From Myxococcota bacterium (lineage in GTDB: Bacteria > Myxococcota_A > UBA796 > UBA2385): a stretch of DNA of 64,000 nt. The DNA lies in contig JBIJDH010000005.1 of assembly GCA_044344255.1 (NCBI GenBank), positions 224,001 to 288,000 of the forward strand. Direction: 5' to 3'. Positions 1 through 64,000 of this stretch are shown piece after piece; position 1 is the first letter of the stretch, and each line of letters starts with the position of its first letter. The notes under the pieces were generated by a model. The model was not told the DNA's origin, did not search any database, and saw nothing but the letters and a program-made list of their open reading frames with translations. The position numbers were made by a program, and so were the translations under genes.

Positions 1-2
1 GC

Positions 3-131
3 GTGGGGGAGGCGCCGGAGGGCAAGGGCTGCTCGAGTGTCCCCGGCCGCCCGTCCCGCGGGCCGCTCGTGCCCTTCGGCCTCGCGGTCCTCGCGGTCCT
101 GGTGGGCCTCCGCTCCCGCCGACGCCGCTGA
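3..131 (+). CDS. 3' end of a gene running in from the left edge, with a MYXO-CTERM-like sorting tail
   Basis: Manual translation VGEAPEGKGCSSVPGRPSRGPLVPFGLAVLAVLVGLRSRRRR*: KGC motif, hydrophobic helix, Arg cluster. Its TGA overlaps the next ATG at 131. Confidence 0.7.
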   Translation: MGEAPEGKGCSSVPGRPSRGPLVPFGLAVLAVLVGLRSRRRR

Positions 132-988
132 TGGCGCAGAAGAAGAGCGCGGTCCTCTGCTCGAGCTGTCGCCAGCTCATCTCCGCCGCCGAGACCGCCT
201 GCCCCTATTGTAAGGCCGCCCAGCCTACGCTTTGGGGGGCCGCGCCCACGCTGCAGGGCATCTTCCGCGACCTCGATCTCACGCGGATCCTGAGCGGCCT
301 CTGCGTCGCGCTCTACCTCGTCTCGATGGTGCTCTCTCCCGAGACCCTGCAGAACCGCGGCGGCGGCCTCTTCAACCTGCTGAGCCCAGGACAGGGGCCG
401 CTCCTGATGCTCGGCCTGACCGGCGGCGAGGCCTGGCGCTGCGGCCACGTCTGGACCGTGTTCACCGCCAATTACCTGCACGGCAGCGTGCTCCACATCC
501 TGTTCAACCTGATGTGGCTGCGCAGCCTGGGCGGGATGGTCACCGAGCTCCTGGGCCCGGCGCGGCTCTTCGTGGTCTTCACCCTGTCGGGGGTGGGCGG
601 CTTCCTGCTCTCCAATGTGCTGTGGGGGATGCCCACCCTCGGCGCCTCGGCGGGGGTCTTCGGGCTGCTCGGCGCGCTGCTGGTCTTCGGCAAGCGGCGG
701 GGCGGCACCCTCGGCAAGAACCTGTCGGGTCAGATGGTCGGCTGGGCTGTGAGCACCCTCGCTTGGGGGCTGCTCTTCCCCGGCATCAACAACACCGCCC
801 ACCTCGGGGGCCTCGCGGCGGGCGCGCTGGTGGCTCGCTTCCTGCCGTCCCACGAGGGGCGCTTCGAGGGGCGCGGGGTGCAGCTCCTGGCCCTCGCCCT
901 GGCGGCGATCACCGTGGCGGCCTTCGCGGCCAACCTGCTCACCACCGCCGGTCCAGCGCTGCGGGGCGAGCCGATCTGCGGGGCTTGA
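131..988 (+). CDS. Rhomboid family intramembrane serine protease with N-terminal CxxC..CxxC zinc ribbon
   Basis: HGSVLHILFN, GASA catalytic Ser motif, AHLGG His motif, multiple TM helices. Confidence 0.9.
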   Translation: MAQKKSAVLCSSCRQLISAAETACPYCKAAQPTLWGAAPTLQGIFRDLDLTRILSGLCVALYLVSMVLSPETLQNRGGGLFNLLSPGQGPLLMLGLTGGEAWRCGHVWTVFTANYLHGSVLHILFNLMWLRSLGGMVTELLGPARLFVVFTLSGVGGFLLSNVLWGMPTLGASAGVFGLLGALLVFGKRRGGTLGKNLSGQMVGWAVSTLAWGLLFPGINNTAHLGGLAAGALVARFLPSHEGRFEGRGVQLLALALAAITVAAFAANLLTTAGPALRGEPICGA

Positions 989-1011
989 GCCTGCTGCGGG
1001 GCCTGAGCCTG
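976..1011. repeat. 18-bp tandem duplication spanning the rhomboid stop codon
   Basis: ctgcggggcttgagcctg / ctgcggggcctgagcctg (17/18 identical). Confidence 0.8.
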
Positions 1012-1024
1012 CCGCCAGGCCTGG

Positions 1025-2632
1025 TCAGCGCTCGGCCACCACGCGCCACTGCCAGCGAGCGCGGAGGTCATCCCCGTCGCTGCGCAGCCAGGCCGTCTCG
1101 AGTGAGGCCTCCACCGCGAGCGTGTGCTCACCCACCGCGAGCGCGCCGGGCTGGAGCTCGAGCACCTCGCCCAGGGCGTCGGGCGACCCCTCGGAGATGG
1201 GCTCGCCGTCGAGGGTCCAGGCGAGGGTGACGCCCGCCATCCGGCCCTCGACCGTGAAGCGCAGGCCTCCGCCCTCCTCCTCGGTGACGGTGACGTCGTC
1301 GGCGGGATCGACGTAGCGGAGGATGCGCCGCGTCAGGGCCTCGCCACAGACTGGGCAGAAGTCGCCGGCGGGGTAGTCGCCCATGATGCAGGCCTGGGAG
1401 GGCTTGTAGAGGTCGTCGCAGTTGTAGGCGGGGGAGAAGGCCCCGACGGTGGTGGCGTAGGCCTCGGTGGCCGGGGTGGGGAGCGGCGTGTCGGACTCCA
1501 CCCAGGCCGCCCAGGGCGGCGCGTCGGGGCTGTCGGTGATGTTGGCGGGCAGGCCGAGGGCTGGGCTCTGCACGCAGACGTCGCCCGTGTACTCGTCGCC
1601 GAGCTGGCCGACGACGTGGCTGAGCTCGTGGACCCCGGTGGAGCGCCAGCCGGCCGGCCCGTTGGTGACCGTCGAGTAGTGCAGGCCGAAGCCGCCGTCG
1701 GCCTCGCTGTTGGCGATGACGAGGACGAAGTCCCAGGGCGCGTGTGACATCACGCGGGTCGCGGCCCACTGGTCGAGCTGGAAGATGGCGTTGGCGCGGT
1801 AGTCCGTCCCGAGCACTTGGTTGGCGAAGGCGAGGGGGAAGACGCTGCCGAGCGCGGTGTCGCGCATCCGGCACTCGCCCACGCAGTCGTAAGAGACGCC
1901 GCTCTCGGCGCTGGGCGCGTCGACGCGGTGGATGTTGATGCGGTCGGCGAAGTCTGCGTAGGGGGGCGTGCGGAGGATCTGGTCGGTGAGGTCGGCGGCG
2001 TCCCGCTCCCAGCGGCCCTGCTCGTCCGCGGTGTAGCCGTCGCCCACGATCGCGATGTCGAGGCGGCGCTCGGGCGGGCCGGAGTCGTGGAGGAGGGTCA
2101 CGCCGGTGACGGCCTCGGAGAGGCCGAGGTCGTCGGCCTCGCGGAGGGAGAGGTCGTATTGGCCCACCACTTCGTAGACCCCGGGGGCGGTGCGCAGCTC
2201 GAGGTCGACGGTCGCCGCGCCGTCCAGCAAGGGCACACGGAAGGCAAAACGCCCGAGGATGGGCAGGGAGCCGAGGAGATCGGCGCCCGCGAGCTCGCTG
2301 TACGAGGCCAGGAAGTCGCGCACGATGACCGGCCCCGAGGTGCTGCGCGCGTACAGCGCCTCCCCGGCCGCGTCGCGGACCGTGTAGCGGAAGCCGTGCC
2401 GCTCGTCGTCGGGGGCGTCGAGGTCAACCCAGCCGGCGTCCAAGAGGGTGGCGCCGACCGTGATCGGGCCGTCGGCGCTGAGCTGCGCGAGCAGCGTGAC
2501 GGCGGGGGCATAGGCGGGGAGCGGATCGTCCACGGTCGCGCGGAGCACGTGGGCCCCGGAGGTCTTGCCCGTGGCGCCACCCCCCGAGCCCGGGGCCGAG
2601 CAAGCGAAGAGCAGGGGCAGGAGGAGAGTCAA
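1025..2632 (-). CDS. Lipoprotein, M64 (IgA peptidase-like) metallopeptidase
   Basis: LDIAIVGDGY, HELSHVVGQLGDEY, CIM and FCPVC motifs; lipobox LFAC; TTG start inferred downstream of gagggagg. Confidence 0.8.
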   Translation of the reverse strand: MTLLLPLLFACSAPGSGGGATGKTSGAHVLRATVDDPLPAYAPAVTLLAQLSADGPITVGATLLDAGWVDLDAPDDERHGFRYTVRDAAGEALYARSTSGPVIVRDFLASYSELAGADLLGSLPILGRFAFRVPLLDGAATVDLELRTAPGVYEVVGQYDLSLREADDLGLSEAVTGVTLLHDSGPPERRLDIAIVGDGYTADEQGRWERDAADLTDQILRTPPYADFADRINIHRVDAPSAESGVSYDCVGECRMRDTALGSVFPLAFANQVLGTDYRANAIFQLDQWAATRVMSHAPWDFVLVIANSEADGGFGLHYSTVTNGPAGWRSTGVHELSHVVGQLGDEYTGDVCVQSPALGLPANITDSPDAPPWAAWVESDTPLPTPATEAYATTVGAFSPAYNCDDLYKPSQACIMGDYPAGDFCPVCGEALTRRILRYVDPADDVTVTEEEGGGLRFTVEGRMAGVTLAWTLDGEPISEGSPDALGEVLELQPGALAVGEHTLAVEASLETAWLRSDGDDLRARWQWRVVAER

Positions 2633-2652
2633 GGTCGCACCTCCCTCGGGCC

Positions 2653-3801
2653 CTATCCGGTGGCGCGGCCCGCCGCCCCGGCCTCGGGGTCGATGAGGGC
2701 GGCGTGGAGGCACCGCTGGGCCTCACCGAGCCGGGGGAGCGGGACGAGGGCGGTCCAGGTCTCGCCGAAGGCCCACCAGCGCCGCACGGGGATGTCGCCG
2801 AGGGCCGCCCGGGCCTGGAGGGCCGCCGCGGGGGACTCCACCAGCCGCCGCCCGATCACGGAGACGGTGGCCACCGCGCCGAGGGTGCGGGCCCCGGCGG
2901 TGAGCGCGGCGCGGTCATGCAGGTTCCTGCGGTCGATCAGGACATGGAGACCGTCGGGCTCGGTCCACCACCCGCGCGCGGCGCCCTCGAGGCCCGGCGC
3001 GGGCTCCCCGTCGAGGAGCAGCTCCTCGAGCTGATCGTCGAAGGCGACGCCGACCGGGCGCTCGGGGGCCGGCCCCGGCGGGAGGCGGCTGCCGGAGCCG
3101 GGGGCCTTCTCGGTGGCGGCGGCGTCGAGGCGCACCCCGAGGCTGCGGGCGAGCTCGACGGCCTCGGCGAGCAGCACCTTGGAGCCCGCCCGCCCGAGGG
3201 CCACGGCGGCGTCGAGGGGGAGCTCGGAGAGGCGCTGGGCGTCGGGGACGACGCGGGGGTCAGCCGAGTAGACCCCGTCCACGTCGGAGCAGATCTCACA
3301 CCAGGCCGCCCCGAGGGCCGCGGCGAGCACCACGGCGGTGGTGTCCGAGCCCCCGCGGCCGAGGGTGGTGACCTCGCCTGCGCGGCTGACGCCCTGAAAG
3401 CCAGCCACGATGGCTACCTTTCCGGAGTCGAGGGCGGCGCGGACGCGGTGGGGCCGGAGCTCGATCACCCGCGCCGAGACGTGGTGCTCGTCGGTGATGA
3501 TGCCCGACTGAGAGCCCGTGAAGGAGGCCGCCGGCAGGCCGAGGTCCTCGACGGCCATCGCGAGCAGGGTCATGCTCACCCGCTCGCCCACGCTCACGAG
3601 CAGGTCGAGCTCCCGGCGGCCTGGGCGCGCGCTGACCGCGCGGGCGAGGCCGAGGAGCTCGTTGGTCGTGTTGCCCATCGCTGAGACGACCACCACGACC
3701 TGGTGGCCCTGGGCCACGGTCTCGGCGACCCGCTGGGCCACGGCCCGGATGCGGGACACGTCAGCGACCGAGGAGCCACCGTACTTCTGGACGACGATCA
3801 C
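2653..3801 (-). CDS. lysC: Aspartate kinase
   Basis: [42 protein letters not shown] start overlaps the upstream stop. Confidence 0.9.
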
Positions 3802-5018
3802 ACCGGCCTCCGCCAGCCGGGCGCGAGGCCGGAGGGGGGCAGCGGGGAGATGGCGAGCTCGATCAGCCGGCACTCGATCGGCCCGTTGAAGACCACGTGG
3901 CGCTTTCGCGGCTTGAGGCCGAGGGCGCCCGCCTGCTCGGGGCTCCCGCAGAGCACGCCCGCGGTCCAGCCGAGGAAGTGCTGGCGCAGCGTGTCTCCGA
4001 GCTCCCGGGACACGGCGAGGGCACCCTCGAGGTCGCCGAGGCGCGCCCCGTAGGGCGGGTTCGTCACCACGAGGCCGGGGAGGCCGGCGGCGGCGCCGCT
4101 CGGCGGGCGGCTCCCGGCGACGCTGCGCTGCTGAAAGCCGACGTGCTCGTCGAGGCCGAGGGTGACGGCGTTCTTGCGGGCCACGCCCACCATCGTGAGG
4201 TCGGCGTCGGTGCCGCGCATGAGCGGGCCGCGGCGGAGGGCTCGCCCCTGGGCCTCCCCTTGGAGCTCCCGCCAGCGGCGGTCCTCGTGGCCCATCCAGC
4301 CGGAGAAGCCCCAGCGCACACGGGAGAGGCCAGGGGCGCGCTGGAGCGCCATCCCGGCCGCCTCGAGCACGAGGGTGCCCGAGCCGCAGAGGGGGTCTTG
4401 AAAGGGGGCGCCCGTGGCGGCGAGGGTGGGCCAGTCCACCATCCACAGCAGGGCCGCGGCGAGGGTCTCCTTCAGCGAGGCGGTGCCGGTGTTGCGGCCG
4501 CTGCGGTAGTGGAGGGCCTCGCCGGAGAGGTCGATGCTGACGGTGGCCTGCTCCTCCATCATCGGCCCAGGCTGGCCGAGGTGCACGTGGACGCGCACGT
4601 CGGGGTCGGTGAGATCGACGCTCGGGCGGGCGCCGCGGCGATCGCGGAGGCGGTCGCAGATGGCGTCCTTGACCTGCTGGGCGCCGAAGACGCTGTGGCG
4701 GATCTGCTCGGAGCCGCCGACGAAGTCTACGGCGATCGTGCGCCGAGGGTCGATGTGCTCCTCCCAGGGGAGCTCCCGCACGCCGTCGTAGAGGGCGCGG
4801 GCGTCTGTCGCGGGGAAGCGGCCGAGCGTGAGGAGCACCCGGCTGGCGACGCGAGAGTGCAGGCAGGCGCGATATCCGACCTCGAGCCCCCCCTCGAGGC
4901 TGACGAAGCCCCGGCCGAGCGTGGGGTTGGGGAGGCCCAGGGAGAGGAGCTCGCGGCCGAGCACCTCCTCGGTGCCGCGGCTCGTGGTGAGGACGAAGCG
5001 CATCAGGCCCACATCCAT
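3798..5018 (-). CDS. rlmL: THUMP-domain 23S rRNA methyltransferase, RlmL-like
   Basis: [31 protein letters not shown]. Confidence 0.8.
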
Positions 5019-5148
5019 TGAGCTGCTGCGGTGTAGAGCGCGAGCACGGGGCACCTCCGGGGCGGGGGCCCTATCCCGGCCCTGACCCGGGCGGCTCCAT
5101 GCGCCCTCCGCGCCGACCGGGTATCCACAGGCTCCACCCCGGGCTGCC

Positions 5149-6717
5149 ATGACCTCCCCCGACGCTGTCCAGAGCCGCCTCCGCGCCGAGCGCGACTTCT
5201 ATCGTCGCCTCTTGGACCTCTCCCACCAGGAGGCGCCAGACGGCCTGCTTCGCGAGGCCCTCACGCTCATCGTCAGCGCCACGCACGCCGCGAAGGTCTA
5301 CATCGAGATCGATCGGGAGCCCGGCGGCGGCGGGGTGGGGGAGTCCTGCTGGTCCCTCGCCGACGGCGTGGACGCCGTGGAGCTCGGCGCCATCCGGGAC
5401 GGCGTCTCGCGCCACATCATCCAGCAGGCCCTCGCCTCGGGCCGCACCGTGAGCACCACCTCCGCCCTCGACGACCCTCGCTTCCGCGACCACCGCAGCG
5501 TGCAGGCCCACCGCATCGAGGCGGTGCTCTGCGCCCCCATCGGCAGGCTCGGGGTGGTCTATCTCCAGGGGCGTCGGCCGAACGGCCCCTTTCACCCCGA
5601 AGACCGAGCGCTGGTCGAGGCCTTTGCCCTCCACCTCGCCCCGATGGCCGAGCGCCTCCGCCTCGTCGACCGGGTCTCTCCCGACCCCACTGCCCCCTGG
5701 CGGCGACAGGTCAAGGCCGGCGCCCTGGTCGGCCGCAGCGCCGCGATGGCCGACGTGCTGCGCCAGGTGGCCCTCGTGGCCCCCCTCGACGTCACGGTGC
5801 TGATCACCGGGCCCTCCGGCACCGGCAAGACGGCGGTGGCCGAGGTGATCGCCGCCAACAGCGCCCGCGCCGGCAAGCCCTTCGTCGAGCTCAACTGCGC
5901 CGCCCTCCCCGAGAACCTGATCGAGAGCGAGCTCTTCGGCGCCGCGGCGGGGGCCCACTCGACCGCGACCCGGCGGATGCCCGGCAAGGTGGAGGCGGCC
6001 GAGGGGGGCACGCTCTTCCTCGATGAGATCGGAGAGCTCGGCCTGTCGACGCAGGCGAAGCTGCTCCAGCTCCTCCAGTCGAGGGCCTATTATGCGCTCG
6101 GCTCCAACAAGGCGATACAGGCCAACATCCGGGTGCTGGCCGCCACGAGCGTGGATCTTCAGAAGGCGGTCGCCGAGCGGCGCTTCCGAGAGGACCTCTA
6201 TTACCGGCTGCACGTGCTCCCCCTGCGCATGCCGGCCCTGTCCGAGCGCCGGACAGACATTCGGCCGCTCGCCGAGCATGTCGTGGGGCTCGTGGTGCAG
6301 CGCCACGGCCTCCGCCCCCTGCACCTCTCGCCCGGCTGTGTCTCGGCGATGGAGATGGCGGACTGGCCGGGCAACGTGCGGCAGCTCGCCCATGCCCTCG
6401 AGGCGGCGGTCATTCGGGCCTCCGCCGAGCCGGGCGCGGCCGTCGAGTCGCGACACGTCTTCCCCGACCAGCGGCCCGTGATCACCGCCTCCGTGGGCGC
6501 CGTGGAGTCGTTCCAGTCCGCCACCCGCGCCTTCCAGCGGCGGCTCGTCTCGGAGGTGCTGGAGACCGCCGAGTGGAACGTGACCGAGGCGGCGCGGCGC
6601 CTCGACCTCACTCGGTCTCACCTGTACAACCTGATCCGCGAGTTCGAGCTCCAGCGGCCGGCGCTCACCGGCGGGGGCGCCCCGCGTTACCCTCGCGGGG
6701 AGGAGGGCGCGCCGTGA
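5149..6717 (+). CDS. GAF + sigma54-type AAA+ + Fis HTH transcriptional regulator
   Basis: GPSGTGKT, ESELFG, GGTLFLDEIGEL, FREDLYYRL, WPGNVRQL, C-terminal HTH; GAFTGA loop reads GAHSTA. Confidence 0.9.
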   Translation: MTSPDAVQSRLRAERDFYRRLLDLSHQEAPDGLLREALTLIVSATHAAKVYIEIDREPGGGGVGESCWSLADGVDAVELGAIRDGVSRHIIQQALASGRTVSTTSALDDPRFRDHRSVQAHRIEAVLCAPIGRLGVVYLQGRRPNGPFHPEDRALVEAFALHLAPMAERLRLVDRVSPDPTAPWRRQVKAGALVGRSAAMADVLRQVALVAPLDVTVLITGPSGTGKTAVAEVIAANSARAGKPFVELNCAALPENLIESELFGAAAGAHSTATRRMPGKVEAAEGGTLFLDEIGELGLSTQAKLLQLLQSRAYYALGSNKAIQANIRVLAATSVDLQKAVAERRFREDLYYRLHVLPLRMPALSERRTDIRPLAEHVVGLVVQRHGLRPLHLSPGCVSAMEMADWPGNVRQLAHALEAAVIRASAEPGAAVESRHVFPDQRPVITASVGAVESFQSATRAFQRRLVSEVLETAEWNVTEAARRLDLTRSHLYNLIREFELQRPALTGGGAPRYPRGEEGAP

Positions 6718-7043
6718 ACGATCAGGTGGTGTCGAGGCTGCTCGACGGCTTGAGCCCGCGGATCCCGGGAGAAGAGGAGGCCCTGCTCCGCCGCTTCGCC
6801 GCCTTCATGGACCACCACGAGGTCTGGCTCACCGGCCACGCGCTCCGCGGCGGCAAGCTGCGGCTCACCTTCGCCAATGACGCGGGCACCTACGTGGTCG
6901 GCCTGCCGGAGATCCGCGCCCTGACCGCGGTGCAGGACCGTGGCGAGCCCTTCCCCTGGGAGGCCCTCGCGCGCTTGGAGCCCGAGGAGGACGGGCCGCC
7001 CGAGCCGCCGCGGCGCGTGGGGAGCAGCAGCCCCCGCCGATGA
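6714..7043 (+). CDS. Hypothetical protein
   Basis: GTG start overlapping the upstream stop; fills the gap between coupled genes. Confidence 0.55.
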   Translation: MNDQVVSRLLDGLSPRIPGEEEALLRRFAAFMDHHEVWLTGHALRGGKLRLTFANDAGTYVVGLPEIRALTAVQDRGEPFPWEALARLEPEEDGPPEPPRRVGSSSPRR

Positions 7044-8362
7044 TGGCGCCGCAGAAGCGCCGCCTGACATACGCCGCCGGCCTCTTTGCCGCCGCGGGGG
7101 TGCTCGGCGCGGCAGCGGCGCCCCACGCGGGGCTCCGCTTTGTGGACTTCCTCTTCTTCGCCGAGCGGGCGGAGCGGATGCCCGTCGACTGGGCGCGGGT
7201 GGAGCCCCTCTACCCGGGGGGCTACCCGGCCCTCCTGTCGGCCCTGCACGGCCTCACCGGCGACGTGCTGCTCGGCGGCAAGCTCCTGTCCGTGGTCGCG
7301 GGGCTGCTCGCGGTCTCTGCCCTCGGCGTCCTCGGCGGCCCGGGCCTCGCGCTCTGGGGCCTCGGGCAGGCGGCGCTGCTCCAGTGGTCGGCCACCGAGG
7401 GGACCGACCTCCCCGCGGCCGCCTGCGGGCTCGCGGCCCTTGCGGCGGCCCACCGGCGGCAGCCCGCGCTGGCCGGGGCGCTGGCGGGCGCGGGCTGCCT
7501 CCTGCGCTACACCGGGGTCCTGGCGCTGCCGGCGGTGCTGCTCACCCTCCCGGGCGGCCGCCTGCGGGCGGGGGGGGCCTTCCTGCTCAGCACCGCCCCT
7601 CACTGGCTGCTCGCCCTCCTCACCGGGCAGTCTCCCTGGCCCGATCAGAGCTACAACCTCGCCATCGCCGCTGGCCACCCGACCGCGCTGTGGTCGATGG
7701 ACACGCTGCTCCGCTGGCCAAGTGGCCTGCAAGGTGCGGTGCGGGCCGTCGATCCCATCGCGCTCGTCGGGCTCGTCGGCCTGCTGTGGCCGGGCCGTCG
7801 CGCGGTCCGCCGCCTCCGGTGGGGGCTCGGCCTCTGGGCGGGGCTGCACCTCTCCGCCTTCGGCCTCGCCTTCTCCAACCCCCGCCTCGTCCTACCGGCC
7901 ACGCTGGCCCTGCTCGCGGGCGCGGTCGGCCTCCCGCGGCCGCTCGTCGGGCTCGCGGGCATCGGCCTCGCGGGCATCGGCCTGCTCGTCGTTCACCTCG
8001 GCCCGGCGCGGGCCCTCGACGACGCCGAGCGGGAGCTCCAACGGGTGGTGCCGGCCGTCGCGTCGCTCGAGGGGCCCTTCCTCACGACAGACCCCTGGGT
8101 CTATCAGCGGAGGCCGGACGGCTGGCTCCGCGCAGGCGTCCCCATCCGCGCCCTGCGCGGCGATCCCCGCGCGATGGACCCGAACATCGTCGTCCAGGAG
8201 GCGCGTCGCCTCGGCCTCGGCGGCCTCGTGGTGGACAAGGGCCGCGTGCTGCGGAGCTATCCGGGGCTCGCCTCCCTGCTCGGGAAGACCGACCACCCCG
8301 GGCTCGAGCGCGTTTACGACAAGCGCGGCTGGGTGGTCTACCGCCTCAAGCCCGCCGGCTGA
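7040..8362 (+). CDS. Polytopic membrane protein, GT-C glycosyltransferase-like
   Basis: YPGGYPALL after an acidic loop, TEGTD, RYTG, many TM helices, soluble C-terminal domain. Confidence 0.55.
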   Translation: MMAPQKRRLTYAAGLFAAAGVLGAAAAPHAGLRFVDFLFFAERAERMPVDWARVEPLYPGGYPALLSALHGLTGDVLLGGKLLSVVAGLLAVSALGVLGGPGLALWGLGQAALLQWSATEGTDLPAAACGLAALAAAHRRQPALAGALAGAGCLLRYTGVLALPAVLLTLPGGRLRAGGAFLLSTAPHWLLALLTGQSPWPDQSYNLAIAAGHPTALWSMDTLLRWPSGLQGAVRAVDPIALVGLVGLLWPGRRAVRRLRWGLGLWAGLHLSAFGLAFSNPRLVLPATLALLAGAVGLPRPLVGLAGIGLAGIGLLVVHLGPARALDDAERELQRVVPAVASLEGPFLTTDPWVYQRRPDGWLRAGVPIRALRGDPRAMDPNIVVQEARRLGLGGLVVDKGRVLRSYPGLASLLGKTDHPGLERVYDKRGWVVYRLKPAG

Positions 8363-8401
8363 ACCCGACGATGGGCGGGCGCGAGGGCTCCGCGCCGAGC
8401 C

Positions 8402-8878
8402 TCACTCGCAGGGCGTCCCGGCGGGGGGGTTGCAGCCCTGTCCCTCGAGGGGGATCTCCTCGTAGGTGAAGTCCTGATCGCCGGGATCGAGCTTCACCTG
8501 GAGGGTGCCCGAGTAGGGGCCGACCCCGTAGGGCGCGAAGGTGACCTTGAAGACGAAGTCGTCGCCCGGCTTGAGCGGCTTCGGCAGGGGGAGCTCGGAG
8601 TAGTTGTAGACCGAGAAGGCCGTGGAGCTGAGGTCATCGAGGTAGATGTCGATGATGCGCACGTTCTCGGAGCCCACCGAGCTGAGCGTGATCTCCTTCT
8701 CGGCCGGGGGAGAGTCCTGCTTGACGTAGCCGAAGTCGATCCCGCCCTCTGGCGAGACCGTGAGCGCCGGCCCCTGGACGCCAGTGTCCCGATTGTAGGC
8801 CGAGAGGCCGGTGCAGCCGGCGAGACCCCCCGCGGTGAGGGCCAGGAGGAGGGTGTGCTGACCGACGCGGGCGACCAT
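8402..8878 (-). CDS. Lipoprotein with Ig-like (ASPM/Hydin, choice-of-anchor D-like) domain
   Basis: LAGC lipobox; IDFGYV, VTFAP...GTLQV...IPLEGQG pattern. Confidence 0.65.
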   Translation of the reverse strand: MVARVGQHTLLLALTAGGLAGCTGLSAYNRDTGVQGPALTVSPEGGIDFGYVKQDSPPAEKEITLSSVGSENVRIIDIYLDDLSSTAFSVYNYSELPLPKPLKPGDDFVFKVTFAPYGVGPYSGTLQVKLDPGDQDFTYEEIPLEGQGCNPPAGTPCE

Positions 8879-9164
8879 GGGGGGAGACTCCGGGAGGGCC
8901 ACCGCGGAGGCGCCACGGCAGGTGAGTCAACGGGGCTGACAGGGGATCGATCGGCCGGGCGCCCGAGGGCCCCCGCCGGAGGGCAGCGCATATCACGCTT
9001 CACCCCCGTCCACCCAGCGGCCCCCGGAGAGGTCCGCTGCGCGCGATCAGTGTGCAACAAGCGCGGGGCCGCTGTCCAGCGCCAGCCCTCGGCTTTCCGC
9101 CGCCCGCCGCCTCGCCGGGGGCGAGGGTCGGCGATACGGCGCCTGTTCCAAGGAGGAAGGGAGC

Positions 9165-10847
9165 ATGTTCGGCAGCCGATCCCCGAGAGCAGGGAGCCGA
9201 GCCCAGCGAGGGAGCCCCGGGGCCCCCGAGGACGCCGCCGCGATCTTCGAGGCGCCCTCCTCCGAGGCGGTGGCCGCGGAGCTCCGCCGCCGGATCAGCG
9301 CGGAGCTGACCGGGCGCAGCGATGAGACGGTCCAGGGCCTGCTCGCCGACGCCGTCTACCAAGAGCGCCGGCGCTTCCAGCAGACCCGGGGTGAGCTCGG
9401 CCCCGAGGATCGCGCCGAGGCTGCGGCGATCGAGGAGGCCGCCCGCGCGTCCCACGGCGGTCGAGCCGACTGGGAGCGGGCCATCTACTCGCTCGTCGAG
9501 CGATACGGCCACGAGATCCACAACCGCTTCTCGCAGCGCACCTACCGCTTCGCCACGCGGGTGCTGCCGGCCGCCTTGACCCGCCTCCTCACCGCGGTGG
9601 AGCCGCGTGAGCTGGTCGAGGCCGACTTCGATCCGGCGAGCCGCATCAAGGTGCACGGCCCCACCGAGGCCATCGCCCGCCTCGCCCAGACCCACACCCT
9701 CATCCTGGCTCCCACCCACGTCTCGAACCTCGACAGCCCGCTGCTCGGCTACGCCCTCTACGCCGCTGGCCTGCCGCCCTTCCTCTATGGCGCGGGGCTC
9801 AACCTCTTCGAGAACCCGGTGATGGCCGCCTTCATGAGCCGGCTCGGGGCCTACACGGTAGACCGCAGGAAGAAGCACAGCCTCTACAAGGACGTGCTCA
9901 AGGCCTACTCGGTCGACGCGCTGGGGCGGCGCAACCACTCGCTCTTCTTTCCGGGGGGCACCCGCTCCCGGTCCGGCCTCGTCGAGAAGAAGCTCAAGAA
10001 GGGCCTCCTCGGCACCGGCATCTCGGCCTGGCAGGAGGGGGTCGAGCTCGGACGCCCGAACCCGGAGATCCTGGTGGTCCCGTGTACGCTCTCGATGGCC
10101 CTCGTGCTCGAGGCCGAGACGCTGATCGAGGACGCCCTCGCCGAGGAGGGCCGCGCCCGCTACATCATCACCGATGATGAGTTCAGCCAGCCCCGCACGG
10201 TGGCCCACTTCGCCCGGCGGGTGTTGAACCTCGACGCGGCGGTGCACGTGCGCTTCGGTCAGCCGATGGACCTGCTCGGCAACCCCGTCGACGACGAGGG
10301 CCGCTCTCTCGATCGCAGCGGGCTCGTCATCGACCGCCGCGCCTATGTGACGGACAGCCGCGGCAACGTGGTGCGCGACGAGCAGCGGGACCACGTGTAC
10401 ACCGAGGTCCTCGCCCAAAACCTGATCAAGGCTTGGCACCGCGACAATACGGTTCAGAGCACACACGTCGCCGCCTTCGCTGCCTGGAACCTCCTCCGCG
10501 CCCTCCACCCTCGAATGGACACCTGGCGGCTGTGCCTCACGAGCCCCGATGAGCGGCGCCTCGACCGGCGGCGGCTCCTCGAGGCCATCGACCGCCTGCT
10601 CCGGGTGATTCGGGCCAAGGTGGCCGCGGGCACCCTGCACGAGGCGCTCGGGGAGGGCGGCGCCGAGGCGCAGCTCGACCGCGCCATCACGACCTTCAGC
10701 ACCTTCCACACGCGCCCGGCGCTGGAGCCGCGGGGGGCGGAGGTCTTGGTCGACCCCCGCCTCGCGCTCTACTATGGCAATCGGCTCGTCGGCTACGCTC
10801 TGGAGGGCGTCGTCACCGAGCCGGCGGACCGCAAGGGGGCCGTATGA
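9165..10847 (+). CDS. Glycerol-3-phosphate acyltransferase, PlsB-like
   Basis: HVSNLD (HxxxxD), GAGLNL, FFPGGTRSRSG. Confidence 0.8.
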   Translation: MFGSRSPRAGSRAQRGSPGAPEDAAAIFEAPSSEAVAAELRRRISAELTGRSDETVQGLLADAVYQERRRFQQTRGELGPEDRAEAAAIEEAARASHGGRADWERAIYSLVERYGHEIHNRFSQRTYRFATRVLPAALTRLLTAVEPRELVEADFDPASRIKVHGPTEAIARLAQTHTLILAPTHVSNLDSPLLGYALYAAGLPPFLYGAGLNLFENPVMAAFMSRLGAYTVDRRKKHSLYKDVLKAYSVDALGRRNHSLFFPGGTRSRSGLVEKKLKKGLLGTGISAWQEGVELGRPNPEILVVPCTLSMALVLEAETLIEDALAEEGRARYIITDDEFSQPRTVAHFARRVLNLDAAVHVRFGQPMDLLGNPVDDEGRSLDRSGLVIDRRAYVTDSRGNVVRDEQRDHVYTEVLAQNLIKAWHRDNTVQSTHVAAFAAWNLLRALHPRMDTWRLCLTSPDERRLDRRRLLEAIDRLLRVIRAKVAAGTLHEALGEGGAEAQLDRAITTFSTFHTRPALEPRGAEVLVDPRLALYYGNRLVGYALEGVVTEPADRKGAV

Positions 10848-11737
10848 ACGTCGGCATCATCGGCACGGGCCCCTGGGGCCGGGCGCTGGCCACCCTCACC
10901 GCCGAGGCCGGTCACCAGCCCCGCTTCGGGTACCGGGGGCGGGCGCCCTCGGGCTTCCCCGGCACGCCCAACCTCCACGCCCTGGCCCGAGAGGTCGACC
11001 TCCTCGTGCTCGCGGTCCCCCCGGCCAGCGTGCGGGAGGTCGTGCGCGCGGTCCGCCCCGGCCCGGGGGACAAGGTGGTGCTGGCGGCGCGCGGCATCGA
11101 GCCGGTGAGCGGGAGCTGGCTCACCGACGTCGTCTCCGAGGAGTCCGCCTGCCTCCGGGTGGGCACGCTCGGCGGCCCCACCCTCGCCGCCGAGGCCTTG
11201 GCCCGCCGCCCCGGGGCCCTGGTGGCGGCGAGCCGCTTCGACGAGGTGAGCCGCCTCTGCCAGGCGGCGCTGCACTCGCCCATCTGCCGGGTCTACACCT
11301 CCCGAGATCTGCGCGGCGTCGAGCTCTCCGGCGCGATGGTGAGCGTGCTCGCGGTGGCGGTGGGGATCTCGGAGGCCTTGCAGCTCGGGGTCGGCGGCCA
11401 GGCTGTGATGGTCACCCGCGGCCTCGCCGAGGCCGCCCGCCTCGTCTCGGCGCTGGGCGGCGACGACCACACCCCCGCCGGCCTCGCGGGCATCGGCGAT
11501 CTCGTGGCCTGCGCCAGCCACCCCGACCACCCGAACCGGCAGGCGGGGGAGCGGCTCGGCCGGGACGGGGGCCGGGACGAGCGGGTGAGCCTCGAGGCCC
11601 AGGCCCTGCTCACCCTCGCTGGGCGCCACGGGGTCGATCTCCCGATCACCGGCGCCATCGCGGCCATCGCCGGGGGACGCTTGCGGGCCCGCCTCGCCGT
11701 CGACGCCCTGATGCGCCGCGAGGCCCGCGCCGAGTGA
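10844..11737 (+). CDS. GpsA-like glycerol-3-phosphate dehydrogenase homolog with substituted catalytic residues
   Basis: GTGPWG Rossmann motif, GVELSGA, TRGLAE, LAGIGDL; KN reads VS and SRN reads HPN. Confidence 0.75.
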   Translation: MNVGIIGTGPWGRALATLTAEAGHQPRFGYRGRAPSGFPGTPNLHALAREVDLLVLAVPPASVREVVRAVRPGPGDKVVLAARGIEPVSGSWLTDVVSEESACLRVGTLGGPTLAAEALARRPGALVAASRFDEVSRLCQAALHSPICRVYTSRDLRGVELSGAMVSVLAVAVGISEALQLGVGGQAVMVTRGLAEAARLVSALGGDDHTPAGLAGIGDLVACASHPDHPNRQAGERLGRDGGRDERVSLEAQALLTLAGRHGVDLPITGAIAAIAGGRLRARLAVDALMRREARAE

Positions 11738-13005
11738 GGCCCCGCGCGCTCCGCCTCCGCTCGGTCGCCGTGCTCGTGGCCGCCGTCGCCGTCGGCGGCC
11801 TCGCCCCCCGGGCCCAGGCGGCCGGCCCGCCCGAGGCCTGCACCCTCGCCGAGCCGGGAGAGGCCTATCGGATCTACCTGCTCACCTCGACCCCGGGGGG
11901 GTCTGTCTTCTCCGCCTTCGGACACAGCGCCCTCCTGCTCAGCGGGGGCCCGCTCCCGGCGCCGATCGTCGCCGACTGGGGCGCCTTCAATGGCAAAGAC
12001 CCGGAGCTGCTCCCCAAGTTCTTGAATGGCACGCTCGAATATTGGATGGCCGCCGAGCCGCTGTCCCTCACGCTGCGCCGTCACGAACGAGAGGAGCGCG
12101 GCCTCGTCGGGCAGGAGCTCGACATTGGCCCCGAGGACAGCGAGCGACTCAAGGGCTACCTCGAGCAGGCCTCGAAGCCCGAGAATCGGAATTACACCTA
12201 TCACTGGTTCGACAAGAACTGCGCCACTCAGCTCCGCGATCTGCTCGACACCGCCACGCACGGTGCTCTTTCAGCGGCCGCCCCGCGGGACCCTGTCCCG
12301 GGGCGCACCATCCGTGGGGAGGTCCTGCGGCACCTGGCCCCCGACCGGCCTGTTTGGTTCGCCTGGCACTTCATGGCCTCTGCGCGGGGTGAGGCGGAGA
12401 TCTCCGAGTGGGAGAACATGTTCTTGCCGGTCCGGATGATGGAGGTGGTGGGGCGGGCCCGCGCCTCGGCGCCCGAACGCCCCCTGGTCCGGCGGGTCTG
12501 CTCCTTTCGGGACAACCCACGGGGGATGGCCGCGGAGAGCGCGCCGCGGCGGGACCCTCTCCTGTGGCTCCTGGGCGGCCTCTTCGGGGGGCTGTTCGGC
12601 CTCGGCGCCCGGGGTCGGTGGGCCCGGCCCTTGCTCGCCGGGGGCCTCGCGCTGCTGGGCCTCCTGGCGGGCGGACTCGGCACGGCCGTGCTCGCCCTCT
12701 GGTCGGTCACGGCGCTCGAGGGGGTCGGGCCCACCCTCGGCTGGGCCGTGGGGAGCCCGCTCACCCTCGTCGTCGGCCTCGGCGGCGCGGCGCTCGTCGG
12801 CCTCGGTCGGCGCCCGCCGGCGCTCGGCACCCTCCTCGTCGGCCTCGTGGTGATCGGCCTCATCGGCCTCCTGCTCGTGCCCGTCGTCGGGCAGGACGCC
12901 GCGGGGCCGATCGGCCTCTTCCTCCTCCCCACCGTCGGGCTCGCGATCGGCTACCGTCGGAGCGCTCGCGGCACCCATCCCGATCTCCGCTCTCCGGAAG
13001 GCTGA
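11734..13005 (+). CDS. DUF4105 / Lnb-like protein with C-terminal TM helices
   Basis: FGHSAL, DWGAF, YHWFDKNCATQLRD, FLP; signal peptide; about four C-terminal TM helices. Confidence 0.75.
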   Translation: MRPRALRLRSVAVLVAAVAVGGLAPRAQAAGPPEACTLAEPGEAYRIYLLTSTPGGSVFSAFGHSALLLSGGPLPAPIVADWGAFNGKDPELLPKFLNGTLEYWMAAEPLSLTLRRHEREERGLVGQELDIGPEDSERLKGYLEQASKPENRNYTYHWFDKNCATQLRDLLDTATHGALSAAAPRDPVPGRTIRGEVLRHLAPDRPVWFAWHFMASARGEAEISEWENMFLPVRMMEVVGRARASAPERPLVRRVCSFRDNPRGMAAESAPRRDPLLWLLGGLFGGLFGLGARGRWARPLLAGGLALLGLLAGGLGTAVLALWSVTALEGVGPTLGWAVGSPLTLVVGLGGAALVGLGRRPPALGTLLVGLVVIGLIGLLLVPVVGQDAAGPIGLFLLPTVGLAIGYRRSARGTHPDLRSPEG

Positions 13006-14090
13006 TGCTCCTCCTCGCCCTGCTCTCCGCCGCCCAGGCCGAACCTTCACTGCTCTTCGTCGGCAACAGCTACACCTTCGTGGGCGACCTCGACCTGCGC
13101 TCGGCCGAGCTGCTGCGGACGGCGCCCGAAATGGCGGCGCTCGAGGTCACTCGCCTCGCCGAGCCCGGCTACACCTGGACCCAGCACCTCGAGCTCGCCA
13201 ATACGGCGGGCTCGGCGTGGAGCGCCGCCCTCGTGAGCCCGACCACCCCCTTTGACTGGGTGATCCTCCAGGAGCAGAGCCAGATCCCTGGATTTCCGTC
13301 CTCCAATTCGGAGTACATGAGCAGCCTGTCGAGCGTCGGCGCCCTCGATGACCTCATCGAGGCCCAGGGCGCCTCCACCCTGCTGCTCCTCACCTGGGGG
13401 CGGCGGGCGGGGGATGAGACCAACCCCGATCTCTATCCAGACTTCGCCACCATGGAGGCGCTGCTCGAGGACGGCTATCGGGCCTATCAGGCGGCGATCA
13501 CCCGTGAAGATCGGCCCGTGGACATCATCCCCGCCGGCCCGGCCTTCGCTCAGGTCTACGCCGCCGACGTCGCCGCCGGCCGCGACCCGCTCGATCCCGC
13601 CTCTCTGTTCTTCTCGCTCTATCAAGGCGATGGGAGCCACCCCTCTCCGCTTGGCACCTACCTCGTCGCCCTCACGGTCTATGGCACGCTGACAGGAGAG
13701 AGCCCGGTCGGCCTGCCGGCCCCGGATGGCACCGCCGAGGAGACCATCGACGCCCTGCAAGAGGCCTCCCGGGCCGCGGTCTTCGACGGGGAGTGGCTCC
13801 CCCACACGGCGAGCGGAGGGTCGGACTCCGGCGGCGCGGACGGCACCGACGGTACCGACGGCGGGGTGGACACCGACGGCGGCGCGGGGAGTGACGGCAG
13901 CGATGGGAGTGACGGCGGCGACGGCGCCGTGGGCGGCGCGGACGACGGCCTCACCCCTCGGGAAGACGAGACCCGCGTCAAGGACGGCTGTGGTGCCTGC
14001 TCGGCCTCGGGCGGGCGGCCGGCCTCGAGCGGGCTGCTCTTCGGGCTGCTCGGGCTCCTCGGCGCGCTCGGCCTGCGGCGCGGCCGCTGA
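13005..14090 (+). CDS. Secreted SGNH-hydrolase-like protein with Asp/Gly linker and MYXO-CTERM-like tail
   Basis: FVGNSYT, VILQEQS, DGSHPS; tail KDGCGACS...LLFGLLGLLGALGLRRGR. Confidence 0.75.
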   Translation: MLLLALLSAAQAEPSLLFVGNSYTFVGDLDLRSAELLRTAPEMAALEVTRLAEPGYTWTQHLELANTAGSAWSAALVSPTTPFDWVILQEQSQIPGFPSSNSEYMSSLSSVGALDDLIEAQGASTLLLLTWGRRAGDETNPDLYPDFATMEALLEDGYRAYQAAITREDRPVDIIPAGPAFAQVYAADVAAGRDPLDPASLFFSLYQGDGSHPSPLGTYLVALTVYGTLTGESPVGLPAPDGTAEETIDALQEASRAAVFDGEWLPHTASGGSDSGGADGTDGTDGGVDTDGGAGSDGSDGSDGGDGAVGGADDGLTPREDETRVKDGCGACSASGGRPASSGLLFGLLGLLGALGLRRGR

Positions 14091-14099
14091 CCGGCCCGC

Positions 14100-14972
14100 T
14101 CACTCGACGTTGGCGACCTGCTCGCGGAGGCGCTCGAGCACGCTCTTCATCTCCACCACGCGGCCAGAGATCGGGTGCTCGGCTGCCTTGCTGCCGATGG
14201 TGTTGATCTCCCGGTTCAGCTCCTGGAGCAAGAAGTCGAGCTTACGGCCGACCGGCTCCGCGCTGCGCATGGCGTCGGTGAACTGCTTGAAGTGAGAGGC
14301 GAGGCGGGCGAGCTCCTCGGAGACGTCGGCCTTGTCGGCGAGGATGGCCGCCTCTTGCGCGAGGCGGTTGGGGTCGACCTGATCGCCGATCAGCCGCACG
14401 ATGCGCTCGGTGAGCCGTTGGCGGAGCCGCTCGGTGATGCCGTCGGCGTGAGACTGCACCTCGGCCCAGAGACGCTGCATCTCGTCGAAGTGGCGCACGA
14501 GGTCACGCCGGAGCGCCTCACCCTCGACGGCCCGCATCTGGACGAGGTCATCAAGGGCGGCGTTGAGGGCGGCCGACACGATCTCCCACTCCACCAGGGC
14601 GTCGGCCTCGGCCTCGACCGTGGTGAGGACCCCAGGCTGGGAGAGCACCGTAGAGAGCGGGATCTCCGAGGGCTCTCGACTGAGGCGCACGGCCACGTCG
14701 GTCATGGCGCGGAGGTAGCGGTGGGCGAGGCCGGGGTTGGACTCTACCGCTTGCCCGCTCTCGGCGGCGCTGCGCCGCACGAATACATCGAGCCGCCCGC
14801 GCTGCAAGCGGTCTTGCAGCTCCTTGGTGATGCGGGGCTCCAGCACCATGTACTCGCGCGGCACCCGGAGGTTGACGTCACGATAACGGTTGTTGACGCT
14901 CTTCATCTCGACGACGACGGTGACGTCGCCATTGGTCGCTTCGCCGCGACCGTAGCCGGTCATTGAATTCAT
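14100..14972 (-). CDS. yicC: YicC/YloC family endoribonuclease
   Basis: SMTGYGR, KSVNNRY, GRKLDFLLQELNREINTIGSK, REQVANVE. Confidence 0.92.
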   Translation of the reverse strand: MNSMTGYGRGEATNGDVTVVVEMKSVNNRYRDVNLRVPREYMVLEPRITKELQDRLQRGRLDVFVRRSAAESGQAVESNPGLAHRYLRAMTDVAVRLSREPSEIPLSTVLSQPGVLTTVEAEADALVEWEIVSAALNAALDDLVQMRAVEGEALRRDLVRHFDEMQRLWAEVQSHADGITERLRQRLTERIVRLIGDQVDPNRLAQEAAILADKADVSEELARLASHFKQFTDAMRSAEPVGRKLDFLLQELNREINTIGSKAAEHPISGRVVEMKSVLERLREQVANVE

Positions 14973-15081
14973 GGCCGGCTGGTAACCGCTCCCCTGGACG
15001 CCCGCCCGCTCTCGCGGTCGGCGCCCGCCTTGACCGACGGGGGGCCGGCGGTGTAGCCCATGGCGCTCCCCCGGAGGTCCT

Positions 15082-15567
15082 GTGTCTTCGAGCCCGCCGA
15101 CCGAGCGTCCCGAGCGAGTGAGCTGGGATCAGTACTTCATGAACATCGCCCGCGTGGCCTCCTCGCGGGCCACCTGCCACCGGAAGTTCGTGGGCGCCGT
15201 CATCGTCCGCGACCGCACCCTGCTCAGCACCGGCTACAACGGCTCGATCCGCGGCCTGCCCCACTGCAGCGAGGTGGGTCACATCATGGAGGACGGCCAC
15301 TGTGTGGCCACGATCCACGCCGAGATGAACGCGGTCGTCCAGGCCGCCCGCAACGGCGTGCGCATCGAGGGGGCCAGCATCTACATCACGGCGAGCCCCT
15401 GCTGGGGCTGCTTCAAGACCCTCGCCAACGCGGGCATCACCCGCATTTGTTATGGCGAGTTCTATCGGGACGAGCGTAGCTTCCGCGTGGCCCACGAGCT
15501 CGGCATCGAGATGGTGCACGTGCCCTGCGGGCCGGGAGACACCGTGCCTGTCCCCCTTGTGGGCTAG
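15082..15567 (+). CDS. dCMP deaminase (ComEB-like)
   Basis: WDQYFM, STGYNG, HAEMNA, SPCWGC zinc motifs. Confidence 0.9.
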   Translation: MSSSPPTERPERVSWDQYFMNIARVASSRATCHRKFVGAVIVRDRTLLSTGYNGSIRGLPHCSEVGHIMEDGHCVATIHAEMNAVVQAARNGVRIEGASIYITASPCWGCFKTLANAGITRICYGEFYRDERSFRVAHELGIEMVHVPCGPGDTVPVPLVG

Positions 15568-15604
15568 GGCGGGCCAGGGCGGGCTAGGGCGGGCTAGGGC
15601 GGGC
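15561..15604. repeat. Four copies of the 10-mer gggcYagggc at a convergent gene junction
   Basis: gggctagggc gggccagggc gggctagggc gggctagggc gggc. Confidence 0.9.
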
Positions 15605-17723
15605 GCGGGGCGGCGAGGAGCGCGTCCCACTGCGCGAAGATGGGGCTCTGCACGCCGTCTGCCTCGAGGTAGGGCTGGAGCCGCTTGCCCAGGCGGGCCA
15701 CGATGTCGGGGTGGGCGAGCGCCAGGTCGACGCGGTTCTCGGGGTCTTCTGCGCGGTTGAAGAGCTCGACCATCGTGCCGGACTTCATCGCGTGCCAGAC
15801 GAGCTTCCAGTCGCCCTCCTGGAGGGTGCGGTCCTTGGCCCGGATGAGCGGCCCGCGGAATTTCGGGCGGATGTGGACGAGGCCGGTCTCGTCGTCGACG
15901 TCGTATCGCTCCGAGACCTTGCTGAAGGGGTACCGCACGTGCCCGGACTTCCAGTAGCGCGACTCGGAGAGGCCGGTCTCGATGTAGACCTCGCGCGGGG
16001 GAGAGGGCACCTGCCCGGCGAGGATCGGCAGCAGGCTCTCTCCGTCGAAGGTGCCCTCCCAGGACAGGCCGAGGAGCTCCTTCAACGTCGGGGCGAGGTC
16101 GATCAGGCGCACCGGCGCGGCGAAGCGCTCCCCCTTGTGGGCGCCGTCTGGGAAGTGAATCGCCAGGGTCACCTGATGCTGGCCGTCTCCATAAGCATGG
16201 AAGCCGTGGTTGGGGCTCCGGTACTTGTAAGGGAGGTCGGGCGCCCACAGGTTCTCGCCGTGGTCGCTCAGCAGCACGACGATGCTGTTGTCCCAGAGCC
16301 CCGACCGCTTGAGCTCTCCCACGAGGCTGGCGACGAGGCCGTCGGCCATGTCGATGCCGGCGTCGTAGATGCGGGTGTCCTGCTCGGCGGCGGTCTGTCC
16401 GCCGTCCTTCTTGCCGTCTGTGGGGTCGAGCAGGGAGAGGGCCGACTGGGCGTACGCGAAGCGGTTTGGGCCCTTGTACTCGTCCTGATCGAACTTGTGG
16501 TACCAGGGGTAGCTGCGGTCGCCGGGCTCATGCAGGACGCAGGAGTGGATGGCATAGAGGAACCGACCGCGCTTGGAGGCGTCAGACAGGGCCGTGACCG
16601 CTCGCGTGGCGAAGAGGTTTGGCCGATAGGACTTTCCGAAGGACTGGTTGTAGGCCGCCGCAGGCACGAGCCTGTAGCCGATGGGGTTGGCCATCAGCCC
16701 GTAGAAGGAGCGGAAGCGCGGCTCGTTCACGCTCACCGCGAAGTTGGTGACCCCGACCTCCGGCTGGACGATGTCTTGGAAGCCGGTGTCGGGGACCATG
16801 TAGGAGAAGCGGCTGTCGTCGGTGACGAAGGTCGTGGCCCAGCCCGCCGCGCCCATCACCTGTGGCAACATCGGGAGGCCCTTCGGCACGAGGCGGTCGG
16901 CCTCGGGGAGGTTGTCGCGGATGCCATGGTGGATGGGGAGCATGCCCGTGAGGATCGAGACCCAGCTCGGATAGGTGCGCGGGAATTGTGTCCAGGCCGA
17001 GGTGAAGACCGCCGACTCGGCGAGGAAGGCGTCGATGTTCGGGCTCGTGTCCCGGAAGTAGCCGTTGGCGCCGAGGTGGTCGGGGCGCAGGGCGTCGATG
17101 CCGATGAGCACGACGTTGGGGCCCTCGTTGTCGACGGCCTGCTCGGGGCCGGGGTGGCGGAGCAGGAGGGCGCAGCCGAGCATCCAGGCGCTCCAGGCCA
17201 CCACCCGACCGCCGAGGGCGCCGAGGGGCTGGCCCGCCGCCCGCCAGCGCCGGGCCGACAGGCCGAGGGCCGACAGACCGAGCGCCGCCCACAGGTAATT
17301 CACCTGATCGGGGACGAAGGTGTCGCAGGCCCACCGCCGCAGCGGCCAATACTCCTCGAGGCCGGGGAAGGCCAACATCTGGTGCACCGAGGCGACCAGG
17401 GACACGAGCAGCGCCGCCGCGCCGAAGCTCGCCCACCAGCGCCAGCGCTTCGCGGGCTCGGCGGGGTACCACACCCGCATCCCCAGGCCCACAGCTCCCG
17501 CGGCGAGGAGGCCGAGCAGCAGGTAGGCGCTGGCGATGCCGCCGACGTAGCGGGCGACCCCCATCTGCAGGGCCGCGGTGGTGGTCTCGTCGGACTCGAT
17601 GCGGTCGAGCGAGCGGCCGAGGAGGTAGATGCTGTCGAGGGTGTCGAAGGTGAAGAGCGCGGTCAGCCAGAGCAGCCCGGCGGCGAGGGCGCGGGCGACG
17701 CCGCGCAGGCGGGGGCCGGTCAT
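15594..17723 (-). CDS. Membrane-anchored sulfatase-like / alkaline phosphatase superfamily enzyme
   Basis: N-terminal TM helices; PNVVLIGIDALRPDH, RTYPSWVSILTG, LSDHGE, DLAPT. Confidence 0.8.
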   Translation of the reverse strand: MTGPRLRGVARALAAGLLWLTALFTFDTLDSIYLLGRSLDRIESDETTTAALQMGVARYVGGIASAYLLLGLLAAGAVGLGMRVWYPAEPAKRWRWWASFGAAALLVSLVASVHQMLAFPGLEEYWPLRRWACDTFVPDQVNYLWAALGLSALGLSARRWRAAGQPLGALGGRVVAWSAWMLGCALLLRHPGPEQAVDNEGPNVVLIGIDALRPDHLGANGYFRDTSPNIDAFLAESAVFTSAWTQFPRTYPSWVSILTGMLPIHHGIRDNLPEADRLVPKGLPMLPQVMGAAGWATTFVTDDSRFSYMVPDTGFQDIVQPEVGVTNFAVSVNEPRFRSFYGLMANPIGYRLVPAAAYNQSFGKSYRPNLFATRAVTALSDASKRGRFLYAIHSCVLHEPGDRSYPWYHKFDQDEYKGPNRFAYAQSALSLLDPTDGKKDGGQTAAEQDTRIYDAGIDMADGLVASLVGELKRSGLWDNSIVVLLSDHGENLWAPDLPYKYRSPNHGFHAYGDGQHQVTLAIHFPDGAHKGERFAAPVRLIDLAPTLKELLGLSWEGTFDGESLLPILAGQVPSPPREVYIETGLSESRYWKSGHVRYPFSKVSERYDVDDETGLVHIRPKFRGPLIRAKDRTLQEGDWKLVWHAMKSGTMVELFNRAEDPENRVDLALAHPDIVARLGKRLQPYLEADGVQSPIFAQWDALLAAPRPP

Positions 17724-18262
17724 GTGGCCAGCCAGCTTCGGATCACCCAGGTGAGCCCGGAGCAGCCGCAGCAGCCGGCGAGGAGCGCGAAGCCGACGCC
17801 GACCAGCAGCAGGAGCTTGCGGGTCTCGGTGCGGGGGTCCTGGCTGATGGGGTCCGGCGCGATCGCCCGCACCTCCCCGTCGCCGCCCACGGGGCCGCCG
17901 TAGGCCCGCAGGAAGGGCTCGACAGCGGGGAAACGTTCGGCTTCGTCGATGTCCTGGAGCTGGATGAGCGCGCCCGCCCCCTCGATCTCCAGGCGGGCCG
18001 CCCCACCTGGGGTGCGGGGGTAGCGGCGGACGACGAGGTGGTGCCGCTCGACGGCGTATCGTTGGGTGGGCTGCCACCCGCCGCCGAGGGCCGACTGGAC
18101 GAGGCGCACGACGAGCAGCCGCCCCTGTGTGAAGCCGAGCTGAAACCAGATGTGCTCGTCTCCGACCGCCTTGCGCACCGAGGGGCCGGGGCCGCTGATG
18201 CCCGCCACCACGCTCTCACCCGGCACCAGGAGGTCGGAGAACCAGTCGGGGGTGGCGGACAA
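17720..18262 (-). CDS. Hypothetical protein with C-terminal TM helix
   Basis: Coupled to the downstream gene; hydrophobic C-terminus with GCCGC. Confidence 0.55.
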   Translation of the reverse strand: MSATPDWFSDLLVPGESVVAGISGPGPSVRKAVGDEHIWFQLGFTQGRLLVVRLVQSALGGGWQPTQRYAVERHHLVVRRYPRTPGGAARLEIEGAGALIQLQDIDEAERFPAVEPFLRAYGGPVGGDGEVRAIAPDPISQDPRTETRKLLLLVGVGFALLAGCCGCSGLTWVIRSWLAT

Positions 18263-18390
18263 CGGGGCGCCGGGGCGGAGGGGAGGGAGCTAAGATCGGG
18301 AGGCCGAGGATCGGGGGGGCCAAGAGGGCTAACCCCCGACCGCCCCGCCGGCCTCCCGGGCGCCGCGCCGCGACGGAGCGGGAGCGGCGC

Positions 18391-20832
18391 TCACAGGCTC
18401 CGCGCGAGGCGGAAGCCGGTGTCCACTCGGCGTTGGAGAGGCTCGATCTGATAGCGCGCGTCCGCCCGACACGAGCGCTCGAGGAAGCACCAGGCGCCGC
18501 CCTTCGCCGTTCGAAAGCGCGGGTTCTCCATGGGGTCTCGGAGGGGGCGGCCCTCGCGGCTGAGCGGCGGGCCCTCTGGCCGGAAGGGGTCGGAGCACCA
18601 GCAGGTCACGTTGCCGGCGAGGTGGCGGATCCCGTAGGGGCTCTCGTCCTGCGGGTGCGCGTGGACAGAGGCGGGGAAGGGCTTGTCGGGCCGGCTGTCG
18701 CGCATGGCGCTGAACGTGGGGTCGAAGAAGTCGCCCCACGGATAGACCCGCCCGTCCACCCCCCGCGCCGCCTTCTCCCATTCGAGCTCGGTGGGCAGGC
18801 GATAGGGGAGGCCTGTCTCTGCCGCGAACCAGGCCGCATAGGCGACGGCGTCCTCCCAGCTCACCAGGAAGACGGGCAGGTCGGCGGTCCAGAGGTCGCC
18901 GTCGCGGTCGGGCACGAGGGAGAAGCCGCCGTCGGCCCTTCGGCCATACGCGGGCTCGGTGGCCCCCGGCGGGCGGGGCGCGTGGTGCAGGGCCCGCGCC
19001 GCGTCTCCTTGTCGCACGAGCGCGTCGAGGAAGGCGATGTAGTCGCCGTGGGTGACGGGGAGGCGCTGGAGCGCGAAGGCGTCGAGCCAGACGCGGCGCC
19101 GGGGGAGGGCGGCCCGCACGGTGGGGTCTGTGCTCCCGGACAGGAACCAGCCGGCGGGGACGTATCGCTCCTCGGCGCGGAGCTCACCCTCGGCGAGGAG
19201 GCGGATGGGCACCGCCTCGCCGCCTTCGGGGGGTCGGGTGTCGGCCTGCTCCTGCCGGCCGACATGGAGGGGGAGGGCGGTGGGGACCCGCTCCGGGTGG
19301 TCGATCTGCAGGCGATAGCTGCCCATCGGCACCGGGACGGCCCGCAGGGGGGTCACTCCGAGCTTGCGGAGCTCCTCGGGGATCAGCCTGCGACCGATCT
19401 CCTTGTACCGATACACCGTGACCGTGGCGCCCGCCGGCTCGGTGGAGAGGCTGAGGCTGCCCCGCCCGTCCAGCCAGGCCTTGTGCAAGCCGCGGTCGTA
19501 TTCGCGCACCAGGAGGGCGTATCCAGCGGCGGCGGGGGTGTCTCCGGCGGCCTCGGCCCGCTCATGGAGGCGTCGGTACCAGTCGGCGAGGCGGTCGGAG
19601 GCCTCGGGGAGGCCGGGCTGGACGTTGCAGGCGGCGCGCAGCGTCTGCTGGTAGCGGATCTCGGCGAGGCGGGCCTCGGTCTCGAGGCGGGTGGCCTCGT
19701 CTTGTCGAGCCCAGGCGGGCTCCTTGGCCTCGACCGGGTCGCTCGGCTTCACGGCGCGGAGGCTCTCCGCGGCGGCCTCCCGGTTGCGGCGGGCGCGGTC
19801 CTCGAGGTCGCCCAGGCGGGCGATGATGGCGTCGGCGTCGGTGACGAGCCCGAGGGCCTGCTCGCGGCGGCGGGCCCCGTCGAGGAAGGCCGCGAGCTCT
19901 TGGGCGAGGGCGCCGGCGTCGGGGTAGCGGAAGCGGGGGTCAGGGTCCATCGCCCGCGACCAGATGTCGACCAGCCCATCGGGCACCTCGGCGAGGGAGG
20001 CGCCGCTCGGGTCGTTCGGGAGGGTGTCGGTGCACATCCAGGCGAGGATGGCGCCGAGGGCCCAGACGTCGGCGGGGGGCCCGACGGTGAGGCTCTGCTG
20101 CTGCTCCGGGGCCATCCAGGCGGGGGTGCCCGGGCTGAGGCCGTCGCGGGTGAGGGAGGCGGCGCGGCCCAGCTCGCGGGCCGCGGGGTGGTCGCGGTCC
20201 GGCTCGTGGAGGATCTTGGCGATGCCCCAGTCGAGCACCAGCACCTCGCCGTAGCCGCCGAGCATGATGTTGCCCGGCTTGAGGTCGCGGTGCACCACCC
20301 CGCGGGCGTGGGAATAGGCCATCGCCTCGGTGGCGCGGTGAAAGGCCTCGAGCAAGCGTCGAAAGGTCCAGCCAGAGGGGGAGGGCTGCCAGTGGCCGTC
20401 GCGGATCGCGCCTTGCACCTCGGCCACCACCTCACCAAGGGTGCGCCCCTGCACCTCCTTCATCGTGAAGAAGAGGCGGCCGTCGTCGAGGACGCCGATG
20501 TCGTGCACCGGCACGATGCCGGGGTGCTGGAGGTTGGCCGTGGCCTGGGCCTCCTGGAAGAGGCTGGAGACGAGGGAGGGGTCGTGGGAGCGGTCGGGGC
20601 GCACCACCTTCATCGCCACCATGCGGCGCAGCGTGTGGTCCCAGACCCGCCAGACCTCGCCCATCCCGCCGCGCCCGAGCACGCCGCGGCGCTCATAGCG
20701 GCGGTCGGGGTCGACCTCCAGGCCGCGGGTGGCGCCGTCTGGGTCGGCCGCCGGGCGGGTCGTCGCGGGGGCGGCCGGCGGCGTCTCCTCGTCGGACAGG
20801 GCGCCCCAGAGGGTGTCCCGCGGGTCGCTCAA
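18391..20832 (-). CDS. Ser/Thr protein kinase + helical region + FGE-sulfatase (SUMF1/CLec) domain
   Basis: [57 protein letters not shown]. Confidence 0.9.
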
Positions 20833-23630
20833 TCGAGCCTCGGCGAGAGGGTGTCCCGCAGGCGCTTCGGCAGCCGGTCGCAGGCGGCCCGGGCATCGGG
20901 CTGTCGTCGGAGCTCCGCCACGAGCTCCGCGCGGAGCGCCTCATTGTCCTTGTGTTCGACCAGCCGGCCGCAGTCCTGGGTGGGGTGGACCGTGTCGAGG
21001 CGCCGGCCGAGCCAGCCGATCAGCGGGTCCTCGCTGATCTTCCGGGCGAACTGTCGAACGTGGATCGCGAAGGCGCCGCCGGTCTCGAACCAGGTGCGGA
21101 GGAGCCGGATGAAGGCCTCCCGCTCGGCGACGTCGAGGCCGCGGTAGCCGCGCTCCCCGTCTCCGTCGCCGGCGACGGCGGAGGGCACGCCGAGCGTCTC
21201 GGCGACGGCGTCGGCGCCGCTGCGCTGGATGAGGCGGGCCGCGAGGTCTTCACGGGCCAGGGCCCCCTTGAAGACGAAGAGGCGGAGCAGGACCTGCTCC
21301 CCGTCACCGGAGAGGAGGCGGAGCTCGGCGGCGGGGCCGACGTCGACGGAGCGCTCGGGCAGCAGGGCGAAGGCGAGCGGGTCGTTCGCCCCCCAGACCT
21401 CGATGGGCAGCTCGAGCTCCGGCAGGGCGTGGATCTTCAGCCCCTCGCCTGCGTGCTGGATGACAAGGTGAGCGCGGGCGAGCTGAGGGAGCAGGTCGAG
21501 GCGCAAGAAGGCTGGCTGGTGGCTGCCGAGGAGCTCGTGGAGGGCGTTGGCGCGGCGCTTGAGGCGGGCCGCCACCTCGGGGGGCGTGTGGGGGCCGGGC
21601 TCGAGGTCGCGGAGGCTGCTCGCCCGCCCGATGACGAGGGCGCCCTCCCGAACCACCTGATGGAGACCCTGAACCCGCCCGTCCTCCCCTCGGGAGGGGA
21701 ACATCAGGACCTCGAGGGGGGCCCGACCGCTGTCCTGGACGAGGTGGGGGAGGCGGGCCTCGAGGTTGGTCAGATCGACCACCCCCTCGATGTTGTGGCG
21801 CACCGCCTCCATCGCGTGGTCGAGCTCGGTGTAGTGGCCCCACCAGGCGCGGTGCTCGAGCACGGCCAGGGCCCGGCTGCGGATCGGTCGCCCGGCGAGC
21901 GAAGCCAGCACGGCGGAGCGGAGGGCGCGCGGATCGCGCTCGTTCAGGGCCGGCACGCGGAGGGTGACAGCGCGCAGGCGGTGGACCTCGTCACGGCGGA
22001 GGGGCCAGAGGCGCTCCCAGTCCTCCTCGGGGTCCGCGCTGGTCAGCAGCAGCGGCACCGCCCTGCGGGCCGCGGGGGCCAGGGGTCCGAGGTGCTCGGG
22101 GCCGATCGGCGCGCCCCCCGACTCCACCGACGCCGTCTCGATCACCTGACGGAGCTCGCGGATGTTGCCGGGCCAGGGCCAGTCCTGGAGGAGCGTCATC
22201 GCATCGGGGTCGATCTCCGGCGCGGGCCAGCCCGAGGCCGCGCTGAGCTCCTGGAGGAAGTGCTCGACCAGGAGGGGGATGTCCTCGGGGCGGTCGCGGA
22301 GCGGAGGGAGCCAGAGCGCGGCGCCGGGGTTGAGCCGGTAGAGGAGGTCCTGGCGGAAGGTGCCCCGTCGAATCTCCCCCTCGAGGTCGGCGTTGGTGGC
22401 GGCGACGATACGAACGTCGACCGGGAGCGCGCGGCTCCCGCCCACCGGAAGCACCTCCCGTTGCTGGATGGCGCGGAGCAGCTTGGCCTGCAGCGCCAGC
22501 GAGAGGTTGCCGAGCTCGTCGAGGAAGAGGGTGCCGCCGTGAGCCTCCTGGAAGCAGCCGCGGTGGTCGCGGGCGGCCCCGGTGAAGGAGCCCTTGACGT
22601 GGCCGAACAGCTCGCTGTCGATCAGCGCCTCACTGCGGCTCGAGAGGTCGATGGCGACGAGGGGTCCGCTGCGGCCGGAGAGCGCATGGATGGCCTCGGC
22701 CATGCTCTCCTTCCCGACGCCCGTCTCGCCGCGGATGAGGACGGGGAGCGCGCTCCGGGCGAGGCGGACGGCGCGGTCGAGCACGCGGCGGGTGGCGGCG
22801 CTCTCCCCGATGATCGCCGCCAGCTCGGGGCGGGGCGGGCGGGGCGGCGCGGGGGTCGTGTCGGGAGGCGGCGACCAGCCCTCCCCGTCGAGGGCGAGGC
22901 GGGCGCGCAGGGGCTCGAGCCAGCCCGGGTCGAGCTGGCCGGGCTCCTCGAAGAGCACCCAACGGCCACCCTGCACGCGGTCGGGCTGGGGCGCGCGGAT
23001 GACCGACAGGCCGGCGGTGGGCTCGAGGGCGGCCTGGGCCCAGCGGACGAGGCTGCGCTTGCCGCTGCCCGCGGGGCCGGACAGGGCGATGAGGCCGGCG
23101 GCGCGGCAATGGGCCAGCAGGCTGCGCCGCAGGGGCGCGAGGGAGGGGTCAACGGCGACGCGGTGGTGCTGGTCGAGCCATGCGAGCTGGCGGGCGAGCG
23201 CGCTCGGGACCCCGACCCGGGCGGCGCCGGGCGTGGTCAGGAAGAGGCGGATCTGTCGGCCCCGGGCCTGTCGGGCGAGCTCCTCGCGGGGGGCGAGCGC
23301 CTCCCAGCCGGGGCCGAGCAGCAGCCAGCCGCCCGCCGCCTGCTCGAGGACGTCGGTTAGCTCGGGCCCATCGAGGCGGCAGCCGCTCGGGAGCCAGGCG
23401 GGGTTGACGTGGACGAGCGCCCGCCAGCGGGCCTGCGCCGAGAGCCAGGCCCGGTACATCCAGCGCACCAGCACCACGGGCTCGAGGCCCTCGGCCGGGG
23501 GGAGGTCGGCGGCGCCCGTCTTCCGCCCCTGCTCGGCCATCCGATCGAGGGCCGCCACCAGCGCGGGGGCGGCGTCGAGCGCGGGCTCGGTCGGGGTGGG
23601 GAACCAGTCGGGTGGCGGAGGGATGGACAT
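20829..23630 (-). CDS. Large sigma54-type AAA+ activator with extra degenerate AAA segments and an FHA-like region
   Basis: GETGVGKE, SELFGHVKGSFTGA, GGTLFLDE, WPGNIREL; additional GPAGSGKR and WWGHYTEL segments. Confidence 0.8.
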   Translation of the reverse strand: MSIPPPPDWFPTPTEPALDAAPALVAALDRMAEQGRKTGAADLPPAEGLEPVVLVRWMYRAWLSAQARWRALVHVNPAWLPSGCRLDGPELTDVLEQAAGGWLLLGPGWEALAPREELARQARGRQIRLFLTTPGAARVGVPSALARQLAWLDQHHRVAVDPSLAPLRRSLLAHCRAAGLIALSGPAGSGKRSLVRWAQAALEPTAGLSVIRAPQPDRVQGGRWVLFEEPGQLDPGWLEPLRARLALDGEGWSPPPDTTPAPPRPPRPELAAIIGESAATRRVLDRAVRLARSALPVLIRGETGVGKESMAEAIHALSGRSGPLVAIDLSSRSEALIDSELFGHVKGSFTGAARDHRGCFQEAHGGTLFLDELGNLSLALQAKLLRAIQQREVLPVGGSRALPVDVRIVAATNADLEGEIRRGTFRQDLLYRLNPGAALWLPPLRDRPEDIPLLVEHFLQELSAASGWPAPEIDPDAMTLLQDWPWPGNIRELRQVIETASVESGGAPIGPEHLGPLAPAARRAVPLLLTSADPEEDWERLWPLRRDEVHRLRAVTLRVPALNERDPRALRSAVLASLAGRPIRSRALAVLEHRAWWGHYTELDHAMEAVRHNIEGVVDLTNLEARLPHLVQDSGRAPLEVLMFPSRGEDGRVQGLHQVVREGALVIGRASSLRDLEPGPHTPPEVAARLKRRANALHELLGSHQPAFLRLDLLPQLARAHLVIQHAGEGLKIHALPELELPIEVWGANDPLAFALLPERSVDVGPAAELRLLSGDGEQVLLRLFVFKGALAREDLAARLIQRSGADAVAETLGVPSAVAGDGDGERGYRGLDVAEREAFIRLLRTWFETGGAFAIHVRQFARKISEDPLIGWLGRRLDTVHPTQDCGRLVEHKDNEALRAELVAELRRQPDARAACDRLPKRLRDTLSPRLD

Positions 23631-23639
23631 CGAGGCGAC

Positions 23640-24527
23640 CTATCCGGGCGGGGGCGCCCGCTGCACATGGCCGGCGATGAGGGCGACCAGCCGGGGCCAG
23701 ACCGCGGGGGGGAGGCTGTGGCCCATCTTGTCGATGAGCTCGAAGCGGGCCCCGGGGATGAGGGCGGCGGTGGCGCGGCCGGCGCGGGGCGGGATGAGCG
23801 GGTCGGCGGCGCCGTGGAGGACGAGGGTGGGGGTGCGGAGCCCCCGGAGGGCGGCGCTGCGGTCGCCCGACGCGAGGATCGCCGCCATCTGTCGGAGGAA
23901 GCCGGCGGGGTTCGAGCCGCGGTCGAAGGCGAGCCGCCCGAGCGCGCGTGTGGGCTCCTCCTCGGGCGGGAGGTGGGGGCCGCCGATCACCCGCACGAGC
24001 TCGAGGAAGCGCTCGCCGGCTTGTTCGCGGTCTCTCGGCGCCGGGCCGAGCAGCGAGAGGAGGGCGCGGGGGTCGCCAACGGCGTGCGCTCGGCTGCCGG
24101 GAGAGGACATGATCGAGGTGAGCGAGCGCACCCGGGCGGGGTGCTCGAGGGCGACGGTCTGGGCGATCATCCCGCCCATCGAGGCCCCGACGAGGTGCGC
24201 GGCCTCGAGGCCGAGACCGTCGAGGAGGGCGACGGTGTCGGCGGCCATGTCTGAGAGGGTGTAGGGGGCGGCGACCGGCAGCCCGAAGGCCCAGCGGGCC
24301 ATCGTGGTGCCGATGGGGGGCACGCCCATCTCCCGCAGCCAGGTGGAGCGCCCGATGTCGCGGTTGTCGAAGCGGATGACGCGGAGGCCCGCTGCGGCGA
24401 GGCGCTCGACGAAGGGCTCGGGCCAGAGGATCATCTGCGCGCCGATGCCCATGATCAGCACCACCGGCGGGCCCTCTCCGCGCTCGTCGTACTCGAGCTC
24501 GACGCCATTGCCGCTCAGGCGCGGCAT
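23640..24527 (-). CDS. Alpha/beta hydrolase
   Basis: FDNRDIG, GASMGG nucleophile elbow, HGAADPL, MGH. Confidence 0.9.
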   Translation of the reverse strand: MPRLSGNGVELEYDERGEGPPVVLIMGIGAQMILWPEPFVERLAAAGLRVIRFDNRDIGRSTWLREMGVPPIGTTMARWAFGLPVAAPYTLSDMAADTVALLDGLGLEAAHLVGASMGGMIAQTVALEHPARVRSLTSIMSSPGSRAHAVGDPRALLSLLGPAPRDREQAGERFLELVRVIGGPHLPPEEEPTRALGRLAFDRGSNPAGFLRQMAAILASGDRSAALRGLRTPTLVLHGAADPLIPPRAGRATAALIPGARFELIDKMGHSLPPAVWPRLVALIAGHVQRAPPPG

Positions 24528-24537
24528 CGGGCGCCCT

Positions 24538-25257
24538 TCACGTCTTGGACCGGTTGCGCTGCCGCTCGGGGAGGACCTGCACGAAGCCCCCGTCCTTCTG
24601 CTTCGAGAGGCGCTCGGCGGCGGCGACGGCGGAGGCATCGACCTTCCAGCCGTGCAGCACCCCGGCGATGCGGAAGAGGTCGGCCTCGTCGCCCTCTTCG
24701 CCCTCGTGGTGTCCCGGGCCGCCTTGCGCCGACCGGCCGGACTCGGGCCTCCTGACCGCCTCGATCTGCGCCGTGTTGTCTTCCGACTCGTTGATCAGGG
24801 CCTTGATCCTGTCGTTCGAGTCTCCGAGCTGGCGGGTGAGGCTGGCGAGCAGCACCCGCCGCATCGCGGTGCCGCGCGGGGTCGCCTCCGAGACGAGGGT
24901 GCCGTAGGTGCGTCGGTCGAAGGCGGCGACGGTGACGGCCCCTTCGGCCGTGCAGGTGGCGCTGCGCGGCGAGTTGTCCACGAGCGACATGTGGCCGACC
25001 AGGGCCGGCGCGCTCATCGTGGTGAGCGCCCGCGCCCGGCCGACGTGGTCGCGGCGGGTGACTCGGATGGAGCCCTTCAGGAGCACGTAGAGCGAGTCGC
25101 CGGTCTCTCCCTCCGTGCAGAGGATCTCGTCCTGGACGAGCTTTCGGAAGGACCCCATCGCCAGGACGAGGGCGAGGCTCTGGCCGGTCACCCCTGGGCT
25201 CGGGTGGACCACCAAGAAGCGGTCCGAGATGGTTCGGAGCTCTTCGGGGCTCAACAT
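24538..25257 (-). CDS. Cyclic nucleotide-binding domain protein
   Basis: EGETGDSLYVLLKG, GHMSLVD..PRSAT. Confidence 0.8.
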   Translation of the reverse strand: MLSPEELRTISDRFLVVHPSPGVTGQSLALVLAMGSFRKLVQDEILCTEGETGDSLYVLLKGSIRVTRRDHVGRARALTTMSAPALVGHMSLVDNSPRSATCTAEGAVTVAAFDRRTYGTLVSEATPRGTAMRRVLLASLTRQLGDSNDRIKALINESEDNTAQIEAVRRPESGRSAQGGPGHHEGEEGDEADLFRIAGVLHGWKVDASAVAAAERLSKQKDGGFVQVLPERQRNRSKT

Positions 25258-25793
25258 CAGCCACCTCCAAACAGGGAGCGCAGGCGGTCGCGCAGGGTGG
25301 GCTTGGCTTCGTCCGGGGCGGGCTCGGGCGCGGACTCCGCCTTCCAGACCTGTTGGATGGCCTGGTTGGTGCGGCGGATTCGCCGGGCCAGGGTGCCGAG
25401 CAGGTATTGCTCCAAGGCGGCGATGGCGGGGTTGTTCGCCGCGGCGTCGAGGAGGGTGGGGGTGATGAGCAGGGCGACCGAGGGCTCGGCGGCGGTCACG
25501 GTGGCGCTGCGGTGGCCGCCGGGGTGAAACAGCGCCTGCTCCCCCAAGAGCTCGCCTGGGCGAATGTCACCGATCGAGCGGCTCTCTTTGCCCGAGGCCG
25601 AGTAGACCGTGGCGATCAGCTTGCCCTCGACGAGCAAGAGCGCGACGTCTGCGTCGGTGCCTTGGCGAAACACGAGGTCTCCGGCCTTGAAGGTGACCGG
25701 TGGGGCTGCGATGAGCAGCGCCTCAAGGCTCGGGCGGGGCACCGTCCCGAACATATAGAGGCGGCTCAGCTTCTCGACGTCGGACATGAACAT
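25257..25793 (-). CDS. Cyclic nucleotide-binding domain protein
   Basis: VFRQG, GELLGEQAL, RSATVTA; start is 25793 or 25787. Confidence 0.8.
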   Translation of the reverse strand: MFMSDVEKLSRLYMFGTVPRPSLEALLIAAPPVTFKAGDLVFRQGTDADVALLLVEGKLIATVYSASGKESRSIGDIRPGELLGEQALFHPGGHRSATVTAAEPSVALLITPTLLDAAANNPAIAALEQYLLGTLARRIRRTNQAIQQVWKAESAPEPAPDEAKPTLRDRLRSLFGGG

Positions 25794-25818
25794 TGCCTCG
25801 GGGTCTGCGCCGGGGAGC

Positions 25819-26271
25819 TCAGCTGGCCCGACCTGGCCATGCGGCGCGGATCGTCCAGCGGGGCCCGCGCTCCAGCAGGAGCACGCTCGCGTAGTGATGA
25901 ACCGGCACGGAGACCGGAGGGGGACCATACCGCTCTTGGAGGGACACGATCAAGGGATGGTGTCCGATGATCGCCGCGTTGGAGGCCATGGGGTCCCCCA
26001 TGAGGACCTCCCACTCCCGCTCGTCTTCGAGCGTGGTGGGCAGCGCCTGTCGGCGGACTTCGGGGAAGACCTGACCGACCGCCTCGGCGGTCTCCCGGGT
26101 GCGGCGCGTCGGGCTATGGAGGAGCAGGGTGGGGTGGAAGCCCTGCCCCTTGAGCCATTGGCCGGCCTCTTCGGCCATCCGTCGCCCGGCGGGGGTGAGG
26201 CCGGGGTCCGGCTGCCCTGCGAAGCGCTCCCCGTGTCGCATGACGGCTACCCTCACCCTGCGATGCGGCAT
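25819..26271 (-). CDS. Histidine phosphatase, SixA-like
   Basis: MRHGE, LTPAG, SPTRRTRETA, IGHHP. Confidence 0.8.
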   Translation of the reverse strand: MPHRRVRVAVMRHGERFAGQPDPGLTPAGRRMAEEAGQWLKGQGFHPTLLLHSPTRRTRETAEAVGQVFPEVRRQALPTTLEDEREWEVLMGDPMASNAAIIGHHPLIVSLQERYGPPPVSVPVHHYASVLLLERGPRWTIRAAWPGRAS

Positions 26272-26399
26272 GTCGGCCCCCGGCTCCGTGTAGCCGGTCA
26301 CCCGCATTCGCGCCTTGCCGCGGCGCCTCGGACGTGTTCCGGTGGCGCCCCGCCGTCCGCCGCCATCCCCCGCCGTCCACCCGTTTGCCCGGAGCCCCC

Positions 26400-26936
26400 G
26401 TGAAGGACTTGAAGAGCCAGCTCCAAGAGCGCCTCGGCAGCCTCCCGCTCCCGGCCACGGCCTCGGCGCCCGCCGCGCCGGCTCGGCCGCCGAAGGTCGA
26501 GCCCAAGGTCGAGCCCAAGGTCGAGGACAGCGGCGCCCTCGCCCCGAACGCGCACCTCGCTTCGCCCTGGCTGGTCAAGCTCCGCGCGGTGCGCCTGCCC
26601 GGACACTCGGTCGCCGCCAGCCCCTCGCTCGGCAACGCGCGCCAGCTCACGGATCTCGCCGTGAAGGGCCTCAAGAAGGCCGGTCGGCCCGGCGAGGCCC
26701 GCGAGCTCGATGATCTCCGCGACCGCTTCATGGACAAGCGGGCCACTGAGGCCTGGTCGCTGATCAAGCAGACCTTCACGACCTTTGACCTCCCCGATCG
26801 GGCCTACCGTGCGCTCAAGCAGAGCGACCTCGACCCCGTGACCGTCCTCACCCGCCTCCGTGCGCTGCCCGAAGACGAGCTGCGCGGCATGGGCGCGGAT
26901 CGACTCCGTGACCGCCTCTCCGCTCCGCGTGGATGA
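26400..26936 (+). CDS. Hypothetical protein with PKVE repeats
   Basis: GTG start after ggag; 12-bp in-frame repeat encoding (PKVE)x3. Confidence 0.6.
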   Translation: MKDLKSQLQERLGSLPLPATASAPAAPARPPKVEPKVEPKVEDSGALAPNAHLASPWLVKLRAVRLPGHSVAASPSLGNARQLTDLAVKGLKKAGRPGEARELDDLRDRFMDKRATEAWSLIKQTFTTFDLPDRAYRALKQSDLDPVTVLTRLRALPEDELRGMGADRLRDRLSAPRG

Positions 26937-26942
26937 ACCTCG

Positions 26943-28439
26943 ATGCACTGCTCCCACCACCCCGCCTGCCCTGGCTGCCCCCTCCTCGACCGGAGCTATC
27001 CGGAGCAGCTCGAGCTCAAACGAGCCCGCCTGCAGGCCGCCTTCGCCTTCTACCCCCACCTGCCCGAGGTGCCGCCCGTGGCGCCGGCCGCCTTCACCGA
27101 GGGCTATCGCCACCGGCTGAAGCTCCCGGTCGAGACGGGCCGAGACGGCACGCGGGTCGGCCTCTATGACCGCGGCACCGGCCGGGTGCTCGACACCCCC
27201 GACTGCCCGGTGCTCGAGCCCGGCCTCCGCGACGCGCTCGGCGTGATCCGCGGCTGGATGAAGGGGAAGGCCGACATCCACAGCGTCGACCTCCGGCGCA
27301 GCGCCGCCACCGGCGAGCTGCAGGTCGTCTTCGCCTGTGTGGGCGGCGATCTCCCCGGCGGCCCCCGCGGCGCTCGGGGGCTGATGCGCAGCCTGCCGGC
27401 CCTCACCTCGCTGGCCGTCAGCCGCGCCGACCCCGAGCGGAAGCGCGTGATGGGTCAGGACGCCAAGGTGCTCGCTGGCAAGCCCTTCATCGAGGAGGCC
27501 ATCGGCAGCGTGCGCTACCGGCTGCACCCCGGGGCCTTCTTCCAGGTCGACCCCCGCACCGCCGAGCTCCTCCACGGCATCGTGCGGGACGCTGTCGGCG
27601 AGGCCAACCGGGTGCTCGACCTCTACGCCGGCGTTGGCGCCTACGCCCTGATGCTGGCCGAGGGCCGCACCTCGGTGCTCGCCGTCGAGGAGGTGGCCGC
27701 GGCCGCGCGCTCCGCCCGCGAGATGGCGCCCCCGAACGTGAAGGTCATCGAGGGGCGTGTCGAGGACGTCGATCTCGGCCACAAGGTCGAGGCCACGGTC
27801 ATCAACCCGGCCCGGCGCGGCTCCGATCCCGCCACCCTCGCCCGCCTCGCCCACCACAGCCAGCGCATCATCTACGTCTCCTGCGGCCCCGAGACGCTGG
27901 CCCGCGACCTCGACTGCCTCGCCGCCAACGGCATGCGGCTCCGCGGCCTCTGGCCGATCGACCTCTTCCCCCAGACCGCGGAGGTCGAGACGGTAGCGCT
28001 GCTCGAGCGGGGCCACGCCCTCGAGAGCTGGTCGGTCCCGGGCGGCAAGGCCCGCGGCCCCTGGCGTGGCGAACCGTCGGGGGCGATCGGTCGGCCAGAG
28101 CGCCTGATCGCGCTGGCCATCGGCGACACCGGCGAGTCCGGCAACCTCCCCGGCGGGCACTACCGGCGGGTGGCGACCATCGCCACCCACTCCCTCGTGC
28201 GCATCGAGCTTGAGGGGGCGCCGATCCCCGCCCTCGCCAGCCTGTCCCGGCGGGGCCACCCCATCGCCGGCCGTGACCCCCGCACCGCCCGCTTCTTCGC
28301 CGACAAGGCGGGCCTCGTCCGACCCTTCTTGCACGTCGAGCGGGCCGGCAAGGTCAAGGCCCCCCTGCACGGTGACCTGCTCCAGGCCCTTGAGGCCCTC
28401 GGCGCCGACGAGCGGCTGCTCAGCCGGGTCCGCGGCTGA
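26943..28439 (+). CDS. RlmD/RumA-like RNA m5U methyltransferase with C-terminal extension
   Basis: CSHHPACPGC and DCP Fe-S ligands, FFQV, LDLYAGVG, NPARRG, YVSC, DLFPQT. Confidence 0.85.
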   Translation: MHCSHHPACPGCPLLDRSYPEQLELKRARLQAAFAFYPHLPEVPPVAPAAFTEGYRHRLKLPVETGRDGTRVGLYDRGTGRVLDTPDCPVLEPGLRDALGVIRGWMKGKADIHSVDLRRSAATGELQVVFACVGGDLPGGPRGARGLMRSLPALTSLAVSRADPERKRVMGQDAKVLAGKPFIEEAIGSVRYRLHPGAFFQVDPRTAELLHGIVRDAVGEANRVLDLYAGVGAYALMLAEGRTSVLAVEEVAAAARSAREMAPPNVKVIEGRVEDVDLGHKVEATVINPARRGSDPATLARLAHHSQRIIYVSCGPETLARDLDCLAANGMRLRGLWPIDLFPQTAEVETVALLERGHALESWSVPGGKARGPWRGEPSGAIGRPERLIALAIGDTGESGNLPGGHYRRVATIATHSLVRIELEGAPIPALASLSRRGHPIAGRDPRTARFFADKAGLVRPFLHVERAGKVKAPLHGDLLQALEALGADERLLSRVRG

Positions 28440-28445
28440 GGCGGC

Positions 28446-30086
28446 TCAGGCGTTGACCGCCGCGTCGAGCCCCCGGAGGGCGGTGAGGAGGTCGGGGCCG
28501 AGCGGGAGGAGGTCGGTGAGCGTGTCTTCCTGGTGCGCGCGACGCCCGCTGCCCCGTGTCACCGTCACGACCCGACCGGAGAGGTAGGTCCACATCGCCT
28601 GTCCCCTGCGGTGCTCCGCGGTGCAGCCGATCCAGCGGTCGTCCGCGGTCCGGGCAAAACAGGTGGCGTAGCCCTCGCCGCAGCGGATCGGCCTCCAGTC
28701 GACCTGGGGGAGGAGGTCGAGCCGAGGGCCGCCGCTCGGGCCTCGTTCGAAGCGGCGCCCCCCGACCTCGACGCTCAAGCGGAGGAGCTCGGCGGGCGCC
28801 TCCAGCCTCCGGCCGCTCGGCCCTTCGACCGGGGGCAACACCTGCCCCTGCTCCCGGAGCAGGCGGAGGAGCCGAGAGAGGGGGGGCGCCTCACGGACGA
28901 ACCAGCCGGCGACGGGCTCGAGGTCGAGGCCGGTCTGACGCACGCCAACCAAGCCGCCGAGGAGCTCGAGGTCGCGGCTCGACGCATCGGGCCAGCGCTG
29001 CACCAGCGGCGCCATGCCGAGCCCCCCCGGGAATGAGCCCGGACTGAGACCCGGGCCCCCCATCGTGCGGCCGGCCCGCTTCAGCTCAGCGGCGGCCTCC
29101 AGGCGGGCGGCGTAGGTCTTGTCGAATAGCGGGTTGCGCAGGGTGGGCTGGTGGTCCGCCCCCTGGCACACGTAGGGGAAGAGCTCGGCCACCCAGCCGA
29201 CGACGTTCTCTCCGCCATAAACCTCGAGGGGCACCCAGATCTGGCGCCAGAAGGCCCCGTCGGGTCGCCCTTCGGCGGTCTCGACGAGGGCGTCGAGGAT
29301 GGGGCGCAGCCGTTCGGCCCACCACCCGAGCTCCAGCGCCTCGAAGGCCTCCACCCGGGCCCGGATGCGACGCCAGTCCTCGGGGGTGCCGCGCAGCTCG
29401 ACCTCCGGGATGCCGCAGATGCAGAGCATCTCGAAGTCGAAGTAGCGCTTGAGGGCGCTCATCAGCAGGACGCGGCTCGCCACCTCGGCCTCGGGGGTGG
29501 TCGTGCTGAAGTCGCAGCGGAACAGGGCGGGCAGGCCGGGGCCGACCTCGGCCTCGACGAGGCCGCACCAACGGGCGATGGCGGAGGCCCAGCCGGCCTC
29601 ATCGAGCGTGCCGTCGGCCGGCCCGGGGATGACGAGGGCCCGCTTGCCCTCGTGTTGAACGAGGCGCCCACGGAGGCGCTCGGCGTTCTGCTCGATGTGG
29701 ACCGCGATCCCGTGGGCGAGGGTGAGCCACACCGCGTCGGGCGTGAGGACGAGGGGGCGGTGCTCGGTGAAGGCACGATGGACCGCGCCCACCAGGGGGT
29801 GGTCGTCTGGCACCTCGATGAAGGGGCCGCGGGCGGCGGCGGCGAGGGGGCCCGCGGCCGGCGCCCCGGGCGGCGACCCCACGGCGCGCGCCATCACCTC
29901 GGCGGGGTCGAGCTCGGAGCAGGGCTGCTGCGCAGGGTCCACTGGGTCCACCGCGAAGCGCAGCCCGCCGCTCACCCCCGGGCGGCAGGCGAGGCGCTCG
30001 GGGCGGAGCGGGGCGCTGCCGTGCGATGGCGGGGGGCCCCCGGAGAGCAGGCCGAGGCGGACGAGGAGGTCATTCCACAGGCTCAT
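28446..30086 (-). CDS. DUF4419-like protein
   Basis: AFTEHRPLVLTPDAVW, DFSTT, KRYFDF, CGIPEVELRGTPEDW, GW...FPY. Confidence 0.7.
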   Translation of the reverse strand: MSLWNDLLVRLGLLSGGPPPSHGSAPLRPERLACRPGVSGGLRFAVDPVDPAQQPCSELDPAEVMARAVGSPPGAPAAGPLAAAARGPFIEVPDDHPLVGAVHRAFTEHRPLVLTPDAVWLTLAHGIAVHIEQNAERLRGRLVQHEGKRALVIPGPADGTLDEAGWASAIARWCGLVEAEVGPGLPALFRCDFSTTTPEAEVASRVLLMSALKRYFDFEMLCICGIPEVELRGTPEDWRRIRARVEAFEALELGWWAERLRPILDALVETAEGRPDGAFWRQIWVPLEVYGGENVVGWVAELFPYVCQGADHQPTLRNPLFDKTYAARLEAAAELKRAGRTMGGPGLSPGSFPGGLGMAPLVQRWPDASSRDLELLGGLVGVRQTGLDLEPVAGWFVREAPPLSRLLRLLREQGQVLPPVEGPSGRRLEAPAELLRLSVEVGGRRFERGPSGGPRLDLLPQVDWRPIRCGEGYATCFARTADDRWIGCTAEHRRGQAMWTYLSGRVVTVTRGSGRRAHQEDTLTDLLPLGPDLLTALRGLDAAVNA

Positions 30087-32226
30087 GGGGGCGCTCCGGT
30101 GGAGGGGGGGGCTCCGCGCCCGCTCCGTTCGTCGGCGCGGCCGGCGGCGGGGCGGGTGTCGGCATCTTCTCCCGCCAGGCGGCGAGGTCGAAGGCCGACA
30201 TGAAGTAACGGTCGGGGATGTCGCGGGCGGGCAGCTCGACCTCGTTGGCCGACCAGGGCATCCAGGCCGGGCCGGGGGGCAGCTCTTTGCCGGGCCACTC
30301 GAAGCCCTGCTGCTCCACGGTCTCGATGGGGGTCTGCCCGAGGCGCTCCATCAAGGCGCGCACGACGTGCCGGTAGTGGGTGCCGCCGAGCCGCGGCTCG
30401 GTCAGGTAGAAGCCGCGCTCGTGGATGACCAGCCAGCGGTACTCCCCCGCCTCCATCAGGCGGGTGAGGTCGATGTCGTGCAGGTCACCCAGGTTCGCCT
30501 CGAGGGGCGTCGTGGAGAGCAGGCGGAAGAAGTCCCAGATGGGGTCCTTCTTCGGCTCGGCGCGGGCCAGCCAGCGCAGGCGCTCCGCGGGCTCTCCGCC
30601 GCCCATCTGGCGGAGCTCCGGCGGCAGCGCCGGCAGCGAGGCCCAGGAGCGGTAGACCTTCTGGGTGTGAAAGGACTGGTAGGCGCAGAGGATGTCCTGC
30701 TGCTGATCGAGCGGCAGCTCGATGATGCCCTGCTTGACGGTGGGATCGAGGCCTGCGTACCACTCCGGCAGCACGAAGGCGCTCACCTGGACGGGCAGGC
30801 GCCAGGTGGTGGGCGCGATCGACCCCTTGGCCACCTCCCCCGGGTCAAAGCGGTAAAAGGGCTGGGTGAGCACGGCGGCGAAGACCACGAGCCCGATGAC
30901 CCTCCGCCAACCGGGGCGGAGCCGATCGAGGCTCAGGGCGAGCAGGATCGTGGAGAGCACCACCACCATGCTGAAGAGCCGGTAGGGCGCGAACATTCGG
31001 GACATGCCCGGGATGAACTGGAACATCCAGGCGTAGGGCAGCCGGACGACGAACTCCCCGGAGACCTTGACCACCTCGCTCATGTCCTTGTGGGAGCCGA
31101 GCTTGAGGAAGGGCCCGAGGGTGCCCAAGTAGAAGAAGAGCCAGATGAGCAGCCAGGAGCGGGCGCGGCGCGTGAAGAAGGCGGGAATGATGCCCGCGAC
31201 CAGCACCGCCACCGGGAAGGCCCGCGTCCCGTGCTTCGTGTTCCAGAGGTAGTCGGCGGGCCAGCCGGAGTCGATCGTCCGGTGGATCGAAGAGAGCACG
31301 TTCTCCCGGTAGGTCGAGGGCCGGAGCGGCGCTGCGGCGATGGTGTCGTAGGCGGGGAAGGGGAGGAAGAAGCTGAGCTCGGGCAGCTTGGCCACCCCGC
31401 CCCGGCCGCCCTGCTCGTCGCTCGCCCGCAGGTAGGGGGAGACGAAGATGAGCGAGCCGAGCACCGCCGCGGCGAAGGCCGGGAGGACCGGGCGGGCGAG
31501 GATGCGCAGCGGCGGCCGGTCTTCTATGTACCAACCCACCACGGCGAAGAGCGTGAACAGCACGGCGAAGAGGCCGTAGAACCAGTAGAAGGCGGCGATG
31601 AGCACGAAGCAGAGGCCGACCGCGAGGCCATCGAGGGCGGAGCCGGTGCGCCAGGCCCGCTGCAGGAGGGCCGGGTAGAGCAGGAGCCACCACAAGAGCG
31701 CCTGTCGAAAGCCGGAATTACCGAGCTCCATGAAGGTGATCGGGTTGGCCATCGCGAGCGCCCCGGCGGCGGCCGACACCGCCCGCGAGCTCGTGAAGGA
31801 GCGGGCGAGCGCGTAGCCGCAGAGCCCGTTCCCCCAGAGGATGATCAGCGCCTTCAGGTTGTGATGGGCGGGGAAGCCGAAGAAGTGCTCCAGCGGATAC
31901 GAGAGGAGCAGCACGTCGAGGATGTTGCCGGTCTCGGGGTAGCGCCCGAGGCCGAGGAGGGTGGCGAGCTGCCCGAGGAGCCCCCCGTCGGTCGCGGCGA
32001 TCGAGCGCACCTCCTCGAAGTGCCACCACTGCCGCCAGAGCCAGCCGCCGAGCTCTCCGCCGCCGAGGATGACCCCGTCGAGGTGCCCGGCCACCGGCCA
32101 GGTCAGCGCGACGGCCGCCGCGGCGAAGATCAGCACCGCCGCGGAGCCCTCGAGGGAGGCCCGCCGCAGCCGCAGCCGGGTGATCGGGTCCATCCGTCGC
32201 AGATTCAGGGTGTCGCGCAGGGGCAT
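30070..32226 (-). CDS. Polytopic membrane protein, GT-C-like
   Basis: LTWP, WW, YP.., WFYG, LGP, ELPL, YQ..H pattern shared with the neighbouring gene. Confidence 0.6.
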   Translation of the reverse strand: MPLRDTLNLRRMDPITRLRLRRASLEGSAAVLIFAAAAVALTWPVAGHLDGVILGGGELGGWLWRQWWHFEEVRSIAATDGGLLGQLATLLGLGRYPETGNILDVLLLSYPLEHFFGFPAHHNLKALIILWGNGLCGYALARSFTSSRAVSAAAGALAMANPITFMELGNSGFRQALLWWLLLYPALLQRAWRTGSALDGLAVGLCFVLIAAFYWFYGLFAVLFTLFAVVGWYIEDRPPLRILARPVLPAFAAAVLGSLIFVSPYLRASDEQGGRGGVAKLPELSFFLPFPAYDTIAAAPLRPSTYRENVLSSIHRTIDSGWPADYLWNTKHGTRAFPVAVLVAGIIPAFFTRRARSWLLIWLFFYLGTLGPFLKLGSHKDMSEVVKVSGEFVVRLPYAWMFQFIPGMSRMFAPYRLFSMVVVLSTILLALSLDRLRPGWRRVIGLVVFAAVLTQPFYRFDPGEVAKGSIAPTTWRLPVQVSAFVLPEWYAGLDPTVKQGIIELPLDQQQDILCAYQSFHTQKVYRSWASLPALPPELRQMGGGEPAERLRWLARAEPKKDPIWDFFRLLSTTPLEANLGDLHDIDLTRLMEAGEYRWLVIHERGFYLTEPRLGGTHYRHVVRALMERLGQTPIETVEQQGFEWPGKELPPGPAWMPWSANEVELPARDIPDRYFMSAFDLAAWREKMPTPAPPPAAPTNGAGAEPPPPPERPHEPVE

Positions 32227-33993
32227 CTAGGGCGCCCCCCCGGCGCCGGGCGCGGTGAGGGTGTAGACGCGCAGCCCATCCTCGGGCCAGGGCCGGGCGC
32301 CGCCGATGGCGCCGTCGAGCACGGCGAGCAGCTGCTCGAGCTTCCAGGCGGGGTACAGGCGCTCGTGGACCACGAGGTAGCGGTAGCCCTGTCGGGCCAA
32401 GGCGCGGGCGCTCACCACGATGTCGAGCTCCGGTAGGCGGGCTGGCAGGGTGCGGGCTCGGCTGGCCTCCATGCGGATGAGGGTGGTGGTGAGCCGGTTG
32501 CGGAGCAGCGCGGCGGGCATGGGGTCGTTCAAGCCCCACGGGGCCGGCCGCTGGTGGGCGGTCTGGTACCAGGAGTAGACGGCCCGCTCGAGGTTGGGGA
32601 TCGTGAGCGGGAGGTCGAGGACGGCGCCGGGCGTGGGGTCGTCGGCCATCTCGAGGTAGGCCTGCGGGATGTGGGCGTCTCCGGCCGGGACGGGCAAGGT
32701 GGCCGGCGAGCCGAGGCGCACCTCGACGAGGACGGCGAGGCAGAGCGCCAAGATGACGAGGCCCCGCCGCTGGGGCGACTGTCCGCGCAGCAGGTGGCGG
32801 GCCCCCTGCGCGGCGAGCAGCCCGAGGCAGAGCATCACCCCGGTCACGAAACGAAAGGGGTGGGAGATGCGGTCGAAGAGGGGCAGCCCCTCGAAGAGCA
32901 GCAAGAAGGGGAGGGGGATTCGGTGCCCAGCCAGCTCGACGTAGCGCCCGCCCGCGTGGAGGTAGGGGCCGAGGCTGAACAGGAAGAACATGCCGCCGAT
33001 CCACAGCCAGGGCTGATTCTCGCGGCCTCTACGGGTGGCGAGCAGCGCCGCGGCCGACAGCCCGAGGGCGATCCAGCCGAGGTAGATGATGATGACCAGC
33101 TCCTCACCGTAGAGGGTGAAGAGGTCGGGCCGCGGCGTCTTCCCGGGGATGAGCAGCGCGTAGACGTCGGTCATGTTGTGGTTGAGCAGGGAGCCCCACA
33201 CGAAGTCGGGGTCGCGGGTGACGAGGGCGTCGTCGGCCTCGAGGGAGGCGCGGAAGCCGAGCAGCATCGGCCCGACGAGGGCGCCGGCCAGGAGCCCCCC
33301 GCCGCCGAGGGCGAACAGCCAGCGGCGGGCGCTGACCACCTCGGTCTGCTGGGCGAGGGTCCAGAGCAGCAGCACCACGCCGGCGATCGCGGTGAGCAGG
33401 CCGTAATACCAGCTCGTGAGCACGCAGGCGGCGGCGGCGAGGCCGAGCAGGGCGCCCCGCTTCAGGCTGGGGCGGTCGATGACCCGCACGAGGGCCCAGA
33501 GGGTGAGCGGCATCCAGCCGGCGCAGACGGTCTCGGAGATGCCGTTGTAGGCCTGCCCGAGGAGCTGGGGGGAGGCGCCGTAGATGAGGGCGGCGAGGGC
33601 GGCGGTGAGGTCGTCTCCGCTCACCCGGCGGGCGAGGAGCCAGGCGGCGAAGGCGGAGAAGGCGACGCCGCTCATCATCACGACGTTGAACGCGAAGGCG
33701 GGGCCGAGCGTGAGGGTGAGCGGGGCCACCGCGACCGCTTGGACCGTGTCGATGAAGTAGAGCGTGCCGCCGTCGGGAAAAGCGAGGAGGTCGGTGTGGG
33801 CGGGCCAGCGGCCCTGGCGGAGCTCATCGGCGACCCACCAGTAGCCCCAGGCGTGGTTCCAGGTGTCGTTGCCCGGGTGGCCGAGCAGGCGGTCGACCGG
33901 GTGCAACAGCACGGGCCACGTCAGCAGGACGGCGAGGCCGATGGCGCCGAGCGCGGCCAGGAGGGTGGGGGATCGGGACGCGGCGGGGCCCAT
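32227..33993 (-). CDS. Polytopic membrane protein, GT-C-like (paralog of neighbour)
   Basis: LTWP, DTWNHAWGYWW, FPDG, WYYG, SLGP, P.RF, DLPL, YQTAH. Confidence 0.65.
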   Translation of the reverse strand: MGPAASRSPTLLAALGAIGLAVLLTWPVLLHPVDRLLGHPGNDTWNHAWGYWWVADELRQGRWPAHTDLLAFPDGGTLYFIDTVQAVAVAPLTLTLGPAFAFNVVMMSGVAFSAFAAWLLARRVSGDDLTAALAALIYGASPQLLGQAYNGISETVCAGWMPLTLWALVRVIDRPSLKRGALLGLAAAACVLTSWYYGLLTAIAGVVLLLWTLAQQTEVVSARRWLFALGGGGLLAGALVGPMLLGFRASLEADDALVTRDPDFVWGSLLNHNMTDVYALLIPGKTPRPDLFTLYGEELVIIIYLGWIALGLSAAALLATRRGRENQPWLWIGGMFFLFSLGPYLHAGGRYVELAGHRIPLPFLLLFEGLPLFDRISHPFRFVTGVMLCLGLLAAQGARHLLRGQSPQRRGLVILALCLAVLVEVRLGSPATLPVPAGDAHIPQAYLEMADDPTPGAVLDLPLTIPNLERAVYSWYQTAHQRPAPWGLNDPMPAALLRNRLTTTLIRMEASRARTLPARLPELDIVVSARALARQGYRYLVVHERLYPAWKLEQLLAVLDGAIGGARPWPEDGLRVYTLTAPGAGGAP

Positions 33994-34036
33994 GGTCGGG
34001 CAGTCTACCGGAGCGAGCGGTGGTAGGCTCGGCCGG

Positions 34037-34945
34037 ATGCGCTGGTCCACACTCTTCGCCTGCCTGCTCGGCGGCCTGCTCGGATGCCTCGCCGCCTGTG
34101 GCGGGGAGCCCACCCCTCTGCCCACGGAGGCCGCCGTCGCCGAGCTCGACCGCAGCCTGGAGCCGCCGCTCTACCAGCTCCTCTACGACGCGCCCCTGCT
34201 GCCCGATCTCCAGCACGACGCCGCCAAGGTGCGGCTGCTGATCTGGCTCCGGCACATGCAGCTCAGCGCCGAGCAGCTCCAGCGCCTCGCCGGCCTCCGC
34301 GCCACCGCGATCGAGCGTAAGGCCCGGCTCGACGCCGCCGAGGCGCAGGTCACCTCGCGGTACGCCGGGGAGGAGAGTCGGGTCTACGCCGAGCTCTGGG
34401 GGGCGATGTCGAGGGGGGCGCCGACGGACGCCCCCGAGATGACGGACCTCACCGAGCAGCTCCGTGAGCTCCGGGCTGGCGGCGCGCGGGAGCGCGAGCT
34501 CCTGACCCTCCGCCTCGAGGGCATCCGCTCGATCCTCGACGCGGAGCAGGAGTTCCTCCGCTCGCTGAGCCCGCGCCAGGAGGCCCTGCTCGCCGACGCC
34601 CTCTTCTTTCTGCGCCACCGCCTCGACCCCGTCGCCAACCCGGGCGACTTCCGCGCCCTCGCTGGGAGCGTCTACGAGCAAGGCCAGTACGCGATCCTCA
34701 CCCGCGGCACCGGCGACGTGGCGGGCGAGAACCTGAACATCGGCGCCCTGTGGTCAGAGGCCCCCGGCATCCAGGCCCATGAGCTGCACGAGGCCCGCCG
34801 AGAGGTCATCCTCTTCCTCGCGCTGCTCGAGCCGGGCCTCGAGGAGGCCGTCGCCGCGGCGCTGCCGCTCGCAGGGGTCCCCGCGGGGGGCGGAGCTTCA
34901 TCTTCTGCGCCGCCACCGTCGCAGCCGCAGCCGCCTGCGCCGTGA
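34037..34945 (+). CDS. Helical lipoprotein of unknown function
   Basis: LAAC lipobox; GC3-biased codons. Confidence 0.6.
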   Translation: MRWSTLFACLLGGLLGCLAACGGEPTPLPTEAAVAELDRSLEPPLYQLLYDAPLLPDLQHDAAKVRLLIWLRHMQLSAEQLQRLAGLRATAIERKARLDAAEAQVTSRYAGEESRVYAELWGAMSRGAPTDAPEMTDLTEQLRELRAGGARERELLTLRLEGIRSILDAEQEFLRSLSPRQEALLADALFFLRHRLDPVANPGDFRALAGSVYEQGQYAILTRGTGDVAGENLNIGALWSEAPGIQAHELHEARREVILFLALLEPGLEEAVAAALPLAGVPAGGGASSSAPPPSQPQPPAP

Positions 34946-35829
34946 CCCAGCGGGTGCAGGTGGTGCTGCCCCGCCACCTCGGGGACGCGGTGCTGACGCT
35001 CGGCGCGGTGGAGTCGCTGTTGGGCCTCGGGCCTGTCTGGCTCTCCGGGGGCGGCTTCACCCGGGAGCTCTTCGGCCACCTCGACGTCCACTTCGGTTGG
35101 ACAGAGGCCGCAGACCTCGCGGTCCTGTTCAAGCCCTCGTTCAGCGCCGCCTGGCAGGCGCGGCGGGCGGCGCGGCGGGTGGGGCTGGCCACTGACGGGC
35201 GCTGGCCCCTGCTCGACGTCGCCGTGGTGCCCGGTCGGGGGCATCGGATCGAGGACTTCGCGGCGATCGTAAGGGCCGCTGGAGCGCCGACACCGCGCCT
35301 GCCTCACCTCCCGACCGCCGTCGGCCCCTCCCTCGCGGGGCACCAGCTCCTGCTGCCGGGGAGCCGGAGCGGCGTGACCGTTCGGTGGCCGGGCTACCGG
35401 GCCCTGGCCGATCGCCTCGCAGGGGAGGGGGTGCGGGTGCTCTTCGCGGGCGGCCCCGACGAGGAGGCCGACGTGGCCGCGATCGCCGGGCCTCACCCCC
35501 GGCTCGGCTCCACCGCGCTGCACGACATCGCCTCGGCCGCCGCGCGGGTCGATCGGGTCATCGGCAACGACGCGGGGCTCAGCCACCTCGCCGCTGCGGC
35601 GCGGCGCGGGGCGGGCCGGTCCGTCTCGGATGTGGTCGTGATCTGTGGATCGACCGCCCCGGATCGCACCGCGGCGCCGGGAGCGAGCGCCCTCCGAGCG
35701 CCTCGCCCTCCCCCCTGTTGGCCCTGCTACCGGAAGTCATGCCCGGTTGGACTGTCGTGTATGGACTTCGACCCCTTCGCCGGAGCCGACCCTGCTCAGT
35801 TCAGCGTCCCCGTCGTGGTGACCGAGTAG
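34942..35829 (+). CDS. Glycosyltransferase family 9 (heptosyltransferase-like)
   Basis: HLGDAVL, RWP, IGNDAGLSHLAAA, CWPC..C...C. Confidence 0.8.
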   Translation: MTQRVQVVLPRHLGDAVLTLGAVESLLGLGPVWLSGGGFTRELFGHLDVHFGWTEAADLAVLFKPSFSAAWQARRAARRVGLATDGRWPLLDVAVVPGRGHRIEDFAAIVRAAGAPTPRLPHLPTAVGPSLAGHQLLLPGSRSGVTVRWPGYRALADRLAGEGVRVLFAGGPDEEADVAAIAGPHPRLGSTALHDIASAAARVDRVIGNDAGLSHLAAAARRGAGRSVSDVVVICGSTAPDRTAAPGASALRAPRPPPCWPCYRKSCPVGLSCMDFDPFAGADPAQFSVPVVVTE

Positions 35830-36368
35830 GTGTAGTAGTAGCCGTATCCGTAGGCAGAGGCCTCGTAGGTGTAGGAGGTCCAGCTCAGCTCGTCCCCCGA
35901 CTTGTCAGCGAGGTAGACAGGGTACCACTGGTCATTGTACTCGTACATCATCACCTCGTAGGTGGTGTCATTGTACGGGTACTCGGCGACGTAGGCGAGG
36001 GTCTGTTCAAAATCTTCGGAGGGGCTGCAGGCGCCGTCGTTCAGGTCGCTCTTGCTCTCGTTGTACACATAGCGGAGGTCGAGCGAGAAGTCACAGTCGG
36101 GGCAAGCCTCCGAATAGCTGCCCTCGACGTCCCAGACCCAAGCGCAGAGGCCCTCGCTGGTGTCGCCCCCGACGAGGTTGACGTCGTCCGACATCTCTCC
36201 CTCGAAGTCCGCGCCGCCGCCGCCGCCGCCGCCACCTCCGTCACCGCCGCCTTCTTCTTCGCTGAGCAAGTCACCGACGGCCTTGTCAATACAACCCGAC
36301 ACCGTGGTGACGGTGAGGACGAGGAGGGCGAGGGGAGCAAAGCGCGCGAGCGGGGACTTGGAAGACAA
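35796..36368 (-). CDS. Acidic, Tyr-rich lipoprotein with poly-Gly linker
   Basis: VSGC lipobox, CPDC; its stop overlaps the convergent GT9 gene. Confidence 0.6.
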   Translation of the reverse strand: MSSKSPLARFAPLALLVLTVTTVSGCIDKAVGDLLSEEEGGGDGGGGGGGGGADFEGEMSDDVNLVGGDTSEGLCAWVWDVEGSYSEACPDCDFSLDLRYVYNESKSDLNDGACSPSEDFEQTLAYVAEYPYNDTTYEVMMYEYNDQWYPVYLADKSGDELSWTSYTYEASAYGYGYYYTYSVTTTGTLN

Positions 36369-36501
36369 GCGGACTCCAATGTTGCCGGAGCAGTATCGCG
36401 GAGCGGCGCCCGCGTCGGGGAGCGGGCGTGCGGCGAAGTCGTGAATTCGCGAGCGGCCTGCTGCGCATCAACCCGGACCGGCGGGTTAACCGGCGGACAC
36501 C

Positions 36502-36927
36502 ATGGCCCTCATCTCGATTACAGACCGCCTCTTCATCGACGAGGCTCACCTCCACGAGGACTTCGCGCGGGCCGGCGGTCCCGGCGGCCAGAACGTCAAC
36601 AAGGTAGAGACGGCGGTACAGCTCCGCTTTGACCTCGCCGCCTCCGCCCTCCCCGAGGAGGTGAAGCTCCGGGCGGGCGCCCTCGCGGGGAGCCGCCTCA
36701 CCGCCGAGGGGGTCATCCTCATCCTCGCGCGCCGCTTCCGCACCCAGGACGCCAACCGTAAGGACGCTCGCGAGCGGCTGATCGCCCTCCTCCGGGCGGC
36801 CTCGGTGCGCCCGGAGCTCCGCCGCCCGACCCGCCCCACCGCGGGCTCTCGTCGGCGCCGCCTCGCCGGGAAGGCCCAGCGTGGGGAGACGAAGCGGCTG
36901 CGCGGCAAGGTGGACAAGGGGGACTGA
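36502..36927 (+). CDS. arfB: Alternative ribosome rescue peptidyl-tRNA hydrolase
   Basis: [17 protein letters not shown], basic RRPTRPT tail. Confidence 0.93.
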
Positions 36928-36944
36928 ACAGAGTAGCAGGGTGT

Positions 36945-38966
36945 ATGGCCGACTTCAAGCTGCACCTGCCCTACCAGCCCGCCGGCGACCAGCCTGGCGC
37001 CATTCAGGCCCTCACCGAGGGGGTGCTCCGCGGAGACCGCCACCAGGTGCTGCTCGGCGCCACCGGCACCGGCAAGACCTTCACGATCGCCAACGTCATC
37101 GCGAACGTGAAGCGTCCCACGCTGGTGCTCTCCCACAACAAGACGCTGGCCGCTCAGCTCTTCGGCGAGCTGCGAAACTACTTCCCCGACAACGCGGTCG
37201 AGTATTTCGTAAGTTACTACGACTACTATCAGCCAGAGGCTTACGTCGCGTCGTCTGACACGTACATCCAAAAAGACGCGCTCATCAACGAGCGAATCGA
37301 CAAGCTGCGCCACAGCGCGACGCGCACCCTCCTCCAGAGAGACGACGTCATCATCGTCTCGAGCGTCTCTTGCATCTACGGCCTCGGCTCCCGCGAGGCC
37401 TACGACGGCATGCTCCTCGCCCTGCACGTGGGCCAGCAGATCGACCGACGCGTGATCCTGAGCAAGCTGACCGAGATCCAGTACGAGAGGAACGAGGCGG
37501 ACTTTCACCGTGGCACCTTCAGAGCCCGGGGCGACGTCATCGAGATCTTCCCCGCCCACGAAGACGAGCGGGCGATCCGGGTGGAGCTCTTCGGCGATGA
37601 GGTGGAGCGCATCAGCGTGATCGACGCGCTGCGCGGCCAGCGCCTCGAGCCGCTTGACCGCGTCGCCATCTACCCGGCCAGCCACTACGTCACCCCCGAG
37701 GCCGAGATGCGGCGGGCGGTGGCCGCCATCCGGGTCGAGCTGGGCGAGCGCCTCACCGAGCTCCGGGAGCGGAGCTGGCTGCTGGAGGCGCAGCGGCTCG
37801 AGGAGCGGACGATGTTCGACCTCGAGATGATCGAGCAGACGGGTCGCTGCAACGGCATCGAGAACTACTCCCGCCACCTCTCCGGCCGGGAGACGGGTGC
37901 GCCGCCGCCCACCCTCATCGAGTTCTTCCCGGCGCACCGGTGGTTGTTGGTGGCCGACGAGAGCCACGTCACGATGCCCCAGGTCTCGGGCATGTTCAAG
38001 GGCGACCGTTCGCGAAAAGAGACGCTCGTACGCCATGGGTTTCGCCTTCCGAGCGCGCTTGACAACCGGCCCCTGCGCTTCGAGGAGTTTGAGGACATCG
38101 TCCACCAGGCGATCTTCGTGTCGGCCACCCCCGCGGAGTACGAGCTGGCCGCCGCGGGGGGCGTGGTGGTGGAGCAGATCATTCGCCCCACCGGCCTGCT
38201 GGACCCTGTGATCACCGTGCGCCCCGCCGCCCAGCAGGTCGATGACCTCCTGGCCGAGATCCGCGCTACCATCGCCGCGGGGAACCGCGCGCTGGTCACG
38301 GTCCTCACCAAGCGCATGGCCCAGGAGCTGGCCGACTACTACCAGGAGCTCGGCCTCAAGTGCCGCTACCTCCACTCCGACATCGACACCCTCGAGCGGG
38401 TCGAGATCGTGCGCGACCTCCGCCTCGGCGTCTACGACGTGCTGGTGGGCATCAACCTCCTGCGGGAGGGCCTCGACATCCCCGAGGTGGCCCTGGTCGC
38501 AGTGCTCGACGCCGACAAGGAGGGCTTCCTCCGCAACGCCACCTCCCTCATCCAGACCATCGGCCGCGCCGCCCGAAACGTCGATGGTCGCGTCATCCTC
38601 TACGCAGACCGCCTCACCCCCTCGATGGAGCAGGCCATCGGCGAGACCGACCGCCGCCGGGAGAAGCAGGTCGCTTACAACCTGGAGCACGGCATCACCC
38701 CGGAGACCATCCGCAAGTCGGTGGAGAGCCCGCTGGCGATGCTGCTCGACGGCGAGCGGGTGCTGGCCCGCAAGGACGCCGGCCCGCAGCTCCCCCTCAC
38801 CGAGAAGGGGCAGGTCGACGCTCAGAGCGTGGGCAACACGATCAAGCGCCTCAAGGCCGAGATGAAGGACGCCGCCAAGCGCCTCGAGTTCGAGCGGGCC
38901 GCCGAGCTCCGAGACCGTGTCCGCGAGATGGAGACCTGGGCCCTCGAGGCCGGGGTGGCGGTGTAG
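36945..38966 (+). CDS. uvrB: Excinuclease ABC subunit B
   Basis: [36 protein letters not shown]-terminal UVR domain. Confidence 0.97.
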
Positions 38967-39018
38967 TCTCCGGGCGTCTTCCCCGGGGAGGCCGTCGCTC
39001 GGCCTCGCTCAGCCTCGA

Positions 39019-40191
39019 TCAGTGCCGCCGCTCGAAGTGGCCGCGAACGGTGGGCTTGCCGTCCTTCAGGAGCACCCTTCCGCCGGCGATGACGAGCTGG
39101 GGTCGCAGGTCGTGGTTGACGGCGACGATGTCGGCCCGGTGACCCACGCGCAGGCGCCCGCGGTCGTGCAGGCGGTAGAGGCTGGCCACGTTGGCGGTGC
39201 AGGGGGCGAGGGCGGCGGGCAGCTCGACGCCGCGGTCCAGCAGGGAGGCGACGGTCTCGAGCAGGTTGGCGCTGGAGCCCACTCCCATCTGCGTGAGCAC
39301 GCCGTCCTTGTTGAAGGTGGGCAGGCAGCCGCCTCCGTCCGAGGAGAGGGTGATGCGGGCGGGATCGAGGCCCGCCTCGAGGTACTCGGCGATCGCCTCC
39401 CCGGCGAGGAGGCCGTCCCCGTCGGCGTCAAAGGCGGTGACGTCGATGAAGCAGCCGCGCTCGGAGAGCGCCTTGGCCTCCTCCCACAGCCGGCGGTTGC
39501 GGTTGACGTGGGTGGGGTGGAAGACCCGGGGCGGCAGCTCGGTCTGGTCGAGCAGGCGCCGGATCGGGGCGAGGCCGCGGGGCCCGTCACCGAGGTGCAG
39601 GTGCAGGATGCCGGCCTTCTTCGTCATCATGCCGGCGACGTGCGCGTCGCTCGCGAGGCGGGCCAGCTCCTCGTCGGTGGGCTGAGAGCTCCGGTGGTCG
39701 GAGATGGCCACCTCGCCGACGCCGATGATGCGGTCGATGTGGACGATGTCGCCGCGGACAGAGCCCGTGAGCGTGGGCGGGGGCAGCATGTAGCCGCCGG
39801 TGAAGCAGAAGGCGCTGAGGCCGTAGCTCTCGAGGCCACGCGCGACCGCGAGGAGCTCGGCGATGGAGCGGGTGCTGCAGTCGGTCCCGAGCAGGCCGAT
39901 CGCGGTCGTGACGCCGGCGCGGCTGAGCTCGGAGAGCTGCACGGCGGGCACGCGGGTCTCGGCGCCGCCCTCGCCGCCGCCGCCGGTGAGGTGGGTGTGG
40001 CCGTCGATGAGGCCGGGCAGCAGCAGCATCCCGCTGAGGTCGATCTCGGTGACCGGCCAGTCGGCGGAGGGGGGCGACAGGTAGGGCGCCATCGCGACGA
40101 TGCGGTCGCCGCCGATCAGCAGGTCCTGCTCCCCGAGGGCGTCAGGGGCATAGACATCGGCGTTTCGGAGGAGGATCATCGCGACGTCCAC
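39019..40191 (-). CDS. iadA: Isoaspartyl dipeptidase (beta-aspartyl peptidase)
   Basis: HTHLTGGGGEGG, GLLGTD, AISDHRSS, PTHVNRN, SSDGGG; start may be 40179. Confidence 0.92.
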   Translation of the reverse strand: MDVAMILLRNADVYAPDALGEQDLLIGGDRIVAMAPYLSPPSADWPVTEIDLSGMLLLPGLIDGHTHLTGGGGEGGAETRVPAVQLSELSRAGVTTAIGLLGTDCSTRSIAELLAVARGLESYGLSAFCFTGGYMLPPPTLTGSVRGDIVHIDRIIGVGEVAISDHRSSQPTDEELARLASDAHVAGMMTKKAGILHLHLGDGPRGLAPIRRLLDQTELPPRVFHPTHVNRNRRLWEEAKALSERGCFIDVTAFDADGDGLLAGEAIAEYLEAGLDPARITLSSDGGGCLPTFNKDGVLTQMGVGSSANLLETVASLLDRGVELPAALAPCTANVASLYRLHDRGRLRVGHRADIVAVNHDLRPQLVIAGGRVLLKDGKPTVRGHFERRH

Positions 40192-40213
40192 TGTTCATGG
40201 TCCACTGTTCATG
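40186..40213. repeat. Perfect 14-bp tandem direct repeat at the iadA start
   Basis: gtccactgttcatg x2. Confidence 0.85.
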
Positions 40214-40239
40214 TGCGCCCGGGTGGAGACCCGTGCAGG

Positions 40240-40845
40240 TCAAGGGTAGCGCGCGGGGGAGGCGAGCCAGGCGGCCTCTTCGGCGCTGATCTCGCGGCCG
40301 AGGGGCTCATTGCGGGTGGGGAAGCGGCCGAAGCGGCGGATGACCTCCCGGTGCTGGTGCGCGTGGTGCAGCATGTTCTCGATCACGGGCCGCTCGGCGG
40401 GGCTGGCGGCGAGGAGGAGGGCCTCGTACTCGGCCACGGCCCGGTCCTGGATCGCGGGGTCTTCGGTGTGCTCGAGGGGCAGGTAGAGGAAGGACCGCTG
40501 GAAGGTGCCCATCTTGCGGTCTTCGCCCGCCTCCAAGGCGTAGAGGGCCGCGGAGAGGCCAAGCGGGTTCCAAGCGAACGCGAGCGCCGTGCCGCGGTGG
40601 GCGTTCCGGGGGAGCTGGTCGACCAGCACCACGAGGGCGAGCAGGCCCGCCGGGCTCGCGAGCCAGCGCCCGAGCAGCCCCAGTCGGGCCGCCTCGAGGG
40701 TGTCGCTGAAGCGCTCCCGCACGAGCTGATCGAGGTCGGGCCCGCCGGCGAACCAACGGGCGAAGTTGGGGGGGACCGCGGCCGCGGGGTCGGCGGTGCC
40801 GAACCAGAAGTCCAGGAGCTCGTTGGGCGAGGCGATTCGGGACAA
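40240..40845 (-). CDS. DUF924 family protein
   Basis: LDFWF, DQLPRN, FLYLPLEHTE, RFGRFPTRN. Confidence 0.88.
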   Translation of the reverse strand: MSRIASPNELLDFWFGTADPAAAVPPNFARWFAGGPDLDQLVRERFSDTLEAARLGLLGRWLASPAGLLALVVLVDQLPRNAHRGTALAFAWNPLGLSAALYALEAGEDRKMGTFQRSFLYLPLEHTEDPAIQDRAVAEYEALLLAASPAERPVIENMLHHAHQHREVIRRFGRFPTRNEPLGREISAEEAAWLASPARYP

Positions 40846-40889
40846 TGGGGCCTCCAGGGCGCGTCAGGGGTGGGGATGCGGCGTCGCGC

Positions 40890-42833
40890 TCAGGGGGCCG
40901 CCCGCTGGAGCAGGAGCTGGACGACCTGCTCGGCCGCCTCCTCCGAGCTCATCTTCGTGGTGTCGAGGTGCAGCTCGGGGGACTCGGGCGCCTCATAGGG
41001 GCTGTCGATGCCCGTGAAGTTCTTGAGCTGGCCGGCGCGGGCCTTCTTGTAGAGGCCCTTGACGTCCCGGTCTTCGGCGACCCCGAGCGGGGTGTCGACG
41101 AAGACCTCGATGAACTCGCCCGCTGGGATGACCTTGCGCACCATCTCCCGCTCGGCCTTGAAGGGAGAGATGAAGGCGGTGAGCACGATGAGCCCGGCGT
41201 CGGTCATGAGCTTGGCCACCTCGCCGACCCGCCGGATGTTCTCGACGCGGTCCTCGGCGGAGAAGCCGAGGTCGCGGTTGAGGCCGTGGCGGATATTGTC
41301 ACCGTCGAGGAGGAAGCTGTGTCGCCCGAGGGCGTGGAGCTTCTTCTCGACGAGGTTGGCGATGGTCGACTTCCCGGCGCCGGACAGCCCGGTGAACCAC
41401 ACCACGGCTGGCCGCTGGCCCTTCTGCAGCGCGTGGGCCTCGCGGGTGACCTCGACAGACTGCCAGTGGATGTTCTGGCTGCGACGGAGGGCGAAGTGCA
41501 ACATGCCCGCGCCCACCGTGCCGTTCGTCATCCGATCGATGAGGATGAAGCCGCCCAGATCGTGGTTCTCGGCGTAGGGCGCGAAAGGGACGGCGCGGTC
41601 GAGCGAGAGGTTGCAGACGCCGATGCTGTTGAGCGCCAGCGGCTTGCCGGGGAGCTGCTCGAGGGTGTTGACGTTGACCTGGTATTTCTCCTTGGTCACC
41701 GTGGCCGACACCGTGCTGGTGCCGATCTTCATCCAGTAGGGCCGACCGGGCATCAGCCGCTCGTCGCTCATCCAGACGAGCGTGGCCTCGAACTGGTCGG
41801 CCACCTCGAGGGGGGCGTCGGCGGCGACGATGAGGTCGCCGCGGCTGCAGTCGATCTCGTCGGCGAAGGTCAGGGTCACCGACTGCCCGGTCACCGCGCG
41901 GGGGAGGTCGCCGTCCATCGTCACCACGCGGGTGATGGTGGAGGTCTTGCCGGAGGGGAGCACCCGAACGGCGTCACCTGGGGCCACCGCGCCGCTGCAC
42001 ACCATCCCGGAGAAGCCGCGGAAGTCGAGGTTCGGACGGTTGACCCACTGCACCGCCATCCGGAAGGGGGCCCGGCGCGCGCTGTCCTCTTCGAGGGGCA
42101 CCGTCTCGAGGTGCTCCATCAAGGTCGGGCCCGAGTACCAGGGCATGTGCTCGGAGCGGAACGAGATGTTGTCGCCCTTCAAGCCTGAGATCGGGATCAC
42201 CGTGAAGTCGCGGATGCCGATGCTGGAGGCGAACGTGCGGTAGTCCGCTACGATGGTGTCGTACCGATCCTCACTGTAGCCGATGAGGTCCATCTTGTTG
42301 ATGGCCAGCACGAGCCGCTCGATGCCCAGCAGGTGCACGAGGTAGCTGTGGCGCCGTGTCTGGGTGAGCACCCCCTTGCGGCCGTCGATGAGGATGACCG
42401 CGAGGTCGGCGTTGGAGGCGCCGGTCACCATGTTGCGGGTGTACTGTTCATGCCCCGGCGTGTCGGCGACGATGAACTTTCGCTTGTCGGTGGCGAAGAA
42501 GCGGTAGGCGACGTCGATCGTGATGCCCTGCTCCCGCTCGGCGGCGAGGCCGTCGACCAGCAGCGCGAAGTCGATGTCCTGCCCCTGAGTGCCGACCTTC
42601 TTCGAGTCGGCCTCGAGGGCGGCGAGCTGGTCCTCGAAGATCATCTTCGAGTCGTAGAGGAGGCGCCCGATGAGCGTGGACTTGCCGTCGTCCACGGAGC
42701 CGCAGGTGAGGAAGCGCAGCAGCGTCTTGTGTTGGTGCTGCAGGAGGTAGGCGTGGATGTCCTCACGGATGAGGTCATCGACCACATAGGAGGAGGAGGG
42801 GGCGGGCGCGACGCTGGTCGTGGGGGTAGACAT
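40890..42833 (-). CDS. cysNC: Bifunctional sulfate adenylyltransferase subunit 1 / APS kinase
   Basis: [41 protein letters not shown]. Confidence 0.95.
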
Positions 42834-42834
42834 C

Positions 42835-43755
42835 TTAGAAATAGCCCTCCTTCTTCTTCTTCTCCATGGAGGCAGACTGATCGTGATCGATCACCCGGCC
42901 TTGCCGCTCTGACGTCGTGGTGAGCAGCATCTCTCGGATGATGTCGGGCAGCGTGGCGGCCTCGCTCTCGATCGCGCCGGAGAGAGGGTAGCAGCCGAGC
43001 GTGCGGAAGCGCACGGAGCGCTGCATGGGCACCTCGCCGGGTTGGAGAGGGAAGCGCTCGTCATCGACCATGATCAGCAGCCCGTCCCGCTCCACCACCG
43101 GGCGGGGCGCGGCGAAGTAGAGCGGCACGATCGGGATGTCGTTCAAGTGGATGTACTGCCAGATGTCCAGCTCGGTCCAGTTCGAGATCGGGAAGACCCG
43201 GATGCTCTCGCCCTTGTGTTTGCGCGCGTTGTAGAGGCGCCAGAGCTCCGGCCGCTGGTTCTTCGGATCCCAGCGGTGGTTCGCAGAGCGGAAGCTGAAG
43301 ATGCGCTCCTTGGCGCGGCTCTTCTCCTCGTCTCGGCGGGCGCCCCCGAAGGCGGCGTCGAAGCCGTAGTGGTCCAAGGCCTGCTTGAGCCCCTCTGTCT
43401 TCCACAGATCAGTGTGCAGCGGGCCGTGATCGAAGGGGTTGATGCCCCGCGCCTTGGCCTCCGGGTTCTGGTAGACGAGCAGCTCCATCCCGCTCTCCTT
43501 CGCCATGCGGTCGCGGAGGGCGTACATGTCGCGGAACTTCCACGTGGTGTCGACGTGGAGGAGCGGGAAGGGAGGCTTCGAGGGGAAGAAGGCCTTCCGC
43601 GCGAGGTGCAGCATCACGGCGGAGTCTTTGCCCACCGAGTACAGCATCACGGGGTTCTCCACCTCAGAGACCACCTCGCGGAGGATGTGGATGCTCTCCG
43701 CCTCCAGTCGCTCGAGGTGGGTGAGGCGGGCGGCGGGGAGGGTGGGATCGCTCAT
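42835..43755 (-). CDS. cysD: Sulfate adenylyltransferase subunit 2
   Basis: [45 protein letters not shown]. Confidence 0.96.
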
Positions 43756-43863
43756 CGAGGGGGCCTCACGGGGGAGGAGCGCGCGGCGGGGACGGCCCAG
43801 GCGGTTAACATCGGCGGTTGATGGGCGCCGCCGGGGGAACCCAGCGCCGATCTGGTGGGTCCA

Positions 43864-44424
43864 ATGGGCATGCTCCAGCTGCTGTTCGCCGTCCTCTTCC
43901 CGGTCGCCCAGGCCGAGCCCACGCTGCGGGAGGCCACCCTGGCCGCCGGCCTCCGGTGGCCACCCCCCGATCTCAGCGTCCACATCGACAAGTCCGAGCG
44001 CCAGCTCACCGTCCGGAGCGGGGCCACCGCGGTCAAGCGCTACCCGGTGGCGCTCGGCGATCCGGCCGGCGACAAGCTCGTCCAGGGCGATCGCAAGACC
44101 CCCACCGGCACGCTCTACGTCGTCACCCGTAACGACAAGAGTCAGTTCCACCTCTTCCTCGGCCTCGGCTACCCGAACGGGGAGGACGCCGATCGGGGCC
44201 TCGCCGCCGGCCTCATCAACGCGGCCACCGCCGAGCGGATCCGTCAGGCCGAGCGGGCTCGCCGTCAACCCCCCTGGGAGACCGCCCTCGGCGGCGCGGT
44301 GGGCATTCACGGGGGCGGCACGGGCGGGGACTGGACGCTCGGCTGCGTGGCCCTCGAGGACGCCGCCATCGAGGAGCTCTGGGCCGTCGCCCCGATCGGG
44401 ACGAAGGTGATCATCGAGGAGTAG
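43864..44424 (+). CDS. L,D-transpeptidase (YkuD) family protein
   Basis: [21 protein letters not shown]; signal peptide; start uncertain (43855-43870). Confidence 0.85.
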
Positions 44425-44453
44425 TGATCGAGGAGTAGTGATCATCGAGGAGT
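44407..44453. repeat. Triplicated 3' end of the L,D-transpeptidase gene
   Basis: gtgatcatcgaggagta / gtgatcgaggagta / gtgatcatcgaggagt. Confidence 0.85.
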
Positions 44454-44501
44454 CGGGCGGCGGCCGAGCGGCGGGCCGGCGCGCGCTTTAAGCCTCGGCC
44501 C

Positions 44502-46424
44502 ATGTCCACGGCCCCTTCGCCTCCCTCGCCGGCTCCGGCCCCGTCCGTCGCCCCGCCCCGCCCGCCCGCGGCGCGCTCCTCCCGGCTGCGGGAGGCCGGG
44601 CGGGTGCTCGGCCACGCTCGCACGGCGATGGGGATGGTCTACCGGCTCGATCCCCGGCTGCTCCTCACCCTCGTGCTCGGCGGCGTGCTCGACTCGGCGG
44701 GCCTCGTCGCGATCGCCTGGGTGGGCAAGCGCATCATCGACGCCGTCGTCCATCCCGTCCTCCACCCAGTCGTTGACCTCGGTGTGGGGGGAGAGGGCCT
44801 CGCGCTCGCCGCGCCGGCCCTCGGCTGGGTGGCGGCGGAGCTCGGCCTCGTCGCAGGCCGGGCCCTGGTGGGCCAGGCCACCGCCTACGCACAGCTCGTC
44901 CTGCGCAGCAAGCTCGGCACGCACGTCAACCTGCTCATCCTCGACAAGGCGGCCCGTGTCGCCTACGCGCGCTTCGAAGACCCCGCCTTCATGAACTCGA
45001 TGACCCAGGCCCGCCGGGAGGCGAGCGCCCGGCCGCTCGACCTCGTGAGCCAGGTCCTCGCCTTCTCGAAGCACGTATTCACGCTCTTCGGCTTCGGTGC
45101 GCTCCTCTGGTCACTCGGCCCCTGGGCGATCTTCGTGCTGGTGCTCACCGCCTTGCCGCCCTTCTGGGCCGAGGCCCGCTTCGCGAGTGAGTCCTTCACG
45201 ATGCAGCGGGCCCGCACGCTGCGCTCCCGCCGAAGCTTCTACCTCGAGTCCGTGCTCACCACCGAGGCCACGGTCAAGGAGGTGAAGCTCTTTCAGCTCT
45301 CGGGCTGGCTCCGAGATAAGTACAGGGACATCCTCGAGTCCTTCGCCGATGAGGAGGCCGAGCTCGCACGGCGCCGCTCGGCCGCCGCCTTCCTGCTCGG
45401 TATGCTCGCCACGGCCGCCCTGTACGGGACCTATGGCTGGATCGTCTTTCAGGCCGTGTCCGGCGCGCTGACCCTCGGCGCGATGACCCTGTACATGGGC
45501 GTCTTTCGACAGGGGCAGGACACCCTGCGGGCCGCCCTGTCCTCGGTCTCTCGGGCCTGGGAGGACGACCTCTATATGACCAACCTCGACGAGTTCCTCG
45601 CCGTGCCCGAGGAGGAGCCCGACGCCGCCGAGCCCCTGGAGGAGGGCGCCCCCGACGACGCGCCCCCCTCGCTCTCGCTCGAGGACGTGTCTTTTCGTTA
45701 CCCTGGCAGCGCCCACGAGGCCCTGTCCAACATCACCCTGCACGTCGCCCCGGGAGAGACCATCGCCCTCGTCGGGAAGAACGGCGCGGGCAAGACCACC
45801 CTCATCAAGCTGCTGGTCGGCCTCTTCCGCCCCACCTCGGGCACCATTCGGGTGGACGATGTCGATGTCTCCACCTTGTCGATGAGCGCGCTGCGGCGGC
45901 GGGTGGGCGTCATCTTTCAGGACTTCGCCCGCCTGCAGCTCTCGATGCGCGACAACGTGGGCCTCGGCTGGCTGCCCTCCCGCGAAGACGACGTGGCCAT
46001 CCGCGCCGCCATCCAGGACGGCGGCGCCGGCGAGATCGTGAGCCGGCTCCCGAAGGGCCTCGAGACCCCGCTCGGCAAGGCCTTCGGCGGGGACGACCTC
46101 TCCGGCGGCCAGTGGCAGCGGGTGGCCCTGGCCCGCGCCTTCATGCGAAAGAGCCGCATCCTCGTGCTCGACGAGCCCACCGCGGCGATGGACGCCGAGG
46201 GCGAGCACGAGATCTTCCAGCGCTTCCGCGACCTGAAGAAGGACCGCACCGCCATCCTCATCACCCACCGCTTCGGCACCGTCCGAATGGCGGACCGTAT
46301 CGTCGTGATCGACGGCGGGCGCATCGTCGAGGAGGGGAGCCATGAGGCGCTGATGATGTTGGGGGGGCTCTATGCCCGGATGTTCTCACTCCAGGCGGAG
46401 GGGCTCAAGGTGACGGCGGACTGA
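44502..46424 (+). CDS. ABC exporter, fused permease + ATPase
   Basis: TM domain; GKNGAGKT, LSGGQWQR, LVLDEPT. Confidence 0.92.
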   Translation: MSTAPSPPSPAPAPSVAPPRPPAARSSRLREAGRVLGHARTAMGMVYRLDPRLLLTLVLGGVLDSAGLVAIAWVGKRIIDAVVHPVLHPVVDLGVGGEGLALAAPALGWVAAELGLVAGRALVGQATAYAQLVLRSKLGTHVNLLILDKAARVAYARFEDPAFMNSMTQARREASARPLDLVSQVLAFSKHVFTLFGFGALLWSLGPWAIFVLVLTALPPFWAEARFASESFTMQRARTLRSRRSFYLESVLTTEATVKEVKLFQLSGWLRDKYRDILESFADEEAELARRRSAAAFLLGMLATAALYGTYGWIVFQAVSGALTLGAMTLYMGVFRQGQDTLRAALSSVSRAWEDDLYMTNLDEFLAVPEEEPDAAEPLEEGAPDDAPPSLSLEDVSFRYPGSAHEALSNITLHVAPGETIALVGKNGAGKTTLIKLLVGLFRPTSGTIRVDDVDVSTLSMSALRRRVGVIFQDFARLQLSMRDNVGLGWLPSREDDVAIRAAIQDGGAGEIVSRLPKGLETPLGKAFGGDDLSGGQWQRVALARAFMRKSRILVLDEPTAAMDAEGEHEIFQRFRDLKKDRTAILITHRFGTVRMADRIVVIDGGRIVEEGSHEALMMLGGLYARMFSLQAEGLKVTAD

Positions 46425-46434
46425 GCGCCGCTCC

Positions 46435-48345
46435 TCAGCCCTCAATCCAGACCTCGGCGTCATTCGGCGCGAGGCTGTGCGGCGCGGGGTCCGCCCCCTG
46501 TAAGACCTCCTCGCCCGCCGGCGGCACGACCTCAATCGGGCTGTCGCTCAGGTTGAGGAAGACGACGGCCCCGTCGGCCTCCCAGCGGGTGGGCACGGTG
46601 TCGTCACCCTGAGAGAGCTCAAAGACCGGGCTCCCGTCGATGCCGGAGACGAAGTCGAGGGGGGCCTGGGGCTCGAAGGCGACGCCCTGATAGGCGAGGA
46701 GGCGGGCGTCGAGGGCGAGGTTGACGCGCTCCTCCGAGGCGAGGGCGAAGCTGTCGCCGAGGAACCAGACGCCGCCGGCGACGAGGTTCGCGGCGATGGC
46801 CGCCCGGCCGAGGCCGTCGGTGGCAGGCGGGCGGAGGAGGATGGGGTCCGGGTCGTTCCACCACCAGAGGTCATTGACGAAGGACCGGCCGGCGGTGGCC
46901 CGGGCCTGCCAGCGGAGGAAGGCGGGGTCGGGGTCAGGGAGGGCGACGAAGCCGATGTCGGCCCCCGAGCGCCAGCCGTCGGCGAAGCCGAGGGAAGGGA
47001 GCATCGGGGCGCCGCAGGCGAGGATGAACGCCTCGTCGCCCACCGCCTCGCGGAGCAGCGCCGTGGCGCGGTCATAGGCCTGGAGCCCGGTGAGGGGCTC
47101 CTGTCGCAGCCCCTCCATCGCGCCCGCATAGAGGAAGTCAAACTTGAAGTAGGTGAAGCCGGCCTCCTTCATCGCCCGCACCTGCCCCACCATCCAGTCG
47201 GCGGCGTCGGGGTGGGTGACGTCGAGGACGTAGCGGCTGCCGTCGAGGAGGGGCCCGCCCCCCGCTTGCTGCACGAACCAGTCGGGGTGCTCGGTTACGA
47301 CGGCGGCCTCGGGGTCGGCGAGGAGGGGGGCCATCCAGAGGCCGGGGATCATGCCCTCGTCATCGATCGCGGTCGCCATCGCCGCCATCCCCTCCGGGAA
47401 ACGGTCATTCGCGGTCCAGTCCCCCCAGGCCACCTCCCAGCCGTCGTCGATCTGAAAGACATCGAGCTCGAGGTGCTGGCCGGCGCCGTCGAGCTCAGTG
47501 AGCAAGACCGCGCTGGAGATGGCGCCATAATACTGGTACCAGTCATTCCAGCCGACCGGCGGCGAATAATAGGCGAGGCGCGGCTCCCGCCCCTCATTGC
47601 CGACCTTCTGCGCCCACGCGATCAGCGCCGGCCGCACCTCTTCGGGGGCGGCCGGCGCGGAGAGGGTGAGGGGAGAGAGCTCCAGCGAGCCGCCGGCCTC
47701 GATCTCCACCGCCTCTCCGCGGGTGCCCCACACCGCGGCGAGCTCGTCGTCGTCGGCGGCGATGAAGAACTTGAGGTCACCCGGCGAGAGGGCGCCGACG
47801 ACGAGCCCGCCGCCGTCTACATGGCCGACGTAGCCGCCCCACCAGGAGCTGCCCGCCGTCTCGAGGATGGAGGCGAAGCCGTCCTCATCTCCGCCCACCA
47901 CCGGCACGCCCCGGTCATCGCGCGCGAGGTCACCGGGCTCCGTGACGCCGCTCCAGGCCCAGGACTGATAACCCTGTCGCCACAGGCGGACGCCGCCCTC
48001 GCCGTTGGCGGACCAGTCGCCCTCCAGGATCACCCCCTCGAGGGTGCCGCCGTTGTCGCTCGACACGGTGACCGCCACCACCGGCGTGGGGCTGTTGATC
48101 TCGCTCGTGAGCGCGAGCTGGACGGTCAGATCACCCTCTCCGATCGCCCGCGCCTGGAGCGTGACGGTGGCCGCCGCCTCGCCGCCGCTCGGGCGGGGGA
48201 AATTGCAGGACAGGCCGTCCCCTCCCTCCACGGTGCAGCCGGTCGGGGCGAAGACCGCCTTGTCCCGACAGGCGATAGACATCAAACCTATCGACATCAA
48301 ACCTATCGACGTCCAGCAGGCGGGGAGGGTGACGAGCGGGCGCAT
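46435..48345 (-). CDS. GH36-like alpha-galactosidase, probable lipoprotein
   Basis: GWNDWYQY, QIDDGW, GLWMAP, YFKFDF, NDPD; signal region has a 15-bp in-frame duplication (SIGLM x2); start uncertain. Confidence 0.8.
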   Translation of the reverse strand: MRPLVTLPACWTSIGLMSIGLMSIACRDKAVFAPTGCTVEGGDGLSCNFPRPSGGEAAATVTLQARAIGEGDLTVQLALTSEINSPTPVVAVTVSSDNGGTLEGVILEGDWSANGEGGVRLWRQGYQSWAWSGVTEPGDLARDDRGVPVVGGDEDGFASILETAGSSWWGGYVGHVDGGGLVVGALSPGDLKFFIAADDDELAAVWGTRGEAVEIEAGGSLELSPLTLSAPAAPEEVRPALIAWAQKVGNEGREPRLAYYSPPVGWNDWYQYYGAISSAVLLTELDGAGQHLELDVFQIDDGWEVAWGDWTANDRFPEGMAAMATAIDDEGMIPGLWMAPLLADPEAAVVTEHPDWFVQQAGGGPLLDGSRYVLDVTHPDAADWMVGQVRAMKEAGFTYFKFDFLYAGAMEGLRQEPLTGLQAYDRATALLREAVGDEAFILACGAPMLPSLGFADGWRSGADIGFVALPDPDPAFLRWQARATAGRSFVNDLWWWNDPDPILLRPPATDGLGRAAIAANLVAGGVWFLGDSFALASEERVNLALDARLLAYQGVAFEPQAPLDFVSGIDGSPVFELSQGDDTVPTRWEADGAVVFLNLSDSPIEVVPPAGEEVLQGADPAPHSLAPNDAEVWIEG

Positions 48346-48346
48346 C

Positions 48347-49543
<1,197 letters not shown>

Positions 49544-49606
49544 GACCGCTCCGGATGAGGAGAGAGGGGATAGGCGCGTTGGCCGGCGGGCGGGGAGGCT
49601 AACCGC

Positions 49607-50776
49607 TCAAGGGCAGCAGGCGGCGAGGGCCGCGCCCAGCAGGTTGGCCTCCGGGTGGCGGAGCAGGGTGAAGGGGCGGGGGTGGAGGGCGCCGAGCCAG
49701 GCGGACACCGCACCGGCGTAGCGCGGGTCGCCCCAGAAGAGGCCCCCCTCGGCGAGGACGCCGACGGGCCCGTCACCGTCGAGGTGGTCAAAGACGGCGG
49801 CGAGCCCGGCGGCGACGAGGCGGGCCGAGCGTGACAGCAGGGCGGCCGCGGCCACCCCACCAGGGCTGTCCGGGTCGGACTCGCGGAGGGTGACGAGCCC
49901 GCCCGCGTCTTCGCAGGGGGGAGCCTCGGGCTCGAGGAGGGCGAGCAGGCGGGGCAGGTAGAGGCCGGAGATGGCCTTCTCGTAACGTTGGGCGCCGGGG
50001 TTCACCGAGCGCGCGTCGACGAGCGCGTCGGCGGCCCCTCGCTCGGGAAGGTCGAAGGCGCCGGACTCGAGGTTCACCGCCCAAGCGCCGGGCCCCTCCG
50101 GCAGCTTCGGGGCCGCGCGGTGGTCGAAGAAGGCGGCCATGTTGGTGCCGGTCCCGACGATGAGCCCCACGGTGTCGCGAGGGCGGCCGGCGTGCAGGGC
50201 GGCCCCGCAGAGGAGCGCCGCCACCGTGTCGTTGAGCACGGTGACCCGCGGCGGCCGGAGCCCCTGTCGCTCCAGGGCCGCCCGCAGCCCCGCCCCGACG
50301 GAGCGGCCGACCACGTCCGGGAGCTCGACCCCCTTGGTCCAGTGGATGAGGGTGGCGTCGCGGTCGGCGGTGACGGCGGTGGGGTAGGAGAAGACGTAGC
50401 CGACGGGCAGGTCGAGGGGGCCGCCGGTCTCTCGGAGCAGGGCGGCGGCGAAGCGGGCCTGGAGGTCAAAGAAGCCGTCGTGATCGAGCCCGTCGAGCTG
50501 CAGGCGCGCGCTCCGGACCTCGCCCACCACCGCGGGCGAGGGGCCGAGGCGCACCCGCGCCGCCCGCAGGTTGGTGCCGCCGAGGTCGAGGACAAGGGCC
50601 TCGCCCTCGAGGCCCACCGGCGGTTCGGGGAGCCACGCGTGGATCGCCTTGATCTCCTGGCCCTCCTGCGCGAGCCCCTCTCCGATGCGGGCGGAGAGGA
50701 GGGCGCGGGTGGCGGCGGTAGCCGGGAGCTCGGCCGCGGGGAGATCGAAGCGGGTCGGGGTCGAGCGCGCTCTCAC
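49607..50776 (-). CDS. Hexokinase family protein
   Basis: LDLGGTNLR, FSYP, WTKG, LNDTVA, IVGTGTN, NLESGAF, EKAISG. Confidence 0.85.
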   Translation of the reverse strand: MRARSTPTRFDLPAAELPATAATRALLSARIGEGLAQEGQEIKAIHAWLPEPPVGLEGEALVLDLGGTNLRAARVRLGPSPAVVGEVRSARLQLDGLDHDGFFDLQARFAAALLRETGGPLDLPVGYVFSYPTAVTADRDATLIHWTKGVELPDVVGRSVGAGLRAALERQGLRPPRVTVLNDTVAALLCGAALHAGRPRDTVGLIVGTGTNMAAFFDHRAAPKLPEGPGAWAVNLESGAFDLPERGAADALVDARSVNPGAQRYEKAISGLYLPRLLALLEPEAPPCEDAGGLVTLRESDPDSPGGVAAAALLSRSARLVAAGLAAVFDHLDGDGPVGVLAEGGLFWGDPRYAGAVSAWLGALHPRPFTLLRHPEANLLGAALAACCP

Positions 50777-50823
50777 GGGAGCCTCGGGCGGGGAGTGAGC
50801 GGGGGGCGCGCGGCCGGGCGCCC

Positions 50824-52365
50824 TCAGACGGCGGCGGCGACGAAGTCGGCGGCGCGGTGGGCGAGGCCGTAGATCGTCTCGCTCGGGTTCACGCCGAGGG
50901 AGGTGGGCAGCACCGAGCCATCGACGACGAAGAGGTTGCCGATGTCGTGGTGGCGGTGATCGGGCCGGACGACGCTGCGCTTGGCCTCGGTGCCCATTCG
51001 GCAGCCGCCCATCTGGTGGGCGGTGAAGATGCTGTGCTGATGGGCCCCGTAGGCGCGGGTGTCGAGGAGGGGGAGGTCGGCCTTCGACTTCAGGATCAGC
51101 GGGTCTTTGTGATTGGTGTAGGCGGCCTTGGCGCCGGCGGCCAGCGTGATCTGCGCCAGCACCTCGTGGGAGGCCCGCATCGCCTCGATGAGCGCCGGGC
51201 GGATCGGGTAGTCGATCTTCACCCGCCCGTCGGGGCGGAGGCTCACGGTGCCGCCCTCGTCCCCCTCGACGAGGCCGTCGACGTGCAGCCCGAGCAGGCC
51301 GCCGAGGTGAGGGAGCTTCGGCAGGAATTCGCCGAGGCGCTGCCCGAAGGCCGGGGTGGCGACGGTGGCGATCATCGGGTGCAGCGGGGCCGACTCGAGG
51401 AAGAAGCCCACCTTGTCGGCGCCGCGGTCGATGAACTGGTGCGAGCCTACCGACTGGGGGGCCCCGCGATAGCCGGCCACCTCGTTGTCGTACTCGCCCA
51501 CCACGGCGATGACCGGGTGGAGGAAGGTGCGGCGCCCGACGAGGCCGCCGGAGTCGAGGCCCGAGCGCAGCAGCAGGGCCGGGCTGTTGATCGCGCCGCC
51601 GCAGAGCGCGACGACCTTCGGCCGGATGTGCAGGCTGCGGGGGCCGGCGTGGACGGTGCGCGGGATCATCGACCGCGCCTCGACCGCCGTCACCGCGCTG
51701 CGCTCGAGCACGATCCGCTCGGCCCGTGTGTCACTGTACAGGCGGAGGCCGTCTCTCAGCGCGTCCTGGATACAGGTCACCTGCATGGCCTGCTTGCCAT
51801 CCACAGGGCAGCCCATCGAGCAGTACCCGCTGTCCGCGCAGCCCTTCACGTTGCGGCGCAGGGCCTTGGCCTCCCAGCCGAGGGCGCGGGCGCCGTCGAG
51901 CAGGGCGCGGTTGTTCGGGTTCGCCCGTGCCTCTGGCCACTCGGCGATCGAGAGGCGGGCCTCCATGGCCTCGAAGTGAGGGGCGAGGGCGGCGGCGCTG
52001 AGCTCCCCGAGGCCGTGGTGCTTTGCCCAATGGTCGAGGATCCGCTCGGGGGTGCGAAAGCAGGTGGTCCAATTGACCGTGGTGGAGCCGCCGACGCTGC
52101 GCCCCTGCATGATCGAGATGGCGAGGTCAGCCGTCGCGCGGGCGCCGCCGTCCTGATAGAGCATCGGATAGGCGTCGGCCTCTCGGAGGGTGAAGTCTCT
52201 CCGGGTGTGCCAGCCCCCCTCCTCGATCATCACCACGTCTCTCCCCGCGGCGCAGAGCTCGGCGGCGAGCACGGCCCCGCCGGCGCCGGAGCCGATGATC
52301 AGCACCTCACAGCTGAGCTCCTGGTCAGACTGGAGCTCAGTCCCGCGGGTGAGTTGTCCGCTCAT
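50824..52365 (-). CDS. GMC family flavoprotein oxidoreductase
   Basis: GSGAGG, VGGSTTVN, C..GC, AHQMGGCRMG, GVNP. Confidence 0.9.
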   Translation of the reverse strand: MSGQLTRGTELQSDQELSCEVLIIGSGAGGAVLAAELCAAGRDVVMIEEGGWHTRRDFTLREADAYPMLYQDGGARATADLAISIMQGRSVGGSTTVNWTTCFRTPERILDHWAKHHGLGELSAAALAPHFEAMEARLSIAEWPEARANPNNRALLDGARALGWEAKALRRNVKGCADSGYCSMGCPVDGKQAMQVTCIQDALRDGLRLYSDTRAERIVLERSAVTAVEARSMIPRTVHAGPRSLHIRPKVVALCGGAINSPALLLRSGLDSGGLVGRRTFLHPVIAVVGEYDNEVAGYRGAPQSVGSHQFIDRGADKVGFFLESAPLHPMIATVATPAFGQRLGEFLPKLPHLGGLLGLHVDGLVEGDEGGTVSLRPDGRVKIDYPIRPALIEAMRASHEVLAQITLAAGAKAAYTNHKDPLILKSKADLPLLDTRAYGAHQHSIFTAHQMGGCRMGTEAKRSVVRPDHRHHDIGNLFVVDGSVLPTSLGVNPSETIYGLAHRAADFVAAAV

Positions 52366-52961
52366 GGGCGCACCTCAGGGGCGATGGGGGGCGGGCAGTC
52401 GGCAGGGGGCGGCGTGTCTGTCCAGGGGTCGAGGGCGCAGCGCTGCCCGAAGTCGGGCGGGCCGGGGTAGCCGACCGGGCCCTCGATCGCCCGCATGGTG
52501 CCCCAGGCCCCGCAGAGGAGGCCGCGCAGGGCCCGAAAGGCGACGCGCACCTGCTCGACCGGGCTGTCGCGGAAGCCCAGCAGCGCGAGGTCCGCCGCCT
52601 CGGGGTCAAGCGTCGAGAAGGGGCGGGTCCGCCCGCCGAGGAGCGTGGCCAGCAGCGCGTTCTCGAAGAGGAAGAGCGCCTGCTTGAGCTCGGCCTGGTC
52701 GGCCGGGTGCATGCCGGCGGCGACGGCGTCGACGGCTGTGGCCACCTCCACCCGCAGGTCGGGCATCGGCGGCGCGTGCGGGGTGAGCCCCGAGGCGAGG
52801 GCGAAGAGGATCGCCATCTCGTCGGCCGAGAAGACGAGGCCCTTCGGGAGGGGGACGGCGGGACGCGCGCCCGGGCGGAGGAAGAGCGCGACGCCCCCTC
52901 CTGCGAGCAGGGCCGAGAGTCCGCCGAGGCCGAGGAGGATGGAGCGCCGGGTCGTCGCCAT
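52362..52961 (-). CDS. Tat-signal partner subunit of the GMC enzyme (gluconate-2-dehydrogenase subunit 3-like)
   Basis: TRRSIL twin-Arg signal, GYPGP motif, coupled to the GMC gene. Confidence 0.65.
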   Translation of the reverse strand: MATTRRSILLGLGGLSALLAGGGVALFLRPGARPAVPLPKGLVFSADEMAILFALASGLTPHAPPMPDLRVEVATAVDAVAAGMHPADQAELKQALFLFENALLATLLGGRTRPFSTLDPEAADLALLGFRDSPVEQVRVAFRALRGLLCGAWGTMRAIEGPVGYPGPPDFGQRCALDPWTDTPPPADCPPPIAPEVRP

Positions 52962-52999
52962 GGCGGCAGCTTACCGCGCCGCTGGGGGCCGCGCCGCGC

Positions 53000-54397
53000 T
53001 CAGCGCGTGTCCATCGCGGGGGCGGGATCGGCGGGGTTCACGGGCTGGCCGGCGCGCCACACGGCCACGATCTGCTGCGTGGCGCCGATGTCCTCGAGCG
53101 GATCGCCGCGGATGAGCAGCAGGTCGGCCGCCTTGCCCACCTCGACCGTCCCGTACTCGGTGTCGCCGTAGAGGGCGGCGGCCCGGGAGGTCGCGCCCAG
53201 GAGCACGTCGGCGGCGGGCACCCCCATTCGGTGCAGCCAGGCGAGCTCGGCGTGGATCGAGCTGCCTGCGAGGTCGGCCGGCAGCGGGCTGTCGGAGCCG
53301 GCGAGGATGACCACCCCAGCGGCCTGTGCGCGGGCGACGTTGCCCGGCCAGGCCTCCCGCCAGCGGTTGACCTCGCGACCGAAGTCGCCCACGACAGGGG
53401 CCTCTCCGAAGGCGAGGCCGGCACCCCCCTCCATCGTGGCGATGAGCGAGGCGGGGTGCAGCGCCCGGTCGAGCGCGCTCGGCGCCCAATGGCCCAGGGC
53501 GAGCCGGCCGGTGTTGTCATACGCGGCGCCGGTCCAGACCACCGGCACGCGGGCGGCGGCGATGAGCGCGGCCCCCTCGGCCGACAGCTCGCTCGTGAGC
53601 ACGCCGTGGACGAGGGCGTCGGCCCCGGCGGCGATGGCCATCCGGGCGTCCTCCTCGCGGCCGATGTGCACGAAGGCGCGCCGATCGTGGGCGTGGGCGG
53701 CCTTCACGAGGGCGTCGAGGCGGGCCTCGTCGATGTGGGCGGCGCCGGGCGGCAGCGAGTCGCAGATGATCTTGATGGCGTCCGCACCGTCAGCGATGGC
53801 CTGCAGCACGATGCCTTCGGCGTCCTCGGGGCGCTCGATCACCGGCACGAGGCGGCGGACGGCGCTCGACAAGGGCCAGGGCAGCAGGGCCTCGGCGGCG
53901 GGGATGGGGTGGCCTTCGGGGACGGTGATCGGCGAATTGGTGCGGCGCACGCGGGGCCCGAAGTCCTCGCCGCTCGCCAGCTTGGCGAGGGCGCGGTCCT
54001 GCATCCCGGCGGGGCCGCCCATGTCGAAGACGGTGGTGACCCCGGCGGCGAGCCAGGCCTGGAGCGAGTGCCGCGGGTCGGGTGTGGTGAGGGTGCCGGG
54101 CATCGCGACCGGCGCCGTGAGGTGGACGTGCGCGTCGACGAGGCCGGGGAGGAGCGTCAGGCCCGCCCCCTCGATGACCCGGCCCTCCGGTGGGGATTGC
54201 CCGGTCGGCCCCACAGCCGCGATCTTCCCGTCGCGGAGGGTCACGTCTTGGTGCGCGAGCAGCGCAGGACCGGTGGCGGGGAAGACCGAGACGTCGTGGA
54301 CGGTGACGGTCTCGACGGGGCCGAGGGTGACGAGGTCCGGGGCCTTCTTCCCCCCGCAGGCGAGCGCGGTGAGCAGCAGGTAGGCGGGGGTCATCAT
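53000..54397 (-). CDS. Amidohydrolase family lipoprotein
   Basis: LAC lipobox, PGLVDAHVH, GVTT, AGSD, GKAADL. Confidence 0.85.
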   Translation of the reverse strand: MMTPAYLLLTALACGGKKAPDLVTLGPVETVTVHDVSVFPATGPALLAHQDVTLRDGKIAAVGPTGQSPPEGRVIEGAGLTLLPGLVDAHVHLTAPVAMPGTLTTPDPRHSLQAWLAAGVTTVFDMGGPAGMQDRALAKLASGEDFGPRVRRTNSPITVPEGHPIPAAEALLPWPLSSAVRRLVPVIERPEDAEGIVLQAIADGADAIKIICDSLPPGAAHIDEARLDALVKAAHAHDRRAFVHIGREEDARMAIAAGADALVHGVLTSELSAEGAALIAAARVPVVWTGAAYDNTGRLALGHWAPSALDRALHPASLIATMEGGAGLAFGEAPVVGDFGREVNRWREAWPGNVARAQAAGVVILAGSDSPLPADLAGSSIHAELAWLHRMGVPAADVLLGATSRAAALYGDTEYGTVEVGKAADLLLIRGDPLEDIGATQQIVAVWRAGQPVNPADPAPAMDTR

Positions 54398-54638
54398 GTC
54401 GCCAGCTCGCAGCCAGAGAGAGGGTGGGTGTCGCGACGAGCGGGGCGCCCGAGCCCCGCGGGGGGCCGCGGGAGTGGGCCATCAGCGCAGGTTAACGGCG
54501 CTCGGTGGTGCCTTCAAGCGGCCACCGACCTGCCGGCGCTGCGCTGGCGCTCGTGTGGGTCCGCTCGACCGCCGGGCCGTCACCTCGCCCCGCTCGGTTA
54601 TGGCGGTCCGGCCCTCGCCCCTCCTGCCTGAGCCCGCC

Positions 54639-55829
54639 ATGCCCGCCCTCAGCCGCCGCTTCTTCAACACCGCCGGCCCCTGTCGGGCAGAGGATCATTA
54701 CATGCTCCCGCCGCTGCGGCGGCTGCCGGAGCTGCAGCGCCTCGTGGCGGAGCGCCAGTTCTACTCGCTACACGCGGCGCGACAGACTGGAAAGACCACG
54801 GCGATGCTGGCCTTCGCCGAGGAGCTCCGCACGAATGGCGCGGTCGCCCTTCACACATCCCTCGAGACCGCGCGCCAGACCCCCGCCGTCGAGGCGGCTG
54901 AACCGCGTTGGCTTCGAGCGATCTTCGACAGCGCGCGGTGGGCCCTCGTGCCCGGCGAGCGCCCCCCTCCGCTCGCCGAGGTCCTCGGCGGAGAGCCTGG
55001 CACGAGGCTCGGCACCTATCTGAGCGATTGGGCGGCGGCCCTCCACCCTCGCCCGCTGGTGCTCCTGTTCGACGAGGTGGACTGCGTCGAGGGTGAGGCG
55101 ATGGTGAGCCTCCTCGGTCAGCTTCGGGCCGGGTTCTCCCTTCGCCCGAGGGCCTTCCCCTCCTCCATCGCCCTCATCGGCATGCGCGACCCGAAGGACT
55201 ACCTTGTGGAGTCCAAGGGTGGAGCGCCGCCAAACCCCGGCTCCCCCTTCAACATCAAGGCGGCCTCTCTCACGTTGTCGAGCTTCACCCTCGAGGACGT
55301 GGCCGAGCTGTATGGGCAGCACGCGGGCGACACCGGCCAGCCCTTCACCGACGCCGCGATCGATCGGGCCTATCAGCTCAGCCAGGGGCAGCCCTTCCTG
55401 GTCAACGCGCTGGCCTATCACCTGACCCGGGAGCAGCCTGTCCCGACGCCCACCCCGATCACGGCGGCGGACATCGACCGCGCGAAGGAGCACCTCGTCC
55501 GCGCCCGCACCACCCATCTGGACAACCTGTCCCACCGCCTCTACGAGCCACGTGTGGCCGCGATCCTCCGGCCGATCCTGATGGGAGACCCTGTCCCCTC
55601 GGGCCGGGACGAAGACGTCGAATATTCGATTGACCTCGGCCTCATCCGACGGGAGTCGGGCGGCCTCGCGCTGGCGAACCCGATCTATCGGGAGGTGCTG
55701 CCGCGGGCCCTCTCGGCGACCCGGGAGATGTCGCTCGCCGATCCGTGGTGGCCCTGGCGCAGGGCGGGCGGGGGGCTCGATCTCCCCGCCCTGATCGATG
55801 CCCCTTCAGACGACGATCCCGCGGGGTAA
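54639..55829 (+). CDS. P-loop AAA-like ATPase (FFNTAGP family), probably C-terminally truncated
   Basis: RFFNTAGPC, AARQTGKTT, LFDEVD, SPFNIKA, GQPFLVN, NPIYRE; ends abruptly LIDAPSDDDPAG*. Confidence 0.75.
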   Translation: MPALSRRFFNTAGPCRAEDHYMLPPLRRLPELQRLVAERQFYSLHAARQTGKTTAMLAFAEELRTNGAVALHTSLETARQTPAVEAAEPRWLRAIFDSARWALVPGERPPPLAEVLGGEPGTRLGTYLSDWAAALHPRPLVLLFDEVDCVEGEAMVSLLGQLRAGFSLRPRAFPSSIALIGMRDPKDYLVESKGGAPPNPGSPFNIKAASLTLSSFTLEDVAELYGQHAGDTGQPFTDAAIDRAYQLSQGQPFLVNALAYHLTREQPVPTPTPITAADIDRAKEHLVRARTTHLDNLSHRLYEPRVAAILRPILMGDPVPSGRDEDVEYSIDLGLIRRESGGLALANPIYREVLPRALSATREMSLADPWWPWRRAGGGLDLPALIDAPSDDDPAG

Positions 55830-55850
55830 TATGTGGGTATGGAGGTGCCC

Positions 55851-56099
55851 ATGGAGCTCGACCACCGAACCACCATCCTTCTCCCGCCTGGCGTACATCG
55901 GCGGCTCCAGCGCATCGCCGCGCGTCGCGGCACCAGCATGGGGGCCCTCATCCGTGAGGCCATCGAGAAGCAGTACGCGAGCGACGACGTCGAGCTGCGC
56001 CTCGACGCGCTCAAGGCCCTCTCCGAGCTCTCGCTGCCCGTGAGCAGCGTGGAGGGGATGAAGCGGGAGAGCGTCGAGCCGCCGATGGAGCTCCCTTGA
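55851..56099 (+). CDS. RHH/CopG-type antitoxin (VapB-like)
   Basis: RTTILL...SMGALIREAIE; overlaps the PIN gene start; start could be 55833-55851. Confidence 0.8.
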   Translation: MELDHRTTILLPPGVHRRLQRIAARRGTSMGALIREAIEKQYASDDVELRLDALKALSELSLPVSSVEGMKRESVEPPMELP

Positions 56100-56509
56100 T
56101 CCTCATCGACACGAACGTCTTCATGTACGTCGCGGGTCGTGAGCACCCGCACCGGGCGCCGAGCCGGCTCTTCTTGGAGCGCGTGGTGAAGGGTGAGATC
56201 TCCGCGGTCATTGACGCGGAGGTGCTCCAGGAGATCCTCCACCGCTACCGGGCCGTCGGGCGGTGGGAGGATGGGCGACGCGTCTACGACCTCGTCCGGA
56301 CCGTGGTCCCCGACGTGCTCGATGTGGGCGCCGAGATGATAGACCGCGCCCGCGCCCTGATGGAGCAGTACCCTGCGCTCCTTGCCCGGGACGCTGTCCA
56401 TGCGGCGGCGGTGATAGAGATCGGCGCCGAGGCCCTCTGCACCTGGGACAAGGACTTCGCGGTCATCCGCGAGATTCGGGTCGTCCAGCCCACCGAGCTG
56501 CTCGGATAG
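56096..56509 (+). CDS. vapC: PIN-domain toxin
   Basis: ILIDTNV, EVLQE, RDAVHAA, TWDKDF. Confidence 0.9.
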   Translation: MILIDTNVFMYVAGREHPHRAPSRLFLERVVKGEISAVIDAEVLQEILHRYRAVGRWEDGRRVYDLVRTVVPDVLDVGAEMIDRARALMEQYPALLARDAVHAAAVIEIGAEALCTWDKDFAVIREIRVVQPTELLG

Positions 56510-56574
56510 AGGGTGGCCTCGCCCCGCTTTCGACCACCGGCGAGCCACTCTGCGTCCCCACTGCGTCCCCCACT

Positions 56575-56738
56575 GCGTCCCCCTCCGCCGCCGCTGCGGC
56601 GGCACCTCCCCCATAAGATGGGGGAGGATGTTCGAGTTGATTCGATAGGTAGTAGGCGCGTTCGGGTGTGTCGCTCTTCACGATTGTCCTCCCCCATCAT
56701 ATGGGGGAGGTGGCGCTCTGAGCGCCGGAGGGGGACGC
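56575..56738. repeat. Inverted pair of REP-like palindromic elements (56575-56628 and 56685-56738)
   Basis: Each has the stem-loop cctcccccat-NNN-atgggggagg plus a second GC hairpin; the two are near reverse complements. Confidence 0.85.
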
Positions 56739-58025
56739 TGGGAGGCGCCCCGAATCGCGGTGAGTGAGCGTAGTCGCGGCCCGGTATGTAGAGGTAAGAT
56801 CGCGCCCCGGGATCTCTCGGGCCCGATGAGATAGTCTCGGCCGCCGAGGCCCGCACCATGACCGATCGCATCCGCTGGATCCAAGACGGGAGGGCGATGG
56901 ACCTCACGCTGGTCGGCCGCCTCCTCGCGCCCGAGTCGGTGGCGGGAGACGCGCACTGTCGGATTGGCGGTCAGGCGCACCTGTACCGGGTGCGGACGCC
57001 GACGGGCGAGGTCCGCGCGTGTAAGCTCGCGATCGACCCCGAGAACAACAGCCTGCTTCGTCGCGAGCACGACCACTACCAGCGCCTGCACCGGGACAGC
57101 GCGCGGGCCGCGGAGTGGCTGCTCCGCTGCCATGGGCAGGGAGAGCACGGGGGCCGCGCCTTCCTCGTGCTCGACTGGGTCGAGCAGAGCCTGCGGGACC
57201 GCTTCCCGACCGCCTCTGGCGCCCAGAACCTCGCGTCCGGCCCGGGCCCTACCCTCCGGGAGCGCCTCCGCTGGGCGGCGGCGGCCTGTGACACGATCGC
57301 GGCCTTCCACGCCGCAGCGGGCTCGACGATCATCCACCAGGACATCAAGCCGGGGAACTTCCTCGTCGCTGCCGAAGATCCCCCGCGCCTCCTGCTCTCC
57401 GATCTCGCCGGTAGCCGCGGCCTCCTTCGCAAGACCAATGGCCGCTCGACCACGCGCCCCGGCGCGGTGACGGAGGGCTACGCGCCGCCGGAGCTGGAGC
57501 TGCCCCAGGGCGTCCGCCGGCCCACCGTGCAGGTAGACCGCTTCTCACTGGCGGTGACGGTGTACGAGGTCGTGACCGGCCAGCGCCCGCTCAAGGCGGG
57601 CCTCAGCGGGGCCTTCAGCTCGGACGGCAAGCGCCTTCACGAGCTGCACAAGGAGGTGGTGCTGGGGGAGGGTCTGCCGAACGAGGAGGAGGAGGAGTAC
57701 CGGGTGCTCGGTGAGCGGGCCCTCCCCGAGCTGCTGCACATCAAGGGGACGCTGCTCGGCCCGCGCTTCGGGGAGCACCTCGTGCGGGCCTTCGGCGAAG
57801 GAGCCGAGGCCGAGCGGCGGGCGAAGCGCCTCGGCGACAAGCTGAAGGAGGCCCTCGCGGTGTCCCCGGAGGACCGGCGGGTGTCCCCGGACTCGCTGGC
57901 CGATCTCTGTCGGGACCTCGCCGACGCGGTGGGGGTCGAGCCCCCGAAGGTGGTGGAGGCGCCGCGGCCGCGCCCACTGCCGAGGCCGAATCAGGCGGGC
58001 TCAGTGGGGGTGCGCCGGGGGCCGC
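56685..58025 (+). repeat. ~1.34 kb direct repeat, copy 1 (REP + leader + kinase domain)
   Basis: Matches 59218-60558 at offset 2533; ORF translations are identical in several frames; the only differences seen are in REP loops. Confidence 0.95.
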
Positions 58026-59131
58026 CCTCGCCCGTGGAAGGGGCGGCGCCCTCTCCCGTTTCTTTGGATGCCGACGAGACGCCTGCAGCGGGGCCGGAGC
58101 CCCGGGAGTCTACGTGGGTCGCTCCGGAGGAGAGCCCGGCCCCAACACAGCCGCCCACCTATTCACCGCCGCCGCCGCCGCCGCCGCCGCCGGAGAACGC
58201 GCCGCGTCGTCCCTCGAACGACAAAGGTGAGGTGCCGCAAACGCAGGAGGGGCGCCCTGTCGGGGCCTCCGCTTCTGGCATCGGCGGCTCCGCGCTCTTG
58301 GGCGCCCTGGCGGCCTTTGCCGCGGTGGCGGGGTTGATCGTGTGGGCTTTGGGCGCGAGCGCCCCCTCTGGCGCGGAGGGGGACCTCACCTGGGTGACGG
58401 TGCCCGCCGGCGAGGGTGTTATCGGCGATGATGGTACCTTCGACGTGCAAAGCGACGAAAAACCGCGATTCCGGGTGAAGTTTGCGCGGTCTTTCAAGAT
58501 GTTGGAGACGGAGGTCACTAACCGACAGTACGCGGCGAAGAACCCAGACCACAGCCCGGTGGATGACAAGCCTGTCGTCAGTGTCAATTGGAATGATGCC
58601 AGGGCGTATTGTGCCGCGATTGGCGCGAGGCTGCCGACGGAGCTCGAGTGGGAGTTCGCCGTGCGGGCCGGCGGTGAGGGCGCGTACGGCCTCGGCGCAG
58701 AGGGCGTAGAGGTTACGGAGACCAACCTCCAGAGCTACGCTTGGTTGACGACCAACTCTGGCTAGAGGGTGCACGATGTGAGGCAGAAGAAGGCCAACGC
58801 CTGGGGCCTCTATGACCTCTGGGGTAACGTCTGGGAGTGGGTTGAGGATGGGTACTCGAAAAGAGCCTGGGCGGCGCTGTCGGCCGCAGGGACGTTGTTG
58901 ACCACTGGAGCGCGCTTGGTGACAGATCCACGCGTTGTTGACACGATTGATGACGAGGATGCGAACACGCCCCCCGCCCTCCGTGTCTTCCGCGGGGGCT
59001 CCGCCTGGTTCGGGCCCACATGGTTGCGCTCAGGGTACCGGCGCTGGGACGCGCCCGCGGTCTCGGACGCGAACCTCGGTTTTCGTTGCGTCTCGGCCCC
59101 CGCGCCCCGGCCCTTGAACCTTGCGCCTTGA
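56858..59131 (+). pseudogene. Ser/Thr kinase, Pro-rich linker, TM, FGE-sulfatase/CLec protein, copy 1, with in-frame TAG at 58763-58765
   Basis: [43 protein letters not shown]; the frame continues after TAG with [27 protein letters not shown]. Confidence 0.8.
58166..58192 (+). repeat. (CCG)9 microsatellite encoding poly-Pro
   Basis: Read directly; absent from the copy 2 linker. Confidence 0.85.
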
Positions 59132-59217
59132 TCCTTGTGGTCTGGCCGGCAGAATGCGTACAGCGCTCGCGGAAATTGTCATGAAGGGTCGGCCGGGGGG
59201 ATCCCTGCGGCTGTCCC

Positions 59218-60558
59218 TGTCCTCCCCCATCTTATGGGGGAGGTGGCGCTTTTAGCGCCGGAGGGGGACGCTGGGAGGCGCCCCGAATCGCGGTGAGTGA
59301 GCGTAGTCGCGGCCCGGTATGTAGAGGTAAGATCGCGCCCCGGGATCTCTCGGGCCCGATGAGATAGTCTCGGCCGCCGAGGCCCGCACCATGACCGATC
59401 GCATCCGCTGGATCCAAGACGGGAGGGCGATGGACCTCACGCTGGTCGGCCGCCTCCTCGCGCCCGAGTCGGTGGCGGGAGACGCGCACTGTCGGATTGG
59501 CGGTCAGGCGCACCTGTACCGGGTGCGGACGCCGACGGGCGAGGTCCGCGCGTGTAAGCTCGCGATCGACCCCGAGAACAACAGCCTGCTTCGTCGCGAG
59601 CACGACCACTACCAGCGCCTGCACCGGGACAGCGCGCGGGCCGCGGAGTGGCTGCTCCGCTGCCATGGGCAGGGAGAGCACGGGGGCCGCGCCTTCCTCG
59701 TGCTCGACTGGGTCGAGCAGAGCCTGCGGGACCGCTTCCCGACCGCCTCTGGCGCCCAGAACCTCGCGTCCGGCCCGGGCCCTACCCTCCGGGAGCGCCT
59801 CCGCTGGGCGGCGGCGGCCTGTGACACGATCGCGGCCTTCCACGCCGCAGCGGGCTCGACGATCATCCACCAGGACATCAAGCCGGGGAACTTCCTCGTC
59901 GCTGCCGAAGATCCCCCGCGCCTCCTGCTCTCCGATCTCGCCGGTAGCCGCGGCCTCCTTCGCAAGACCAATGGCCGCTCGACCACGCGCCCCGGCGCGG
60001 TGACGGAGGGCTACGCGCCGCCGGAGCTGGAGCTGCCCCAGGGCGTCCGCCGGCCCACCGTGCAGGTAGACCGCTTCTCACTGGCGGTGACGGTGTACGA
60101 GGTCGTGACCGGCCAGCGCCCGCTCAAGGCGGGCCTCAGCGGGGCCTTCAGCTCGGACGGCAAGCGCCTTCACGAGCTGCACAAGGAGGTGGTGCTGGGG
60201 GAGGGTCTGCCGAACGAGGAGGAGGAGGAGTACCGGGTGCTCGGTGAGCGGGCCCTCCCCGAGCTGCTGCACATCAAGGGGACGCTGCTCGGCCCGCGCT
60301 TCGGGGAGCACCTCGTGCGGGCCTTCGGCGAAGGAGCCGAGGCCGAGCGGCGGGCGAAGCGCCTCGGCGACAAGCTGAAGGAGGCCCTCGCGGTGTCCCC
60401 GGAGGACCGGCGGGTGTCCCCGGACTCGCTGGCCGATCTCTGTCGGGACCTCGCCGACGCGGTGGGGGTCGAGCCCCCGAAGGTGGTGGAGGCGCCGCGG
60501 CCGCGCCCACTGCCGAGGCCGAATCAGGCGGGCTCAGTGGGGGTGCGCCGGGGGCCGC
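59218..60558 (+). repeat. ~1.34 kb direct repeat, copy 2
   Basis: Matches 56685-58025. Confidence 0.95.
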
Positions 60559-61720
60559 GTCGCCGGTCGCGGAGGCGCCGTTACCCCGGTCGCCGGTGTC
60601 TCCCGGAGTCGCCGCGGCGCCAACTGTGGGGCCAGAGCCGCAGGATTCCGCGTGGGTCGCGCCGGAGGAGAGCCCGACCCCCAGGCGACCGCCCGCCGAG
60701 GCGCCGTCGCCTCCCCGTCCGCGCAAGGAAGCGGTCCGGGGCGTACCAAAGACTCCGCCTCGTGCCTTGCCGGACGCCAAGGCGGGGCGGTCCAGTGGCC
60801 TTCCTTGGATGGCAGCCCTCGTCGGCCTGGTGCTCGGGTCAGTGTCGATCATCGGCTGCCTTGGGTTTGTCGGCAGGCAATTGGAGGGCCTATTTGAAGC
60901 GACTGGTGATGCCATCGACCCCAGGCCCGTCTCGTTGGGGAGCGAGGTCCCCCCCTCCGTTGCGGTGGGGAACCTCACCTGGGTGACCGTACCCGCGAGC
61001 GAGGGTGTCATCGGCGATGATGGTACCTCCAACGTGGAAAGCGACGAGAAGCCCCGCTTCCGGGTGAGGTTCACACGGTCCTTCCAGATGCTGGAGACGG
61101 AGGTCACCAACCGACAGTACGCGGCCAAGAACAGCGGCCACAGCCCTGTCAATGACAAGCCTGTCGTCAAGGTCAACTGGAGTGACGCCCAGACGTACTG
61201 TGCCGCGATTGGCGCGAGGCTGCCGACGGAGCTCGAGTGGGAATACGCCGCGCGGGCCGGCGGCGAGGGCGCTTACGGCCTCGGCGCAGGGGGCGTGGAG
61301 GTCACCGAGGCCAACCTTCAGAGCTACGCCTGGTTGACGACCAATTCTGGCGACACAGTGCGGGATGTGAGGCAGAGGGAGCCCAACGCTTGGGGCCTCT
61401 ACGACCTCTGGGGAAACGTCTGGGAGTGGGTGGAGGATGGGTACTCGGGCGAGGCCTGGGCGGCGCTGTCCGCCTCCGGGACCTTGTTGACCAGCGGTGC
61501 CCGTTTGGTGACAGATCCGGGCTTCGTGGCTACGATTGGTGACAATGGTGCGAACACTCCCCCTTCTCACCGTGTATTCCGTGGGGGTTCCGCGTGGGGC
61601 GGGCCCAAGTGGTTGCGCTCGGGCGACCGGCTCAGGAACGAGTCCACGTCCTCGGGCGTGCTCCTCGGTTTTCGTTGCGTTTTGGCCGCTGCGCCCCAGC
61701 CCTTGAACCTTGCGCCTTGA
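59391..61720 (+). pseudogene. Ser/Thr kinase, linker, TM, FGE-sulfatase/CLec protein, copy 2, frameshifted near 60558
   Basis: Kinase ORF 59391-60986 and TM/FGE ORF 60596-61720 are in different frames; adding one base at 60558-60559 joins them. Confidence 0.8.
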
Positions 61721-61815
61721 TCCTTGGTGTAGGGGTTGTCCGGCGGGCTGAACGCGCGCAGCGCTCGCGGAAATTGTCGTGGATGGTCGTCCGGAAGGAC
61801 CTTCGTAGCTTGCTC

Positions 61816-61923
61816 TGTCCTCCTCAATGTAGGGGGAGGTGGCGCTCTTCGTGCCAGAGGAGTGGGTGCGTGGCCCCTCATCCGGCGCCGATGCGGCGCC
61901 ACCTTCTCCCAGGGGAAGAAGGG
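61816..61923. repeat. Degenerate REP-like copy plus an inverted related element
   Basis: tgtcctcctcaatgtagggggaggtggcgctc resembles 59218 onward; cccctcatccggcgccgatgcggcgccaccttctccc is its approximate inverse. Confidence 0.65.
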
Positions 61924-62126
61924 AAGGAGCCTCAGCCTCTCCATTAGAGGGGAGGGGATGGCGGTCGGTCGCCCCGGAAGCCGAGGGCCGAGTATGCGGG
62001 AGTATGTGGCGCTCCCTCGTCGCTCAGAACCTCCCTTTTCGGACGCTTCGTTCGCCAGCGTCCGGGGGAGCGACCTACCCGGCCCGGGCTCGCCCGGCTT
62101 AGTGTTGAGTCGGGAGGTCACCCACC

Positions 62127-63035
62127 ATGTCTGATTCGCTCCACGATCCGGCCCATAGCTCCATCCTCGACAGCGTCCTCGGCGCCATCCCGGGGCTGGG
62201 CGGCGCCTCCGAGCGGGAGGAGGCCCGCGCGGAGGCGCAGGCCATGCTCGCGGAGCTGCGGGCCGAGCGGGCCCTCATCGCCCACGACGCCGCGGCCGCG
62301 CGGGCGGCCATCGAGGCGGACACGCTGGCGGCGAAGGCGGAGCTCCAGGCGGAGGCGGAGGCCGCTCGGCAGCTCATCGAGGCGGAGCGGGTCGCCGTCA
62401 CGGCGGAGCTCAACCAGGCTCGGGTCTCCTTTGAGCACGAGCGCGAGCAGGCCCTCGCGGCGCTGCACCACGAGCGCGCCGCCCTCGAGCACAAGGCCGA
62501 GCAGATCGAGCAGCGGGCGACCGAGCTCGAGCAGCGCGGCGCGCACTTTGTGGAAGAGGCGGAGGCGGCGTCCACGCGCCTCCATGAGCAGTCCGAGGCC
62601 GCCCTCCGCAGCGCCGCCGAGCACCTCGATCAGGCCGCCGCGCAGGCCGAGGGGCGCTTGCGGCAGGAGGCCGAGTCAGCGGGGCGTGACCTCGAGGGGC
62701 GGCTGCGGGACCACCTCCACGCGCTCGAGTCCGAGGCGCGCGGGCAGCTCGACCGCCTGGAGCTCGCCGCAGACCAGGGGCGTGGCCTCTTCGAGCGGGT
62801 GGGAGAGGAGCTCCGCGACCGCCTCCACGGCGAGGCGGAGGGCGGCCTCCACCTCCTCCGCGATGGGCACCGACAGGGCAAGGACGAGCTCGACCAGGAG
62901 CGCGGTCGTCTGCGTGACCAGGTCTTCAACCTGCGCGAGGCGGTGCGCGAGGTCGCCGAGCACCTTGTGGCGCAGGTGCCGGTCGTCGGGCACGCGCTCG
63001 CCTCAGCGGCGCACAACATCCACCTGGACGCCTGA
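62127..63035 (+). CDS. Ala/Glu/His-rich coiled-coil protein
   Basis: gggagg RBS; long helical repeat; short amphipathic ends (LGAIPGLG, AQVPVVG). Confidence 0.75.
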   Translation: MSDSLHDPAHSSILDSVLGAIPGLGGASEREEARAEAQAMLAELRAERALIAHDAAAARAAIEADTLAAKAELQAEAEAARQLIEAERVAVTAELNQARVSFEHEREQALAALHHERAALEHKAEQIEQRATELEQRGAHFVEEAEAASTRLHEQSEAALRSAAEHLDQAAAQAEGRLRQEAESAGRDLEGRLRDHLHALESEARGQLDRLELAADQGRGLFERVGEELRDRLHGEAEGGLHLLRDGHRQGKDELDQERGRLRDQVFNLREAVREVAEHLVAQVPVVGHALASAAHNIHLDA

Positions 63036-63036
63036 C

Positions 63037-64000
63037 ATGCCGCTGTCTGCAAAGAGCCAGCCCATCCAGTCGGCGGCCCGCACCCTGCTCGGTCGATTGG
63101 CGGGGAAGGCGCGGCCCCAGGGGGTGGTCGCCCTCTCGGAGGCGACAGAGGACGCCACCGTGGAGCGGGCCCAGGGCCGGGCTCGGAGCGAGATCGAGGT
63201 GATCCGACGGGAGCTCGTGGCGCGGAGAGAGGAGGTGGAGCGGGAGCAGGGGCGGCGAGAGGTCGCGCTCGGCGCGGCTCAGTCCGAGCTGGAGCTCGCC
63301 ACCCGACAGGCCCAGGCGGGGCGAGACACAGACGCCCTGCTCCAGCGCTTTGACCCCGGCCGCCGCATCGACGAGCTGCGGCAGGCCCTACTCCGCGACC
63401 GCCTCGACCGAGAGCTGCGCGGCCTCGTCCGCCTCACCGAGCGGACCGAGGGCGATCACCTCGTCTATTCACTCGATCCGGCCGTCGCCCCAGCGGTCGC
63501 GGGCCTGCTCGGTCAGGCCTTCGTCGACGGCCCCGACAGCTGGGCCCGCGTGGCGGCCGAGAGCCTCAACGCAGATCTCGGCATCCAGCTCCACCAGCAA
63601 GGGATGGGCCTCGAGCACGACGTCGAGACCCCGCTGCGGCCCGACAGCAGCCTGCCCCCAGAGCTGCGCTTCGGGCCGCCGGAGGGTGAGGGCCGCCCGT
63701 GGTGGCGAGAGCACCAATTGCCGCCGATGGAGCGGCGTCGGCCCATCCAGGCGCTGTGGCGGGAGGTTCTCTCCACGCTCCGCACGCAGACCTTCCTCGT
63801 CGCCAGCCTCGTCGGGCTCGCCCTGTCCAACGTGAAGTCCGGCACAGACGCGGCGATCGGTCGGGGTGGGATCTTCTTCGGCACCGCCCTCGCGATCCTG
63901 CCCGTGGTCATCTTGGAGACCGGCCGGCAGCGGCGGCAGCATGTCCTCCAGCAGCGAGAGGAGGTGGAGAAGCAGGTCACCGCCGAGCTCATCGCTTGGG
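63037..64000 (+). CDS. Coiled-coil protein with a two-helix hydrophobic segment, runs off the right edge
   Basis: Manual translation MPLSAKSQPIQ... stays open to the end; FLVASLVGLAL and GIFFGTALAILPVVIL; absent from the ORF track because no stop is in the window. Confidence 0.7.
   Translation, partial: MPLSAKSQPIQSAARTLLGRLAGKARPQGVVALSEATEDATVERAQGRARSEIEVIRRELVARREEVEREQGRREVALGAAQSELELATRQAQAGRDTDALLQRFDPGRRIDELRQALLRDRLDRELRGLVRLTERTEGDHLVYSLDPAVAPAVAGLLGQAFVDGPDSWARVAAESLNADLGIQLHQQGMGLEHDVETPLRPDSSLPPELRFGPPEGEGRPWWREHQLPPMERRRPIQALWREVLSTLRTQTFLVASLVGLALSNVKSGTDAAIGRGGIFFGTALAILPVVILETGRQRRQHVLQQREEVEKQVTAELIAW

Follow-up and report, generated by a model that had tools for sequence, protein, structure and literature searches.

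A broken tandem pair of kinase-CLec genes in a Myxococcota bacterium as probable relics of DGR targets

Results

A tandem pair of kinase-TM-CLec genes, both broken

The window analysed here is a stretch of 64,000 nt from a Myxococcota bacterium (assembly GCA_044344255.1, contig JBIJDH010000005.1, positions 224,001 to 288,000). It holds a tandem pair of genes on the forward strand, each combining a kinase, a transmembrane (TM) helix and a CLec domain. Gene 1 (56858..59131) consists of a Ser/Thr kinase (Pkinase, 1e-10), a Pro-rich linker, a predicted TM helix (residues 480-498; 58295..58351; hydropathy 2.4) and an FGE-type CLec domain (FGE-sulfatase, 1.5e-38). An in-frame TAG within this CLec domain (58763..58765) precedes the variable segment, which would therefore not be translated. 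Gene 2 is divided between a kinase frame of 531 amino acids (59391..60986) and a linker-TM-CLec frame of 374 amino acids (60596..61720), which has a GTG start, no evident ribosome-binding site and a TM helix at about 60815-60871.

A tract of 1305 bp comprising the upstream region and kinase of gene 1 (56721..58025) is identical to 59254-60558. Gene 2 is frameshifted near 60559, where this identity ends, and from just past the tract its kinase frame no longer agrees with the reading frame of the TM-CLec half. The CLec halves of the two genes share 82% DNA identity, and the linkers are homologous. A REP-like palindrome lies just before the duplicated tract (59221..59243) and also at 56605 and 56688, with 20 in the genome. 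Neither the breaks in both genes nor the identity of the first 1305 bp of the copies had been mentioned in a sequence-only reading of this DNA, which took the genes for membrane receptor kinases. In their present form neither encodes a full kinase-TM-CLec receptor, because the CLec domain of gene 1 is cut short by the stop and the frameshift of gene 2 lies ahead of its TM helix; the parts are present, though in neither gene do a full kinase, a single TM helix and an extracytoplasmic domain share one frame.

The kinase contains HQDIKPGN, which we take to be the catalytic-loop motif, and DLA where DFG would presumably be expected; catalysis would be a prediction from these motifs. No Cys lies between RGGS and LGFR in either copy, hence the FGE catalytic cysteine pair is absent there. 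We assume that this pair belongs after the RGGS motif, a position on which mutant names of the structure matches touch.

The TAG has the same letters in contigs of all four lake metagenome runs, one of which may be the source sample of the assembly. One metagenome contig spans the gene 2 frameshift without a gap, and three more start about 30 bases before it. Because metagenome contigs carry the TAG, the frameshift and both variable segments, we consider the breaks and the tandem to be real. An assembly artefact was rejected as the origin of the tandem, since contigs of run X3 link the gene 1 CLec domain to the second kinase copy. The depth of the kinase tract in run X16 is about twofold (10.4 vs 2.5-6.4 in the flanks). 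A contig of run X5 that skips gene 1 is no evidence of a deletion, because the tract fits both places. Read-through of the TAG was also rejected: just one of the 48 FGE matches in the genome contains a TAG, and no tRNA with a CTA anticodon is listed. A programmed frameshift in gene 2 was dismissed as well, as inspection by eye revealed no canonical slippery heptamer, just a run of five G.

Replacements are concentrated in the last 22 codons before LGFR

The final 22 codons ahead of the LGFR motif in the two CLec domains, bounded by GGSAW and LGFR, form the VR-like segments 1 (59009..59074, within a template-homologous span of about 58982-59108) and 2 (61598..61663), which we compared codon by codon and overlaid with template adenines. 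The comparison reproduced exactly the codon list of the sequence-only reading, with 13 of 22 codons changing the amino acid and 12 of these 13 keeping the third base. Two further changes are synonymous. Amino acid replacements are clearly enriched relative to the remainder of the two domains (39/226 in an ungapped alignment; Fisher p 4.4e-5), and the best 22-codon window remained significant after correction for scanning (20,000 shuffles, permutation p 0.003). The third-base retention itself, previously offered as the signature, is marginally informative and weak alone, since 24 of the 39 replaced codons elsewhere show it too (p 0.044). Codons changed at both positions 1 and 2 amount to 3/22 in the segment vs 4/226 elsewhere (p 0.017), while the excess of transversions (10/16 vs 17/44) is not significant (p 0.14). 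As the linkers are homologous, both copies were already kinase fusions when they split, and the excess changes thus arose on kinase-fused genes.

The differences fall on adenines of a template in a related DGR

A protein search of 40 relatives yielded two homologues. One of them, from genome G025 of the same order, serves as target of a complete diversity-generating retroelement (DGR), a targeted hypermutation system whose locus contains an HTH gene, an avd-like gene, a template, a reverse transcriptase (RT) and a second target. This locus was reached via the protein search and not via a VR pattern. The window segments differ from each other at 19 bases, and at 16 of these the G025 template has an adenine, a base found at 26 of its 66 sites (p 3e-6, neighbouring sites not being independent). 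Among the 16 differences at codon positions 1 and 2, this holds for 15. The codons marked by template adenines are those of the ligand site, which could diverge without a DGR, and part of the pattern might therefore be produced by ordinary selection. Three of the 19 differences miss adenines even in this best template, and the 3′ ends of the two copies also differ at non-A sites.

In four more related templates, 12-13 of the 19 differences coincide with adenines (21/66 sites A), a result that is partly circular because the search pattern was built on the window VRs. The five templates match the window at 29-36 of 40-45 non-A sites (72-80%), and none is cognate. A template guessed previously from the two segments alone came close to a real one: ACG AAC TCG AAC is contained in the template of genome G072, at positions where the search pattern had fixed just one base of each codon. 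At the AAC sites, 7 of 8 codons end in C in each window copy, and all seven variable codon pairs do so in both copies against a background of 40% C (165/416). This is not unique to the pair, as at least 7 such codons are reached by 9 of 35 CLec ends of the same genome.

DGR-type RTs were found in 4 of 21 genomes of the family, in G002 on six contigs, and template/VR pairs with almost solely A mismatches lie beside several of the relatives' RTs. The sequence-only reading had named the lack of an RT or template in this genome or its close relatives, or mismatches spread beyond adenines, as evidence against a DGR. The mismatches do concentrate on adenines and the family relatives do possess DGR-type RTs; the assembly itself contains neither RT nor template.

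The CLec domains belong to a clade of verified targets

After removal of the VR, the closest domains to the window pair, out of 147 CLec domains, were a homologue in genome G003 (51-54%) and the verified G025 target (46-49%), followed by others at 43% at most. In a tree of 53 rows, chosen from a 147-row tree that gave the same order, the two window domains group together (100/93) and are joined successively by the G003 homologue (100/98), the G025 target (99/91) and the G072 target (100/95). Trees and counts omit duplicate loci, domains shorter than 150 residues and 9 of the genome's 47 own FGE matches in which no RGG...GFR end could be recognised. The window pair thereby sits outside the main kinase-FGE clade of its own genome and inside the clade of verified targets.

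The best PDB sequence match is the DGR target TvpA of Treponema denticola (2y3c; E 1.2e-14), in which the RGGS-LGFR segment aligns with the window CLec (fold TM 0.69). An AlphaFold model of the gene 2 CLec domain (pLDDT 91.6) matches the predicted fold to those of FGE and TvpA. TvpA is a lipoprotein with an active DGR and, unlike the window genes, has no kinase.

Judged among 154 genomes of the order, the G003 gene is the only other kinase-TM-CLec homologue found. It is frameshifted, its segment is two codons shorter and it has no repeat tract; a search with one query detected no DGR RT in this genome (88% complete). Six other loci of the window kinase family possess no CLec, and the relatives of this kinase have other C-terminal ends, which suggests that the CLec domain was likely grafted onto the kinase.

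A repeat tract and hairpin remnants follow the variable segments

Both genes terminate in about four pyrimidine-rich CCTTG repeats, 6-7 bases apart, in a tract with a unit of about 7 nt (59111..59137 after segment 1, 61700..61726 after segment 2). Farther downstream, gene 2 is followed by a hairpin with a 4-bp GC stem and a GCA loop (61754..61764), shorter than the one behind the G025 targets (8 bp, GAA loop). Behind gene 1, a decayed triloop hairpin remnant was recognised by eye (59156..59166), with a mismatched stem and a loop that is no longer GNA; it scores 0. An intact IMH with a downstream hairpin thus exists in neither gene, the stem being reduced to 4 bp in gene 2 and lost in gene 1.

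We scored the repeats with a measure that was defined after the sequences had been seen and was widened once, as its first version gave a score of at least 3 in just 1 of 10 template-verified GTDB VRs. With the final version, a score of at least 4 was found for 4 of the genome's 38 own CLec ends (the window pair and the CLec genes on contigs C24 and C28) vs 8 of 3099 generic gene ends. A score of at least 3 occurs in 11 of 27 verified VRs and in none of 20 template flanks, but also in 15 of 86 CLec genes that have no template nearby, and 32 of the 38 own CLec ends have no tract at score 3. A GC-rich hairpin lies downstream of 10 of the 27 verified VRs in related DGRs.

This arrangement resembles the Bordetella BPP-1 target site, for which the available part of PMC3240598 describes an IMH and, as a requirement, a downstream GC hairpin with a GRNA tetraloop 4-34 bp away, in that related DGRs have a GC-rich hairpin downstream of the VR, of which a remnant is left behind gene 2. 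It differs by the 3-nt GNA loop and the intervening 7-nt repeat tract of the related DGRs, and by the short or broken stems in the window. The 7-nt tract does not appear in the available parts of PMC3240598, PMC5758913, PMC8867640, PMC11661182 and bioRxiv 2024.11.15.621889, which is a weak test.

These observations bear on the simplest alternative, that the genes are ordinary FGE-domain kinase paralogues with no DGR history. A genome with 48 FGE matches and no DGR machinery might suggest as much. The position of the pair outside the main kinase-FGE clade and among verified targets, the repeat tract and the adenine concentration largely refute it, and we regard it as highly improbable.

The assembly contains no DGR machinery

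The assembly (8.18 Mb in 83 contigs) is 95% complete and its smallest contig measures 2530 bp; a small cassette could therefore be missing from it. The only RVT_1 match belongs to a type XIII retron at C2:247508 with SWIM and WGR partner genes, and was rejected as mutator on account of this type and these partners. Neither tblastn with the relatives' DGR RTs nor profile HMMs built from 15 and from 7 such enzymes revealed anything further in the assembly; the next best HMM matches had E 0.042 and 0.3, respectively. An RT-like scrap of 30 residues near the end of contig C15 (E 0.32) was attributed to chance, as it disappeared with the subfamily profile and had no support at the DNA level. For avd, PF22296 gave 0 matches at E 1, and tblastn with frames from the relatives' avd regions gave no avd match in the assembly.

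A genome-wide scan tolerating changes at A found no template for either window segment, and with all 38 own CLec ends as queries all of the matches listed were other CLec ends or A-rich noise. A consensus template pattern had 0 matches over the assembly. A prophage-borne template was rejected, as the patterns of both VR families had 0 matches among viral sequences. The pattern scan of the metagenomes, a collection from which near-identical records may be missing, returned 22 stretches, among them no close relative and no cognate template, and among the matches listed for a GTDB protein scan were mostly domains of 30-42% identity. A kinase motif is present in 19 of 47 FGE frames of the genome. 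Several CLec genes are located at contig ends, and contig C8 stops just before its VR.

Rewriting of the window pair appears to have ceased early

Silent differences between the window genes amount to 7/27 in the template-homologous span vs 40/163 upstream, so the span is not homogenised; the verified pair of G025 targets shows 0/29. Retrohoming from one template erases silent differences within VRs, and the level in the window equals that upstream, which argues that rewriting stopped early after the duplication. Neither VR has other letters in contigs of the four lake metagenome runs, contigs from which rare variants drop out. In every one of the four runs, the depth over each VR corresponds to one contig, so that no variant or template contig of at least 80% likeness is present there. 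The window pair also departs from the A-only rule for non-adjacent targets given in the available part of PMC5758913. The suggestion that these are remote targets still hypervariable today is not supported, given the assembly without RT, avd or template, the silent sites, the uniform contigs and two genes of which neither encodes a full receptor. We consider present activity very doubtful. The alternative suggestion, of former DGR targets, is well supported by the differences at template adenines, by the repeat tract and by a position in the tree within the clade of verified targets.

The silent sites would also suit a course in which only the single ancestor of the two copies was a DGR target, the element was lost before the duplication and the ligand codons diverged by ordinary mutation under relaxed or positive selection. 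Such a course is also compatible with the three differences outside adenine sites together with the diverged 3′ ends, with a third-base retention that reaches p 0.044 only and with the non-significant transversion excess; moreover, tree and repeat tract speak for ancestry and not for the author of the differences. What speaks against it is the excess of codons replaced at both positions 1 and 2, the C ending of all variable AAC-site codon pairs above background and the near-complete coincidence of position 1 and 2 differences with G025 template adenines. We hold an ancestor-only history to be unlikely. The DGR ancestry of the pair seems almost certain to us, and authorship of the differences between the copies by a DGR likely.

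A second and fresher orphan target pair

Of the 126 bases in the VRs of the CLec genes on contigs C24 and C28, 23 differ between the two genes. All but one of these differences (22) affect codon positions 1-2, and four related templates have an adenine at 20-22 of the 23 sites. Silent differences number 1/30 vs 17/103 upstream (p 0.07) and the 3′ flanks are near-identical; the pair looks recently homogenised. These domains group with verified targets of G002 and G019; a topology that unites the seven domains of this genome included in the test in one clade was rejected (p-AU 0.0002). Three runs contain the C24 and C28 versions again with little or no change, other variants occur in X2 and X5, and no template contig covers the middle of the C28 VR in the metagenome runs. 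They are a second orphan target pair, fresher than the one in the window.

Such freshness, the RTs in family genomes and the CLec genes at contig ends, with C8 ending just before its VR and no contig below 2530 bp, could be read as signs that the window genes are current remote targets of a cassette that dropped out of the assembly because VR/TR repeats break contigs. Two VRs that cannot both match one template at non-A sites are difficult to reconcile with this, as are the breaks in both genes and the decayed hairpins. The single-contig depth over the VRs in every run points the same way, though a template could fall under 80% likeness, and the C28 VR is likewise without a template contig in its middle. 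We rate a dropped cassette acting on the window genes as quite improbable.

Discussion

In our favoured reading, the window genes are broken tandem kinase-TM-CLec copies whose last ~22 codons were probably written by adenine-directed mutagenesis of a DGR in the past; the retroelement has likely been lost, leaving fixed relics. The order of events may have been as follows. The CLec target module of the DGR lineage represented by G025 and G072 would have been grafted onto a lineage-specific membrane kinase. The gene was presumably then duplicated, and at least one copy rewritten from a template early after duplication, before the cassette was lost; drift would then have altered the hairpin, the IMH-like end and the silent sites. 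More recently, a copying event could have rendered the initial 1305 bp of the two copies identical and shifted the frame of gene 2 at the junction. While intact, the protein is predicted to have been a cytoplasmic Ser/Thr kinase switched by a ligand at a periplasmic, diversified CLec site, and it plausibly sensed foreign surface molecules.

With no DGR machine present in the assembly, the window genes probably represent remains of a system of known kind, an assignment that we consider well supported. According to the available part of PMC7517822, cyanobacterial DGR targets, remote targets and paralogues combine a Ser/Thr kinase with a C-terminal CLec and are mostly predicted to be cytosolic; in one supplementary row of the same source, the remote targets have kinase, TPR and transmembrane regions. 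The window pair shares with them the fusion of a kinase to a terminal CLec, the VR-like 3′ end and the distance from any cassette. It differs from them in that its CLec is nearest to verified targets of the same order, the assembly has no RT or template and the copies are broken. Clade 5 DGRs of multicellular bacteria, in the portion of PMC10907252 available, include degenerate loci of Thiohalocapsa PB-PSB1, some with periplasmic CLec sensors. CLec sensor targets, loci lacking RT or template and nearby repeat arrays are common to both cases; the degenerate Thiohalocapsa loci are described there as still diversified in trans or in structural variants, whereas for the window we found no working copy and no variation.

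A wider picture can be drawn tentatively. Outside the cyanobacteria, this lineage may have operated a repertoire of TM receptor kinases that DGRs varied somatically, and this genome may have kept graded fossil targets from at least two DGR lineages (fresh in C24/C28, older in C9 and the window pair). The 7-nt tract could then be a targeting signal outlasting the machinery, and some members of the population may still harbour a cassette.

The biology of the pair itself is modest, since both genes are pseudogene-like relics that have become fixed; G002, G025 and G072, with their complete DGRs, are better objects of study. The finding extends kinase-TM-CLec targets and DGRs to this order, for which our literature search found nothing specific. 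It also indicates that a DGR history can be read in a genome without the element from three independent marks, namely adenine-site differences, domain ancestry and a downstream repeat tract, and that silent-site homogenisation ranks such relics by age.

Variable regions and reverse transcriptase of the source genome

Compared with the pair of variable regions (VRs) in the window (59009-59074 and 61598-61663), a far cleaner pair is present elsewhere in the source assembly. It lies in two genes with the FGE-type lectin fold (CLec), L073 (contig C24, 798-1550, minus strand) and L072 (contig C28, 451-1158, plus strand), and 22 of its 23 differences fall in codon positions 1 and 2. Further sites to note are located at C9:18915-19670, C20:34530-35249 and the end of C8, a contig that stops immediately 5′ of its VR. 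The 3′ flanks of the C24 and C28 VRs are near-identical, including a repeat tract. Such tracts, with a unit of ~7 nt (CCTTGA or CCTTTT type), lie 3′ of the VRs in loci L036, L055, L065, L172-L174, L088 and L125 and are followed there by a GC hairpin capped by a GNA triloop; this arrangement was found behind none of the 20 templates. The FGE/CLec family is greatly expanded in this genome (47 FGE frames). A kinase motif occurs in 19 frames, most of them forming one clade without a transmembrane segment (TM), and a TM follows the kinase in only two.

Neither a template nor a reverse transcriptase (RT) for the C24/C28 pair was found in the assembly, whose sole RT belongs to a type XIII retron (L002, C2:241259-248515) that also contains WGR and SWIM genes. 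At ~202900-203150 of contig C15, a frame judged by eye to be TIR-like and cut short adjoins an RT-like scrap on the opposite strand, whose similarity to RTs was not significant.

Kinase-TM-CLec genes and their surroundings

Besides the tandem in the window, the only kinase-TM-CLec homolog found was L037 (G003:C1109:1410-3844, minus strand), with the catalytic loop HPNIQPAN. Like that of gene 2 in the tandem, its reading frame is shifted at or close to five consecutive G, which leaves none of the three known copies intact.

Directly upstream of the tandem (54396-56509), an apparently truncated AAA_35-like ATPase is followed by a toxin-antitoxin pair of the RHH (antitoxin) and PIN (toxin) types. 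The duplicated tract is bordered at 56605-56710 and 59221-59243 by REP-like palindromes, of which the genome has 20 copies matching the exact pattern; related repeats lie at the ends of C15 and C24 beside a short endonuclease-like gene. Downstream (62127-64000) follow two Ala/Glu-rich, coiled-coil-like frames without a Pfam match.

DGRs in related genomes

Complete or near-complete diversity-generating retroelements (DGRs) are common in the order of the source genome: L036 (G025:C77), L171 (G072:C131), L038-L043 (G002, in which six contigs carry DGR-type RTs), L047 (G019), L035 (G011), L028 (G036) and L045 (G040). Among the targets observed are MoxR-adjacent, NACHT-like and long N-terminal fusions.
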